Positions 1 through 64,000 of a stretch of 64,000 nt of DNA are shown here, one piece after another. Each line of letters begins with the position of its first letter. Within the stretch, counting starts at the first letter, position 1. Source of the DNA: an uncultured Phycisphaerales bacterium. Lineage in GTDB: Bacteria; Planctomycetota; Phycisphaerae; Tepidisphaerales; Tepidisphaeraceae. The DNA is taken from assembly GCA_963755915.1 (NCBI GenBank), contig CAVWLP010000002.1:4864001-4928000 (forward strand), written 5' to 3'. The notes beneath the pieces were generated by a model that made no database searches, was not told where the DNA came from, and saw nothing but the letters and a program-made list of their open reading frames with translations. A program made the position numbers and the translations under genes.

Positions 1-1
1 G

Positions 2-763
2 GCGGGCAATAAGGACCGCCAGGGAATCATCGCGGCGGTAGATCAGTTTGTGCCGGACAACGTGACCGTGGAATTCGATGGGGACGCGATGATCGTTCAC
101 ACCAAGGGGTTGCCGAACCATCCGACGGGAAAATTTCCGCAGGAGGGATTCGGTCCGCAGAGCAATCCGAATTTTATCCAGGAGCACGACCGGACGTATT
201 ACATTCCGCTAAACCCGAAGGTAAACCCGCGGCACATTTTCACGACGATCGACAATTCGAATCATGCGCTGCCGATGGGGCCGATTGGGATCGCGGTGAA
301 TGGCGTGGTGTTTTTTAATCCGTTCAACGCGCAGAGCCTGGACGCGACCAACATGATGGACCGGTGCTGCGGGCATCCGGCGCCGGATGGGACGTATCAC
401 TATCACAAGTATCCGGTATGCGTGAATTCGCCGTGGTCGGATGAGGGGAAGGAGCATTCGCCGCTGATCGGGTGGGCGTTTGATGGGTTTCCGATTTATG
501 GGCCGTTTGAGAGCGCGGGGGTGATGGCGAAGGATTTGACGGGGTCTAATGCGCTGAATGATTTCAATCTGCACTGGGATAAAGACCGCGGGTGGCATTA
601 TCACGTGACGCCGGGGAAGTTTCCTTACATCATCGGCGGTTATTGGGGGACGGAAGACAGTCGCGATCGACAGGCGGGGAGACCTGGCCGGGGAATGGGG
701 GGCGGGTTTGGACCGCCGCCTGGTGAAGGGATGCCGGGATTTGGGCCACCGCCTGGATTTTAA
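2..763 (+). CDS. YHYH-domain protein, 5'-truncated by the window edge, with a Gly/Pro-rich tail
   Basis: The frame is open from base 2. Motifs GPIGIAVNGV, GHP..GTYHYH, HSPLIGWAFDGFPIYG and WHYH. Confidence 0.85.
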   Translation, partial: AGNKDRQGIIAAVDQFVPDNVTVEFDGDAMIVHTKGLPNHPTGKFPQEGFGPQSNPNFIQEHDRTYYIPLNPKVNPRHIFTTIDNSNHALPMGPIGIAVNGVVFFNPFNAQSLDATNMMDRCCGHPAPDGTYHYHKYPVCVNSPWSDEGKEHSPLIGWAFDGFPIYGPFESAGVMAKDLTGSNALNDFNLHWDKDRGWHYHVTPGKFPYIIGGYWGTEDSRDRQAGRPGRGMGGGFGPPPGEGMPGFGPPPGF

Positions 764-774
764 CTAAATTCGAG

Positions 775-803
775 AAGCGCTCCCCTTCGGGTCGCGGCTA
801 AAC
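775..803. repeat. REP-like short repeat, family B, copy 1
   Basis: aagcgctccccttcgggtcgcggctaaac is 28/29 identical to 35171-35199 and related to 39348-39376. It lies between convergent genes. Confidence 0.8.
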
Positions 804-820
804 AAGAGGGTCGTCATTAG

Positions 821-1573
821 TTACTGGAGTTTTGCCTTTGCTTCGGCGGGGATGTCGATGGTGGTGGAGCCGACGTTGCTGATGTCGGTTGTGGTGGTGC
901 GATCGATATCGCGGTCGTTGCCGTTGAAGCTGATGGTGCCGGTGGTGTGGAGCTGGATTTGGCTAACGCTTCCGTCGGCGATCTTGAGGCCCATCGTGGC
1001 TTTGGCGTCGCTGACGTCGATTTGCGGGGCGGCGTTGTTGTCGTCGGGATTGGTCGTGGCCGCGGCTTGGCGGCGGGGGCGGAACATGAGGAGCTTTTTG
1101 GCGGCGTCGTCGGAGAGATCGGCGCTGAAGCCGTCGTCGGTCTTCTGGATGTTCTGGAGGCTGGCGACGTTTTCCATCGCCTGGGCGACGGGGGCTTTAA
1201 AATTTTGCGCAATCATGGCGGCAAAGCGTTCGGGGGGCGGTGGGCCGCCGGCATCGTCGCCAGCGGCTTCCATCAGCTCGGCCGAGGACTTCCAGCCGTC
1301 GTCGGTTTTCACGGCGATTTTGTCGCCCTTGATGATGATGTCGAAGGTGTTGTCGCGGAACTGCATGGAGAGCCAGATGGTGCCGTCTTTGTCCTGCTTG
1401 CCCTGTGTGGTTCCGCGCATCATTCCGCCCTGAACATTGGTGGTCCAGCTATAACTGGAACCGTCGGTGACTTTCTGGAGAGCGGCCTTGATGTCGTCCT
1501 TGCTGTCGGCAAGCGCCACGACAGCGGAGATCGCGAGAACGGAAACGAAAGCAAAAATGGAACGCTTAAGCAT
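821..1573 (-). CDS. Secreted hypothetical protein
   Basis: 250 aa ORF with signal peptide (MLKRSIFAFVSVLAISAVVALA) and an upstream GGAGG Shine-Dalgarno. Confidence 0.8.
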   Translation of the reverse strand: MLKRSIFAFVSVLAISAVVALADSKDDIKAALQKVTDGSSYSWTTNVQGGMMRGTTQGKQDKDGTIWLSMQFRDNTFDIIIKGDKIAVKTDDGWKSSAELMEAAGDDAGGPPPPERFAAMIAQNFKAPVAQAMENVASLQNIQKTDDGFSADLSDDAAKKLLMFRPRRQAAATTNPDDNNAAPQIDVSDAKATMGLKIADGSVSQIQLHTTGTISFNGNDRDIDRTTTTDISNVGSTTIDIPAEAKAKLQ

Positions 1574-1636
1574 GTTGAATTCCTCCGCGCAAAGGGGTGA
1601 GACAGGAAACCTCTGAGGGAAGAATATAGACTGGGC

Positions 1637-2419
1637 TCAGGAATTCAGCAAATTCAGGAGGGTTTTCGCGTCCTGGCGGAACTGCTCGGGATTGTCGGCG
1701 CGGACGAATTCGAGGGAGGCGTGGCGGGGTTTGTCTGGGCTGGACGCCAAGTGGAGGTACTGGCGCCAGGCGTCGGCGCCGTCGGCGAGGGGAAGGCGGT
1801 AGTGCTGATCGGGCCACCAATGAAAGACATGCAGGTTCTGGAGATGGGGGAGGACCATCCGTAGACCATCGAGGCACTCCTCGGTCGGCAACCCTACCGG
1901 AGGCTGCCAATAGCTGGTGAGATTTGGGGCGGCAACAGCGTCGATGAGGGCGGTGGCGGCGGGCGCGGTGTCGGTGAGGGTGCCGCCATGAAACTCCAAT
2001 GAAATTGAGCAATTGCGCTCGGCGGCAAGCTGGCAGATTCGCTTGAGATCGTTGGCGACGGCGTATTTGAGGTTGGAGGGGGCGGCTTCTGAGCCGAGAT
2101 TGCCGGCCCAGACGCGGATGGAGTTGGTTCCAAGGGCCTCGGCGGTGTCGAGGATGGCGGAGAAGCTGACGCCGTTGGTTTCGCTGGCCCAGGCGCGGTA
2201 ATAGGAGCCGTAGGCGCTGATGGTAAGTCCGGCATCCTCGCAGAGCTTTCGGGCGTAGGCGGCTTTGGCTAAATCGCCGTGAGGAACGTGGATATCACCC
2301 CCCCACTCGATGCTTTTCAGGCCCGCCTCAGCGGCAAGCTGGACGACCTGGTCGGGGGAGAGTTTTCGAAAGGTTACCGAGACCAATCCGGGGATGAAGG
2401 TCTTGGCCAGGCAGTTCAT
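1637..2419 (-). CDS. Sugar phosphate isomerase/epimerase (xylose-isomerase-like TIM barrel)
   Basis: Motifs GLKSIEWGGDIH, AYGSYY, IRVWAG, SLEFHGGTLTD, LHVFHW and SLEF. Confidence 0.85.
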   Translation of the reverse strand: MNCLAKTFIPGLVSVTFRKLSPDQVVQLAAEAGLKSIEWGGDIHVPHGDLAKAAYARKLCEDAGLTISAYGSYYRAWASETNGVSFSAILDTAEALGTNSIRVWAGNLGSEAAPSNLKYAVANDLKRICQLAAERNCSISLEFHGGTLTDTAPAATALIDAVAAPNLTSYWQPPVGLPTEECLDGLRMVLPHLQNLHVFHWWPDQHYRLPLADGADAWRQYLHLASSPDKPRHASLEFVRADNPEQFRQDAKTLLNLLNS

Positions 2420-2482
2420 GCCTGAACTATACCCGCAGAAGGCGGAGGCGAGGTTGCGGCAATACTGGGGGCTCGTTTTTTA

Positions 2483-2511
2483 TTGACACTGGTGCGGCGG
2501 GTGACTATAAG
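2483..2511 (+). promoter_or_regulatory. Sigma70-type promoter for rpoBC
   Basis: TTGACA (2483-2488), 17-bp spacer, TATAAG (2506-2511), preceded by a T-rich tract. Confidence 0.75.
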
Positions 2512-2791
2512 TATTGTGTCGCTTTTGGAGCTAGGGACATAAAAATCTCGGTGCATGTGACCACGAATCTTCCGTTTCGGACGAGACGGACGTGCCGTGG
2601 GTACTTTTATTGCGCTCGACTGCTAAGTTGTTTTGTCCCTTATATTTAGTGTAAGTACGCGGCACAAAAGGAGATATTGCTGCCGCTGACAAGCCGCTTA
2701 ACTTTACGTAAGGCGGCTAATTTTGTCGGTGTAACGAAACTAACACCTGCCGGGAAATGGTGATAACCACCATAGGCAAAAGGAAAAACTG

Positions 2792-6578
<3,787 letters not shown>

Positions 6579-6680
6579 ATGCCTGGACAGGATCTAGTCG
6601 TGACCGTGTGATTATTTGTAAAACGATGCAGAATCGCGGACGGCAAGATGTCCGTGGCTTATTGAAAGAAAGAAGATACC

Positions 6681-11121
<4,441 letters not shown>

Positions 11122-11165
11122 GCCTCTCAGGCGAGGCCGGATTTTGTGGCAGCACCACGCCTTTG

Positions 11166-11205
11166 CCCCGCCCCCGGTAATCCGGGGGAGGGTTGGGGAG
11201 GGGGT
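11166..11205. repeat. REP-like palindromic repeat, family A, copy 1
   Basis: ccccgcccccggtaatccgggggagggttggggagggggt, related to copies at 19973, 51885 and 62601. Confidence 0.8.
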
Positions 11206-11234
11206 TTGGCCGCAAGCGCCAGGGATATCACGCG

Positions 11235-11818
11235 GTGATTGAGACGCCACCCACTTGTCGTGCATTTCTCACCGTCGTTTCCGGACGCCCCGGTTCCGGC
11301 AAAACCACACTTGCCCGCGCGTTGGCCCAGGCAATCCGCTGCCCCCTCATCTCCCGGGACGAGGTCAAGGAAGGCCTGGTTAACTCCGGCCTCGCCCATG
11401 CCGACGCCACGCAGCGTCTCGCGAATGAAATCTTTTCGACACTATCGAACAATTGGTGCGGCGCGGCGTCACCCTCATCGCTGAGGCTGCATTCCAGCAC
11501 AAGCTCTGGGCAAAGCCGCTGGAACCTCTCCTCGCCGTCGCAAGAACGCAAATTATTTTATGCGTGGCAGACCCGGAGCTCGCCCGTTCGCGGCACATTC
11601 AACGCGGATTGAATGATCCGCAGCGAGAACGATTTCACGGAGATTATGAGGTGCGGGCCGCGCGCGACGGCCACGTGATGCCAATCGACGATTACGATCC
11701 GCCTAAATTCGAAGTTCCCGCGCTCGAAGTGGATACGACCGATGGCTACAGGCCGCAGTTCGAACAAATCCTCGACTTCATCCGCGGCACATCTGAGCCC
11801 GATCGCGCCCGAGGATAA
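11235..11818 (+). CDS. Small P-loop kinase / AAA_33-like ATPase, one frameshift near 11430
   Basis: VVSGRPGSGKTTLARALA and ISRDEVKE in one frame. It continues as GVTLIAEAAFQHKLW...LEVDTTDGY in the 11453..11818 frame. Confidence 0.75.
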
Positions 11819-11832
11819 GCAGCGCCCTCAAA

Positions 11833-12897
11833 TCACCCCCCCGCTTGCGTAGTCGCCCCGCCTCCCTGAGCCCGCGTCAGTTCCGCCTTATACTCATCCC
11901 CATATTTCCTCATGATCGCAATATTCTCCGCCGGCACATTCCCGGTAACCTTCGCCGCCGTTTGCTTCAACTGCCCCTGTGACTTGGCCAGCTCCGCCTT
12001 CTCGGCCTGCAATCTCTGAATATCCGAGGCTGCCGCCGCGACCCCCGCATCGTCATCCCCCTTCGCCTGGGCCTTTTCATCCACGGTCACCGGGATCTCC
12101 GGGTGCGTCGCCCGATGCGCTGCCGCATCAACCTGAGCCTGTACGTCTGCCAGCTCTTTTTTCTCGTCCGCCTCTTCGTTCCGCGCTTCGCCGGCCGCCT
12201 CGCGCGCGGCGTGGGCTTCATTCTTCTTGTTCTGCACGTACTCAGTGCGATCGTCCGGGGAAACATCCGCGGGCGGATTGGCCGCCTCTTCCTCCGCGGT
12301 TTTGGCATCAGCGAGGTCGTTCACTGCCTCGCTCTCGCGGGCCGCAACCTCATCGGCCCGCTGGCTCGCCTCATCCGCCGCCGCCTGCTGGTCCGACTGG
12401 GCCAGCTTTACAATCGCATCCCGGTCACTGTCGCCCAGGACGCGCCAGCCGTTGGCTTGCGCTTCTTTGTATGTCTCAAGGCGCTTTTGCGCATCGGCAA
12501 TCTGGGCATCCAGTTCCTTTTCCTGCTCGTCAAACTGGTCCTGCTGCGTTTTGTGGGAGCCGTCCAGATAAGCAACAGCCCCCCAGGCGTCACCCGCGGC
12601 CTTCCCCAGCCATTCAAACTCCGCCTTGCTGATGTGGTGGCGATCCAGGCAAGCCTGGTAAAGCTTCCCCACGTCCGCCACTGCCGGCGCCTTTGCATCG
12701 CCCGATTTTCCGCCCCCCGCCAGGTGCACCACGCTCGCAAGCTCCCCAAGCCAGTCGTTTTGCGTATCCAGGAAAACCTTAAGCCGGCCTTCGGTAATTA
12801 TACCGTCCGCAGGCGGTTTCCAATCCGCCAGAACCGGTGTGGCAAACAGCAAAATGGATAGGACGCACTGCGCGGTCGAGCGTGGGAGCATATCCAA
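11833..12897 (-). CDS. Secreted coiled-coil hypothetical protein
   Basis: 354 aa with a signal-like N-terminus and a long Ala/Glu/Asp/Lys-rich helical region. Confidence 0.75.
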   Translation of the reverse strand: MDMLPRSTAQCVLSILLFATPVLADWKPPADGIITEGRLKVFLDTQNDWLGELASVVHLAGGGKSGDAKAPAVADVGKLYQACLDRHHISKAEFEWLGKAAGDAWGAVAYLDGSHKTQQDQFDEQEKELDAQIADAQKRLETYKEAQANGWRVLGDSDRDAIVKLAQSDQQAAADEASQRADEVAARESEAVNDLADAKTAEEEAANPPADVSPDDRTEYVQNKKNEAHAAREAAGEARNEEADEKKELADVQAQVDAAAHRATHPEIPVTVDEKAQAKGDDDAGVAAAASDIQRLQAEKAELAKSQGQLKQTAAKVTGNVPAENIAIMRKYGDEYKAELTRAQGGGATTQAGG

Positions 12898-12994
12898 TCA
12901 GGAAAGCCCAAATGGCCTCCGCCGTCAAGTGTTGCCCGCGCAGTTGCCAGCGCCGCCCATTTCCGATATTCGTAGCGGGTGCTTGAAGAAGTTA

Positions 12995-14413
12995 TTGGAC
13001 ATCGCCGCTGTCCGCCGCAAGCTTAAGGAGGTCGGGCAATCTCATGTTCTGGCGTTTTACGAAACGCAGGATCCCGCCGCGCGGCAGAATCTGCTCAAGC
13101 AGCTTCAGTCGCTCGATTTCAATTCCCTTGGCGAGCTGATCGAGCAATACGTCAAAAGTAAGCCGACGCTCGCTCTTCCCACGAACATCGAACCGGTCCC
13201 CGTCTATCCGCGCTTCGCCGACCCCTCCCGCAAGGCGATGTACGACGAAGCGCAGCGCCGCGGACACGAACTTCTCGCCGCTGGAAAAGTCGGCGCCTTC
13301 CTCGTTGCCGGCGGCCAGGGCACGCGCCTCGGTTACGACGGCCCCAAGGGGGAATACCCCATCACGCCCGTCAAAAACAAACCCCTCTTCCAGGTTTTCG
13401 CCGAACAGCTTCTGGCTCACGGCCGCCATTCCGGAAAAACGATTCCCTGGTACATCATGACCAGCGAGAACAATGACGTGCAGACGCGCGCGTTTTTCCA
13501 CAAGCATCACTTCTTCGGCTACGCCGAGGACGCCGTCTGCTTTTTCCAGCAGGGAATGATGCCCGCCTTCGCGATGGACGGGAGACTGCTGCTTGCCGAG
13601 AAAGATTCCCTCGCCCTCTCCCCCGACGGCCACGGCGGCAGCCTCCGGGCCATGGACAAGAGCGGCGCCCTCAAGGACATGCGCAACCGCGGCGTCGAGC
13701 ACCTCTCCTATTTCCAGGTCGACAACCCGCTCGTCTACTGCATCGACCCCCTCTTCCTCGGCCTGCACGAAATCACCGGCAGCGAAATGTCCAGCAAGAC
13801 CGTCCCCAAGGCACATGCCATGGAACGGGTCGGCAATTTCGTCGTCGGCGACGGTGTTCTTCAGGTCATCGAATACAGCGATCTGCCGGAATCACTGGCC
13901 CAGCAAACCAACCCCGGCGGCGCGCTGAGATTCAACGCCGGCTCGATTGCCATTCACGCCCTGCGCGTGAGCTTCATCGAGCGCCTCAATGAAGGCGGCC
14001 GCCTCCGGCTCCCCTGGCACCGCGCGGAAAAGAAGGTTCCCTGCGTCAACGATAACGGCCAGCTCGTGAAGCCGGACCGTCCCAATGCCGTCAAGCTTGA
14101 GCAATTCGTATTTGATGCGATCCCGCTCGCGCAAAACGCGATGGTCTATGCCACGGATCGGGCTGAAGAATTCTCTCCGGTGAAGAATGCCGAGGGCGCC
14201 GACTCGCCGGAAACCTGCCGCCGAGACCAGATCCGCCGCCACGCACGCTGGCTACGCGACGCCGGCGCGGAAGTCCCCTACCGCGGAACCGAACCGGACG
14301 CGAAGATCGAGATTTCGCCGCTGAAAGCCGTCAGTCCCGACGATTTGAAGGGCAAACCGCTGCCAATAAAGCAGATCAAACCGGGGTCCGTGGTTTATCT
14401 CGGAACCGACTGA
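12995..14413 (+). CDS. UDP-N-acetylglucosamine/UDP-hexose pyrophosphorylase (UDPGP family, eukaryotic UAP1-like); start uncertain (TTG at 12983 or 12995)
   Basis: Motifs LVAGGQGTRLGYDGPKG, WYIMTS, FFQQG, SPDGHGG, QVDNPL, VIEYSD, KLEQFVFD and EFSPVKNA. Confidence 0.9.
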   Translation: MDIAAVRRKLKEVGQSHVLAFYETQDPAARQNLLKQLQSLDFNSLGELIEQYVKSKPTLALPTNIEPVPVYPRFADPSRKAMYDEAQRRGHELLAAGKVGAFLVAGGQGTRLGYDGPKGEYPITPVKNKPLFQVFAEQLLAHGRHSGKTIPWYIMTSENNDVQTRAFFHKHHFFGYAEDAVCFFQQGMMPAFAMDGRLLLAEKDSLALSPDGHGGSLRAMDKSGALKDMRNRGVEHLSYFQVDNPLVYCIDPLFLGLHEITGSEMSSKTVPKAHAMERVGNFVVGDGVLQVIEYSDLPESLAQQTNPGGALRFNAGSIAIHALRVSFIERLNEGGRLRLPWHRAEKKVPCVNDNGQLVKPDRPNAVKLEQFVFDAIPLAQNAMVYATDRAEEFSPVKNAEGADSPETCRRDQIRRHARWLRDAGAEVPYRGTEPDAKIEISPLKAVSPDDLKGKPLPIKQIKPGSVVYLGTD

Positions 14414-14539
14414 TCGCATCGAAGCCACCGGTACCTGCACTCACGTAACCCCCCCCGTCCCGTTGCTTTTTGCCCCCCCACTGTTAAATTATCCCGCAGC
14501 GGCAAGGTTGCCAATTTTCGTTGGGAAAAGGATGTCCCG

Positions 14540-16015
14540 ATGCTTCTCCGCAGGCTCATTTCCGAACTCAATCCCGCAATAGACGCATCCGCCCTTCCCG
14601 ATTTGGAAATCCGCGGCATCTGCGAAGATTCCCGCACTGCTGAGCCCGGCGACCTCTTCGTTGCCCGCTCCGGAACCAAAACCGATGGCGCCAGCTTCAT
14701 CGGCGACGCCGCGGCGCGGCGCGGTCGCCGTCCTCTGTGGCGGAAAAATCGAATCCTGCCCCCTCCCGCAGATTGTGGTCCCCAACCCCGCCGCCGTCGC
14801 CGGCCCCCTGGCCCACATCTTCTACGGTCATCCCTCGCGACAGGTGAAATCCATCGGCGTCACCGGCACGAACGGAAAAACCACCACCACGTTTATCTTG
14901 CGCCATCTCCTGCAAAAATTCGCCATACCCTGCGGACTCATCGGCACAGTCGAAACCGACGACGGCAAAACCCGCAGCGAAGCCAACATGACCACGCCGG
15001 GCACCGTCGATCTCGTAAAGCTCCTGGCCAAAATGCGCGACAACGGCTGCCGCGCCTGCGCCATGGAGGTTTCGAGCCACGCCTTGCACCAGGGACGCGT
15101 CCTCGGTTTCGATTTCTGCCGGCGCGGCGTTCACAAACCTCACCCGCGATCATCTCGACTACCACGGCACGATGGAAAAATACGCCGCCGCCAAGGCCAT
15201 TCTTTTCCACATGCTGGGCCCCGACGCCGTCGCCGTGGTCAATGCCGACGACTCATACGCCGAGCGAATGCTCGCCGGCTGCGAAGCAAGAGCCACCCGT
15301 TTCGGCTTCGGTTCCTCCGCCGATTACTGCGCAAAAGATATCAGGATGACAAGCCGCGGCTCGAATTTCATTCTTCATACCCCCGACGGCAGCGCGGAAG
15401 TTTCGCTGGCAATGATCGGCCGCCACAACATCGCCAACGCCCTCACCGCTGTCACCATCGCCGGGGAAGTTTTCCTGCTCAGCGTTCATCAGATCGCCGC
15501 GGGCCTCAAAGATGCGCCAGGCGCCCCCGGCCGATTGCAGCCCGTTGATCGCAATCAGGCATTTGCCGTCCTCGTCGACTACGCCCACACCGACGACGCA
15601 CTGACGAAAGTACTCACCGCCCTTCGCCCCCTCACGAAAGGAAAGCTACGCGTCCTCTTCGGCTGCGGCGGCGATCGCGACCGCACTAAGCGCCCCCTCA
15701 TGGCCCACGCCGCCGAGCGCAATCGCCGACGCCGTCTACGTCACCAGCGACAATCCGCGCACCGAAGATCCTCGCGGCATCATCGAAGAGATCATCGCCG
15801 GTTTTCGAAACCTGCGCGAGAAGCCGATCTTCGTGGAAGCCGACCGCCGGACGGCCATCGCCAAAATCCTGCACGACGCCCAGCCCGGCGACGTAGTGCT
15901 CCTCGCCGGCAAGGGGCACGAGAATTATCAGATCATCGGAGCGACCAAATACCATTTTGATGACGTGGAGGAAGCCGCCGCCGTTTTGGAGCAGCTACCC
16001 CTCTCCCATTTTTGA
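14540..16015 (+). CDS. murE: UDP-MurNAc-tripeptide ligase MurE, several frameshifts
   Basis: DSR...PGDLFVA, GVTGTNGKTTT, TTP, MEVSSHAL, TNLTRDHLDYH, PGRLQ, VDYAHT, FGCGGDRD, DNPR and LAGKGHENYQ. The DNPR motif implies meso-DAP specificity. Confidence 0.93.
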
Positions 16016-16037
16016 CTCATATTCCGATAGCAATCGC

Positions 16038-17469
16038 ATGAACCCACTTTGGCTTTCGGAAATCCGGCGCAACACCGACAGCGAATTATCGGCCCCTGGC
16101 CCCGACGTCCAGGTCGCCGCCGTCTGCATCGACACCCGCCAGATGTGCCCGCAGTCCCTTTATATCGCCATCCGCGGCGAAAATTTCGACGGCCATCAGT
16201 TCCTCGAGCAAGCCCAGAGCGGTGGTGCTGTCGCCGCGCTCGTCCAGCATATACCGCTAAACGTCCCCCCCGGCCTGCCCCTCCTCCGCGTCCCCGACAC
16301 GCGCAAGGCGATGGGTTTGCTCGCCCGCATCACGTACGCCGCTCGTTTGCCGGAAAAGTCATCGCCATCGCCGGCAGCAACGGCAAAACCGGCACCAAGC
16401 ATCTCGTCGATTCCGTCCTCCGCCAGGGTCGCCGCGGCTCGATCTCCCCCAAAAGCTTCAACAACGACATCGGCGTCCCCCTGGCGATTTTCCCCGCCGA
16501 TCCCAACGCACGATTATCTCGTCCTCGAACTGGGCACCAATCATCCCGGCGAAATCCGCAACGCTCACCCACATCGCCTTGCCGGACATCGCCATCATCA
16601 CCAATTGCTCGGCCGAGCACCTCGAAGGCCTCGGCGATCTCGCCGGTGTTCGCCGCGAAAACGCCAGCATCATCGAAGGGCTCAAACCCCAACGGCACGC
16701 TGATCGTCAACGGCGACGATCCGGCCTCGTGCAAGTCCATCGGCCAATTCCGCGGCGATTGCTCACCTTCGGCTTTCCGCAAGACCAACGAAATCTGTGG
16801 CGTCTCGAATGCCCACACTGCGACTGGGACGGCGTCCATTTCACGATCCAGCCCGCCGGCGTCGAAGCGTTCGTTCCCGCTTCTGGGATTGCACACCGCC
16901 GCCAACGCCCTGGCCGCCGTCGCGGTCGGCCGCGTGATGGGCCTGACCGATGCCCAGATCGTCACGCAGCCTCGCCGCCGCCGACGCGCCCCGAAATGCG
17001 CCTGCAGCGGATGGAAGCCGGCGGCGTGCGAATCCTCAACGACGCCTACAACGCCAACCCCGCCTCGATGAAAGCCGCCATCGAAACGTCTTGCGACTTC
17101 CTCCGCGGCAAGAGGCCGGCGAATCGCCTTCCTCGGCGAAATGCGCGAGATTGGTTCCGCCTCGGCGCAGCTGCCACCGCGAAATCGGCCGATTCGTCGC
17201 GGAAAAATGTCGCCCCGACGTGCATGATATGCGTCGGCCCGAAGCAATCGTGCCATCGCCTCCGAGGCGGTGCAAATTCGGAATGCCCGCCAATCGCGTC
17301 GACCAGTTCCCCGATGCCGCCGCCGCCCAGGCATGTCACCTCGAACCTCGATCCGGGCGACTGGTTTTCTGAAGGCATCCCGCGCCATCGGCCTGGAAGA
17401 AATCTGCCGCGCGATCGTCGCCTGCCGCCGAAACAACACACCGGCCGGAGACCGTCGTGCAACACATGA
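16038..17469 (+). CDS. murF: UDP-MurNAc-pentapeptide ligase MurF, many frameshifts; 3' end approximate
   Basis: AIRGENFDGH, IAGSNGKTGTK, SFNNDIGVP, LELGTNHPGEI, EHLEG, NDAYNANP and LKASR. It sits between murE and mraY. Confidence 0.9.
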
Positions 17470-18645
17470 TCTATCTCCTGATCAAATACGCACTACGCCT
17501 GGCTCGAAGCACACCGCCTTGGTTTCCTGCGGGTATTTAACGACGTCACCTTCCAATCCACCGCCGCCGTGATCCTCAGCTTCGCCCTGGTGATGCTACT
17601 GGGCCCGGGGTCATCCAATGGCTTCGCCGCCAGAAAATCGGCGACGAGCCGGCTTTCGATCAGGCCCAGATGGACGAGATGATGCAGCGGAAAAAGAGGC
17701 ACGCCGACGATGGGCGGCATCCTCATCATCTTCGCCATCGCCATCACCGTCCTGCTCATGGCCGACCTCGAAATTTTTACGTCGCGATGGCCCTCATCTG
17801 CCTGATCTGGCTCGGCGCCGTCGGGGCGGTCGACGACTGGCTGAAGCTGACCACCCATCGCCGCGCCAGCTTCTGCTCCCCGCCGGCCAGCAGGTCAGCC
17901 GTCAGGGCCTCACCTCCCTGGAGAAAATCCTCTTCCAGATCGGCCTGGGGATTCTGCTCTCCTATTTCACCTACTATTACAGCCAGGATCCGCAACAGCC
18001 ACACCCTCTATTTCCCCTTCTTCAAAAATCTCAAGCGAAGTCCCTCATCGCCGCCGATTTCATCATCCTCGGAACGCTCGTCCTCACCGGAACCAGCAAC
18101 GCCGTGAATCTTACGGATGGCCTCGACGGCCTCGCAGCCGGCTGCGCCGGCATCGTCAGCTTCACCTTCCTCATCCTCGCCCTCCTGCAGGGCTACCGCG
18201 TCGGCGGCGGATATCTCGTGGACGTCCTCTTCCTCCCCAGAATCCCCGGCAGCGCGAGATGGCCATCATCGCCGGCGCAATGGTCGGCGCCTGCCTCGGA
18301 TTCCTCTGGTTCAACTGCTCCCCCGCCTCCGTCTTCATGGGCGACACCGGCTCCCTCGCCCTCGGCGGCCTGCTCGGCTACATCGCCGTCGTCATTCGCC
18401 AGGAACTGCTTCTCGTCCTCTGCGGCGGAATCTTCGTCGCCGAAGCCGCTCAGCGTCATCATGCAGGTCGGCTGGTTCAAATACACCAAACGCGATTCGG
18501 CGAAGGCCGCCGGATCTTCCTCATGGCCCCGATCCACCACCATTTCCAACGCAAAGGCTGGGCGGAAACACAGGTGGTGGTCCGCTTCTGGCTCATCGGC
18601 GCGATGCTGGCCATGCTGGCACTGGCGACAATCAAACTCCGCTGA
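17466..18645 (+). CDS. mraY: Phospho-N-acetylmuramoyl-pentapeptide transferase, several frameshifts
   Basis: Start MIYLLIKY. Motifs TPTMGG, VDDWLK, SNAVNLTDGLDGLA, FLWFN, VFMGDTGSLALGG and MAPIHHHF. Confidence 0.93.
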
Positions 18646-18750
18646 GCCGCGACCAAATCACAAATATTTTTTCCCCTATCGCTGGAATGTTTGTAATATG
18701 CCTCCCGGCGGGGTAGATTTTGGGACATCGGTGTTCAGACGGGCCCACCC

Positions 18751-19110
18751 ATGCCGCAGCGCGAACCAGTAAAATTGGCTTTCTCTTTCGAGCAGCGCCC
18801 CACTGGCCTGCTCGTCTCGATGTCCGGCGAGCTTGGCATGCCGCCCAACACTGAAACCCTCCGTTCCGAACTAACCCGCATCACCGAAGCCCATCCGCGC
18901 GTGGTGGTGATCGATCTGTCCGGGCTGACCTTCATGTCCAGCCTCGGCATCGGCCTTCTCGCCGAAGCCCATCGCGGCCTGCGACAGCACGACGGGCGCA
19001 TTCGGCTCTGCGCCCTTCAGCCGCGCGTCATGGAGGTCCTGCAACGCTGCCGCATGACCAAGGTCTTCGAAATATTCGACAATACCGAAGCCGCCTTCGC
19101 CGCAAGCTGA
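18751..19110 (+). CDS. STAS-domain anti-sigma factor antagonist
   Basis: VVIDLSGLTFMSSLGIGLL motif in a 119-aa ORF. Confidence 0.9.
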   Translation: MPQREPVKLAFSFEQRPTGLLVSMSGELGMPPNTETLRSELTRITEAHPRVVVIDLSGLTFMSSLGIGLLAEAHRGLRQHDGRIRLCALQPRVMEVLQRCRMTKVFEIFDNTEAAFAAS

Positions 19111-19184
19111 CGAATCGCTTTCACGTTCGACTCATGTTCGTCATGCCTTGCAATTCAGCGCCCTGCGCAGACAACATGCTCTAG

Positions 19185-20003
19185 ATGCCGGATGATTCCA
19201 CGCCCGTCGCCCCCGAGCCGCGCAGCGATTTTGAATGCTGCCTCGTGCTGCCGACCTACAAAGCCGCTAGCTTCATCGAATCGACCGCTCATCGCTTGCG
19301 GGAGTTTCTAAAAGCTCATTCCACATGGTCCGTGCTTTTCGTCTGCGACGGCCAGGTCGATGACACGCAAACGATCCTCGCCCGCCTCATGTCAGACCTC
19401 GCCCACCAGGTCCGCATCGACAGCTACGAAACCAATCGCGGCAAAGGCTACGCACTGCGACGCGGTTTAAGCATGGCCGGCACCCCCTACCGAATTTTCA
19501 CCGATGTCGATCTCGCCTATGACCCTGACGAAGCGATCAAAATCCTGAGCCTTCTCCAAAACGGCGCCGATCTGGCCGTCGCCAACCGCGCCAGCCCCGA
19601 CTCGCTTTTCTGGATGAGCCCCCGCGATTTCCCAACCATTTACCGCCGCCACCTCATGAGCCGCGCCTTCAACTGGTGGCTCCGCCGGATGCTCCCCATA
19701 AAAATCCTCGACACCCAGGCGGGCCTTAAAGGCATCTCCGCGCAAGCCTGGGAAACCATCGCCCCCAAGATCGCCACCGACGGCTTCTTCTTCGACGTCG
19801 AACTGCTCGCCTGGGCCGGCGCGGCGAAAATGCGCATCGACGAAACCCCCATTAAGGTGAAATATATCGACCCCACCACCGTCCGCATGATCAGCCACGG
19901 CTGGAGCATGTTCCGCGACACCCTGAAGCTCAAGCGCCGAATGCGATCCCCTGACGCAAGAGCTGCGTTACTCCCCTCCCCTGGTACTCCGGGGGAGGGA
20001 TAG
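19185..20003 (+). CDS. Family 2 glycosyltransferase (dolichyl-phosphate beta-glucosyltransferase-like)
   Basis: Motifs VLPTYK, NRGKGYAL, FTDVDL, DTQAGLK and FFFDVELL. The last codons come from a family-A repeat. Confidence 0.88.
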   Translation: MPDDSTPVAPEPRSDFECCLVLPTYKAASFIESTAHRLREFLKAHSTWSVLFVCDGQVDDTQTILARLMSDLAHQVRIDSYETNRGKGYALRRGLSMAGTPYRIFTDVDLAYDPDEAIKILSLLQNGADLAVANRASPDSLFWMSPRDFPTIYRRHLMSRAFNWWLRRMLPIKILDTQAGLKGISAQAWETIAPKIATDGFFFDVELLAWAGAAKMRIDETPIKVKYIDPTTVRMISHGWSMFRDTLKLKRRMRSPDARAALLPSPGTPGEG

Positions 20004-20012
20004 GGTGGGGGT
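19973..20012. repeat. REP-like palindromic repeat, family A, copy 2
   Basis: cccctcccctggtactccgggggagggatagggtggggg has one mismatch to the reverse complement of 51885-51923. Confidence 0.85.
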
Positions 20013-20014
20013 TC

Positions 20015-20872
20015 TTATCTCCCCACCACTCCCGTCGACTCCCGCCCAATCAAATTCACCAGCCGCTTCTCCAGCGGCGGATGGCTCTGAAACAGCTCCG
20101 CGATCGTCCCCATCGAATTCTTCGGCTCCGCGATATACATGCTGTTAAACACCGGGTTCACGTTCATCGGAATCCGCTGATTGGCAAAATGGATTTTCTC
20201 GAGCGCCGTCGCCAGATACCTGGGGTCCCCGGAAATCCGCGCGCCCTCCGAGTCAGCGTTATATTCCCTTGACCGGCTGATGGCGAGTTGCGTGAGCATC
20301 GCCGCGAACGGCGCCAGGACCAAATACAGGAATGCCATACCCCCATCACGCCGGTCCGACCTGCCTCCCATTCCGCCCCACCAGAACATCCACCCAAAGG
20401 CGCTGATCGCCCCGGCAATCGTCGCCGCGACGGAGGTAATCAGAATATCCCGGTGCAGCACATGCGCCAGCTCGTGCGACATCACCCCCGCGATCTCATT
20501 CTCATTCAGCATGTCCAGCAACCCCTGCGTCGCGCAAACCGCGGCATGCTGCGGATTCCGTCCCGTCGCAAACGCATTGGGCGCCTGCTGCGGCGAAACA
20601 TATACCCGCGGCATCGGCAGCCCCGCGCGCGACGCCAGCCGCTGAACGATCTGAAAAAGCGGATGGTCCGGCCCGACTTCTTGCGCTCCCGCGGACGCCA
20701 GCGCAATCTGATCGCTATAAAAATAGCTGGCAAAGTTGGTCGCCGCGGCAATTACCAGCGCGATCACCAGCCCCCGCTCCCCGGCGATCAATTCTCCGCC
20801 GGCCAGGATGATCCCAGTAAGAATCGCTAAAAACAGGCCCGTTTTGATATTGTTATAAAACTGACTCGACAT
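20015..20872 (-). CDS. htpX: M48 zinc metalloprotease HtpX
   Basis: PNAFATGRNP, HELAH, AISRSREY.AD and SHPP motifs with transmembrane segments. Confidence 0.93.
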   Translation of the reverse strand: MSSQFYNNIKTGLFLAILTGIILAGGELIAGERGLVIALVIAAATNFASYFYSDQIALASAGAQEVGPDHPLFQIVQRLASRAGLPMPRVYVSPQQAPNAFATGRNPQHAAVCATQGLLDMLNENEIAGVMSHELAHVLHRDILITSVAATIAGAISAFGWMFWWGGMGGRSDRRDGGMAFLYLVLAPFAAMLTQLAISRSREYNADSEGARISGDPRYLATALEKIHFANQRIPMNVNPVFNSMYIAEPKNSMGTIAELFQSHPPLEKRLVNLIGRESTGVVGR

Positions 20873-21073
20873 ATTTTTGTCCTTCTGACACGATGATAGT
20901 ACGCGCCAAGGGCCAATTTCTGCCCTACAAACCGGCCTCTTGTTTGTAATCCGACAATCGCGCCATCGACATTGATCTCCGCAAAAAATCAGGCGATAAT
21001 CGCTGACGTTGCGGATTTCCGCCCCAATTGACGCGTATACTGTTTACCCGGTGCCATCTCAAAAGGTGAGGCC

Positions 21074-21856
21074 ATGAACCTATCGAAAAAACTCGGCTTG
21101 ATCGCATGCAGTTTCGTTATCACGGGCGGCGTGCGCGGCGCCTTTGGCCAGGCGCAGCCCGCCCAGAACTCCAATGGCAACTCCGGCAACAATCAGTCCA
21201 ACCAGCAGCCCGCGCAGCAGGCTCCGCCGCCGACGCAGTATGACGTCGAGCAGGAACTGAAAACCCTCATGGCCGACCTGGACTATTCGTCTTTTGACGA
21301 GGCCCGGCTGCCCAAGCTCATCCAAAAGGCGTTTACCGATTTCCGCACCGTCAGCCAGGCGATGGACCCCGACCAGGCGCAGCAGTGGCGCCGTGGCGTG
21401 ATGGAGCAATACATCCCCGTCATGCAGCGAAACCAGGCCAAGATTCAAAAGGCGATGCAAACCGCCTTTTTGCTCGACCTGCAGGAGCCGCTAGCTGCAT
21501 CGGACGACGAATTCAACGCCATCCTTCCCGCGCTGGAAAAAGTCGCTGATGCCCAGCGCGAATCGCAAGGCGGCTTCGCCCGATTCCGCCGGCAGTTCGG
21601 CGGCCCCCCCGGCGGGCAGGGCAACACCCAGCAGCCCGGCCAACAGGTTTCGCCTGTCGATCAGGCATCGGAAGACCTGCAGACCGCCCTCGACGACACC
21701 AACAGCAGCGACGACCTGATCAAAAACAAGCTCCAGATTCTCCGCGACGCGAAGGCCAAGGCCACCCAGGACCTTACCATCGCTCGAGATAATCTCCGAT
21801 CGCTCCTGACCATCCGGCAGGAAGCCGTGCTGGTCGAGCGCGGGATGCTGGACTGA
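21074..21856 (+). CDS. Secreted alpha-helical hypothetical protein
   Basis: Signal peptide, Gln/Asn-rich linker, C-terminal LLTIRQEAVLV, and an AAGGTGAGG Shine-Dalgarno. Confidence 0.8.
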   Translation: MNLSKKLGLIACSFVITGGVRGAFGQAQPAQNSNGNSGNNQSNQQPAQQAPPPTQYDVEQELKTLMADLDYSSFDEARLPKLIQKAFTDFRTVSQAMDPDQAQQWRRGVMEQYIPVMQRNQAKIQKAMQTAFLLDLQEPLAASDDEFNAILPALEKVADAQRESQGGFARFRRQFGGPPGGQGNTQQPGQQVSPVDQASEDLQTALDDTNSSDDLIKNKLQILRDAKAKATQDLTIARDNLRSLLTIRQEAVLVERGMLD

Positions 21857-21857
21857 A

Positions 21858-22165
21858 TTATTTCCTGAGTTTCCGGCCGAGCTTTTTCTCCACCGAGTCC
21901 ACCTTGCTCTCCAGCGCCCCTTGCGCCCTTTCCGCCAATCCATCTTGAGCGTGCAGGAAATCCGATTGCAATCGTCGGCCAGGGCTTCATAACACCTCTG
22001 CACCACAGCCATCACTTCGGGCCACTCGCCCTCGATGCAAGTGCCCAGGGGGCCAAGTTTGTAAGGCAAGCCGCTGCAGTCGACGATGTCGAGGCAGCGT
22101 GCGACGTAGGCGCCCACGCTTTCGCCTTTGTCCATGGGCCAAATGCTGAATTCGGCTAAAAGCAT
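21858..22165 (-). CDS. MTH1187/YkoF-family thiamine-binding protein, one frameshift near 21915
   Basis: LAEFSIWPM, SVGAYVA, SGLPYKLGPLGTCIEG and KMDWR. The alternate frame gives LESKVDSVEKKLGRKLRK* ending at 21858. Confidence 0.85.
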
Positions 22166-22183
22166 TTAGATTCCTCGCTTTCG

Positions 22184-22993
22184 GTGTTTGGGTTTTACCC
22201 CTTCAATACAAAACTTTACAGTCGGCAGCAGAATGGACAGGATGGGGAGCTGACGGTGACCGACCTCTCCTACGAGCCGAAGCCCCCCGCCCTACGCCGC
22301 CGGCGCGTTCAATACCTGGCGGTGTCGCTCGCCATTCTGGCGGCAATTCCGCTTCTCGTTTGGCAAGCGCCACCACTCTTACGCTCCATCGTCTGGCGTT
22401 ACTATTACCACGAAGCGATGAGCCTCTCCGCCCCCGCCTCGCGTGTCGTTTATGATGAAGACCCAGCGAATCAACAAGCACTGCTCACCTCTTCTCCCGA
22501 TTATCGCTTCCTAAACTTCGCCACCAACGGCTGGCTCCCGTTTGTCGCTTGGAACGAGCCGGTCTTACAAAAGATCGAGGATGCCGATGCGAATAAACGT
22601 GTTCCCCCCTTCTGCCTGTTCGCGGGTTGGCGTCAGGCCACGGGCCAGAAGCACTGCCTCCTTCTGGTCTATCCCGCCGGCAATGGCATGCGCTGCGGCC
22701 CCGTCGGTGCTTCAGGCGATATGCAAGTCAAAATCAGCCCCTGGGCTGAAACTATCTCGCCCAACACCAGTATCGACTGCACGATCGGCCTCGTCCCCCT
22801 TGCCGACCGCTCCCTCGCCGACAACGCCAAAACTCCGCTTTACCTGCGCTGCTACGCCGGGCAGAGCGATCCGAACGATTCGTCGCATTTCACGATCGGC
22901 TACACCTTAGGCCCCCAAAGTGGCATCATCGACGGCTACCTCCACGCCGACAATTCCCTCACCCTTCAGGCCCGAGGCGTGCCAAGCCAATGA
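22184..22993 (+). CDS. Membrane-anchored hypothetical protein (true start perhaps GTG at 22256)
   Basis: Arg-rich patch, one transmembrane segment, then a soluble domain ending GQSDPNDSSHFTIGY...IDGYL. Confidence 0.7.
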   Translation: MFGFYPFNTKLYSRQQNGQDGELTVTDLSYEPKPPALRRRRVQYLAVSLAILAAIPLLVWQAPPLLRSIVWRYYYHEAMSLSAPASRVVYDEDPANQQALLTSSPDYRFLNFATNGWLPFVAWNEPVLQKIEDADANKRVPPFCLFAGWRQATGQKHCLLLVYPAGNGMRCGPVGASGDMQVKISPWAETISPNTSIDCTIGLVPLADRSLADNAKTPLYLRCYAGQSDPNDSSHFTIGYTLGPQSGIIDGYLHADNSLTLQARGVPSQ

Positions 22994-23159
22994 GCTTGGG
23001 CACACCGGGAAATAATGGGGGGCACTTCCTCAAGTGAGCCCCTTTGTGATCCCCGTCCCACTGGGAAAGGCTGCCGATCTGTGTAGACGCGAATTATCTT
23101 TGCCGCGACGGCAAGCCCAGATACGATCTTCTACGATCGATTCAAAGGGCCAAGCAACC

Positions 23160-25946
23160 ATGCAGTCAGCCAAACCCACGACTGTTTTCCTTAGCGCCGC
23201 CAGCGCCGATCTTGAGGTTTGGCGCGACCATATTCATCAGGCGCTCCAGCAGGCCGGGTGCCGAGTGCTGACGCAGAAGCAGAGCTTTAGCGCCGCGACA
23301 GCGACGGTCCTTGAACTGCTTCGCGACCACATAGATCAGAGCGATTTTGTGATTCACCTTGCCGGGATTTATTACGGGTAGGAGCCTGAGGAGCCCCCTT
23401 TTCCCAGCGAACCTCACTTCAAATGCTCCTTTACACAGTTCGAGTATTACTATGGCTGCCTGCAGAATAAAAAGGTAATCGCCTTCGTCTGCGACGAGCG
23501 ATTTCCCTTTAAGCCCTACACGGAGGTTGGAGAAGGCCCCGATCCCGCCGCCGACCGCGAGCGCCGCCGACTGCTGCAGGCCGCCCACCGTGAACGCCTA
23601 ACGCACGGGCGTACGGCCGGCACGCCCCTGGCGCATCAACCACGCCGAGCGTCTCACGCGGCGATTGCTGACACCGCCGATCTGCTCAAAAGCATTTGCG
23701 CCGCACTCGGAACGATCTACGCGCACCACGCCCAAATACCCGCCGATCTCGCCGCCGCACAAGCCAACCTGACCGCCCGGGCCAGCCTCCACCAGCTCCC
23801 CGCCCGCCCCGAGGATTTCGTCGGCCGCACCGCCGATCTCGAGAAACTCCGCGCCGCTCGAAAATTCGCCGCCGCTTCGATCAGCGGCATCAAGGGAATG
23901 GGCGGCATCGGCAAAACCGCCCTCGCCCTCGTCCTCGCCCACGAATGGCTCCCCGATTTCCCCGACGCCCAAATCATGCTGAATGGCCAGGGCATCAGCG
24001 TCAATCCCCCTTCCGCCGCCGACCTCCTCGCCCAGATCCTCCACGCCTTCCACCCCGCCGCCAAACTCCCAGAAGCGGCGGAAGAATTGCAAAGGCTCTA
24101 TCAGCAAACGCACACCGGCAAGCGCACCCTGATCCTCGTAGACAACGCCAAGGACGCCGGTCAGGCCCGCCCGCTCATCCCGCCCCCGGGCTCCGCGCTG
24201 ATCGTCACCTCGCGGCAGAGCTTCCCAATCGGCACAGTCTCGGCAATCCGTCTCGGCGAGTTGCCCCTCGATGAAGCGGTCGCCATGCTCCGCGCCTTCT
24301 ATCCGAAACTGGCTGACGGCGATGCTGCCGCGCTCGCCGAATTCTGCGCAAACCTTCCCCTTGCCCTTAAACTGACTGGCACTCAGCTAATGCTTGACGC
24401 CTCCGACCGCGGCACTGCCGACGTCACTGGGTACCTCAACCGCCTCAGCACCGGCCGCCTAGCAACCCTCGATGCCGGCGCCGCCGACGCCGGCGAGATC
24501 GCCATCTCCGAAACCCTCCGCCTCAGTGAAGACGCCCTCATCCCGCACCTTCGCCAGACTTGGCGAAAGCTGGGTGTTTTCCCCGCCCCCTTCGATGCCC
24601 CCGCCGCCCTAGCCATCGCAGGCGCGGATGACGCCGCTCTTCAAACCCTGCTGCGCCGCGGCCTCATCGAAGCCTACGGTCCGCGATACCGCGTTCACGA
24701 TCTGGCTGCCGAATATGCACGCGAAAAACTCAGCCCAGACGTTCTCACGCGCATTCGGCTGGCCCACGCCAACCATTACTGCGCGGTGCTCGAAAAATGC
24801 GATGAACTCTATTTGTCGGGCGCTGCTAGCGTCAACGCAGGCATGGCGCTATTCGATACCGAGCGGGTCCAAATTCAGGCCGCCCACGCCTGGCTTCTAA
24901 CCGTCACAGAATCTGAAGCGCCGAGTCGCGAGCGCGATGAACTCCTGATCGAATACACTAACGCCGGGGTTTATGTTCTCGATCTCCGCCAGCATCCGCG
25001 CGAACGACTTGCCTGGCTAGAAGCCGCCCTCGTCGCTGCCCGGCGATTAAAGCAGCGCGCGGCCGAGGCTGTCTTCCTAGGCAACCTCGGCAACGCTTGG
25101 TGCGCAGCTCGGCGAATCGCGGAAGGGGATTGGAATTCTGGAGCAAGCGTTGGCGATCGAACACGAGCTCGGAAACCGGCGCTGGGAGGGCGACCTCCTA
25201 TGTGGCATCGGCATCGCCTGGTACCTTCTAGGCGATGCGCGGAAAGCCGCGGAGTTTCACGAGCGCGCGTTAGTAATCGCCCGCGAGATTGGCGACCAAC
25301 GAGGCGAGGCGAACGCCTTGGGCAACCTCGGCAACGCTCGCTATGCCCTCGGCGATGCGCAAAAGGCCAGTAGGCTCTTCGAGGAGCAACTGATCATTGC
25401 CCGCAAGATCGGCGACCGGCGCCGCGAGGGGAGCGCCTAGGCAGCCTCGGCATGGCTTGGAACGCCCTCGGCGAAACGCGGAAGGCCATCGGGTTTCACG
25501 AGCAGCGAATGGAAATCGCCCGCGAGATCGGTGACCGAGCTGGCGAGGCGAACGCGCTGGGCAGCCTCGGTAATGCATGGCACGCCTTAGGCGATACGCG
25601 GAAGGCGATCGACTTTTATGAACAGGCGTTGGCAATCGCCCGCGCGATCGGCGACCGACGCGGGGAGGGCAACTCCCTGGGCAACCTCGGCGCCGCCTGG
25701 TCCAATCTAGGCGAAGCGCGCAAGGCCATCGATTTTTTCGACGAGGCGTTGGCGATCGCTCGCGAGATCGGCAACCGGCAGGGGGAAGGGACCGCATTGT
25801 TCAACTCTGCATCCCAACACGAATCGCTCGGCGAAATTGCCGCGGCCCTTTCCCGTGCGGAACAGGCTTTTGCGGTCTTTACCGCCATCGAATCACCCAA
25901 TGCCGAAGCGGCCCGCCAACTGATCGCCCGCCTCCGATCCCCATAA
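23160..25946 (+). CDS. DUF4062(TIR-like)-NB-ARC/STAND ATPase-TPR protein; in-frame TAG at 23379-23381 and two frameshifts (~25105, ~25437), so a pseudogene or sequencing error
   Basis: VFLSAASADL, FVIHLAGIYYG, SFTQFEY; LHQLPARPEDFVGR; P-loop GMGGIGKT; Walker B LILVDNA; LPLAL; RVHDL; repeated ~40-aa units ALAIAREIGDRRGEGNALGNLG. Confidence 0.85.
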
Positions 25947-26109
25947 GCCGAACCCCGCGAATTAATCGGGCGAATGAACCGGGGCGGCGAATGAAGCGGA
26001 ACGGAAGCGGTTCTCCCGCACCGAGAATCCTTGACGGATATCTCAGGGCCCGATGGTAGCCCCATAAGAATTCCTTGACTTCACGCTGTCCGGTTATAAT
26101 TCGCCCACC

Positions 26110-26601
26110 GTGTCCCGCCACATCACCATCAACGGCCACACTTACGCCAGCGTGAATGAAATGCCCCCCGACGTTCGCCGGCAGTACGAATCGGCGCTGC
26201 AGACGCTGCTCAAAACCGGCGGCGATATCGCTCGCGATGCGGCAAGCTCGGACGTCAACATCTCCACGCAAAACGCCGATCCTCTACATCTCACATCTCA
26301 AACCGTCACGCAAATGGCGGCCAGCCGGATCGTCGTAAACGGCAGAGAGTATTCCCGCTGGGAAGACGTCCCCCCCGCCGCCCGCGCGGCTTTCCAACGC
26401 GCCGGGATGGACGCAAGCCTCCAGAACATTGCCAACCAGGAATCGCTGCCGGCACAAACCAGTTATCAGGCGAATGTCGGCAACACGAGCGTATCCTTCA
26501 ATTCCTCCGGGAACGTCACCATGGGGTTGGGGATGTTTATCGTTCTGCTGCTGCTTGCGGTCGTGGGGGGTTTGCTCATCGGGTGGAAATTCCTGCACTG
26601 A
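26110..26601 (+). CDS. Hypothetical protein with a duplicated N-terminal module and a C-terminal membrane anchor
   Basis: ITINGHTYASVNEMPPDVR and IVVNGREYSRWEDVPPAAR, a hydrophobic C-terminus, and TATAAT at 26095-26100. Confidence 0.75.
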   Translation: MSRHITINGHTYASVNEMPPDVRRQYESALQTLLKTGGDIARDAASSDVNISTQNADPLHLTSQTVTQMAASRIVVNGREYSRWEDVPPAARAAFQRAGMDASLQNIANQESLPAQTSYQANVGNTSVSFNSSGNVTMGLGMFIVLLLLAVVGGLLIGWKFLH

Positions 26602-26726
26602 TCTCGGCGAGAGCGACCTTAAAGGCGGTATAAATCCCCCGGAAGGATCGCCAAATTGGCGGCCCCGCAAATCCCAGCCGCCGCAGCGGCCGAATTGCGA
26701 TGGATTCACGGTATGATAGGTAAACC

Positions 26727-27491
26727 ATGAAGTGGATAGTGATTGCAGCCTGCATGATCGGCTTCGGATTTGCCGCTGGCACCCGGGCGGATGCGACAAG
26801 CGGTGGGCGTTCGGTGTCGGTTGCGGTGACCCCCTTCCATGTGCTTGCCGCCGCGGATAGTCAGTGGCTCGGGCAGGCACTTCAGGAGGGGATTGCGACG
26901 GGGATTCAGAAGACTTCGGGAATAACCGGGATCATCGTGCCGGGGCTTGCCCCTGCGGATACCCTCAGTGCCATCGCCATGGCGAAGCCGGCCGCCGCGG
27001 ATGTGGCGGTCTTTGGGTCGGTTCAGGTCGTCGATAATCAGATCCGGGTGTTGGGACAAGTCATCTCAGTCAGCAGCGGGAAGTCGCTCGGAACTTTGCG
27101 GTGCGATGCTCCGGAGACCGGGCTGTTTGATGCCGAGGACCAGCTTGCCGCCGAGGCGCAGCGGATTTTGACGGCGGCTGTGCCGGCCGCTCATAAGCCG
27201 TCTGCCGCGCCGGCGCCGACGATTCAGTTGGTGGGGCCGACCGTCGCGACCGGGGGCGGCCTGCGGTACGGAAGCGGGGACGTAATGAGTGCGATTACCC
27301 CCCCACCGGGGCACCAGGATGATTACGACCGGTATTACTACTATTCCGCCGACACGGCTGCTGCCGGCTCGTGCTACGGCGCGCCGTTCCCCTTCTATGG
27401 CGGCTTCTGCGGCGGCGGTTTTGGTTTCGGCGGTGGCTGCTTTGGGGGGGCTTCGGTGCTGCCGGTTGTCACTCCCGTTCACGGGTGGTGA
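26727..27491 (+). CDS. Secreted protein with a TolB-N/CsgG-like domain and a Gly/Phe/Tyr/Cys-rich tail
   Basis: Signal peptide. VAVTPF...WLGQALQEGI...ADVAVFGSVQVVDNQIRV pattern. Confidence 0.65.
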   Translation: MKWIVIAACMIGFGFAAGTRADATSGGRSVSVAVTPFHVLAAADSQWLGQALQEGIATGIQKTSGITGIIVPGLAPADTLSAIAMAKPAAADVAVFGSVQVVDNQIRVLGQVISVSSGKSLGTLRCDAPETGLFDAEDQLAAEAQRILTAAVPAAHKPSAAPAPTIQLVGPTVATGGGLRYGSGDVMSAITPPPGHQDDYDRYYYYSADTAAAGSCYGAPFPFYGGFCGGGFGFGGGCFGGASVLPVVTPVHGW

Positions 27492-27533
27492 GATTGATTT
27501 TGGGCTGGGCTGCGCAGATGATCCGCAGTCAAG

Positions 27534-28058
27534 ATGACACGAGAACAACTTGCCAAGCGGATTGCGGAGGTTTCGCTTCTTCGCGGGGAATTTATTCTGC
27601 GCAGCGGGCGAAAGAGCAATTACTATCTGGACAAATATCGGTTTGAAACGCAGCCGGACGTGCTGCTGGAATTGGGGAAAATGTTTGCCGAGCGCGTGAC
27701 CGACAAGGTGAATCGGATCGCGGGGGCGGAGCTCGGTGCGGTGCCGCTGGCGGCGGCGGCGGCGATGGCGTGCGGAAAGCCATTTGTCATCGTGCGGAAT
27801 CAGAAGAAGGATTATGGCACGAGCAAATTGGTCGAGGGGGTTTTGAATGCGGGGGATACTGTGCTGATTGTTGAGGACGTACTCACGACTGGCGGGCAGG
27901 TTCTGGAGGCGGCCAAGAGCCTGAAGGATGCGGGGGCGAAGATCGACAGGATTGTCGCCGTCATCGATCGGCAGGAGGGTGCCCGGCAGAATATCGAATC
28001 GGCGGGGTATATCTTCGAGGCCCTGTTCACGACCGACGACCTGGGAATCAGCAAATAA
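27534..28058 (+). CDS. pyrE: Orotate phosphoribosyltransferase
   Basis: GEFILRSGRKSNYYLD, KKDYGT and the PRPP motif VLIVEDVLTTGG. Confidence 0.95.
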   Translation: MTREQLAKRIAEVSLLRGEFILRSGRKSNYYLDKYRFETQPDVLLELGKMFAERVTDKVNRIAGAELGAVPLAAAAAMACGKPFVIVRNQKKDYGTSKLVEGVLNAGDTVLIVEDVLTTGGQVLEAAKSLKDAGAKIDRIVAVIDRQEGARQNIESAGYIFEALFTTDDLGISK

Positions 28059-28060
28059 TC

Positions 28061-28896
28061 ATGAACCGTCTGGCGATTCTGCTGATGATCTGCCTGATGG
28101 CGGCGCGCGGGCGCGCGGCGATGTCAAAACCGATGTCGAGTATGCCAAGGGGGATGATTACAGTGTCAAGCTTGATGCGGGGGTTCCGGATGGGGATGGG
28201 CCGTTTCCGGTGGCGATCCTCGTTCATGGCGGCGGGTGGGCCATTGGGGACAAGGCGGGGCTCTACAGCATTCCGACGGCAGCGCTGACCAAGGCGAAAT
28301 TTACCTGGTTCAGCATCAACTATCGGATGGCGCCGAAATATCTGTGGCCGGATTGCTTTGAGGATATGCAGGCGGCAATTCGGTGGGTGAAGGCGCATGC
28401 GTCGGAATACAAGGGGGATCCGACGCGGATTGCGCTGGTGGGATATTCGGCGGGCGGGCAGCTTGTGTGCCTGGCGGCGACGACCGCGGGGAATGATACG
28501 CGGGTGCAGGCGGTGGTGGGCCTTTCGCCGCCGACGGATCTGGAGCTCGATCTCCCGCAGCGCGGGGGGCTGAGCACGTCGCTTCAACATTTGCTAAATC
28601 GGCCGAAGGAGGTCACGGACGACGCGCGGAAAATTTTGCGGGAGATGTCGGCGATCAATTATGTGAAGCCGGGGCTGCCGCCATTTCTTTTGATGCAGGG
28701 GGATGCGGACAGGAGCGTGCCGTATCAGGGGTCGTTGAATTTTCAGGCAAAGTTGAAGGCCAATGGAGTGCCGTGCGATTTGATCACGCTGAAGGGGTGC
28801 CCGCACGATATTCGGAAGTGGACGCAGTTTGATGCGGATTTTGAGCAGAAGATGGTGGATTGGCTGGTGAAGACGATGGGAAAGCCGAAGAGCTAA
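28061..28896 (+). CDS. Secreted alpha/beta hydrolase (HSL/BD-FAE-like esterase), frameshift near 28120
   Basis: Signal peptide MNRLAILLMICLMAA in one frame. HGGGW, INYR, GYSAGG, QGDAD and the catalytic His are in the next frame. Confidence 0.88.
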
Positions 28897-29660
28897 ACCT
28901 GTGGCGCCGAGCGGTCTTCGGGGGTTTGCTGGGGTTCGTGGGAAATTTCATCAATGGCCTGATCGACCTCGCTGGCGTCGTAGACGCCCAGTTCTTCGAG
29001 GGCGAGGAGGGCGGCTTTCTGTTCGGCCATTTTCTTGTTGGGGCCCCAGGCACTGGGGAAGCGGCGGCCGTCGATGACGACGCAGACCTCGAAGCATTTG
29101 CTGTGGTCGGGACCTTTTTCGTCGAGCAATTCGTAGCCGGGCGTGGCGCTGAGGATTTTTTGGGAGTGCTGCTGCAAGACGGCTTTGAAGTTCTGCTGGT
29201 GGGTGTTGGAAGCGATGGAGTCGATCTTTCCGGTCATCGTGCGCAGGACGTATTGCTTGACGACGTCGAATCCTCCGTCGAGATAAATCGCGGCAACGAT
29301 GGATTCATAGACGGCTGCCGCCAGCGAGCTGGGCATTGCCTCGCGGCTGCTGATGCCCTTGCCGATGATCAGGAGGTCGATCAGTCCGGTTTCGTTTGAA
29401 ACTTCGGCACAGGTTCGCCGTGAAACGACGGCGGATTTGATTTTGGTCAGGTCGCCTTCGAGATATTCGGGGAAACGCTTGTAAAGTGCTTCACAAATGA
29501 TCAGGTCGAGAACGGCATCGCCCAGAAACTCCATGCGCTCATTGCTTTGCAATCGGCTGTCGGCAATCGAGGCGTGGGTGAGAGCTTCCTTAAGAAGGTT
29601 AGGATTGGTGAAGGTATACTGAATTATCTTCTCGGCGCGCTCGCGGGCTTCGGTATTCAC
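28893..29660 (-). CDS. rnc: Ribonuclease III
   Basis: ALTHAS, NERMEFLGDAVL and a dsRBD (GPDHSKCF, KKMAEQKAA). Confidence 0.96.
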   Translation of the reverse strand: MNTEARERAEKIIQYTFTNPNLLKEALTHASIADSRLQSNERMEFLGDAVLDLIICEALYKRFPEYLEGDLTKIKSAVVSRRTCAEVSNETGLIDLLIIGKGISSREAMPSSLAAAVYESIVAAIYLDGGFDVVKQYVLRTMTGKIDSIASNTHQQNFKAVLQQHSQKILSATPGYELLDEKGPDHSKCFEVCVVIDGRRFPSAWGPNKKMAEQKAALLALEELGVYDASEVDQAIDEISHEPQQTPEDRSAPQV

Positions 29661-29854
29661 GCAGATGGGGACGATAAGTCATGGACAGTCAGATTTCAAT
29701 CCCAAAGATGAACGCGCAGGCCTGAAAGACGTATGAAATGCTTAACTGGTTTTCGATTCGATACTTGGCTCGGGGGAAAGGGCGTTGGCTTGCGATGGGA
29801 GGGCTGGAAACCTACGATCTGAGGGTGCGGCAAGATGTAAAGATAGGCGCTAAT

Positions 29855-31747
29855 ATGGGCAAATTCGTGGCATTCGCATGGACGGCGCTGGCGGTGGTCC
29901 TCGTGGGATCGGCGGCGGCGCAGACGCAGCCGCAGTCGCTTTTCGACCCCTCCCGCGACTTGCGGATCGCGGAAATTCATCCGGGGATGAAGGGGTATGG
30001 ACTTTCGGTTTTCCGGGGGACCAAGATCGAGAAGTTTGATGTCGACGTGGTGGATGTGATCAAGGATTTCAATCCGAAGTACGATGCGATCCTGATCCGC
30101 TGCCCGCAGGATTTTTTGAAGAATACGGGGCCGATCGAGGGGATGAGCGGGTCGCCGATTTATCTTTTCGACGATTCGGGAAAACCGCGGCTGGCGGGGG
30201 CGTTTGCGTATGGATGGCCGTTTGCCAAGGACTGTTTGGCGGGGGTGCAGCCGATTGAATATATGCTGGAGTTGCCGACCAGCTTCAGCCCCAATGCGAT
30301 GCCCGCGAATCCACCGATGACGGTTGGGGCAAGCGGGCATTTGATCGCGCGGCGGTGGTCGCTGGGGCAGGTTCCGGTGCGGCCGTGGGGACATCCGCGA
30401 CGGGTTAGCGCGATGGCGGGTGGGTCGGATTCACCGATGCGGATGCGGGCTCTGGCAACGCCGCTCATGGTGGGCGGCGTGAATTCGCTGACGCTGGCGC
30501 GGATCTCACCGCTGTTTGAGGGGTCGGGATTGGTGCCGATGCAGGTGGGGAGTGGGACGGGGTCTTTGTCGGGGGATCAGGATCCGCCTCATTTGGAGCC
30601 GGGGTCGGTTTTGGCGGTTCCGCTTCTGACGGGGGATATGGAGCTTACCGCGGTGGGCACTTGCACGGAGATCGTGGGCGATCGCATTTTCGGGTTTGGA
30701 CATTCCTTCAACAACGAGGGGCCGATCGATCTTCCGATCGGGGCCGGGTCGATCGCCGCGGTGGTGGCGAACGTGGAGACGAGCTTCAAGCTGGGGTTCA
30801 TTTCGAAAACCAGCGGGGCGCTGTTTACGGATGAGACGGTGGGCGTGGCGGGACGGGTTGGATCGACGGCGCCGATGGCGCCGCTGCAATTCCGGATCGT
30901 TTACGATGATGGGTCGCTGGATGAGACGTATCACTTTTCCGCGGCGCTGCATCCGAAGCTGACGCCGCTGATCGCGGCGACGGCAGTGCAGATGGTGCTG
31001 AGCGGGGAGAAGAATCTGCCGGAATATCACACGGTGGATTATGACATGAGCGCGGAGTTTGCCGACGGGCACAAGATCCGGGTGAACAATTGCAGCGTGA
31101 ATGGGGACGGGAGCGAAATAGTGGCCGACCTGGCGCTGCCGCTGATTGCCGCGGCGGACAATCCGTTCGCGTATGTGCCGATCACGCAACTGACGGGTAC
31201 GTTTCACGTGAGCGGGGACGCGCGGGCGGCGGATATTCTTTCGGTAACGATTCCCCGCACGAAGTATGAACCTGGGGAGACGATCAAGGGTTTCGTTTCG
31301 TATCTGCCGTTCCACGCGGATGAGGCCAATTTGCCAATCACGTTCGAGCTTCCGCACGATCTGGTAGATGGGCAATACCAACTTGTCGTGTCAGACTGGA
31401 CGCGATACCTGGACGACGAGCGGACGGCCAATCCATACAAATTCAACGCGGAGAACGTGGGGGAGATGTTTTCGGTGATCCGCGACGTGGAAGAGATCCG
31501 GCACGATGCGATCTTCATCCGGCTGGTTCGCCAGGCGGACGGTGTTGCCGTGGGGCATACGGAACTTCGGCGTTTGCCGCCCAGTCAGCGGGAGGTGCTG
31601 CTGGATTCGGGGCGGAGCGACATCACGCCGCTGATTGATTCGACGGTAAAGATCGTGCCGACCGGGCTGGTAATGAACGGGTCGGCGGAGTTCACGATAA
31701 CCATCGAGCGCAAAGGGAAAGTGGAAACCCCCACGTCGGCAAAATGA
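29855..31747 (+). CDS. Secreted SpoIVB-like serine peptidase (S55) domain protein
   Basis: Signal peptide from MGKFVAF. Motifs PGMKGYGLSVF.G, GMSGSP, TAVGTCT and GFGHSF. Confidence 0.85.
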   Translation: MGKFVAFAWTALAVVLVGSAAAQTQPQSLFDPSRDLRIAEIHPGMKGYGLSVFRGTKIEKFDVDVVDVIKDFNPKYDAILIRCPQDFLKNTGPIEGMSGSPIYLFDDSGKPRLAGAFAYGWPFAKDCLAGVQPIEYMLELPTSFSPNAMPANPPMTVGASGHLIARRWSLGQVPVRPWGHPRRVSAMAGGSDSPMRMRALATPLMVGGVNSLTLARISPLFEGSGLVPMQVGSGTGSLSGDQDPPHLEPGSVLAVPLLTGDMELTAVGTCTEIVGDRIFGFGHSFNNEGPIDLPIGAGSIAAVVANVETSFKLGFISKTSGALFTDETVGVAGRVGSTAPMAPLQFRIVYDDGSLDETYHFSAALHPKLTPLIAATAVQMVLSGEKNLPEYHTVDYDMSAEFADGHKIRVNNCSVNGDGSEIVADLALPLIAAADNPFAYVPITQLTGTFHVSGDARAADILSVTIPRTKYEPGETIKGFVSYLPFHADEANLPITFELPHDLVDGQYQLVVSDWTRYLDDERTANPYKFNAENVGEMFSVIRDVEEIRHDAIFIRLVRQADGVAVGHTELRRLPPSQREVLLDSGRSDITPLIDSTVKIVPTGLVMNGSAEFTITIERKGKVETPTSAK

Positions 31748-34317
31748 ATAAACACTGGGTGGAACAGCAAATGAAGATGATTTCACGTACAGGCCTCTCG
31801 GTATTGCTGGCCGCGCTATTTCTAGTTGCGCCGTCGGTTCGCGCGGTGACAACGTCGCACTGGTCGCAGGATAATCAGACGGATTTCAAAGCGGGGACAT
31901 CGCACGACGTGGTGGTCACCAACCAGGGGGAAGTGAAGCTTTCCCGGGCCGTGAAAGTAATCAAGGAGCAGGACGCGAACATTACCTCTGTCAATGCGCT
32001 GGTTGAGGCGCCGGATGGGACGATCTACGCGGGCACCGGGCCGCGGGCGATGCTGCTGGCGGTGAAGGATGACAAGGTCAGCACCGTGGCAACGCTGGAC
32101 AATGCGGTAAATATTCTGTCGCTGATGGTGGATTCGAACGGCGCGATCCTGCTGGGGACGGGCGGTGAAAAAGGGCGAGTGCTGCGGATTGACAAGCCGG
32201 GCGATAAGCCGGTTGAGATCTTCGCGGAAGACAACGTGCAATATATCTGGGCGCTGCGTCAGACGGTCGACGGCAATATTTATGCGGCGACCGGTCCGAA
32301 CGGGCAGGTGTTTGAGATTAAGCCGGACGGCTCGCACAAGGAGCTTTACAAGAGCTCTGAAGACAACATCACCAGCATGATAAGCGATGGGAAAGACGTT
32401 CTGTATCTGGGGACGGATCCGGATGGGCTGGTGATCCGGCTGAACCGCAAGACCAAAGAAGCGTTCATCATGTACAACGCCAGCGAGGCGGAGATCACGG
32501 CGCTGGCGCTGGATTCATCGGGAAATTTGTATGCCGCGACGGGGGAAGAGACGGACCATCAGACGGCGGAGACACCGCCGGCGGACGAGAAGACGGCGGG
32601 TAAGCCGGAGGATTCGGGGGCGTCATCGACGCCGATCCCTCCGGGTCCGACGCCCAATCCGCCGCAGCCGGCGCCGGTTCCGAATCCGAATCCGGGGCAG
32701 CCTGCCCCGCTGCCGAAGGGGCAATCGATGGCGGTTCCAGCGGCAAGCTTGCCGAAGATGATGGACGTGATCGCCCGGGCCGGGAATGACGATCCGGGCG
32801 GGGGTGGGGGTGATGATCCGGGGGGCGGAGGGGGCGGTGATGATCCAGGGGGCGGCGGTGGCGGAAATTCGCCAGCCCAACCACCCGGGCCCGGACAGAA
32901 CCCGGCGGCCCCGCAGCCCGCGCAGACGCGACAGGTGGCCAATCAAAATCAGCCGCAGAATCAGCAGGAACAGCAGTCTTCCGGGCCCGAAGGCAACGCG
33001 ATCTATAAGATCGATGCCGAGGGGTTCGTCACGGAAATCTTCCGTGAAGACGTGGTGATTTACTCGATGATTCTGCAGAACAACGTTCTGCTGGTGGGGA
33101 CCGGCGACGATGGGAATATCTACCAGGTCAATCCCACCGCCGAGGAGACCGCGGTTCTGGCCAAGGTGGATGCGAAGCAGGTGATGTGCCTTTTGCCGGC
33201 GAAGGATGGCAGGATTTTTATGGGGCTGGCGAACACCGGAGGAATTGCGGCGATGACCGGTGGGTATGCCCCGGCGGGAACTTATCTGAGCCCCGTGCTC
33301 GATGCGACTCAGGTGAGCCGATTCGGTAAGATGCAGCTTCATGGCGAATTGCCGGACGGCGCGCGGTTGCAGGTGGCGACGCGGAGCGGAAATGTGAAGG
33401 ATGCGGATTCGCCGGGGTGGTCGGATTGGTCGCCGGATGTCGATGCGGCGGAATTTCTGCCGGTCGCGTCGCCATCGGCGCGGTTTCTGCAATATCGATT
33501 GACGTTCAGCACGACGGATCCATCGCGGTCGGCGGTGGTCGATCGGGTGGATGTGGCGTATCAGATTCCGAACATGGCGCCGGTGGTGAAGTCGATCCGG
33601 ATTGGTGGAATAGATGCCTCGCAGGAAAACAGCCAGAATGCACCGGCCGCGGGAGACAACTCGCAGGCTGACAACAGCCAGCCGGATACCTCCGCCAGCA
33701 ATTCCGCGGGCGGCGGGCACCCGGACACGGGCAAGCCGAGCGGCGGGACGGGGGCGCAGACCATTACCTGGGATGCGTCTGATCCCAACGGGGATTCTCT
33801 GGTGTACACGCTCTATTTCCGGCGCGGGCCGCATGCCCCCTGGATTTTGCTGAAGGACCGGCTCACGCAACTCACTTACGAATGGGACACGCGCACCGTC
33901 GCCGACGGCGAATACCAGGTGAAGGTGGTGGCTTCGGATGCGCTGGCCAATGCTCCGGGCGAAGGAAAGACGACGAGCCGAGTCAGTGATCCGTTTGTGG
34001 TCGATAATACGCCTCCGACGATCGCCGACGTGGACTGGAAGGTCGCGGGAGGGGCAGCGACGATTTCGCTGCGGGTCGAGGACCAGATCAGTACGATCGC
34101 TTCGGTGGAATATGCCCTGGATTCCAACGATGAATGGCAGACGGTTTTGCCAGTGAGCGGGATCTTCGACAGCCTGGATGAGCAGGTGAAATTTTCGGTG
34201 ACGGGCTTGACGGCGGGCGAGCATCAGGTGACGATCCGCGCGACGAACACGCGTGGCACCCAGGCGCTGCATACGATCGTGATCAAAGTGGAGTCGGCGA
34301 CGGCGGGAACGCAATAG
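31744..34317 (+). CDS. Secreted beta-propeller + FN3/Ig-like protein with a central low-complexity insert
   Basis: Repeats DGTIYAGTG, GAILLGTG, GNIYAATG, LYLGTD and GNLYAATG; RFLQYR; WDASDPNGD; DGEYQVKV; VDNTPP. It overlaps the upstream stop (ATGA). Confidence 0.82.
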   Translation: MNKHWVEQQMKMISRTGLSVLLAALFLVAPSVRAVTTSHWSQDNQTDFKAGTSHDVVVTNQGEVKLSRAVKVIKEQDANITSVNALVEAPDGTIYAGTGPRAMLLAVKDDKVSTVATLDNAVNILSLMVDSNGAILLGTGGEKGRVLRIDKPGDKPVEIFAEDNVQYIWALRQTVDGNIYAATGPNGQVFEIKPDGSHKELYKSSEDNITSMISDGKDVLYLGTDPDGLVIRLNRKTKEAFIMYNASEAEITALALDSSGNLYAATGEETDHQTAETPPADEKTAGKPEDSGASSTPIPPGPTPNPPQPAPVPNPNPGQPAPLPKGQSMAVPAASLPKMMDVIARAGNDDPGGGGGDDPGGGGGGDDPGGGGGGNSPAQPPGPGQNPAAPQPAQTRQVANQNQPQNQQEQQSSGPEGNAIYKIDAEGFVTEIFREDVVIYSMILQNNVLLVGTGDDGNIYQVNPTAEETAVLAKVDAKQVMCLLPAKDGRIFMGLANTGGIAAMTGGYAPAGTYLSPVLDATQVSRFGKMQLHGELPDGARLQVATRSGNVKDADSPGWSDWSPDVDAAEFLPVASPSARFLQYRLTFSTTDPSRSAVVDRVDVAYQIPNMAPVVKSIRIGGIDASQENSQNAPAAGDNSQADNSQPDTSASNSAGGGHPDTGKPSGGTGAQTITWDASDPNGDSLVYTLYFRRGPHAPWILLKDRLTQLTYEWDTRTVADGEYQVKVVASDALANAPGEGKTTSRVSDPFVVDNTPPTIADVDWKVAGGAATISLRVEDQISTIASVEYALDSNDEWQTVLPVSGIFDSLDEQVKFSVTGLTAGEHQVTIRATNTRGTQALHTIVIKVESATAGTQ

Positions 34318-34347
34318 CCCTTTTTAAGACTTAGGAACAAACCAGCC

Positions 34348-34482
34348 ATGCACTATCCGCACAAGACCAGCAACATCAAGCGGGCCCGCAACATCGGATT
34401 CCGGGCGAGGATGAAGACGAAAAAGGGGCGGCAGATGATCAACCGCAAGCGCCGGGCGGGCCGGCGGGTACAAGTCGTCTAA
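34348..34482 (+). CDS. rpmH: 50S ribosomal protein L34 (not in the ORF track)
   Basis: Manual translation MHYPHKTSNIKRARNIGFRARMKTKKGRQMINRKRRAGRRVQVV* matches the GFRARM.T..GR signature, with an AGGA upstream. Confidence 0.92.
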   Translation: MHYPHKTSNIKRARNIGFRARMKTKKGRQMINRKRRAGRRVQVV

Positions 34483-34570
34483 GCGGTTCGATTGATTTGG
34501 ACGCCATTTTTGCTTTCGCAAACCGGGCGGGTTATCCTGTTTTCAGTACTTACTGAAACTGGAGGAACCT

Positions 34571-35170
34571 GTGACCACGGCCCTCGAACCTCCCCAAAAA
34601 GACTCTTCCCGCCAATCCCTCTCTCCGGAAGCTCAGCGGCAGCTCCAGGCGGCGCAGGATCTGTTCATCCGCCGCTGGGGGGAAATGGGGGCGACCTGGG
34701 GTATCAACCGGACGATGGCGGAAATCCACGCCCTGCTCTACGTCGTGGGCGATCCACTGTGCACGGACGACGTGATGGAGCGGCTGAACATCAGCCGGGG
34801 GAACGCCAGCATGTCGCTGCGGTCGCTGTGCGACTGGGGGATCGTCCGCCGGCTGCACAAGCGCGGGCACCGGCGGGAATATTTTGAGAGCCTGTCGGAT
34901 GTGTGGGATCTGTTCAGCCTGATCGCGGCCGAAAGAAAACGCCGGGAGATGGACCCGGTTCTGGAGACGATCAGGCAGTGCCGGAACATGCTTGATGAGC
35001 AGTCGCTGGGGAAAAGCGCAGCGCGGTGCGAGGCGGTTCAACTGACCCGGCAGCGGCTGGCGGGGATGGAAGAGTTTATGGAAGTGACCAACAAGGTGTT
35101 TCAGCAGTTTGTGGGAAACGCGCGGGCGGGGTTGAACCGGGTGGTGAGGGTTTTGTTGAAGGCGTTTTAA
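34571..35170 (+). CDS. GbsR/MarR-family transcriptional regulator
   Basis: FIRRWGEMGATWGINRTMAEIHALLY and LNISRGNASMSLRSL.DWG, with a GGAGG Shine-Dalgarno. Confidence 0.9.
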   Translation: MTTALEPPQKDSSRQSLSPEAQRQLQAAQDLFIRRWGEMGATWGINRTMAEIHALLYVVGDPLCTDDVMERLNISRGNASMSLRSLCDWGIVRRLHKRGHRREYFESLSDVWDLFSLIAAERKRREMDPVLETIRQCRNMLDEQSLGKSAARCEAVQLTRQRLAGMEEFMEVTNKVFQQFVGNARAGLNRVVRVLLKAF

Positions 35171-35199
35171 AAGCGCTCCCCTGCGGGTCGCGGCTAAAC
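35171..35199. repeat. REP-like short repeat, family B, copy 2
   Basis: aagcgctcccctgcgggtcgcggctaaac, between convergent genes. Confidence 0.8.
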
Positions 35200-35209
35200 G
35201 CGGAGATTG

Positions 35210-36764
35210 TCACCTCGCATATTCCACCGAGCGCACCTCGCGGATGAGCGTTACCTTGATCTCGCCGGGATAATTCAGCTCGTGCTCGATCTTCTTGGCG
35301 ATGTCGCGGGCGATTTTGGCGCTGATGCGGTCGTCGACCAGCTTGGCGTCGACGATCACGCGAACCTCGCGGCCGGCCTGGATGGCGTAGGCCTGGCGTA
35401 CGCCTTCGAAAGTCATGGCCAGGTCTTCCAGCTCCTGGAGGCGCTTGACGTAGCGCTCGAGGCTTTCGCGGCGGGCGCCGGGGCGGCTGGCGCTGATGGC
35501 GTCGGCGGCCATGATGATCGGCGGTGTAGGGCGTGGTCGGCGGGAACGTCGCCGTGATGGGCTTCGGCGGCGTTGAGAACCGCCTCGGGCTCGTCGAATC
35601 GGCGTAGAAATTCCTTGCCTAGCTGGGGGTGGCCGCCTTCCTGCTCGTGGTCCATGGCTTTGCCGATGTCGTGGAGCAGGCCGGCGCGGCGGGCGAGGTT
35701 GCCGTCGAGGCCGAGCTCGTCGGCGATCACCTGGGAAAGATAGGCGACTTCCAGCGAATGCTTCAGCACGTTCTGGCCGTAGCTGGTGCGGAAGGCCAGG
35801 CGTCCGAGCATGGGGATGATCGGGCTTGGCGACCTGGAGGTTGGCCTCCTGGGCGGCTTCTTTGCCCGAGGCGGATCAGCTCTTCGTCCATCTCCTTGCT
35901 GGTCGCGGTGACGACCTCTTCGATGCGTGCGGGATGGATTCGGCCGTCCTGAACGAGGCGGTCGAGGGAAATGCGGGCGATTTCGCGGCGAACGGGGTCG
36001 AAGCAGCTGACGACGACGACGCCGGGCGTGTCGTCGATGATGACATCCACGCCGGTCGCTTTCTCGAAGCTGCGGATGTTGCGGCCCTCGCGGCCGATGA
36101 CGCGGCCTTTCATGTCGTCGGTGGGGATGGTCACCGTGCTGACGGTGTGATCGGCCGTCTGTTCGGCGGCGTAGCGCTGGATGGCCTGAAGGATGATCTG
36201 CCGGCTCTTTTCCTTGGCTTCGTCCTGGGTCTGCTCGGTAATTCGCTGGATGATGGCGCCTGCTTCGAGCTTGCAATCGTCCTCGATGCGCTTGAGGAGC
36301 ATTTCCTTGGCCTGCTCGGGAGACATGCTGGTGAGCTGCAGTAGCCGGTCGCGCTGCTCGCGCAGAATTCTGGCAAGCTCTTCTTCCTTGCCGGCCAGGG
36401 ATTTTTCGCGCTGGGCAATGCTTCGCGTCCTGATCGTCGAGGTGTTTTTCCTTGACGGAAAGCGTGTCGAGCTTGCGATCGAGGGTGTCTTCGCGCTTGG
36501 CGAGGCGGGCTTCGAGCGACTTGAGCTCGTTGCGGTCTTTTTCGGTTTCCCGCTCGAATTGCTCTTTGCGCTTGAGTTGTTCCTGCGCGCGGCCAGTTCG
36601 ATTTCCTTGGCCTTGTTCTGGGCCTCGGATTGGGCGTTGTTGCGAAGCTGTTCGGCTTCGAACTTGCTGCGGTTGATGGCGCTATTGGCCATCATTTTCA
36701 TCGCGACGGCGGTACAGGCCACGCCGACGACCAGGCCGATCAGGAGATACAAAATGATTTCCAT
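35210..36764 (-). CDS. rny: Ribonuclease Y, several frameshifts
   Basis: N-terminal membrane anchor, coiled coil, KH domain ([14 protein letters not shown]), [15 protein letters not shown] motif (LLHDIGKA), [14 protein letters not shown] and [12 protein letters not shown]. Confidence 0.95.
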
Positions 36765-36848
36765 GAATCCCACCCGAGTTGGTTAACTCGCAATGCGGAT
36801 ATAAACGAAATACCCCTGATTAGACGGGTGGGTGTTGAGCAGCGCGTT

Positions 36849-37106
36849 TCAACAGCAGTCTGAAGCGCGTGCCTGGCATTGCCCAATGAAAGTCACTGTG
36901 GGAGGTGCTCGCGAAGGGAGGATGATCCACCGGCGGGTATTGGACCGGACGGGGGAGTTTAGATCGAGCCGCACTGCAAGCTGGGCCGGCAAAAGTTGCC
37001 GGCGCCAGAGCTCCGCCAGGCGATGGGAGAGCGCGAGCAGCAGCCCGAGCAGGCCCAAAGCCATGAGAACTGTCTTCGTGAGTATTCCCAAAATGAGGAC
37101 GTTCAT
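36849..37106 (-). CDS. Putative 85-aa leader/arrest peptide (transmembrane segment + RAPP) upstream of rny
   Basis: MNVLILGILTKTVLMALGLLGLLLALSHR...RRWIILPSRAPPTVTF..., with RAPP codons at 36911-36900, on the same strand as rny. Confidence 0.6.
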   Translation of the reverse strand: MNVLILGILTKTVLMALGLLGLLLALSHRLAELWRRQLLPAQLAVRLDLNSPVRSNTRRWIILPSRAPPTVTFIGQCQARASDCC

Positions 37107-37223
37107 TTCGAACCGTCGAATCAAGGAACTGTGGGGCGAGGGTCTATCCGCTCCTGACCACCGCCCTTTCGGATGCACACCGGAATCAAAAAAGACCGAA
37201 TGCGATCCAAATCTACTGCTCAT

Positions 37224-37251
37224 ATTTTACGCACATGGCGTTAAGTTTCAA
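37224..37251 (-). promoter_or_regulatory. Putative sigma70 promoter for the uORF-rny transcript
   Basis: Minus strand TTGAAA, 16-bp spacer, TAAAAT. Confidence 0.5.
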
Positions 37252-37265
37252 GATGGATAAATGGG

Positions 37266-37877
37266 CTAGGAATGGTGGGAATGTGGACGACCGGGCACAA
37301 CGGGAGGGGGTAGAGAGGCGGCGGCAAGACGATCCAGGCCGGAAATTACCTCTGGGTTGCGGGTTGTCCACCAGAGCTGATGGTGGTGGTGGATTGTGCA
37401 AACGGTTTTTTGTGCGGGGAATGCGAGGGAGAAGTCGCTGGCGGTGAGGTTTTGCAATAGGCTGCGGAGGGTGATTTCGAAGGTGGGCTGCTCCGATGGG
37501 GTGAATTCGACGGCGGCGGCGCTGGTTAAACCAATCAGGGACTGCGGATCAATGCTGATCTCGTGCAGGAGTTGCGGCATCCAGGTTCGGCTTCCGTAGT
37601 TCAATTCGAAGGACCAGTGACTGCCGGGCATTATCCAGGCGATGCCGGGCAAGAGCTGAAGCCATGCCTGGGTCGCGAATTTGGATTGGTCGGCGGAAGT
37701 AACGATCCGGAGATTGTCGCGCATCTGGGGCTTGATTGTGGGATCGTCAGATTCAGTCCATCCTCTAATGATCCCTCCGGACGGGAAGCCGAACGCCCCG
37801 CCGTTAAAGTAGTGGCATTCGAGTCCGTCGGCGGTTAATTGGGCCAGGACCTGGGAATAGTCGATCACCCGGGGCAT
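37266..37877 (-). CDS. Hypothetical protein
   Basis: Likely start MPRVIDYSQV at 37877. Protein-like composition (HWSFEL, CTIHHHHQLWW). Confidence 0.7.
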   Translation of the reverse strand: MPRVIDYSQVLAQLTADGLECHYFNGGAFGFPSGGIIRGWTESDDPTIKPQMRDNLRIVTSADQSKFATQAWLQLLPGIAWIMPGSHWSFELNYGSRTWMPQLLHEISIDPQSLIGLTSAAAVEFTPSEQPTFEITLRSLLQNLTASDFSLAFPAQKTVCTIHHHHQLWWTTRNPEVISGLDRLAAASLPPPVVPGRPHSHHS

Positions 37878-37893
37878 GAATTGCCTTTTTTCG

Positions 37894-39303
37894 TCAGTCG
37901 ATTTTGAGGCGTTTTTTCCAATTGGCCAGTTGGTCTTGGAAGGGTTTTCCACCCGCGGCGCCGGCGCTGCGGTAGCGGTTTACGACGTTTTTTGCGCCTA
38001 GGGAGTCGTAGACATCTTGGTCGGGGCCCACGGATTGCCATCCGTGGGCTTTCAGGGCTTCGTGGAAATCTTCGAGTTTTAGTTGGGCGAGGGCGGTTTT
38101 TCCTTCTTTTTCGCATTTGGCGACCAGGGTGCCTACCACGTGATGGGCGGTGCGGAAGGGGACGCCTTTGGTTACGAAATATTCCGCTAAGCTCGTGGCG
38201 TCGAGGAATCCGCGCTCGAGGGTGGGCTCGATGTTTTCCTTGATGAAATTCGCGGAGTTTACGATTGCGGCGGCCATGGTTAGGCAACTGGTCACGGTGT
38301 CGTAGGCGCGGAAGACGATGCGTTTGTCTTCCTGGAGGTCGCGGTTGTAGCCGATGGGGAGGCCCTTGAGGATGGTCATGAGGGCGAAGAGATCGCCATA
38401 GACGTTTCCGCAGCGGCCGCGGATGAGCTCGAGCATGTCGGGGTTGCGCTTCTGGGGCATCATACTGCTACTGGTGGTGTACTTGTCCGCGATTTTGATG
38501 AAGGAGAATTCGGTGGTCATGTAGATGATCCACTGCTCGGCCCAGCGGGAGAGGTGCATGGAGATGATGGCGAGGTGAAAGACGAATTCGATGGCCAGAT
38601 CGCGCTTGGCGGTCTGTTCGATGCTGCTTGGGGTTACGGCGCCGAAGCCCAGGAGGGAACGCGTCGCTTCGAGATCGAGCGGGAGGGAAGTGCCGGCGAT
38701 TGCGCCGGAGCCGAGGGGATTTTCCATCTCCTTCAGTCGGAATCGGCCCATGCGGTTGAAGTTTTCCGAAAGCATCGAGCACCAGGCGAGGGCCTCGGCG
38801 CCGGCGACGATCGGCTGGGCGCGCTGGAGATGCGTATAGGACGGCATCACAACATCACGGCTTCGGTCGGCCAAAGCGATGAAGGCGCAGCAGAGGGATT
38901 CCAAGGCGGTATCGATTTTGCCACTCGCTTCATCGAGCCAGAGCAGCAGGTCGGTCGCGACCTGATCGTTGCGGCTCCGGGCTGTGTGGAGCTTTTTTCC
39001 GGGTTCGCCGATACGCTCGATCAGCGCGGCTTCGACGACCATGTGGATGTCTTCGAGGCTTTCGTCGAATTTGAATTTGTTGGATTCGATTTCTTTTTCG
39101 ATTTCTTTCAGGCCGGAGATGATGGCGTCGCGTTCGGGGTCGGTGATGAGGTTGACCTTGGCGAGCATTGTGGCGTGGGCGATGCTGCCGGCGATGTCGT
39201 GCTTGTAGAGGCGGCGATCGTAGGTGATGGATTCGACGAAGGACTGGCCGAGGGCGTCGGTGGCTTCGCCGATGCGGGCTTGCCAGGATTTTTCTTTTGC
39301 CAT
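37894..39303 (-). CDS. argH: Argininosuccinate lyase
   Basis: EDIHM, KLHTARSRNDQVATD, MPSYTHLQRAQP, SSMMPQKRNPD and YNRDLQEDK. Confidence 0.96.
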   Translation of the reverse strand: MAKEKSWQARIGEATDALGQSFVESITYDRRLYKHDIAGSIAHATMLAKVNLITDPERDAIISGLKEIEKEIESNKFKFDESLEDIHMVVEAALIERIGEPGKKLHTARSRNDQVATDLLLWLDEASGKIDTALESLCCAFIALADRSRDVVMPSYTHLQRAQPIVAGAEALAWCSMLSENFNRMGRFRLKEMENPLGSGAIAGTSLPLDLEATRSLLGFGAVTPSSIEQTAKRDLAIEFVFHLAIISMHLSRWAEQWIIYMTTEFSFIKIADKYTTSSSMMPQKRNPDMLELIRGRCGNVYGDLFALMTILKGLPIGYNRDLQEDKRIVFRAYDTVTSCLTMAAAIVNSANFIKENIEPTLERGFLDATSLAEYFVTKGVPFRTAHHVVGTLVAKCEKEGKTALAQLKLEDFHEALKAHGWQSVGPDQDVYDSLGAKNVVNRYRSAGAAGGKPFQDQLANWKKRLKID

Positions 39304-39347
39304 GGGCATCGATTCTAACCGTAAATTGTAAATAGGGGACGGGGGGA

Positions 39348-39376
39348 CGCGCACCCCTGCGGGGTTGCGGCTAAAC
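39348..39376. repeat. REP-like short repeat, family B, copy 3 (diverged)
   Basis: cgcgcacccctgcggggttgcggctaaac. It supplies the last codon and the TAG stop of the GNAT gene. Confidence 0.7.
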
Positions 39377-39811
39377 GGGGAGGTGGAAGATCATTTTGTA
39401 GTGCGGGCCGGCGGTGGGGATGTCGAATTCTTCGGAAGCGATTTTCCAGCCGTGCTTTTCGTAGAACGGGGCGGCGGGTTTGCGGGCGTTGGCCCAGATG
39501 AGGGGGACGCCTCTTTCTTGCGCGATTCGGTGAACGTCTGCGAGCAATTTGCTCCCCAGACCAAAACGCTGATGGGCTGGATCGATGGCCATTCCGCGAA
39601 GCTGGCAGGCGGGGTGGCCGTTCCATTCGTTCAATAGGATCGTGGCGCAGCCGACGACCTGGTTTTGAATTTTCGCGGCGAGGTGGACGGTTGTTGTTTT
39701 GTCGTCGCCGGGAAAATAGGCGTCGGATCTGGGGAGGCCGGTGCGCAGGACTGCGTGGCGGAGATCGATGATCTGCTCGACATCGACGCGGGTTATCTCG
39801 ATTATTTCCAT
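39371..39811 (-). CDS. GNAT-family acetyltransferase
   Basis: LRHAVLR, QLRGMAIDPAHQRFGLGSKLL and WANAR..A..FYEKHG. Confidence 0.9.
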   Translation of the reverse strand: MEIIEITRVDVEQIIDLRHAVLRTGLPRSDAYFPGDDKTTTVHLAAKIQNQVVGCATILLNEWNGHPACQLRGMAIDPAHQRFGLGSKLLADVHRIAQERGVPLIWANARKPAAPFYEKHGWKIASEEFDIPTAGPHYKMIFHLPV

Positions 39812-40728
39812 GCCTGGGGATGATGCTCCGGCACCATTGGCAAATCGGCGGCGGCGGCGTTGGAGCGGGTTTGCTTTTCGTCTTTGCAGCCGGGGATGAC
39901 GGTGGTGACGGCCTGATGCTGGAGGCACCAGGCGAGGGCCCATTGGGCCATTTCTACGCCGGGGGGGACTTCGCTGCGGGCGATTTCCTGAACTTCGTGG
40001 AGGCGCTTTTCGACGGTGGCCCTGTCCTGGCCGGTGCGAACGTCGTTGGCGGCGAACTTGACGCCTGGCTTGTATTTTCCGCTCAGGAATCCGCTGGCGA
40101 GGGGGACGCGGGCGAGGACGCCGAGGTTTTGGGTTTGACAGCTATTGAACACGGCCTCTTCGGGGGTGCGATCGAGGCGGTTGTAGATGACCTGGATGGC
40201 TTCGACTTTTCGGCGGGTGGAGGCTTCTACCTGGTCGATATTTTTTTGGGTCAGGCCGGAGATTGAATTGCCGAGGTGGCGGACTTTTCCGGACTTGTGC
40301 AGCTTTTCCAGGGCTGCGGATAACTCATCGTTATCGAATTCGCTGAATCGGATGCTGTGATACTGGAGGAGATCGATCCAGTCGGTCTCGAGCGCCTTCA
40401 GGGAATCTTCGACCTGGACGATCATGTCGGCGGCGGTGCGTTCGTCGGTGCGGTTCATGTGGGAATGGAATTTGTGGCCGAATTTGGTGGCCACGATCCA
40501 TTTTTCGCGGTCGCGGCGGATGGCGGCGCCGACGAAGCGTTCGGAAAGATGGTCGCCGTAGCATTCGGCGGTGTCGATGAGGTTAATGCCGGTTTCGCGG
40601 GCGGCGTTGAAGATTCGATCGACCTCGAGTTGGGTGAAATCCTTTCCCCATTCACCGCCGAATTGCCAGGTGCCGATGCCGATGACGGAGACGCGGAGAT
40701 CGGTTTTTCCGAGGCGGCGGTATTTCAT
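39802..40728 (-). CDS. Aldo/keto reductase
   Basis: MKYRRLGKTDLRVS, GINLIDTAECYG, ATKFG, IDLLQYH and PLASGFLSGKY. Confidence 0.92.
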   Translation of the reverse strand: MKYRRLGKTDLRVSVIGIGTWQFGGEWGKDFTQLEVDRIFNAARETGINLIDTAECYGDHLSERFVGAAIRRDREKWIVATKFGHKFHSHMNRTDERTAADMIVQVEDSLKALETDWIDLLQYHSIRFSEFDNDELSAALEKLHKSGKVRHLGNSISGLTQKNIDQVEASTRRKVEAIQVIYNRLDRTPEEAVFNSCQTQNLGVLARVPLASGFLSGKYKPGVKFAANDVRTGQDRATVEKRLHEVQEIARSEVPPGVEMAQWALAWCLQHQAVTTVIPGCKDEKQTRSNAAAADLPMVPEHHPQAWK

Positions 40729-41050
40729 GGGGGTATTGTCGGGCGCGGGCACGGGAATTCAAACGGGGATGAACATTCCCCAGTTTTCCCCAAAATTCCC
40801 CACTTTTTCGGACAAGCACAGGGAATTGGGGAATTTGAAATTTGAGATTTCAGACTTGGGGGAAGAAGAAATATCGCGCCTCTATATACAGGTCCGGGAG
40901 TGCACGTTTTGTACCTATTTTTGCAAAAATCCGGGGGGAATTATTTTTCGGGGCGTGAGATTGGAAAGAATTTGATAAGCGGGGCGCGAAATCGTGGTAA
41001 TTGGCCAATACTTGCATTTTCGGGGCGAATCCACAAAACTTACTTTCCCC

Positions 41051-43498
41051 ATGAAAAAAATCGCTCTCGTAATATCAGCGGCGTTTTTGGCTATTTTCCT
41101 CGGCAGCGCGGCGGGTGATCCGGCCGGGATTACGGTCGATCTGGACCATCCCGGGGCGAAGATCAGCCCGACCTTTTACGGCCTGATGACGGAGGAGATC
41201 AATCACTCCTATGACGGCGGGCTGTATGCGGAATTGATCCAGAATCGCGCAATGGGGGACAGTGTACATGAGCCGAGGCACTGGTCGGTTGTAAAGAGCG
41301 ATGGGGTGGATGGGTCGATTGCGCTGGATACGGGCGTGCCGTTGAACGACGCGCTGAAGACGAGCTTGCGGCTCGACGTCGCTAACGTGGGCCAGGGACA
41401 GCGGGTTGGCGTTGCCAATGAGGGGTATTGGGGTATTCCGGTCAAGCCGGACACGCAATATCAGGCTTCGTTTTACGCGAAGGCGGGAAACGGGTTTGCC
41501 GGTCCGCTGACCGTTGATATCGAGAGCAATGATGGGGGCACGATCTATGCCACTGGGACGGTTTCGCAAATCAGCGGCGACTGGAAGAAATATGATCTTA
41601 CGCTCACGACCCAAAAGCTTGACCCGACGAAGGATGCTCGATTTGTGATCTCAGCGGGCGGGAAGGGATCGGTGTGGTTTGATCAGGTGTCTCTGTTTCC
41701 GCCGACCTATAACGACCGCCCCAACGGCAACCGGATCGACCTGATGCAGTTGCTGGCAGATCTGCACCCAACCTTCCTTCGGTTCCCCGGTGGGAACTAT
41801 TTGGAGGGCGACTTTGTTAATGAGCGCTTCATATGGAAAAACACCATTGGCGACCCGGCGCAGCGGGCCGGACATCGCAGTCCGTGGAATTACCACTCGA
41901 CGGACGGCATGGGTTTGCTGGAATTTCTGGAGTGGTGCGAGGACCTGCACATGCAGCCGCTGCTGGCGGTTTATGCGGGATATTCGCTGCAGCATATCCA
42001 TGTCGATGCGGGGCCGGACCTGGTGCCGTTTGTGCAGGAGGCGCTGGATGAAATCGAATATTGTACGGGGGATACTTCTACGAAATGGGGGGCGGAGCGT
42101 GCGAAGGATGGGCATCCGCAGCCGTTCGATATCAAATATATTGAGGTGGGCAATGAGGATTTCTTTGACACGGCGGGGTACGACAAGCGTTTCGCGCAGT
42201 TTTATGACGCGATCAAGGCGAAATATCCGAACCTGCTGCTGATCGCGACGGTACCGGTGAAGAACCGGACGCCGGATGTGGTGGATGACCACTATTACCG
42301 CTCTTCGCGGCAGATGGAGCGGGACGTGACACATTACGACAAGACGGATCGAAATGGGCCGAAGGTTTTTGTGGGTGAATGGGCGACGACTGAAGGGCGG
42401 CCGACGCCGAACTTCGGGGCGGCGATGGCGGACGCGGCCTGGATGACGGGACTGGAACGCAACTCGGATGTGGTGGTGATGAACTGCTATGCGCCGCTGC
42501 TGGTGAATGTGAATCACAACGCGTCGCAGTGGGGTACGAATCTGATCGGATACGATGCGCTGAATAGCTTCGGATCGACGTCGTATTACGCGCAGCGGAT
42601 GTTTGCGGAGAACATGGGAGATACGATTATCCCGGTGGCAATCTCGCAGCCACCGGTCGATAACAGCACCCCCCCACCGCCGGACACCGGGGGCGTGGGG
42701 GTGGGGACGTGGAATACGCAGGCGCAGTTTAAAGACATTAAAGTCACCCAGGGGGATCAGACGCTTTTGCAGTCGGATTTCACGAACGGCACCGCGGGCT
42801 GGCGAAAGGGACGCAATGGAACCTGGTCGGCGGCAGATGGGGTGCTGACGCAGTCCGGCAATGCTCAGGATACGCGGATCACCACGGGCAATGCGAGTTG
42901 GACAGATTACACGTATAGCCTGAAGGCGATGAAAACGGGCGGGTCGGAAGGATTCCTGATCCTGTTCCACACGCGCGGGCGAAATGATTATCTCTGGTGG
43001 AACGTCGGCGGGTGGGGGAATACGCGGTCTGCCCTGGAAAAAATCGATGATGGGCAGAAGAAAGAGTTCGGGACGTCGGCGAATGTCACCGTCGAATCGA
43101 ATCGGTGGTACGACATCAGCGTTGAAGTGAGCGGCACGGATATCAAGTGCTATCTGGACGGGAAGCTGGTGACTGAGGCGACGGATCCTCCGCCGGCGCC
43201 GCTGGATCCGATTTATGCGACGGCGAGCCGGGTGGATTCAACCGGGCAGGTGATTTTGAAGGTGGTGAACATCTCGTCTTCGCCGGAGAGTTTGCAGATC
43301 AATCTGAGCGGGGCGAAGGATGTTTCGGCGGCCGGGAAGGCGATCGTGCTGACGGGGAAACCGACGGATGTGAATTCGCTGGCGAATCCGACGAAGGTTT
43401 ATCCGCAGGACCAGGACATCACGGACGCGGGGGCGACGTTTACGCATGAGTTTCCGGCGTATTCGGTGAATGTGCTGAAGATTGATATGAAGCCGTAG
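41051..43498 (+). CDS. Secreted GH51 alpha-L-arabinofuranosidase with CBM-like and inserted ConA/DUF1080-like domains
   Basis: EEINHSYDGGLYAELIQNR, FLRFPGGNYLEG, IEVGNED, DDHYY, VFVGEW, LERNSDVV and YAPLL. Confidence 0.92.
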   Translation: MKKIALVISAAFLAIFLGSAAGDPAGITVDLDHPGAKISPTFYGLMTEEINHSYDGGLYAELIQNRAMGDSVHEPRHWSVVKSDGVDGSIALDTGVPLNDALKTSLRLDVANVGQGQRVGVANEGYWGIPVKPDTQYQASFYAKAGNGFAGPLTVDIESNDGGTIYATGTVSQISGDWKKYDLTLTTQKLDPTKDARFVISAGGKGSVWFDQVSLFPPTYNDRPNGNRIDLMQLLADLHPTFLRFPGGNYLEGDFVNERFIWKNTIGDPAQRAGHRSPWNYHSTDGMGLLEFLEWCEDLHMQPLLAVYAGYSLQHIHVDAGPDLVPFVQEALDEIEYCTGDTSTKWGAERAKDGHPQPFDIKYIEVGNEDFFDTAGYDKRFAQFYDAIKAKYPNLLLIATVPVKNRTPDVVDDHYYRSSRQMERDVTHYDKTDRNGPKVFVGEWATTEGRPTPNFGAAMADAAWMTGLERNSDVVVMNCYAPLLVNVNHNASQWGTNLIGYDALNSFGSTSYYAQRMFAENMGDTIIPVAISQPPVDNSTPPPPDTGGVGVGTWNTQAQFKDIKVTQGDQTLLQSDFTNGTAGWRKGRNGTWSAADGVLTQSGNAQDTRITTGNASWTDYTYSLKAMKTGGSEGFLILFHTRGRNDYLWWNVGGWGNTRSALEKIDDGQKKEFGTSANVTVESNRWYDISVEVSGTDIKCYLDGKLVTEATDPPPAPLDPIYATASRVDSTGQVILKVVNISSSPESLQINLSGAKDVSAAGKAIVLTGKPTDVNSLANPTKVYPQDQDITDAGATFTHEFPAYSVNVLKIDMKP

Positions 43499-43584
43499 GG
43501 GCTAGGTGCGCGGCGGTACCGATTAAACCCTTGAAAGCGTGCACTGTGGGCCGGTTCGCGCAGAATTATTTTGATTTGTTCGGT

Positions 43585-43613
43585 TTATGTATGTATAGTA
43601 TTTCCGATATAAT
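43585..43613 (+). promoter_or_regulatory. Putative sigma70 promoter giving a near-leaderless transcript
   Basis: TTATGT, 17-bp spacer, TATAAT (43608-43613), 9 nt before the ATG at 43623, in an AT-rich context. Confidence 0.55.
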
Positions 43614-43622
43614 TAAAGCGAG

Positions 43623-44153
43623 ATGAACGGCGACACAATCAAGACCTCGCTTGCCGCACTTGGGCGAGAGTTGTCAGCAGGGGACCCGGTTGAATTAGTA
43701 ATCGTGGGGGGCGCGGCGGGACTGCTGACAGGTCAGTTGTCTCCCGCTGTTACAACGGGCGACGTGGACGCGATATCGGTCCTGCCCGCCGATCAATGGC
43801 ACCGGGTTCAGGAAGCGGCAGCGCTGGTCACAACGGCATTGGGTCTTCCAGCCAATTGGCTGAACCGCGATGTGGGGTTGCATCGACTTGCATTGCCACC
43901 GGACTACCGCAGCCGACTTGTGATCGTGGGTGAATTTGGATCCCTGACGGTAAAGGCAATAGGCCGGCTCGATTTGATTGCCATGAAGTTCTACGCCCAT
44001 CGCCAGCGCGACGTAGAACACCTGCTTGAATTCTCGCCAACCGGGCAGGAGAAGAGATTTGTGTTGGACTATCTGAACGCTTTGGAGTCGGCCGGGGTTG
44101 GGGAGCCGAGCCAGATTCAAATGGCCAAACATGTGCTCACGGAATGGAAATAA
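43623..44153 (+). CDS. DUF6036/AbiEii-like (Pol-beta fold) nucleotidyltransferase
   Basis: LVIVGGAA...TTGDVDAI, LPANWLN and DLIAMKFYAHRQRD. Confidence 0.75.
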   Translation: MNGDTIKTSLAALGRELSAGDPVELVIVGGAAGLLTGQLSPAVTTGDVDAISVLPADQWHRVQEAAALVTTALGLPANWLNRDVGLHRLALPPDYRSRLVIVGEFGSLTVKAIGRLDLIAMKFYAHRQRDVEHLLEFSPTGQEKRFVLDYLNALESAGVGEPSQIQMAKHVLTEWK

Positions 44154-44908
44154 TGCAGCGCGAAGCAGTCAATTCCGTAATCGCCAAGTGGACGCGCCTG
44201 GGCGCGATGTTCAATGTTTCTGCCTGTGACGAGGAGGTAGACGTCGAATACCTCCTGCTTGACACTGCGCGGATGGCCGCGATGAATTCACGTCTATTCA
44301 TTCTCGCGGTAACCTGGCTTTCCCAATATGGCAGCTACGTTGCTAGACACCGCCTTGCCCGTCTGATTGGCGATGAACTTGAAAACGAGCATCGGCAGAC
44401 AATGGGGCTGATGCTGGATCTGGCAAAACAAAAGGGCGCCGACAGCGCTCATCGGTTCAATAAAGCGATTGAAGCTTGCGGCGAAGTCATCGACCACAAA
44501 CCCCTGCTCGACGTCTCCCGGCGGAGCGACCTGCTCGCGAAGATTTCGCGGCAAAGTGCTTCGGCACTTTCGCTGAAATGGGGAAGATGGGTAGAAGATT
44601 TTGAGCTGAAGCTTAGCGCACTGCGACCGCCGCACTGGATCATCGAAAAGAATCCGTCCCTACGATGGAGGTCTGATTTCAAAGGGGATTTGCGGGCATC
44701 GGTGGTGGTCGAATTGCTGGCCAGCGCGGGCCGGGCGGAGAGCGAATCGGATATCGCTCGACGCTGCGGCGTCACGTACTCGGCCGCGCTGAACGCCCTG
44801 GAATCTCTTGAACGGTCTGGATGGATCCGGCGCAAGCGTCGCCCGCACTCGACGGAAATCGTGCTTGTGGGAGATTCAAAAATGAAATCGCTCGTAGGCG
44901 TGAAATAA
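44144..44908 (+). CDS. Hypothetical protein with a C-terminal (winged) HTH, overlapping the nucleotidyltransferase gene
   Basis: ESDIARRCGVTYSAALNALESLERSGWI; 10-nt overlap with the upstream gene. Confidence 0.7.
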   Translation: MEIMQREAVNSVIAKWTRLGAMFNVSACDEEVDVEYLLLDTARMAAMNSRLFILAVTWLSQYGSYVARHRLARLIGDELENEHRQTMGLMLDLAKQKGADSAHRFNKAIEACGEVIDHKPLLDVSRRSDLLAKISRQSASALSLKWGRWVEDFELKLSALRPPHWIIEKNPSLRWRSDFKGDLRASVVVELLASAGRAESESDIARRCGVTYSAALNALESLERSGWIRRKRRPHSTEIVLVGDSKMKSLVGVK

Positions 44909-44967
44909 TCGGGACTCCACGAACGACGTTGGGCGAGCGGTATGGATTGTTTTTCGGGGCCTGGGAC

Positions 44968-46335
44968 TTACGCCGCGCGGGCGCGGGAGACGGCGCCGGG
45001 GGCGAAGGTTTCGGGGGGGATTTTCACACCGGCGTTTTCGAGCTTCTGCATGAACATGGGGCGGAGTCCGCAGGCGACGAGGGAGCCGTCGACTTTGTTG
45101 GGCTGTCCGGTGGCGATTTCCTTGAACTTGAAGAGTTCCTGCATGAGGACGCGGTCGCCTTCCATGCCGGCGATCTCGGTGACGCTGGTGACTTTTCGGG
45201 AACCGTCGCGGAGGCGCGATTGCTGGACCATGACCTGGACGGCGGAGCCGATCTGCTCGCGGATGACGCGGATGGGGAAGTCGATGCCGGCCATGAGAGA
45301 CATGGTTTCAATACGGGAGATGGCGTCGCGCGGGCTGTTGGCGTGGAGGGTGGTGAGGGAGCCGTCGTGACCGGTGTTCATGGCCTGGAGCATGTCGAGG
45401 GCTTCTGCGCCGCGGCACTCGCCGACGACGATGCGCTCGGGACGCATACGCAGGGCGTTGCGGACGAGCTCGCGAATGGTGACTTCGGCGCCGGTGTCGG
45501 AGCCGGCGCGCTTGGCTTCCAGAGTGATGACATGGTCCTGGTCGAGCTGCAATTCGGCGGCGTCTTCGATGGTGACGATTCGCTCGTCGTGTCCGATGCA
45601 ACTGGAGAGAATATTGAGAAGGGTCGTTTTGCCGGAGCCGGTTCCACCGCAGACGACGATGTTGAGGCGAGCCTGGACGCAGGCCTTGAGGAAGTCGCCG
45701 ATGGGGGCGGTGATGGAACCGAACTTCACCAGGTCTTCCATGGTGAGGCGTTTACGGCTGAATTTTCGGATGGTGACGCAGGCGCCGGCGATGGCGATGG
45801 GCGGAATGACGACGTTGACGCGCGAGCCGTCAGGCAGACGGGCGTCGACGAGCGGGTTGTTGCCGTCGAGGCGCTTGCCGAGGGGTTTGATGATGCGGTC
45901 GATCACGGCCCGGAGATGGGCGTCGTCGTCGAAAACGATGTCGGTTCGCATCGGTTTGCCCATGCGCTCGACGTAAACGCGGTCGGTGCGGTTGATCATT
46001 ACTTCGGTGACGGTGGGATCGTCGAGCAGGGGTTGAATCGGGCCAAAGCCGTAGAGTTCGGCCAGCACCTCGTTGAGGAGTGTATTACGGACGTCGTCGG
46101 GGAGGCTGGCGTCGGCGGCGCGGAGGGCGCCGGGGAGTTCGTCTTCGATCTTTTTGCGGTTGGCCACATCGGTCGCGGCGGTTCCGGAGGGTTGTGCCTG
46201 TTTGAAGAAATGCTCAACCAATCGCTTGCGGATTTTGCGCAGTTGGGCCTTTGCGGAGGCATCCCCCTGCTCGGTTGGCTTGGACCCATTCATTTCAGGC
46301 ATGGTTGAAGTATCGGCCGCTTTGCGAATGAGCAT
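44968..46335 (-). CDS. cpaF: CpaF/TadA-family secretion ATPase (start uncertain, 46302-46374)
   Basis: GFGPIQPLLDD, VDARLPDGSRVN, GGTGSGKTT, TIEDAAEL, LRMRPERIVVGECRG and AMNTGHDGSLTTLHAN. Confidence 0.9.
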   Translation of the reverse strand: MLIRKAADTSTMPEMNGSKPTEQGDASAKAQLRKIRKRLVEHFFKQAQPSGTAATDVANRKKIEDELPGALRAADASLPDDVRNTLLNEVLAELYGFGPIQPLLDDPTVTEVMINRTDRVYVERMGKPMRTDIVFDDDAHLRAVIDRIIKPLGKRLDGNNPLVDARLPDGSRVNVVIPPIAIAGACVTIRKFSRKRLTMEDLVKFGSITAPIGDFLKACVQARLNIVVCGGTGSGKTTLLNILSSCIGHDERIVTIEDAAELQLDQDHVITLEAKRAGSDTGAEVTIRELVRNALRMRPERIVVGECRGAEALDMLQAMNTGHDGSLTTLHANSPRDAISRIETMSLMAGIDFPIRVIREQIGSAVQVMVQQSRLRDGSRKVTSVTEIAGMEGDRVLMQELFKFKEIATGQPNKVDGSLVACGLRPMFMQKLENAGVKIPPETFAPGAVSRARAA

Positions 46336-46485
46336 AAGAGCGCCAATACTCGATTCAGCCTTCAAAAGGGGCACATCGGAAGGAATTAGCGCGGTCCTAA
46401 TTTATGGGATCGGCGAGGCGAAAGGCGTGATTTGAGGATGACGTGGTCCGGTAAACGAATTCCGCCGGTGAGGACACTTTTGGGG

Positions 46486-47508
46486 CTATTGCAGCGAGGG
46501 GCGGCTGGAGGGGGCGTTCAGCGGGACGTGCGGCCTGGCAAGAGAACGGTCGAAGAAATCGTAGACCATTGAGAGATCATCGTGATTACGGAACCAGCCG
46601 TATCCGTGTCCGGCGTTGGGAATGATTACAAATCGGACCTTGGCCCCGGCGGCAGTGAGCCGCTGATAGAATTCCTGGCTCTGGTGCAGGGGAACGTAGC
46701 GGTCCTGGTTGCCATGCATGATGAGGAAGGGGACGAGCGGGCCTTTGCCGATCTGGTCGGCCGGGCTGGCGAAGCGGGCGATGCGCGATTGGGTTGCCAG
46801 CGAGCCTCCGCCGAAGAGGAAATTCACAGCGGTTCCGCCGGGACCGGTCCAGTCGTCGGCGGCCTGAAAATCAGAAGGGCCGAACCAATCGCAGACGGCC
46901 TGCACATTGCTGGAAGGACCAATAACGCCTTCGGTTCCCTCGTATTCGCGGCAGCCGTTGGTGGTGCCGAGAAGGGATGCAAGTTGTCCACCGGCGGAAT
47001 CGCCCCATACGCCGATGCGATCGGGCGAGATTCCAAAATCGCGGGCGTGGAAGCGAAGGAATCGGATGGCGGCTTTGCAATCGAAAATCTGCGCGGGGAA
47101 GAGGGCGTCGGAGCTGAGGCGATAGTTGATGCTCACGACGATAAATCCGCGGGTGAGGATCCCCAAACCCGGTGGCGCGGATTTATCTCCGCTGCGCCAT
47201 CCACCGCCGTGAATCCAGACCATCACGGGGCGCGGGGTGGTTCGAACGTCGGGAAGATAAAGATCGAGGGTGCGGGAGCGGCCTGCTCCGATGACGTAGG
47301 AAATATCATGGACGACATGGAATCCCTTGGGGATCCATTGCACGGTTAGAACCCTTGATGGCCGGGTGGAAGGAAGAAGGGAAACGGACGGCGCGGGAGT
47401 AAGCGAATTGATTGGGAGGGGACTGGCAGGGATGAGCGTGGTCGCATCGGCAAACGATGCGACAAGCACTGCCAGACAAAAACCGAGTTGCCCGAAGAAC
47501 GACTTCAT
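46486..47508 (-). CDS. Secreted alpha/beta hydrolase (BD-FAE-like esterase)
   Basis: LDLYLP, IHGGGW, SINYRL, WGDSAGG, HGNQD and AGHG. Confidence 0.88.
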   Translation of the reverse strand: MKSFFGQLGFCLAVLVASFADATTLIPASPLPINSLTPAPSVSLLPSTRPSRVLTVQWIPKGFHVVHDISYVIGAGRSRTLDLYLPDVRTTPRPVMVWIHGGGWRSGDKSAPPGLGILTRGFIVVSINYRLSSDALFPAQIFDCKAAIRFLRFHARDFGISPDRIGVWGDSAGGQLASLLGTTNGCREYEGTEGVIGPSSNVQAVCDWFGPSDFQAADDWTGPGGTAVNFLFGGGSLATQSRIARFASPADQIGKGPLVPFLIMHGNQDRYVPLHQSQEFYQRLTAAGAKVRFVIIPNAGHGYGWFRNHDDLSMVYDFFDRSLARPHVPLNAPSSRPSLQ

Positions 47509-47693
47509 TTCCGCCGCCAAACGAGTGAGGAACGTATTATATTTAACTGCACGGACTAAAGATACGGAAGTTTCAGGGATAAAGTGAACAAGGGAGGGGT
47601 TATGATGACCTATGGTTGGCAGTTGATTAATCCGCTGGAAACGCGGCCGAGGCCGCATAAGAGGCGATTGGTCGCTGAGATTGACACACATCC

Positions 47694-48398
47694 ATGAATC
47701 AGGAAGTTAAAGACCGCATATCCGCTGCCCTCCGCGACTTCGCTCGGCTGGATTTGCGCCCTTCCCACCTGATCGTTGGGGGAATGGTGGTGCTGGGGGT
47801 GATTGTTAATCTCGTGTTTGCACATGGATGGACGGTGTGGCCGGTCGTGCTGGCGTTTGCGATGCTGACCATCATTAACGAGGCGGTTGAGCGGAATGGG
47901 CAGGGGATTCCGCCGTTTCAGGTGTACGCATTTTTTATCGGGATTGGGGTGGCATGGCTGGTCGTTGTGATGTGCCTGTGGGCGGTCCATCCGATCTTTT
48001 TGATCCTTGGTATCGGGGTGGTGCTTTATCGCGGGATCGAGGCGTATCTCAAGCAGCGCGAGCGTGAGCGGCTGATCGCCTTTCGGCGCGAGCGCGGTGT
48101 GTGCCTGCACTGCGGCGAGGTGTATGATCCCAACTCGGTGCTGTGCGAATCGTGCGGGGAGGAGCCGAACCCGGATTCGGCGATACTGAAGCGGGTGGCG
48201 CAGATTTGTCGATCGCCGCAGGATGTTGCCCACGCCCGGGCGGTGCTGAGCCGGGCGACGGGATCGAACTCAGCCGCGGCGAAGGAGAAGGCGTTGATCT
48301 CGCGTCATCACGGGGAGAAGAAAAAGGTTACAAAACCGGCGGAGTTGCCGAAGGCGGCGAAGGTGGGGCCGTCTTTTGGCAAGCATCGCAAAAGTTGA
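47694..48398 (+). CDS. Membrane protein with a zinc-ribbon motif
   Basis: About four transmembrane segments followed by CLHCG...CESCG. Confidence 0.72.
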   Translation: MNQEVKDRISAALRDFARLDLRPSHLIVGGMVVLGVIVNLVFAHGWTVWPVVLAFAMLTIINEAVERNGQGIPPFQVYAFFIGIGVAWLVVVMCLWAVHPIFLILGIGVVLYRGIEAYLKQRERERLIAFRRERGVCLHCGEVYDPNSVLCESCGEEPNPDSAILKRVAQICRSPQDVAHARAVLSRATGSNSAAAKEKALISRHHGEKKKVTKPAELPKAAKVGPSFGKHRKS

Positions 48399-48437
48399 AA
48401 CAGAATTTTGGGCGGGGGTGAACCGGCGGCGCGAGAT

Positions 48438-48498
48438 TTCAATTCGGCATTTGGACTTCGACGAGCTCAGTCGAGTCGCACTCGACATTCGGCATTTT
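48438..48498. repeat. Short intergenic element with duplicated ATTCGGCATTT flanking a hairpin
   Basis: attcggcattt occurs twice around ttcgacgagctcagtcgag. Confidence 0.45.
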
Positions 48499-48549
48499 TG
48501 GAAAGATTCTCTTCCAAGTGAATCGCGGTCGTTGTACGATAAATAAAGC

Positions 48550-49979
48550 ATGGACGCTGCATTAATTGAGAAGCGAACGGACTCGCCGGCCGCTAGTCAG
48601 TTCCAGGGGAAACGGGTGCATTTTATCGGAGTGGGCGGTAGTGGGATGAGCGGCTTGGCGCGTACCTTGCTGGATGCTGGGGCGATTGTGACCGGTTCGG
48701 AGCCGCGATTGGGTCCGCAGACGCTGGAACTGGTGCAGAAAGGTGCAAAAATTTCGCGCCAGCAAACCGGGGAATTTATCGATCCAAAAGTTGATTTGGT
48801 CGTTCGGACCGCGGCCGTGCTCGATAACAATATCGAGATGCTTGTCGCGGGCCGGCTGGGGCTTAAAACGGTCAAATATGCGCAGATGCTGGGAATGGTG
48901 ATGGGGGAGCGATTTGGCGTCGCGGTTTCGGGGACACATGGGAAATCGACGACGAGCGCGATGATCGCGTTTGCGCTGCGCGAGTGCGGCGCGGACCCGA
49001 GCTTTGTGATCGGGGGAACGGTTCCGCAGCTTGGGGGCGGAAGCCATTCGGGGAAGGGGAACATTTTTGTCGCCGAGGCGTGCGAGTTCGATCGCAGCTT
49101 TCACAACCTGCGGCCGAAGATTGCACTGATCACCAACATTGAGCCGGACCATCTGGATTATTACCGGGACATCGACGAAATCGTGGAGAGCTTTCGCGAT
49201 TTGCGCGGCGGGTTCCGGCGGATGGGGTGATTATCGCCGGGGGAAAAGACCGGCGGGTGGCGCAGGCGCTGAGCGGATTGACTACGGCGATTGAGACTGT
49301 TTCTGTGGGCGAGAATAATATTTGGTCAGCGCGGGTTTCAGGTATTGACAACGGGTGCTACAGCGGCGAAGTATCGTTCCGGAATCAGAGTGTTGGAACG
49401 CTGCACCTTTCGATCGCGGGCGAACACAATCTGATGAATGCGACGATGGCGGCGGCGGCATGTGCCGCCTGCGGTGTGCCGCCGGGAGAGGCGATCGAAG
49501 CGCTGGGAAAATTCCAGGGCGTCGATCGGCGAATGAGCGTCGTCGGACGATATCATGGGGCGACGGTGGTGGATGATTATGGGCATCATCCGACCGAAAT
49601 CCGCACCACGCTGCGGGCGCTGCGGCAAAGGTTTGATCCGCGGCGGCTGATTTGTGTTTTTCAGCCGCATCAGCACAGCCGGACGCGTTTCCTCATGGAG
49701 GATTTCGCGGCGAGCTTCGTGCTGGCGGATGAGACGATCGTGCCGGACATCTTCTTCGTCCGCGACAGTGAGGCGGAGCGGCAGAAGGTAACCGCGGCCG
49801 ATCTGGTGCAGCGGGTGCGGGCGAATGGGCAAAATGCGATCCATCTGCCGACGTTTGGGCAGATTGTGGAGTATCTTAAGCAGAACGTCCACGAGGACGA
49901 CCTGGTGGTGACGATGGGGGCGGGAAATATCTGGGAGATCGGGAAAGACCTGATTGAGAAAGATCGGGTCTCGAAGTGA
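48550..49979 (+). CDS. murC: UDP-N-acetylmuramate--L-alanine ligase, one frameshift near 49200
   Basis: HFIGVGGSGMSGLA, SGTHGKSTT, AEACEFDRSF, DHLDYY, DDYGHHPTEI, FQPH and MGAGNI. Confidence 0.95.
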
Positions 49980-49980
49980 C

Positions 49981-50874
49981 ATGCTGAAGTTATCCAATCC
50001 ATTTTCGGGGCTTGACTCGTTCGTGCAGCAGAACGCTCCCCTGGCGCGGTATACGTGGTATCGCATCGGCGGGCCGGCGCGGTGGTTTGTGCGGCCGGGA
50101 AACATTGAGGATTTGCAGGAAGCGGCGCGGCGGTGTGCCGAGGCGAATATCCGCACGTATGTGCTGGGGTTTGGGGCGAATATTCTTGTGAGCGACGCCG
50201 GAGTCGATGCGGCGGTGTTTCGATTCGACAGCGATTTCTGGCGGCGGTGCGACTTCGGCGAAAATAAAGTGGAAGTCGGCGCGGGCATGGATATGCAGAA
50301 GCTGCTGCTTCGCACGATCCGGCAGGGACGCAGCGGGGTGGAATGCCTGGCGGGGATTCCGGGAACCATTGGCGGGGGAATCCGCATGAACGCGGGGGGG
50401 AAATTCGGGGATATCGGGTCGGTCGTGCAGTCGGTGCAGGTGATGGATAATTACGGGAATCTGTACGAACGGCACAAGGACGACCTGGTTTTTGATTATC
50501 GCACGACCAATATTTCCGCGCCGTTCATCCTGGGCGCAACGCTGGATCTGGAAGAGGAAGACCCGGAACGCATCCTTCGAAAGACGAAGGAGATCTGGAT
50601 GTACAAGCGGAACACGCAGCCGCTGAATACCAAGAATGCCGGGTGCATTTTCAAGAATCCGCGCGGGCTGAGCGCTGGGGCGCTGATCGATCAGGCGGGA
50701 ATGAAGGGGATGCGGATTGGCGGGGCCGAGGTTTCGGCCAAGCACGCGAACTTCATCATCGCCCATCCGGGGTGCACGGCGGATGATGTGATGACGATGA
50801 TTAAGCTGATCCGGGAAAAAGTGTTCGATCGCAATCAGATTCACCTGGAAAGCGAAGTGCAGATCTGGCCATGA
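49981..50874 (+). CDS. murB: UDP-N-acetylenolpyruvoylglucosamine reductase
   Basis: RIGGPA, GIPGTIGG..RMNAG, AGCIFKNP, KHANFI and LESEV. Confidence 0.95.
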   Translation: MLKLSNPFSGLDSFVQQNAPLARYTWYRIGGPARWFVRPGNIEDLQEAARRCAEANIRTYVLGFGANILVSDAGVDAAVFRFDSDFWRRCDFGENKVEVGAGMDMQKLLLRTIRQGRSGVECLAGIPGTIGGGIRMNAGGKFGDIGSVVQSVQVMDNYGNLYERHKDDLVFDYRTTNISAPFILGATLDLEEEDPERILRKTKEIWMYKRNTQPLNTKNAGCIFKNPRGLSAGALIDQAGMKGMRIGGAEVSAKHANFIIAHPGCTADDVMTMIKLIREKVFDRNQIHLESEVQIWP

Positions 50875-51782
50875 AAGTGACGGTCCTCTACGGCGGCCCA
50901 AGCGCAGAGCGCGAGGTGAGCCTGGTAAGCGGAGGGGCCGTCATCGAAGCGCTTCGGGGGATGGGGCACGAGGTTTTTGCCAGCGACGTCTCCCCTGCCG
51001 ATCTTTCCGGGCTCGATCATCCTGCCGATGTCATTTTTCCGGTTCTGCACGGGGCTTTTGGAGAAAGCGGAGAGTTGCAGGAAATTCTGGAGCAGCGGGG
51101 ATTGCGATTCGTCGGCAGCGGCTCGAAAGCGTCGCGCCTGGGGATGAACAAAGTGCTTACCAAGCAGGTGTGGGAAAAGGCGGGGCTGCCGACGCCGGCA
51201 TATCGTGTGATCAAGCGCGGGGAAGAAGCTTATGACGCGCCGGGCGCGTGCGTCGTCAAAGCGATCGACAGCGGGAGCAGCATCGACGTTTATCTCTGCA
51301 AATCGCCGGCGGAATGCTCGGCACAGACTGCGACGGCGATTAAGGAAGTTCTCTCGCGGCACGAGTCGGCGCTGGTGGAGAAATTCATTGATGGGATCGA
51401 GCTGACGGTGGGAATCTTGGAAGAGAAACCGCTGGCGCCGATTCGCATCGTGCCGAAGCGGGAGTTTTTTGATTACGAAGCGAAATATCGATCCAGCGAG
51501 ACCGAGCACCGGTTTGAGACAGGTCTGCCGGCGGAGGTTGTGCAAAGCTGCCGGGAACTGGCTCAGCGTGCTAACGCGGCCGTGGGGGCGCGGGATCTGG
51601 CGCGGATCGACATCATGGTCGATCGCGCGAATCAACCCTATCTGCTGGAAATCAATACTTTGCCGGGGTTCACGCCCCGCAGCCTTTTGCCTGAGGCGGC
51701 AAAACATGCGGGGATTGAGTTTGGGCCGTTGGTGGATCGGCTGGTTAGGCGGGCGGGGGGGCGCGGCGCCGACGTGGTTTAG
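50871..51782 (+). CDS. ddl: D-alanine--D-alanine ligase
   Basis: GGPSAEREVSL.SG, LHGAFGE, GSS, FDYEAKY and LEINTLPGFT. Confidence 0.95.
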   Translation: MKVTVLYGGPSAEREVSLVSGGAVIEALRGMGHEVFASDVSPADLSGLDHPADVIFPVLHGAFGESGELQEILEQRGLRFVGSGSKASRLGMNKVLTKQVWEKAGLPTPAYRVIKRGEEAYDAPGACVVKAIDSGSSIDVYLCKSPAECSAQTATAIKEVLSRHESALVEKFIDGIELTVGILEEKPLAPIRIVPKREFFDYEAKYRSSETEHRFETGLPAEVVQSCRELAQRANAAVGARDLARIDIMVDRANQPYLLEINTLPGFTPRSLLPEAAKHAGIEFGPLVDRLVRRAGGRGADVV

Positions 51783-51884
51783 GTTTGCGCCGTCGTGGCA
51801 TTAGTTCAGCAAGGCGGTCGGTCCGCACGCTGGATGACTCACATCGATATCGTCTGTTGAAATCCAAGCCAAATGGTCGTCCAG

Positions 51885-51923
51885 CCCCCACCCTAACCCT
51901 CCCCCGGAGTACCAGGGGAGGGG
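51885..51923. repeat. REP-like palindromic repeat, family A, copy 3 (opposite orientation)
   Basis: cccccaccctaaccctcccccggagtaccaggggagggg. Confidence 0.85.
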
Positions 51924-52010
51924 ATAAGAGCGCGGCCTGATCGCCAGGGTAACTCTCAGGCCTCGAAGCTCACGTCAGTCGTGTTAAACGTCCGATAAAG
52001 ATACGAGACC

Positions 52011-52967
52011 ATGGCCAAGCCTCGGAAGTCGGCGTCGTTGCCGAGCCGCAAATCCTCTATTTCCGCCGACCTATGGTGGCGTTGCGCACTTCATGGGACG
52101 ATTTTTCTTATCTTTGCATCGGGGATCGTTTCACTGTTTCGGTTCAGCGAGATTTATGTCGATCGGCGAATCGCTTTTCCGACGGAGCCGCCAAAGGTTG
52201 TTCTGGCAAATCGACCGGTGTGGATGACCGATTTCCTGGCCGATCAGATCATGCGATCGATCCAGCCGGTTGGGTTGCACTCCTCGTTTGATCGTCAGCT
52301 ACTCGTTCAAACGTCCCGATCGCTGGGGGCTAACCCGTGGATTCAATCCGTCAACCAAGTCCGACGGGTCTACCAGGACCATCCCGGAGACACGCTGCAA
52401 ATCGATTGCGTCTACCGCGCCCCAGCGGCGGTCGTGAAATGGGGGCAGTTTTTCTGGCTGGTGGACTCGCATGGGGTAAAGCTTCCGGAGCAATACACCG
52501 CCGACCAGTTGCCGAAAATTCTCGTGGGCACGGATGGGAAGGCGAATATTCGCATTATCGACGGCGTTTCGAGGCCACCATGTGAGCCGGGACATGTCTG
52601 GTCCGGCGAAGATATCGCCAGCGCTCTGGAAATGGCGCGGCTGTTGTCGACGGTCGATTGGGCGGATCAGATCCGGGTGATCGATGTCAGCAACCTCTCC
52701 GGGCGACGGGACATACGCGAGGCGCAAATCGTTCTAGTGACGCGTTTTGGCACGCAAATCCGCTGGGGCCGGCCGCCCAGTGCGGCGGACGCGTTCGTTG
52801 AAGTCTCTCCTGCGGTGAAGCTTGCCGCCATCGACAATATCTTCTGGCGCGATCAGCGTGTCGACGCCAATCAGCCGTGGATCGACGTGCGTTTTGATCG
52901 GGTCACCTGCCCTGGGGAAGCGCAAAACGCCACGGCACAAGTCGATAGCACTTCAAACGCTCAATAA
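52011..52967 (+). CDS. FtsQ/DivIB-like bitopic membrane protein (divergent)
   Basis: Follows ddl. Basic N-tail, one transmembrane segment, POTRA-like NPWIQSVNQVRR...YRAP.A, LVDSHGVKL, IRWG and IDVRFD. Confidence 0.65.
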   Translation: MAKPRKSASLPSRKSSISADLWWRCALHGTIFLIFASGIVSLFRFSEIYVDRRIAFPTEPPKVVLANRPVWMTDFLADQIMRSIQPVGLHSSFDRQLLVQTSRSLGANPWIQSVNQVRRVYQDHPGDTLQIDCVYRAPAAVVKWGQFFWLVDSHGVKLPEQYTADQLPKILVGTDGKANIRIIDGVSRPPCEPGHVWSGEDIASALEMARLLSTVDWADQIRVIDVSNLSGRRDIREAQIVLVTRFGTQIRWGRPPSAADAFVEVSPAVKLAAIDNIFWRDQRVDANQPWIDVRFDRVTCPGEAQNATAQVDSTSNAQ

Positions 52968-53031
52968 ATCCGCCCTTATGCAATCGACTTGCGATAGACT
53001 TGCGGCGTCTATCCGGGAACCTTCGCGGGAA

Positions 53032-53672
53032 ATGGAACACTCGAAAACAAACCTGAAATCAGCGGCGATCGTGATTTGGCTATTGGTCCAGATTGCGGCT
53101 TTGGCGGCGTGCGCGGATCGAATCACGTTTTGGGCGCGCTCGCCGGCGGCTGGGGAGCAATTGGCGCTGGCGGTGATGCTCTGTGCGCAAGTCGGAACCA
53201 GCTCCTTGATATTCCCCTATCTGTTGAGCAGTCGCAACTCGACGATACTCGCGATTGTGAGTGGTTGGCCGCTGGCACAATTGGCAGCGTACTTGTCGGA
53301 CGCGTCGCTAACTCAAGCCGCGGGGGGAGAGCTTTATGTTTCGGCCTGGCTGCTGGGGCTGACTTTTTATTCTCCGCTGCTTCGAAGTGAATCGGCGAAA
53401 CTGATTGGCGCGGCACTGGCAGCCATGATTGCGCTGGGTGGGCCTTTCATTCTTTATCTGCGCCTGGAATTCGCTGCCGGTGTGAGCGTGCCGTTGCAAT
53501 CGTTCGCCTCGTTTGGACCGGTTGATGGTGCGCTTTCCCAGACTTGCGCACGGGATACTCCGCAGGATCCATCGTGGCGTGGGCGATTCCAGCGGCGTTA
53601 ATCGCCATCGGGGCGGCGTTGAATTTTGCAATTTGGAAGCGTCGCGACAATTCGCGACAAGTTATCCACTGA
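53032..53672 (+). CDS. Polytopic membrane hypothetical protein, probable frameshift near 53545
   Basis: Several transmembrane segments. An alternate frame adds a last one, SIVAWAIPAALIAIGAALNFAIWKRR...VIH*, ending at 53672. Confidence 0.6.
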
Positions 53673-53777
53673 AATTTCACATTGCGGATGCGGGTTGAAT
53701 CGCTGTTTTTTCGTTGAAAATCCCAAACGAAGCCTTATCGGCGCGAAAAACATTTTCATGATTTTTTGCGCGCACTC

Positions 53778-53844
53778 TTGCATCCCGTGGGAGGCTTGGT
53801 AAAGTTTCCCTGTCAATCCCACATACACAAGGTCATGTGGGGAG
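53778..53844 (+). promoter_or_regulatory. mraZ promoter with putative MraZ autoregulatory (G)TGGG boxes
   Basis: TTGCAT, 16-bp spacer, TAAAGT with an extended -10 TG. GTGGGAG at 53787, GTGGGGAG at 53837, and an inverted pair cccacat/atgtggg. Confidence 0.55.
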
Positions 53845-53859
53845 AAATCCTAGAACCTG

Positions 53860-54306
53860 ATGCCGGTATTCTTTGGCGAACATGACCTCTCAATCGATGA
53901 CAAAAATCGCCTCCTTATTCCGGCCCAGATTCGGAAAAAGATTGACCCGGAAGTTGATGGAAGAAGTTTGTTTGTAACCTTGAAACGTAACAACCATGGC
54001 ATGATCCCGTGGTTTTATCCCGAGGCCTTTTTCATGGGCCTCGTGAAACAAGGAGCTCCGGCCGTTTTAGCACCTGATGAGCAGCAACTCAAGTTCACGT
54101 ATGAAACACTTTCGATCGCAGACGAATTGGAGTGGGACAATCAGGGACGAGTAGTTTTATCGGAAAAGATCCTTGGCCGGGCCAGTCTCGGAAAGGAAGT
54201 GACTCTCGTCGGTGCGAATGAACATTTGGAGTTATGGAATCGGAGTGCATGGGTCGCTTTTCGGGATTCGGGATTTAAGACTGAGCCTCGTGTATTGGAC
54301 AGGTAG
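53860..54306 (+). CDS. mraZ: Transcriptional regulator MraZ
   Basis: FFGEHDLSIDDKNRLLIPAQIR, WDNQGRVVL and LVGANEHLELWN (two DxxxR motifs). Confidence 0.9.
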   Translation: MPVFFGEHDLSIDDKNRLLIPAQIRKKIDPEVDGRSLFVTLKRNNHGMIPWFYPEAFFMGLVKQGAPAVLAPDEQQLKFTYETLSIADELEWDNQGRVVLSEKILGRASLGKEVTLVGANEHLELWNRSAWVAFRDSGFKTEPRVLDR

Positions 54307-54344
54307 TTTCGGGCCTCATATCGGGCAATGGGAAAGAAAGATGG

Positions 54345-54903
54345 AGTTTTGCGGGCCTTGAATAAGCACCGCAGAACGGGAATGAAAAGCAGTTGTAAGG
54401 GAACTGGAATCGACCGCGACCAGCATTTTAAAAACAGGCTGGTTGAATCATGTTTGTGGGCAGTTTTTCTCGCGGCGCGGGCGTATTCAACGCCGTGAGG
54501 AAAGATCGGGAGCCTGAATCAGGGAAGGTTTGGGTCTCCGCTAAATCCTAGTAGTTGAATGAGTTGCTCATCGCGACGACGGATGAAGTGTCGGCGGCAG
54601 GGATGCTCCGCGCTCATCGGCCGAATCCGCAAGGGAATGGATGCCCGTTGTTTGCGGATGCAGGATCGAGCGCGATGGCAGCAGCCATTTCGCGGCATCG
54701 GCGGGTTGTGCGATGCCTCGGAATGGGGCCTCGGAATGGGGCTTAGAGACCGGGGAAGGCTGTGGGTTTCGCTCCAGGGATCGGAACGAAATCCACCGCC
54801 AAACCGGTCATCACTAGAAGTCGTGTAGGTAGAGTCATCGCAAGTTGGATGGGATCCCTCGGCTGCAACCGAGGGCGGGCAGGATGCCCGGCTCTGCCTT
54901 TTA
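54345..54903 (+). ncRNA. Candidate large structured RNA with multiple GGA-loop hairpins (CsrB/RsmZ-like); boundaries approximate
   Basis: No credible ORF. At least 10 stems found by eye, with G-U wobbles favouring the + strand. 22 GGA versus 7 TCC in 54307-54905. Ends in a 10-bp stem followed by a T tract. Confidence 0.6.
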
Positions 54904-55014
54904 TACGAACAAAGTACTAACTCGCTCAGTATCTTATCTCTTGAGAGAAATTGCAAGTGGGAAAAAACTAAGGGTAATGGATCAATTCGGGGGCGGTAGG
55001 AAGTTTGAAATATC

Positions 55015-55033
55015 CCACGGCGGCGCCGTGGGC
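55015..55033 (-). terminator. GC-rich hairpin downstream of hemB
   Basis: cccacggc-ggc-gccgtggg, 30 nt past the hemB stop, with a weak U tract. Confidence 0.5.
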
Positions 55034-55063
55034 GTTCCGGGATCAAACTGAATCAATACCAAA

Positions 55064-56061
55064 CTAAGGGGTCAGCAGCTTCGCGGCGACTGCGGAAAAA
55101 TAGGTGATAATCATATCGGCGCCCGCGCGCTTCATCGCAGTTAAGGATTCCAGAACTACCGCGTCGCGATCCAGCCAGCCGTTTTTTGCCGCGGCTTCGA
55201 TCATCGAATATTCACCGCTCACCTGATAGGCCACCACAGGCACATTCACCGCTTGTTTGACTGCGGCGAGAATGTCCAGATATGGGAGGCCGGGCTTGAC
55301 CATCACCAGGTCGGCGCCCTGTTCGACGTCGAGCCGGGCTTCGCGGATCGCCTCGGGTATGCCACGGGCGGGGTCCATCTGATAGGAGCGGCGGTCGCCG
55401 AACTGCGGCGCAGAATCTGCCGCATCTCGGAAGGGGCCGTAAAACGCGCTGGCGTATTTGACGGAGTAGGCGAGGATTCCCACATCGCCAAAGCCCGCTG
55501 CGTCCAAGCCGCTGCGCAGGGCTCCGACCGCGCCGTCCATCATTCCGCTGGGGGCGACCAAATCGGCGCCGGCTTTGGCGTGGTTGATGGCTTGCTCCAC
55601 GAGCCGGGGCACCGTTGCGTCGTTCAGGACCGTGGAACCCTCGCCGGAGAGGATTCCACAGTGGCCGTGATTCGTGTATTCGCAGAAGCAAAGGTCGGTG
55701 ATGGCAAGCATCGGCGATTTTCGCGATTTCATTTCGCGCAGGAGGCGGCAGACGACGTTGTTGGGATCGAGCGCGGCCGATCCCTGCGGATCCTTGGCGG
55801 CGCGATCGATCACACCGAAAATGAGATAGGCGGGAAATCCTTCGCCGTGGCGCTCCTGGAGCCAATCGGCGGCGACATCGACCGACATCTGAAAAATCCC
55901 CGGCATCGAGGCAATTTCTTTGCGCGCCCCCTGCCGTCGCGCACGAAGACGGGAACGATCAGGTCGCGCCGCTGAAGGCGCACGCTTGCGAGGCTGCCGC
56001 GCATCAGCGGCGAAAGACGGAGCCGGCGCGGGCGCTGCGGCAGATCGGAATTCGCGGCCAT
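55064..56061 (-). CDS. hemB: Porphobilinogen synthase (Zn-type), frameshift near 55930
   Basis: RPRRLR, DLCFCEYTNHGHCG, APSGMMDG, KYASAFYGPFRDA, MVKPG and AYQVSGEYSM. Confidence 0.95.
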
Positions 56062-56126
56062 GGTTGTTGATTTTAGTGTGGTGCCGCTGTTTGTCATCAT
56101 TGCCGGTTCCATTACAATTCGCAGCG

Positions 56127-57186
56127 ATGGTTTCCCGGGCGATTTCTTTGGCGAATTCACGACTGATTTCAGGGGGTTTTGCCATCGCGATCGCGATGTT
56201 TCTGTTTTCCAAAGCGGCCCTGGGAAGGGAATACACCACGTGGGAATATCGCGAAGGGCGATGGGTGCAGGCCCCGCGGATGATTCCACAGGTTCCCCAG
56301 CCTGAGCCGGTACTCGACGAAGCCGAGAGACTGCTGGCAGACGAAAATCTGAAACAGGCCAAGATCGTGCTGGTGAACTGGGAGAAGACGCATAAGCACT
56401 CGCCCTCAAGGGACCGGTGCATTTTCGATTTCGCAAGGCTTTACTTCCAGAAGAACAATCGAATCAAGTCGTTCTTCTACTGCGATGAGCTGATGGATGA
56501 ATATCCGGAGAGCAAGTTGTTCCAGACGGCTTTGCAGTGGCAATATGACATCGCCAAGGCGTATCTGGACGGATACAAGGACAGCTTTCTGGGGATGCCG
56601 ATCCTGGACCGCGGGGGCGAGGCGGTGGAAATGATGTGGCGAATCCAGCAGCGCAGCCCGGGCTCGCCGCTGGCGGAAAAGGGATTGCTCGACACGGCCG
56701 ACTATTACTTCAACGACCGCGACTACGATCTGGCCGAGGACGCGTACAATTTTTACGTTCAGAATTACCCGAACAGTTTGCGGGTTCCGGCGGTTAAGCT
56801 TCGGGCGGCTTATGCGTCATGGGCGCAGTTCCGGGGCACGAAGTTCGATGCCAGCCATATCATCGACGCGCAGGCGCAGCTTCTGGTGATTCAGCGGGAG
56901 TATCCGGAGCTGGCGGCGGAGGAAAACGTCCAGGCGGCGCTGGACCGGATCGATGCGGCGTTTGCGCAAATTGTTCGAGCAGGGGGATTTTTATGAGCGG
57001 ACGCACCAGCTTAAGGGGGCGGTGTATCAGTATCGCTTTCTGCTGGAGACGTATCCCGGCTCGACGGACGCAGCCGAGGCGATGGTACGATTGCGGCACA
57101 TGCCGGCGTGGGCTCTGACCGATCCCCCACCGCCACCGGCCAGCGGATATGCACCGGCGACGGAGCCGAGCGCGGATGCGCAATGA
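56127..57186 (+). CDS. bamD: BamD/YfiO-like TPR outer-membrane assembly protein, frameshift near 56965
   Basis: TPR units (ELMDEYPES, YVQNYPNS), then KLFEQGDFYER...AVYQYRFLLETYPGS. It lies next to an lptE-like gene. Confidence 0.72.
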
Positions 57187-57198
57187 AGATCGGACTTC

Positions 57199-57283
57199 AC
57201 CGCGGAGAACGCAGAGAGCGCTGAGACTAAATCAATGAGAAACAAACAAATCCTTTCTCAGCGCTCTCCGCGATCTCTGCGGT
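57199..57283. repeat. Inverted-repeat element, family C (28-bp arms, 25/28 identical)
   Basis: accgcggagaacgcagagagcgctgaga (57199-57226) and tctcagcgctctccgcgatctctgcggt (57256-57283). Confidence 0.85.
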
Positions 57284-57789
57284 TAAATCTGCCGCTGTTG
57301 ATTTCATTGGCGCTTGGCTGTTTGAGCGGCTGCGCATCCGACTCGCAAACCGGCTGGCACTGGGGTTCGGTCTACCGGGAGGACATCCATAGCGTGGCGG
57401 TGCCGGTGTTTACATCGAAGGACTACCGCCGGGGGGTTGAGTCGCAGTTAACCGACTCGCTGGTCAAGAAAATCGAGGAGTACACACCCTATAAGGTCGA
57501 ACCGCGCGATCGGGCGGATACGGTTCTTGAGGGGGAGATCGTAGCGATAACGCCTTCGACACTGTCGCTGAACCCTTACACGGCCACGCCGCAGGAGCAG
57601 GAATATTCGATCATCGTGAATTTCACGTGGAAGGACCTGCGAACGGGGAAGATATTATTGAGCCGGCAGGGGTTTGAGCAGGCGACGACCTACTTCCCGA
57701 GCCTTGGGGAAGGGCAATACGTGGCGTCCGAGAACGCGGTCGAAAAGCTTGCCCTGGGGATCGTAAACGAGATGGAGGGGCCGTGGTAG
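57235..57789 (+). CDS. lptE: LptE-family lipoprotein
   Basis: Lipobox LSGC, SVAVPVF, ADTVLEGEI and WKDLRTGKIL. Confidence 0.7.
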   Translation: MRNKQILSQRSPRSLRLNLPLLISLALGCLSGCASDSQTGWHWGSVYREDIHSVAVPVFTSKDYRRGVESQLTDSLVKKIEEYTPYKVEPRDRADTVLEGEIVAITPSTLSLNPYTATPQEQEYSIIVNFTWKDLRTGKILLSRQGFEQATTYFPSLGEGQYVASENAVEKLALGIVNEMEGPW

Positions 57790-57988
57790 ACGCTACGGGT
57801 TGCGCTTTATCACACGCTAGGGCCATAATTTGCCGATTGATTCGTTAATACGAGTGATTGCGGCTGGAAAACCGGGGGGCGAACCCCTTATGATGGCATG
57901 GACGTATGTTTTCCGGTCGCAGCCTGGCGGCACACCAGACCGGTGAGTCGCTTGCAGCAAAGGAATTGCGACCGAATTAAGGATAATT

Positions 57989-60028
57989 ATGTCAGAACCA
58001 CGACCCCCCGGAGCCCCCTTCCGAAAAAACGGCCGGAATACCCAAAACGGCAATGGCATGCGCGTTCCGCGGGGGCTGTTCGCGTGGGTGCTTTTCATCA
58101 GCCTGCTCATCATGCTGGTGATGCTGCTCCGGAGCACGGGGCCCAACAGCCAGCAGATTCCCATTTCCGACTTTGAGACGCTTCTGAAAAACGATCGCGT
58201 GCAGGAATTCACCATCGACGGAAACGACGTCGAAGGCCAAGTGAAGGAAAACATCCCAATCCCCAACGCGCCGGCCAACACGCGGTGGTTCAAGACGGAA
58301 TACCCTGAGGGGACCTTTTCCAACGGAACCTATCTGGCGCAGTTGATGACAATGCACGGCGACAGCAAGGTTGACGCCAAGAATGAGTCCAACCTGCTGA
58401 TCAACATTCTGCTGCCGCTGGTGCCGTGGCTGCTGATCTTCGGATTCATCTGGTTCTTCGTCTTCCGGCAGCTCCGCAACAGCGCGGGGGCGGGCGGGAT
58501 GCTGGGAAGCTTCGGCAAGAGCAAGCACAAGATTACGGCGAAGGATCACACCAACATCACCTTCGATGACGTGGCCGGCGTTGAAGAGGCCAAGGAAGAG
58601 GTGATGGAAATCGTGGAGTTCCTGAAGAACCCCAAGAAATTCCAGCGCCTGGGGGGACGAATTCCGCGCGGCGTGCTGCTGGTGGGCGAGCCGGGCACTG
58701 GTAAGACGCTGCTGGCCAAGGCAATCGCCGGCGAGGCGGATTGCCCGTTCTTCAGCATCAGCGGGTCTGACTTCGTCGAAATGTTCGTGGGCGTCGGGGC
58801 GAGCCGGGTACGCGATCTGTTTAAGCAGGCGAAGGACAACAGCCCGTGCATCATCTTCCTGGATGAAATCGACGCGGTGGGACGCCGGCGGGGCAGCGGG
58901 TTTTCCAGCGGCGGACATGACGAGCGCGAACAGACATTAAACGCCATCCTCGTGGAGATGGACGGCTTCGATACGAACGACCAGGTGATCGTGTGTGCGG
59001 CGACGAACCGGGTGGACGTGCTCGATCCGGCGCTGACCCGGCCGGGGCGATTCGATCGGCAGATTTACGTGCCGCTGCCGGACGTCAAGGGGCGGCTGGA
59101 AATTCTCAAGGTCCATAGCCGGAAGGTGAAACTTGGGCCGAACGTGGATTTGCAGCGGCTGGCCCGGGCGACGCCGGGATTCAGCGGGGCGGATTTGGCC
59201 GCCATCATCAACGAGTCGGCGCTGGGCGCGACGCTGGCGGGCAAGGAATTCATCGAGATGGACGATCTCGAGGAAGCCCGCGACAAAGTCCGCTGGGGCC
59301 GGGCGAGAAAGAGCCGCGTGATCGATGAAAAAGAAAAGATTGCCACGGCCTATCACGAAGCGGGGCATGCCGTCGTGCAATACCTGGAGAAAGACGCCGA
59401 TCCGATCCACAAGGTGACGATCATCCCGCGCGGGAACTATGGCGGGGCGACGATGGCGCTGCCGGAAAAAGACCGCATGTCCCATTCCAAGAAATGGTGC
59501 TATGCGTTCATGAAGGTTTGCTTCGGCGGGCGAATCGCCGAGGAGATGTTCACCGGGGATGTGAACACCGGCGCGGCGGGCGATATCCGGCAGGCGACTT
59601 CTTTGGCGCGAAAAATGATCCGCGACTGGGGCATGAGCGATCGCCTCGGCTTCGTTTTCTATGGCGAGGACGACAATCGCCCCGGGTTTTTCGAAATGAA
59701 CGGCGGACGCGACTATTCCGAAGAAACCGCCAAGGCCATCGACGAAGAGACGAGGTCGCTGATCGACCGGCTCTACGATGAGACGCGGAAAATCCTCGAA
59801 GCCAACAAGGATCGCGTTGAGGCGCTGGCCAAGGCGCTGACGCGATATGAGACGCTGGACGCCTCGGAAGTCGACCGCGTCATGAAGGGCGAAACGCTCA
59901 CCAAGCCGACGGTTGGCGATCTGCTGGAAAAAGAGCAGAGTCGGCGTGGCGTGGTGATTCAGCCGGCGCCTGAGGTCAAAGGGCCGGACGTGACCCTCGG
60001 CGGTGGGCCGTTGCCGACGCCGGGGTGA
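57989..60028 (+). CDS. ftsH: ATP-dependent zinc metalloprotease FtsH
   Basis: Two transmembrane segments, [21 protein letters not shown] and HEAGH. Confidence 0.97.
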
Positions 60029-60046
60029 ACCGCGCTTAAATGTTCC

Positions 60047-62527
60047 TCACTGCGGGTACGAAACCTTTATCTGACTGTAGATGTTTGCCGCGCCGGTGGC
60101 ACAAACGCCTGTGCCGCTGAAGTCGTTGGGACTAATGGTGGCCTGCATGGAGAGCGTTTGGCTGTCGACGGTGTTGTGAGCTTCGGCGATAAGGGTTGAT
60201 CCACTGACTTTCAGGCTGAGCAAGGTGTTCTGCTTAAAGACGCCGGAGACAACTTGCGTGTCATTCAGCGCCATTCCGGCGCCGCTGGTGATTTTGTAGA
60301 ACTGGTAGGTGCAGGCGGCGGCGGTTTTGGTGGTGCGCCAATAGCGCAGCGAGTAGCCGGTCTGGGTGATCGGATCGTATTTGATAAAGATGTCGCCGTG
60401 ATAGTTGCGGCCTCCGCTGTCGTCCGGCGAGCCGGGGACGGCGAAGACGGTGCCTTCGGTTTTGTCCGGGGTGACGACCAGATCGACCTGCATGTCGCCG
60501 GTTTTTCCGTTTTGGAAATAGAAGAGTTTGTTGCCGGGGTCGCGGGAATTCCGGGCGTTGGTGCCGGCGCGGATGCCAAAGCCGTTGACGAGATTTGGTC
60601 CGGCGACGATGGACCATGCTCCTTCGACCGTCCAGAGCCCCCCTGCCGGCGCGGGGCTGGGGTCTGGGACGAAGTTGCGGAAATTGGGGTTGATGCTTGC
60701 AGACGCGACGTCGGCGGCGGCAATCGGCGCATCGGCCGTCGCAAAGACCGCGGGGCCGGGATCGGAGATGGGAATTTTTGGCTCGAGGCTGACGCGCAGG
60801 AATTTTCCCGCGTCGCCGGGCAGGAGGGTATAGGATTTCAGCGGCTCATTTCCACGGCTGACTGCAACCTGCGTGGCGTTCTTACCAGCGGCGTCATCGC
60901 AGGTAAACCAGGTGATCAGCGACTGATCCTTGCGTTTCCCCAGGTTCAGGGCGTAATCGACGCTGACTGATCCGCCGGCGGGCGGATCGAGTTTCAGGGG
61001 AGAGACCAGTACCGGCGGATCGATAAATTTCGGCTCGACGTAGATCCAGGCGGTGACGTAATAGCCGTTGGATGCGGTGGCCTTGATCGGCACGTACTCG
61101 GCTTCCTCAGTGCTGTTTTTGCCGATGACTTCGATTTTTGGGCCGGTGGAGGTGCTGAGGGAGATGAGGTTGGAGCTGGTTGACCAGGAAATGGTTGGAT
61201 CGGGGGCGTCGCGAGGAATGACTGCCGCGCTCAGTTTAACGCCCGGTCCGCCAGTGCGGATCGTCGGAGCGAACCAGATTGAGCCTGGAGAGGCGATGCC
61301 GAGCCCGAACGGTCCGCCGGCGACGGTTGTGGTCTCGCCGACGCGAAGGGACATGCGATAGACGAGCTTTTCCTGGCCGGCCTTTTCAAATTGCTGGCGG
61401 ACGCCGGCGGGGTCCCAATCGTCGGGCGCGGCGTTGGGGGCGGATCGCAAAAGATTCCAGGGGTCAAAGGCGGGAAGCTCCGGCGGGGACAATTCACGGC
61501 TATAGGTGAAGGTGCGCGGACCGACGGTGGCGTCGTGCACGACGGCGGGGTTTCCGTCTTCGGTTTTGTTGTTGGAGGTGAGCGTAAATTGATTGGGGCG
61601 AGGCGCGGCGATGCCGCGGACCCAGGCGGTGCGGGCTTCGGCGCTGGTGCCGGGGAACTGGCAGTTGATGAAAACGTCGGGGCGGGCGGCGCTGCCGAAT
61701 TCAGCTTTGTAAAATTCCATGGCGCGGTTTGCCTCGAATTTGCAGTTGAAAAAGACGACGTTGGAGGCGGACATTACGCCGCTGCCTCTGGGGTAGACGA
61801 GCATGCAGTCCTGCCAGACGCTGATCTGGCCGCCGCCCATCCAGTCGTCGGTTCCTTCGATATAGACGTTTTTGAAATAGGATCGGGTGGTTCCCAGGAA
61901 CATCGTGTCGAGCCGGCTGAGGATTGCGACGTTATCGTAGACGTGTTTGTCGCCCGCGGCCTGAAGAGCGACGGCCTGGGTGACCGTGGGATTTCGCATC
62001 TTTAGATTTTTACTTGCGTCGCCGGGGTATTCGTAATCGCAGTTGCAGTAGTTGAGGATCGTCAGGTTCCTGACGGTGAAGCCGGTGGCGTTGACGTCGA
62101 GGAGGAAGCCGTCGTCGCCGGCGCCTTCGTCTAGGCCGCGGTTGTCGGCGAGGACGACCGAGCGGCGGTTGTTGGTGAGGCCGAGGAGGGTGATCCAGTC
62201 CTTGGTGATGCTGAGGCTGGGGGCCGGCTCCTCGCTGCCGGTAATGAAATAGACATTGGGCTCAATGCCGATGACGGTCGGATGCGCTTCGGTTCCAGCC
62301 GGCGCGGCGGCGTAGGCGGCCTGGAAGGTTTTGAATTTTTTGTTTGTGGGGTCGTCTTTGGGGAGATTTTCATCTACCAGATAGTCATACGTGAGTTTGG
62401 AGGGGTCGATGGAATTGACGATGGGTTCGGAGCTGCCGCGGACGTTGTCCTGGGCGCGGGCTGGTCGTGCGACTCCAATTGAAATTGCGGATATGCCTAG
62501 AAGTAGAAAAAGGCTCTTGAATTTCAT
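60047..62527 (-). CDS. Secreted pectinesterase-like (CE8-like beta-helix) protein with Ig-like and beta-sandwich domains
   Basis: Signal peptide. FKTFQAAY, FTVRNLTILN, QAVAL, SRLDTMF and YIEGTDDWM, compared with the CE8 motifs QAVAL/QDTL/IEGxVDF. Confidence 0.7.
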   Translation of the reverse strand: MKFKSLFLLLGISAISIGVARPARAQDNVRGSSEPIVNSIDPSKLTYDYLVDENLPKDDPTNKKFKTFQAAYAAAPAGTEAHPTVIGIEPNVYFITGSEEPAPSLSITKDWITLLGLTNNRRSVVLADNRGLDEGAGDDGFLLDVNATGFTVRNLTILNYCNCDYEYPGDASKNLKMRNPTVTQAVALQAAGDKHVYDNVAILSRLDTMFLGTTRSYFKNVYIEGTDDWMGGGQISVWQDCMLVYPRGSGVMSASNVVFFNCKFEANRAMEFYKAEFGSAARPDVFINCQFPGTSAEARTAWVRGIAAPRPNQFTLTSNNKTEDGNPAVVHDATVGPRTFTYSRELSPPELPAFDPWNLLRSAPNAAPDDWDPAGVRQQFEKAGQEKLVYRMSLRVGETTTVAGGPFGLGIASPGSIWFAPTIRTGGPGVKLSAAVIPRDAPDPTISWSTSSNLISLSTSTGPKIEVIGKNSTEEAEYVPIKATASNGYYVTAWIYVEPKFIDPPVLVSPLKLDPPAGGSVSVDYALNLGKRKDQSLITWFTCDDAAGKNATQVAVSRGNEPLKSYTLLPGDAGKFLRVSLEPKIPISDPGPAVFATADAPIAAADVASASINPNFRNFVPDPSPAPAGGLWTVEGAWSIVAGPNLVNGFGIRAGTNARNSRDPGNKLFYFQNGKTGDMQVDLVVTPDKTEGTVFAVPGSPDDSGGRNYHGDIFIKYDPITQTGYSLRYWRTTKTAAACTYQFYKITSGAGMALNDTQVVSGVFKQNTLLSLKVSGSTLIAEAHNTVDSQTLSMQATISPNDFSGTGVCATGAANIYSQIKVSYPQ

Positions 62528-62600
62528 CGATCGCTCCTCGCCGCGAAGCTTGTGGCTGCCAGTTCAGGGCAATCGCATTTGGTTCGAGACATGCTGGGGG

Positions 62601-62639
62601 CCCTCACCCCAGCCCTCTCCCAGATTACTGGGAGAGGGG
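62601..62639. repeat. REP-like palindromic repeat, family A, copy 4 (diverged)
   Basis: ccctcaccccagccctctcccagattactgggagagggg. Confidence 0.75.
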
Positions 62640-62826
62640 GAAAGAGCAGCAAATGCGATTGTCGGGCTCGGAATATACCCGCTACGATGAAGATTGGAGA
62701 CGCGTATGAAACCGAATAAATGGCAAAAAATGGCGAAACTTGGGTATCAAATCACCAGCATGCAGAACTATCTGGGACTGTCTGTCGGTCGCGCGATCAC
62801 ATCCAGCCGGGCGGCATGACTTGCGA

Positions 62827-63966
62827 CTATTTCATCTCCTGCAAATCCACATTCACCACATGCCGCTGTCCCTTGCGGAGGATTTCGATCTGGGTCGTGC
62901 CGCGGCGGTCGGCGATGGCGGCGGCGAAAGCCGTGGCGTCGCCCACGGATTGGCCGGCCAGGGTGAGGATCAAATCGTCGGGCTGTAAGCCGGCCCGCTC
63001 CGCGGCGGAGCCTGGGATCACATTGCGAATGCGGAGAGCCGGCGTGGCGCCGAGGCCGGGAATGGATTGCCGGTCGGGATCATCGGGCGAAAGCGATTCG
63101 ATATAGACGCCGAGGTAGGGACGGCGCACGACGCCGTACTGGATCAATTCGTCGACGACCGGCGCACACCCGGCCGCCGAGATATACCGCCCTTCTTTGG
63201 TAAACCCGGCGATGGTGCCGTCGATGTTTACCAGCGTGGAGACATCCGGCTCCCACCCCTGCCACACGGCCAGACGATTGCCGGCGGGATTCAGCGACAT
63301 CACCAGCATCAATGTTCCCGCCTCGGGGGCGGCAGTTGAAACCGTCGCGGAGGGAAGCTGGATGTTGCCGTTGAGACGCAGGACGGTGAGATCCGCCTGG
63401 CGATCGGAAGCGACGAACGATGCGGTGGCCCAGCGCCCATCGCCGACGGCGACGGGAATCGGCCATTGGCACGCCGCCTGGTCGACGTATCGGGGAACGA
63501 GCAGGTGGTTCTGCCCGTCGACCACGATACCGATTCCGTTTGGCACAAAACGGTCGATGCGTAAAATGATCAGGTGAGGCGATTGCTGCACCGCCTCTGC
63601 TGAAGTTGGTTCAGTCGTCGGACGGATTTCCGCGGTCGAAAAAGGGACGCCCGATGCGCTGTGCTCCATCGCCACCAGGCGCGCCAGCGAGGCTGGATCG
63701 AGCTGCGGGGCCCATTTGGCAAGGGGATCGTCCGGCGGCAGCATGAATGTCGTCGGCATTGGCAACTGCACGCGGACGATGCTCGGGGCGACGTGCTTGA
63801 ACAGGTCCTGGGTTTCGTGGTTTAGTTGCTCGAGCAGAGGCCGGTCGGAGGAATTTTGCGTGGTCTGGCCAGGCGACGATTCGCAGGCGCTGCTAATCAG
63901 TATTGCACAAATCGCGGCGGCGATGCCGCGGGACTTGGGAAAAAACGCAGGTGCCGATTCAGACAT
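62827..63966 (-). CDS. HtrA-like exported protein with a degenerate trypsin-like domain and a PDZ domain
   Basis: VAPSIVRV, GIGIVVD, DRQADLTVLR, LVNIDG.IAG, YLGV, and PDZ motif VIPGSAAERAGLQPDDLI. Confidence 0.78.
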   Translation of the reverse strand: MSESAPAFFPKSRGIAAAICAILISSACESSPGQTTQNSSDRPLLEQLNHETQDLFKHVAPSIVRVQLPMPTTFMLPPDDPLAKWAPQLDPASLARLVAMEHSASGVPFSTAEIRPTTEPTSAEAVQQSPHLIILRIDRFVPNGIGIVVDGQNHLLVPRYVDQAACQWPIPVAVGDGRWATASFVASDRQADLTVLRLNGNIQLPSATVSTAAPEAGTLMLVMSLNPAGNRLAVWQGWEPDVSTLVNIDGTIAGFTKEGRYISAAGCAPVVDELIQYGVVRRPYLGVYIESLSPDDPDRQSIPGLGATPALRIRNVIPGSAAERAGLQPDDLILTLAGQSVGDATAFAAAIADRRGTTQIEILRKGQRHVVNVDLQEMK

Positions 63967-64000
63967 GGAGCAATCAGCTAAAACTTAGCTACTAAAACTT

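Follow-up and report, generated by a model that had tools for sequence, protein, structure and literature searches.

A candidate RAPP-type ribosome arrest peptide encoded in the leader of the RNase Y gene of Tepidisphaeraceae

The peptides MifM, SecM, VemP, ApdA and ApdP are Sec/YidC monitoring substrates (Sakiyama 2021, PMC7897499; Fujiwara 2024, PMC10987492). According to the text of a later survey, small proteins with a signal peptide or transmembrane segment (SP/TM) and a C-terminal RAPP or RGPP precede genes well beyond Sec/YidC (Fujiwara et al., EMBO J 2025, PMC12992588). The downstream genes named in its main text, beside further groups listed in its figures and supplements, are those for TonB-dependent receptors, YcnI, PCu(A)C, PepSY, DsbA/thioredoxin, sigma factors and SecDF, and seven such proteins from Streptomyces lividans are described as stalling ribosomes; the survey started from predicted proteomes (PMC12992588). 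In its account of saturation mutagenesis of ApdA and ApdP the Arg of the motif is irreplaceable, position 2 accepts Gly fully or better and Ser, Asp and Pro in part, and at position 3 only Gly is partly tolerated, with RDPP and RSPP listed among the tetrapeptides that are depleted from proteomes (PMC12992588). In Bordetella pertussis the RAPP uORF CruR (DUF2946) is separated from its target by an intergenic region of 162 bp, and a C>G bubble extends from the 3' part of the uORF into this spacer; as set out in the text of the report, the stalled ribosome keeps Rho away and its release leads to termination (Roy et al., mBio 2022, PMC9426467).

Here we describe the 5' leader of rny, the gene for RNase Y, in a stretch of 64,000 nucleotides from an uncultured Phycisphaerales bacterium; this whole stretch is referred to as the window. 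RNase Y starts much of the mRNA decay in bacteria that have it, to our knowledge it is poorly understood how its level is set, and rny is an unexpected target for a RAPP-type leader peptide. The features of the locus, listed from the promoter-like site to the gene, are:

37224..37251, minus strand: promoter-like sigma-70 site TTGAAA-16-TAAAAT (consensus match only, 10/12)
37099..37112, minus strand: conserved start-region block TTCGAAATGAACGT, peptide F-E-M-N-V (variants recurring across many genera)
36849..37106, minus strand: uORF, candidate arrest or leader peptide (homologous ORF in 96/121 family genomes)
37029..37106, minus strand: N-terminal hydrophobic anchor, residues 1-26, predicted N-out/C-in (TM-like window and charge)
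36912..37028, minus strand: linker, residues 27-65, fast-evolving except for the tunnel-proximal NTRR..(L)PS (family and genus comparison)
36900..36911, minus strand: RAPP core, CGA GCA CCT CCC (motif and codon counts across the family)
36849..36899, minus strand: tail, 16 codons and the stop (family tail lengths)
36765..36848, minus strand: C-rich spacer between uORF and rny (composition and motif counts)
36832..36826, minus strand: CCCACCC in the spacer
36800..36795, minus strand: conserved hexamer ATCCGC in the spacer
36790..36775, minus strand: stem-loop in the spacer
36775..36769, minus strand: SD-like GGGTGGG before rny
35210..36764, minus strand: rny, encoding RNase Y, which has an N-terminal TM anchor of its own (TIGR03319 matches in pieces)

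The uORF (37106..36849, minus strand) comprises 85 codons and a stop, and translation of the window gives the peptide MNVLILGILTKTVLMALGLLGLLLALSHRLAELWRRQLLPAQLAVRLDLNSPVRSNTRRWIILPSRAPPTVTFIGQCQARASDCC*. The sequence-only reading of this DNA had proposed an 85-residue ORF upstream of rny in which a hydrophobic segment (residues ~3-26) is followed by RAPP at positions 66-69, and the translation bears this out: the hydrophobic stretch occupies residues 1-26 and the RAPP codons lie at 36911..36900 on the minus strand. The uORF stop (36851..36849), which is enclosed by a hairpin predicted at 36872..36839 in the centroid fold, is separated by a gap of 84 nt from the rny ATG at 36764. That reading had also noted the lack of a clear Shine-Dalgarno (SD) sequence for the uORF in the window, which still holds, and had left the start between 37106 and 37064. 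Position 37106 is now favoured; the MNVVILG block and its surrounding nucleotides (TTCGAnATGAACGTGGT) are kept across many genera, and variants of TTCGAnAtGAACGTGGT, encoding F[DE][MT]NVV, recur in many genera. Where the ATG of the uORF is ACG or TCG, translation probably starts at the conserved GTG two codons on, and this GTG of N-V-V is itself replaced by ATG or TTG in G006, G153 and G154. The peptide matches 0 Pfam families at E<=0.1, lacks the SecM tunnel motif FxxxxWIxxxxGIRAGP, and has only two similar proteins in a collection of 5.8 billion proteins. Gene callers almost never call the uORF, and the peptide is nearly absent from protein databases.

The genome assembly contains three contigs with a completeness of 81%, and rny is split over three frames in it. 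Contigs of a second, independent DNA run (X2) differ in having a G inserted after 36584 and in lacking one base at 36420, such that at least two of the rny frame breaks are assembly indels; the X2 contig is identical over 36763-37064, and the uORF sequence is therefore sound. The promoter-like site would put the transcript start ~110 nt before the uORF. Sequence from this region is recovered in three RNA-library runs, as a 184-nt contig identical to 36825-37008 (X11), as contigs over 37016-37180 (one difference) and 36815-36947 (five differences) (X10), and as a 425-nt contig over 36624-37030 with 15 differences (X17). The first of the X10 contigs covers the leader downstream of the promoter-like site, and the X17 contig extends from the uORF across the spacer into rny, of which it includes the first 140 nt; this RNA evidence consists of contigs, from which neither a single transcript nor its strand or level can be concluded. 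Among the RNA-contig differences listed none falls in 36900-36911 and eight fall in the uORF, six of these eight being at third codon positions, which is a weak hint.

To compare this leader with others, TIGR03319 was used to find rny, first in 41 relatives and later in all 141 genomes belonging to the window's order, a single family (Tepidisphaeraceae). Up to 800 nt upstream of rny was examined, 121 entries having at least 400 nt usable, and the upstream regions of G051 and G105 were left out of the family scan. The scan sought a same-strand ORF with a TM-like window, a linker of 20-70 residues, one of the motifs R[AGSD]PP, RASP, RAGP or RAPG, and a tail of 50 residues or fewer. It recovers this design in 91 of the 121 usable family genomes, a number to be read with the hits being defined by their motif and related genomes being non-independent samples. 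Five more genomes with RAPP (G003, G010, G019, G022 and G112) failed only the TM or the linker filter, giving a total of 96/121 genomes and 53/70 genera; one of the 96 rows, G014, is from a genome flagged as unpublished, and no result rests on it. RAPP is present in 76 of these ORFs, RGPP in eight, RDPP in six, RASP in four and RSPP in two, with the Arg common to 96/96 by construction of the scan.

The antisense strand of the same regions contains the design in 0/121 cases, and mononucleotide shuffles in 18 of 2420. It is found at 0/75 rny loci from other Phycisphaerae families (0/15 and 0/60), and the architecture is found at 0/67 rny loci of other phyla, four of which have the motif with no preceding TM; planctomycete rny loci with named records, whose titles give Tepidisphaeraceae, Tepidisphaerales, Phycisphaerales or Planctomycetota, have the design in nine of ten cases. 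In a six-frame translation of the window's own genome (13.25 million residues) RAPP occurs 654 times and RGPP 307 times, and only seven ORFs combine a TM, a linker of 20-70 residues, R[AG]PP and a short tail. The uORF design is thus conserved across most of one planctomycete family, Tepidisphaeraceae. The sequence-only reading had cautioned that RAPP can arise by chance in GC-rich DNA, an explanation that is excluded by the conservation in the family and not by the window alone, and had proposed a search for conserved TM and RAPP/RGPP across Planctomycetota; the conservation is upheld within the window's order (96/121) and does not extend to the other Phycisphaerae families (0/75). The same genome also contains a second TM/RAPP uORF, located before a gene for a TonB-dependent receptor, a placement that belongs to a class already published in the text of PMC12992588.

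The motif is missing from 25 of the 121 family genomes, including whole genera such as g82. In several of these the TM ORF is kept and the motif is broken or its Arg replaced, with PAPP in G011, EAPP in G021, RAPR in G023, RAPE in G073 and SPSPP in G020. By analogy with the mutagenesis reported in the text of PMC12992588 these five forms should not stall, and the ORFs that carry them may reflect decay, assembly error or another function.

Synonymous variation at the motif, which the sequence-only reading had proposed to look for, is extensive: the Arg is encoded by all six of its codons across the family, and the Ala and both Pro by all four of theirs, with Pro3 as CCT in 25, CCG in 28, CCA in 29 and CCC in 10. 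Because every synonymous codon is used, it is the amino acids of the motif that are held and not the nucleotides. Pro is present at -2 in 59/96 ORFs and Ser at -1 in 39/96, extending the motif to PSRAPP, and an alignment of the genus shows MNVVILG, NT[RH]R and PSRAPP held and the rest varying; over all pairs in the genus there are 2678 non-synonymous and 745 synonymous codon differences, and all gaps are of whole codons. Among natural variants only A, G, D and S are found at position 2. They correspond to the arrest-permissive set; selection acts on the peptide, in a manner that resembles selection for arrest, and evolution in this family has sampled arrest-competent forms, with the four RASP variants being without experimental support in the mutagenesis as given in the text of PMC12992588.

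The geometry of the peptide is also held. The TM ends a median of 37 residues before the motif (IQR 34-39), the motif lies a median of 17 residues before the stop (IQR 16-22), and the stop lies a median of 134 nt from rny across the family (IQR 103-160), against 84 nt in the window. Lys and Arg together average 2.71 in the 15 residues after the TM versus 0.79 in the 10 residues before it, and the C-terminal flank is the more positive in 78/96 ORFs. This charge pattern follows the positive-inside rule, and because the flank after the TM is positively charged the anchor is predicted to be N-out/C-in. The anchor of RNase Y itself shares this N-out topology.

We consider it likely that the 85-codon ORF encodes a RAPP-type ribosome arrest peptide in the rny 5' leader, a reading that is well supported by the comparative sequence evidence. 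The marks of the RAPP class that can be assessed in sequence are all present, namely the C-terminal core, the residues at position 2, the TM and a same-strand placement upstream of the gene. By analogy with the characterised peptides we infer stalling, its release and an effect on rny. As in ApdA, ApdP, SecM and CruR, the stalled ribosome would carry R-A-P-tRNA in its P site, with Pro-tRNA in the A site; the P site would here be occupied by the first Pro codon (36905-36903) and the A site by the second (36902-36900), following the assignment that the text of PMC12992588 gives for ApdA, ApdP and CruR. At the moment of the stall the TM would be just out of the exit tunnel, and its insertion by YidC or Sec would pull on the chain and end the stall, such that the duration of the stall would report the membrane-insertion capacity for N-out anchors. 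An N-out TM followed by a linker of ~37 residues fits a force sensor, and the topology and the spacing make it reasonable to infer that membrane insertion is sensed.

How a stall could reach rny was considered from the spacer and from predicted folding. In 87 of 95 leaders the first 90 nt of the spacer contain more C than G, and the tail does so in 68 of 95; for the upstream uORF part this is the case in only 8 of 95. The hexamer ATCCGC is present in 62/96 spacers versus 11% of 2929 upstream regions in the same genome, and is not enriched upstream of long ORFs (11%). It is mostly positioned 43-75 nt after the uORF stop with CCUUCCCC-like and CACGUCAAA-like strings preceding it, and the module CACGUCAAA..CCUUCCCC..AUCCGC is seen in the spacer alignment. 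No conserved pairing partner is present, the complement GCGGAT occurring in only 15 of 96 leaders. A role for ATCCGC as a general promoter part was rejected, as CGTC-N15-21-ATCCGC occurs 504 times in the genome versus ~498 expected.

Equilibrium folding of 95-96 leaders does not support a SecM-style unmasking of the rny ribosome binding site (RBS). The mean unpaired probability of the rny RBS is 0.337 in the free leader, 0.347 when all of the leader up to the stalled ribosome is masked and 0.353 with the ribosome at the stop (95 leaders), and an earlier version of the folding gave 0.417 versus 0.414 and 0.421. The rny SD window is predicted to be paired (mean 0.73). Nor do we propose a conserved hairpin that sequesters the SD, or any specific masking helix: the duplexes between SD and spacer are no better than those of composition-matched shuffles (mean z -0.18; 46% of shuffles at least as good), so that the complementarity is what composition alone gives. 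Neither the genus set nor 60 spacers yielded a usable consensus with RNAalifold, both alignments being poor, and an Rfam scan of 36000-38000 at E<=1 returned one chance-level lncRNA match only.

On the folding models, the wiring to rny may thus differ from that of SecM and MifM. Both rho and yidC are present in the genome, yidC being located away from the uORF (G000:C2:2847941-2848561), and because the composition and layout of the spacer match those of CruR and these two genes are present, we favour a CruR-like attenuation route, with modest confidence and by analogy; the link from stall to rny is the most uncertain step of the proposal. The stalled ribosome would shield from Rho the C>G-rich RNA extending from the arrest site on into the long spacer, transcription would run on into rny for as long as the stall lasts, and release of the stall would allow termination. 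On this model rny expression would rise when insertion is poor, although this direction is tentative.

The arrest and the TM could instead together act as a membrane tether for the rny mRNA and not as a capacity sensor, which we regard as unlikely. The stalled complex would then hold the rny leader at the membrane, and RNase Y would be made where its own anchor must insert; alternatively, membrane-bound RNase Y would cut its own leader, giving negative feedback through autoregulation by co-localisation, with the C-rich module CACGUCAAA..CCUUCCCC..AUCCGC ~50 nt after the uORF stop as the recognition site. The logic is that of eukaryotic XBP1u and IRE1, of which this would be a bacterial counterpart. 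It is favoured by the nature of the target, a membrane-anchored endoribonuclease with an N-out anchor of the same topology as that of the uORF, by a stall site ~185 nt from the rny start with RBS unmasking unsupported, and by the conserved and apparently unpaired spacer module (ATCCGC in 62/96), which could be a site of recognition or cleavage. However, the module is C-rich, unlike the published RNase Y sites, which as far as is known are A/U-rich, the C>G skew is more simply explained by a Rho site, and autoregulation of RNase Y via its own leader was not found in the literature searched.

We give little credence to a second alternative, in which the peptide does arrest the ribosome and the tuning signal is not membrane insertion but, for example, a ligand, an ion, a folding event on the linker (compare copper and CruR) or the status of prolyl-tRNA or a translation factor, with the TM serving only for targeting or disposal. 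In the text of the CruR report release is independent of the signal peptide (PMC9426467), and the authors of the RAPP survey call the source of pulling force for non-Sec arrest peptides open in their text (PMC12992588). Here, however, the fast-evolving linker shows neither a conserved Cys/His pattern nor any other motif suggestive of a ligand, the TM and its spacing from RAPP are conserved (IQR 34-39) as a force sensor needs, and EF-P is described in the text of PMC12992588 as not relieving RAPP arrests.

It is very improbable that the ORF encodes an ordinary small membrane protein with its own job, in which RAPP causes no regulatory stalling and the adjacency to rny is a matter of synteny. 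The ORF is long-lived in the family and a few lineages keep the TM ORF without the motif (G088, G102, G113, G011 and G021), as such a protein would, yet the sequence is almost unconstrained outside the anchor and the motif, unlike that of a structural protein, and the variants at the motif are exactly the arrest-permissive ones. In addition, according to the text of PMC12992588, bacterial proteomes strongly avoid RAPP-like tetrapeptides, and those small SP/TM proteins with RAPP-like motifs that were tested there did stall. That the conserved element is RNA, with the CCUCCC-like string behind RAPP as an anti-Shine-Dalgarno or structural element and the open frame incidental, is scarcely tenable, for although the minimum-energy fold of the window allows GCACCUCCC to pair with GGGUGGG, the SD of rny, and the whole leader folds somewhat better than shuffles (z -2.48), every synonym is used at the four motif codons and the nucleotides are not conserved, the frame runs uninterrupted for ~85-110 codons in 96 genomes, the indels of the genus alignment are of whole codons, and there is no Rfam match.

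The reading as a RAPP-type arrest peptide suggests that the Tepidisphaeraceae tie RNase Y production to a stalled ribosome. If true, a nascent-chain sensor in the rny leader would couple global RNA turnover with the condition of the membrane, or with whichever signal releases the stall, and would take the RAPP arrest peptides beyond export machinery, metal uptake and redox folding into RNA metabolism. As RAPP is well characterised, stalling is quickly testable in reconstituted translation, for which the 96 natural variants (RAPP, RGPP, RDPP, RSPP and RASP) together with the Arg-replaced ORFs constitute a ready mutational series. Surveys of predicted proteomes miss leaders such as this one, and the rny-leader uORF was probably invisible to the survey as described in the text of PMC12992588, being almost never called as a gene.

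The sequence-only reading knew of no description of an arrest peptide paired with RNase Y, and a full-text literature search, covering the main text of PMC12992588, likewise found no paper on the pairing. The terms 'ribonuclease' and 'rny' occur 0 times in the main text of PMC12992588 and 0 times in Fujiwara 2024 (PMC10987492).

Among the known systems, the Sec/YidC monitors resemble the rny leader in having an N-terminal TM or signal approximately one tunnel length before a C-terminal arrest motif, and the RAPP core here is identical to that of ApdA and ApdP. The predicted N-out/C-in anchor resembles that of MifM, which has this topology. The differences are that the downstream gene is rny and not secA, secDF or yidC, that the arrest site is ~185 nt from the downstream start, and that masking of the stalled ribosome in silico does not open the downstream RBS; with rny as the downstream gene, this is not a strict Sec/YidC monitoring substrate. 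With CruR, as described in the text of PMC9426467, the leader shares a RAPP uORF with a long spacer (162 bp in CruR and a median of 134 nt here), a C>G-rich stretch that spans the junction between the 3' part of the uORF and the spacer, and a distance that rules out translational coupling. Unlike CruR in that description (PMC9426467), the peptide here has no DUF2946 match and no CXXC copper motif before RAPP, its TM is N-out and uncleaved-looking where CruR has a signal peptide, and RAPP is ~17 residues before the stop instead of three. The leader also resembles the peptides in the text of PMC12992588, which are likewise encoded by small ORFs with a localisation signal (here the TM) and R[A/G]PP near the C-terminus, placed on the same strand just upstream of a gene that has no part in protein export; RDPP and RSPP, found here as natural variants, match motifs that are partly permissive and depleted from proteomes there, and the presence of rny downstream sets this leader apart from the cases in that text. 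The rny leader is not a member of the DUF2946/CruR family, and in every sequence feature tested it fits the RAPP arrest class.

The spacer between the stop codon of the leader, an 85-codon ORF encoding a transmembrane segment and a RAPP motif, and the rny ATG contains a conserved C-rich module, which lies about 45-75 nt past the leader stop in most members of the family (the Tepidisphaeraceae relatives compared at rny). This module and the other features considered are as follows (G000 is the window's own genome, C2 and C3 its contigs).

36795-36832, minus strand: C-rich module CACGUCAAA..CCUUCCCC..AUCCGC, conserved in sequence in the homologous spacers of relatives
37099-37112, minus strand: nucleotides around the leader start, TTCGAnAtGAACGTGGT, conserved in relatives
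35210-36764, minus strand: rny, in three reading frames in the assembly
37266-37952, minus strand: ORF of 228 residues upstream of the leader
G000:C3:794178-795414: rho-like locus, matched in two pieces
G000:C2:2833863-2834939: rho-like locus, matched in two pieces
G000:C2:about 4413989-4414297, plus strand: second RAPP ORF, outside the window

No conserved pairing partner for the C-rich module was found in the family leaders, and the rest of the genome shows no enrichment for it; it may act as a site for Rho, for a protein or for cleavage. At the leader start, wobble positions of TTCGAnAtGAACGTGGT are also conserved across many genera and some genomes have ACG or TCG in place of the ATG, which suggests either that an initiation signal acts at the RNA level or that translation begins at a GTG two codons further on.

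Compared with the assembly, an independent DNA run has an additional G after position 36584 in rny and lacks one base at 36420, and the frame breaks thus look like assembly indels rather than signs that rny is a pseudogene. The same type of error may be present in other genes of the window, and assembly frameshifts probably also account for the two-piece matches at both rho-like loci in this genome.

The 228-residue ORF has no Pfam match, and includes a conserved block, ...TVCT(V/I)HHH(K/H)QLWW...; its synteny is kept within the genus and also holds in some genera outside it.

The second RAPP ORF encodes a transmembrane or signal segment and a His/Cys-rich region, with five residues separating RAPP from the stop. 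Directly downstream is a TonB-dependent receptor gene, frameshifted in the assembly, followed by TonB/ExbB/ExbD-like genes. This pairing of RAPP ORF and receptor matches the published CruR-like class (CruR being a RAPP uORF of Bordetella pertussis), and the lineage therefore has RAPP leaders beyond that of rny.

Follow-up and report, generated by a model that had tools for sequence, protein, structure and literature searches.

The Csr/Rsm families of Rfam comprise CsrB, CsrC, RsmX, RsmY, RsmZ and their relatives, and the small RNAs of this class are loosely conserved. In the part of PMC7652899 that deals with antagonists of CsrA, the RNA antagonists belong to the Gammaproteobacteria and FliW-type protein antagonism is described elsewhere. 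CsrA is reported to be especially prevalent in Planctomycetota (PMC13443453), and our literature searches found no paper on CsrA control in this phylum. The high-affinity RsmE/CsrA consensus given in an excerpt of Duss et al. (PMC4005645) is an ANGGAX hexaloop placed directly on a stem, and the CsrA consensus obtained by SELEX is RUACARGGAUGU, with loops mostly of 6 nt (a section of PMC7652899).

The RNA described here lies downstream of mraZ in a planctomycete genome. It has in common with CsrB and CsrC of E. coli and RsmX, RsmY and RsmZ of Pseudomonas the multiple GGA-loop hairpins, which here are mostly ANGGAX hexaloops on a stem as defined in that excerpt (PMC4005645), as well as a hairpin copy number that varies between lineages and the presence of csrA. 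In contrast to that class, the RNA shows much stronger conservation and a more elaborate fold, and it is contiguous with mraZ in the dcw operon rather than forming an isolated sRNA gene. It also belongs to a different phylum and has neither sequence nor structure homology to the class (no Rfam match), and no two-component-system promoter was identified. Judged by its motif, the RNA is CsrB/RsmZ-like and stands outside those families.

Two further systems are close by. The partner switch between FliW, CsrA and flagellin, known from B. subtilis and Campylobacter, has the same gene row in the genome studied here, but its antagonist is a protein and not an RNA (an extract of PMC7652899); the RNA would supply a second layer, one made of RNA, that may concern the other csrA paralogs. 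The mraW motif of Actinomycetales (RF01746, as entered in PMC2864571) is likewise a structured RNA before mraW/rsmH, the position that our RNA occupies in most genera. However, the two differ in size, phylum and motif content and show no covariance-model match, and our RNA is linked to mraZ, survives separation from rsmH and does not precede rsmH in the window. Rhodopirellula-1, possibly the same RNA and compared here by its row in a table of PMC2864571, is also a candidate RNA motif of Planctomycetes that has no Rfam accession; according to that row it occurs in Proteobacteria too, whereas our RNA is found in one planctomycete family.

The mraZ-hemB gap and the parts of the RNA

The window is the whole stretch of DNA that was analysed, 64,000 nt in length (G000:C2:4864001-4928000). 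The ORF downstream of mraZ was identified as hemB (Pfam ALAD, 404 bits), which is convergent and ends at 55064, leaving a mraZ-hemB gap of 757 nt. A preliminary description of this DNA had claimed about 750 nt without a credible gene after mraZ, and this was borne out: the two longer ORFs within the gap gave zero Pfam matches, and no consistently open frame or strand was found across 17 homologs. A protein-coding reading of the gap was ruled out on these grounds, the longest frames switching both strand and frame among the homologs. The counts of 22 GGA and 7 TCC in 54307-54907 were reproduced exactly. Furthermore, the stems previously picked out by eye at 54346-54354/54369-54377, 54469-54477/54491-54499 and 54509-54520/54527-54539 (loop AGGGAA) are present, as are GGCA-GGGA-UGCU and CGGGC-AGGAU-GCCCG, and the closing stem was located by eye at 54828-54836/54890-54898, followed by UUUUAU. 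The majority of the eye-checked stems recur in the MFE fold. The features of the locus are as follows.

53860 to 54306, + strand: mraZ CDS (ORF; Pfam MraZ, 57.1 bits)
54307 to 54467, + strand: variable 5' stretch, including hairpin 54346-54377; conserved only to the closest relative
54468 to 54500, + strand: hairpin 1, stem 54468-54477/54491-54500 (A1 helix 1: 10 pairs, 4 compensatory, 93.3% of cells paired)
54509 to 54539, + strand: hairpin 2, hexaloop AGGGAA at 54521-54526 (motif in 32 of 36 loci)
54582 to 54618, + strand: helix GAUG/CAUC around hairpin 54590-54611, hexaloop AGGGAU at 54599-54604 (A1 helices 2 and 3)
54627 to 54657, + strand: hairpin CCGCAAG/UUUGCGG with apical GGGA-AUGGAU-GCCC, loop AUGGAU at 54637-54642
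54688 to 54723, + strand: hairpin with a conserved loop, GCGGGUUGUG, that has no GGA (A1 helix 6)
54716 to 54743, + strand: two tandem GCCUC-GGAAU-GGGGC hairpins; duplication limited to the window species and its closest relative
54758 to 54800, + strand: long hairpin of 18 pairs, loop AGGGAUC at 54776-54782 (A1 helix 8: 6 compensatory)
54828 to 54898, + strand: 3' three-way junction (model R1; alignment A4)
54828-54836/54890-54898, + strand: junction P1
GGA at 54847-54849, + strand: junction P2 hairpin
54857 to 54874, + strand: junction P3
54875 to 54889, + strand: junction P4, CGGGC[AGGAU]GCCCG
54899 to 54904, + strand: U-rich tail after P1, terminator-like (comparison of the genus with other genera)
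54904 to 54956, - strand: promoter-like block, TTGCAA, 17 nt, GATACT, then GTTAGTACTTTGTTCG; antisense, pointing into the RNA

The preliminary description had placed the RNA at 54345-54903. A structured RNA is found there, but its conserved core starts from about 54468 and not from 54345. The core occupies 54468-54898 on the + strand, about 430 nt in the window; in relatives, counted from hairpin 2 onwards, it is about 330-810 nt long. The DNA matches within the genus begin at query position 157-165, and 49 nt of the 5' stretch 54307-54467 are absent from locus L005 and from one metatranscriptome contig.

Within the core, the loop letters GGGAAG of hairpin 2 are invariant in 30/30 aligned homologs. 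Its inner stem, which was given by hand since RNAalifold returned no structure on the ungapped hairpin-2 alignment, is 74% paired, and both sides have changed in 10 cells. A1 helices 2 and 3 contain 2 and 3 compensatory pairs, respectively, and the relatives' counterpart of the 54599-54604 loop reads A-N-GGA-Y. Helix 4 (54627-54657) is 96.4% paired, with covarying pairs 175-206 and 176-205, and its GGGC[AUGGAU]GCCC form is seen again in other genera. Helix 6 (54688-54723) comprises 12 pairs, with compensatory changes at 7, and its loop sequence CGGGTTGTGCG is kept in the genus alignment. At the 3' end, the U-rich tail follows P1 in 11/13 sequences of the genus versus 2/25 from other genera, in which GUAUCG extends the P1 stem in its place.

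Several of the GGA loops proposed earlier are kept across homologs, but the GGAAU pair (54720-54737) and ACGGAUG (54581) are unconserved. In the genus alignments the GCCUC-GGAAU-GGGGC pair occurs only in L004 and L005; other members carry one copy, with GAGAUGG or GAAAUGG and no GGA. The AGGGAUC loop (54776-54782) retains its GGA in 10/12 genus sequences.

Conservation, covariation and distribution

A DNA search of 60 relatives gave 67-72% identity over 54471-54902 in the longest genus matches; part of the core was matched in 12/12 genus genomes, and the last ~50 nt were matched in other genera too. RNAalifold predicted 91 pairs from the 12 genus sequences, 32 of them with compensatory changes. 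Of these pairs, 83 were scored in alignment A1, with a pairing rate of 93.2% of cells and compensatory changes at 33 pairs; 0/500 shuffles attained these values, and pairing falls to 41-44% in the control in which the partners were slid. Alignment A4, which holds 38 junction sequences, is 96.9% paired with 12/18 pairs compensatory, and again 0/500 shuffles were as high.

A covariance model, R1, was built from the 3' three-way junction. It matched 112/141 genomes of the family and 64/76 genera with one copy per genome, except for one genome with a weak second match; the unpublished genome G014 is taken into both this tally and the csrA tally below. The order comprises only this family, and a search of it gave the same 141 genomes. 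In a class-wide sample, R1 matched 15/20 family genomes, while the 130 genomes outside the family gave 6 weak matches, none of them near mraZ or rsmH. These six were taken as chance matches or REP-like GGGCAGGATGCCC hairpins.

The Infernal search against Rfam that the preliminary description had proposed gave the expected outcome, no family matching the window or 14 homolog loci. There were 0 matches at the gathering score in the whole window, and no Csr/Rsm family appeared up to E = 10 in 54200-55150 or up to E = 1 in the 14 homolog loci. The best Rfam candidate, Chloroflexi-1 on the minus strand, reached 21.9 bits where the gathering score is 80, and was rejected. Literature searches likewise found no paper matching the RNA family. 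The obtained results confirm a conserved, covarying, single-copy structured RNA family. The family is new by the absence of an Rfam match or a paper, Rhodopirellula-1 being represented in this comparison by its table row. Even if its partner is not CsrA, this is a new large structured RNA family in a widespread soil planctomycete family.

CsrA-type loops and CsrA proteins

Loop-GGA enrichment over shuffles had been put forward as a check, and the enrichment was found. Under a strict definition, A(N)GGA in a loop of 4-7 nt on a stem of at least 4 bp, we counted 133 hairpins in 30 loci, whereas dinucleotide shuffles yielded 22.0 +/- 4.8 (at most 37) and the opposite strand had 9. In 36 loci we found 139 A-N-GGA-N hexaloops on a stem of at least 3 bp, with 0-13 per locus, and a single one on the opposite strand. 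The background of such hexaloops in the window's own genome is 0.197 per kb per strand, and in other planctomycete families a set of 28 mraZ-rsmH spacers contained 4 altogether. The excess of canonical CsrA-type loops is therefore strong, strand-specific and family-specific.

Most homolog loops read C[A-N-GGA-Y]G, and the loops fit the ANGGAX and SELEX consensus as these are given in the consulted parts of PMC4005645 and PMC7652899. In the junction, GGA lies within the P2 loop in 36/38 sequences and within the P4 loop in 35/38 (lost in 3/38), on covarying stems. Lineage-specific insertions consist of extra A-N-GGA-N hairpins (L051; the insert of L009 and L012), one genus has 13 hexaloop hairpins, and the GGGCAUGGAGGCC hairpin is duplicated in two members of the window's genus. 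In a subclade of the window's genus comprising L039, L042, L043 and L057, GGA-loop hairpins are not enriched relative to shuffles.

Genome-wide, the window's own genome contains 12 clusters of at least three hexaloop hairpins per 450 nt, ten of which are inside long open frames. The two clusters outside such frames are the RNA and the csrA-flagellin leader region. By the strict definition the locus ties with 11 other clusters across the genome. A loose hairpin definition gave an approximately two-fold excess of GGA loops that is absent in some genus members, and a loose genome-wide scan was set aside as evidence because the locus is no outlier in it and many coding windows score higher.

The earlier suggestion to look for csrA in the genome was answered by three matches above the Pfam cut-off. 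The first lies in a row formed by a flgL-like gene, fliW, csrA and flagellin, and the flagellin leader contains GGA motifs, one of them over the ribosome-binding site. This flagellar CsrA aligns across the entire RNA-binding core with solved CsrA structures, the nearest being 5dmb_D, deposited as 'Carbon storage regulator homolog'. The second is fused to a cytidine/dCMP-deaminase domain, and the third is small and diverged. FliW is encoded beside one csrA, so that a protein antagonist is already in place for this CsrA, if for no other; the preliminary description had missed FliW. Across the family, csrA is present in 140/141 genomes; since it is near universal and includes the 29 genomes without an R1 match, its co-occurrence with the RNA is uninformative.

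A candidate CsrA decoy

We lean, with moderate confidence, towards the reading that the RNA is a multivalent CsrA-binding decoy co-transcribed with mraZ. It would form the tail of the mraZ transcript and, in the ancestral arrangement, the mraZ-rsmH intercistronic region of the dcw operon. Its A-N-GGA-N hexaloop hairpins would be docking sites for dimers of one or several cellular CsrA proteins, and the decoy would deplete free CsrA as mraZ and the dcw operon are transcribed. CsrA binding, titration rather than action in cis, release or stabilisation as a separate species and control by MraZ are steps that we infer. The computational checks that the preliminary description had proposed all favoured its sponge interpretation, and the outcomes that it had named as refuting did not occur; the interpretation is supported in part, binding and titration being what the motif would predict. 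Going by its loops, which look just like preferred CsrA sites, the RNA may represent the first sponge of CsrA outside Proteobacteria. If CsrA is bound, the sponge principle would extend to a distant phylum, with an independent origin and a different, highly structured scaffold, and global post-transcriptional control would be tied to the mraZ/dcw operon of bacteria with an unusual division mode.

A simple sponge, however, would not need such conservation. The GGGAAG of hairpin 2 is invariant, conservation extends to a GGA-free CGGGUUGUG loop and to the string GAUGCCCGGCU, and the three-way junction covaries; conservation beyond the needs of a sponge hints at tertiary structure or another partner. 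This is the ground for the alternative that survives best, a structured RNA or RNP unrelated to CsrA, whose GGA loops would be used in tertiary contacts or be recognised by some other protein, their likeness to the CsrA motif being a coincidence. Sequence that is constant beyond the bare GGA (GGGAAG in 30/30) and a complex covarying architecture agree with it, and so does the loss of individual GGA loops in some lineages. On the other hand, the insertions add A-N-GGA-N hairpins and not other structure, as would be expected of a multivalent array, and the sole other non-coding hexaloop cluster in the genome is the csrA-flagellin leader.

If the RNA were unrelated to CsrA, an ANTAR-type protein would be a candidate partner. 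The targets of ANTAR proteins consist of two adjacent hairpins, the second overlapping a terminator, whose hexaloops have A as the first letter (A1) and G as the fourth (G4). Our loops have A1 and G4, but G3 and A5 are conserved as well, so that the letters G-G-A are kept beyond what A1 and G4 would ask for, and there are up to 13 hairpins and no terminator-overlapping pairs. We regard a role unrelated to CsrA as unlikely, though it carries real weight.

Returning to a decoy that binds CsrA, its place in a division operon suggests a tentative and on the whole doubtful scenario. Here, an MraZ-controlled dcw promoter would co-produce the decoy, and commitment to division or budding would directly free the CsrA regulon, with the translation of flagellin for the motile daughter as one part of it. 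Such a sponge would work beside the ancestral FliW, in a phylum that has no known RNA-based antagonist.

Genomic context

The mraZ gene was found upstream on the same strand in 30/30 loci (tblastn). The preliminary description had proposed a search for homologs downstream of mraZ together with covariation, and both parts gave a clear answer, covariation being strong in A1 and A4. Among the 19 loci from outside the window's genus, rsmH (Pfam MraW methylase) is downstream in 14, 80-380 nt after the RNA, and the other five have neither rsmH nor hemB in the fetched stretch. The succession of the RNA and rsmH in these 14 loci indicates that the ancestral site was the mraZ-rsmH spacer of the dcw operon. 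This ancestral setting had no place in the preliminary description.

In the window's genus, hemB comes next and is convergent. The own-genome rsmH is found at C2:1836784, 3 Mb off, after an ordinary 190-nt spacer, and no such RNA occurs upstream of it. Given that the RNA is kept in 12/12 genus genomes though rsmH is 3 Mb distant, it is linked to mraZ and not to rsmH. As read from these arrangements, the RNA of the window's genus stayed with mraZ and acquired a U-rich tail. A consensus scan for a sigma-70-like promoter in 53500-55300 returned none. In other genera hairpin 2 starts ~25-55 nt past the mraZ stop (judged by inspection of loci L017 and L020), and this short distance makes a promoter of its own unlikely there, in contrast to the classical Csr/Rsm sRNA genes.

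The context also bears on a second alternative, an intercistronic dcw element that would act in cis on processing, stability, termination or read-through between mraZ and rsmH, possibly through CsrA bound to it and with no decoy in trans. The location of the RNA between mraZ and rsmH in other genera, where rsmH follows in 14/19 loci, agrees with such an element, and the scarcity of the U-rich tail in those genera (2/25 sequences) makes read-through into rsmH plausible. There is also a precedent for structured RNA ahead of mraW/rsmH in the Actinomycetales mraW motif, as listed in PMC2864571. Nevertheless, the RNA is intact in all 12 genus genomes, where rsmH is 3 Mb off and lacks such a leader. 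It ends 80-380 nt before the rsmH start, clear of the ribosome-binding site of that gene, and a match to the mraW motif of Rfam is absent. We consider a purely cis-acting element quite improbable.

Strand and expression

The + strand of the locus folds at -263.7 kcal/mol (z -6.08, 20 shuffles) and the - strand at -209.8 kcal/mol (z -5.09, 20 shuffles). The stability relative to shuffles that had been put forward as a check was observed, although for both strands, and the z-score alone cannot choose between them. The G-U pairs are more informative. The bias towards G-U on the + strand noted in the preliminary description was recovered in A4, with ~102 G-U cells versus 21 non-standard ones and certain positions being U-G in 27 and 21 of the 38 sequences. 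It was also recovered in the pairs that both strands share in their predictions, 93 in number, which have 65 cells with G-U on the + strand against 37 with A-C. The alifold energy was -225.8 for the + strand versus -203.9 for the - strand. As the G-U cells would turn into A-C mismatches on the minus strand, the RNA is assigned to the + strand, a placement read from its G-U pairs.

Words of the stretch were found in 22 RNA-labelled runs (24 rows, 19 studies). Our view of expression comes from the contigs of four of these runs, from four soil metatranscriptome studies, which together cover 54189-54897; the contigs carry no strand, and they do not prove transcription, since DNA can occur in RNA libraries. 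A contig at 54189-54850 joins the 3' end of mraZ to the RNA, and further ones span 54570-54897, 54572-54888, 54277-54593 and 54572-54755. The contigs of the four runs give zero cover over 54898-55013, and hemB is represented only by fragments of 33-35 nt. The contig ends at 54888 and 54897, which come from two studies, lie beside the predicted 3' end and are a weak hint of a transcript end.

The promoter-like sequence on the minus strand had been called weak, but it proved to be conserved. In homologs it takes the form TTGCAA-17-NATAYT followed by GTTAG..TGTTCG, and the strict pattern occurs on the minus strand of 12/30 loci, on the plus strand of 0/30 and in 0 of 100 shuffles, with variants seen by eye in more loci. 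That the functional transcript is the minus strand starting from this block, the + hairpins being its mirror image, is hardly credible: the block has a conserved start region, this strand also folds below its own shuffles and the reads carry no strand, but ~102 junction G-U cells would become A-C mismatches, the alifold energy is the poorer one, there is 1 hexaloop against 139 on the + strand, and the RNA-library contigs end at 54888-54897 and do not reach the start predicted near 54921.

Two other readings of the block were rejected. As a + strand promoter it would stand anywhere between 13 nt and more than 150 nt from the rsmH start, and within the genus it would face the end of hemB; a sigma-54 reading was ruled out by eye, GG being absent at -24. 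Read as a minus-strand promoter, the block makes an antisense transcript possible.

csrA Loci in the Genome

In the genome that carries the conserved structured RNA (window 54468-54898, plus strand, 3′ of mraZ), a proposed CsrA decoy, two of the three CsrA matches lie at the following loci:

G000:C3 around 636000 (L001:1-3137), minus strand: flgL-like gene, fliW, csrA and flagellin, in the classical order
G000:C2:925132-925848 (L002:1501-2217), plus strand: CsrA-deaminase fusion gene, identified by its Pfam domains

The csrA-flagellin region harboured the sole non-coding cluster of ANGGAN hexaloops, the CsrA-type hairpin loops, found in this genome besides the RNA itself. The 85-nt flagellin leader presented CAGGAAA once and CUGGAAA twice, and its ribosome-binding site was overlain by AUCA-UGGAGGA-UUGAU. 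The fusion protein of 238 aa consisted of an N-terminal CsrA domain (Pfam, residues 1-53) and a cytidine/dCMP-deaminase domain (residues 96-190). In other genomes of the family, CsrA matches located inside open frames of ∼250-300 aa suggest conservation of this fusion.

Antisense Promoter-Like Block

A pattern conserved across loci was observed at the 3′ side of the RNA:

Window 54904-54956, minus strand: promoter-like block, TTGCAA, a 17-nt spacer and NATAYT, then the conserved GTTAG..TGTTCG

The block is antisense and directed into the RNA, and it accompanied the RNA whether rsmH or hemB lies downstream. It was also present in L034, L035, L036, L039, L042, L043, L044, L049, L057, L058 and L060. 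A search with the strict pattern retrieved it on the minus strand in 12 of the 30 loci and on the plus strand in none.

Neighbouring Genes and Repeats

In the genus of the window, mraZ (window 53860) and rsmH (L077, G000:C2:1836784) are ∼3 Mb apart. The ORF immediately 5′ of mraZ (window 52011-52967) gave no match in a Pfam search. Repeated sequence was identified as follows:

Window 55004-55063 (DNA search, query positions ∼667-757): dispersed repeat with the inner palindrome CCCACGGCGGCGCCGTGGG
L009 and L012, intergenic coordinates ∼410-495: insertion of ∼80 nt

The DNA search returned many near-identical copies of the dispersed repeat (25-90 nt) in the same genome and its genus relatives, and metatranscriptome contigs of other loci also overlapped it; it looks like a REP-type element. 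The L009 and L012 insertion makes up a long near-perfect palindrome, GGCGGCATTGGCGGTGGTGGCTCACCGCCACCAATGCCGCC, and gives a duplicate of the GGGCAUGGAGGCC hairpin.

Other Planctomycete Families

The mraZ-rsmH spacers of other families (L078, L081, L095, L097, L098 and L100) were GGA-rich and 315-664 nt long, a length to which the unaligned mraZ C-terminus may contribute in each case. They look as if they contain a small ORF, not a hairpin array; in L095, for example, the candidate ORF starts with ATGGCGACGAGG. Weak matches to R1, the covariance model of the 3′ three-way junction, were also located in other families:

L070, 1998-2081: weak R1 match
L072, 1978-2060: weak R1 match

mraZ was not close to either match. 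Both were paired hairpins, such as ACGGGCAGGATGCCCGT beside GGTACGGGCG..CGCCCGTA, and may represent a REP-like repeat of those genomes.
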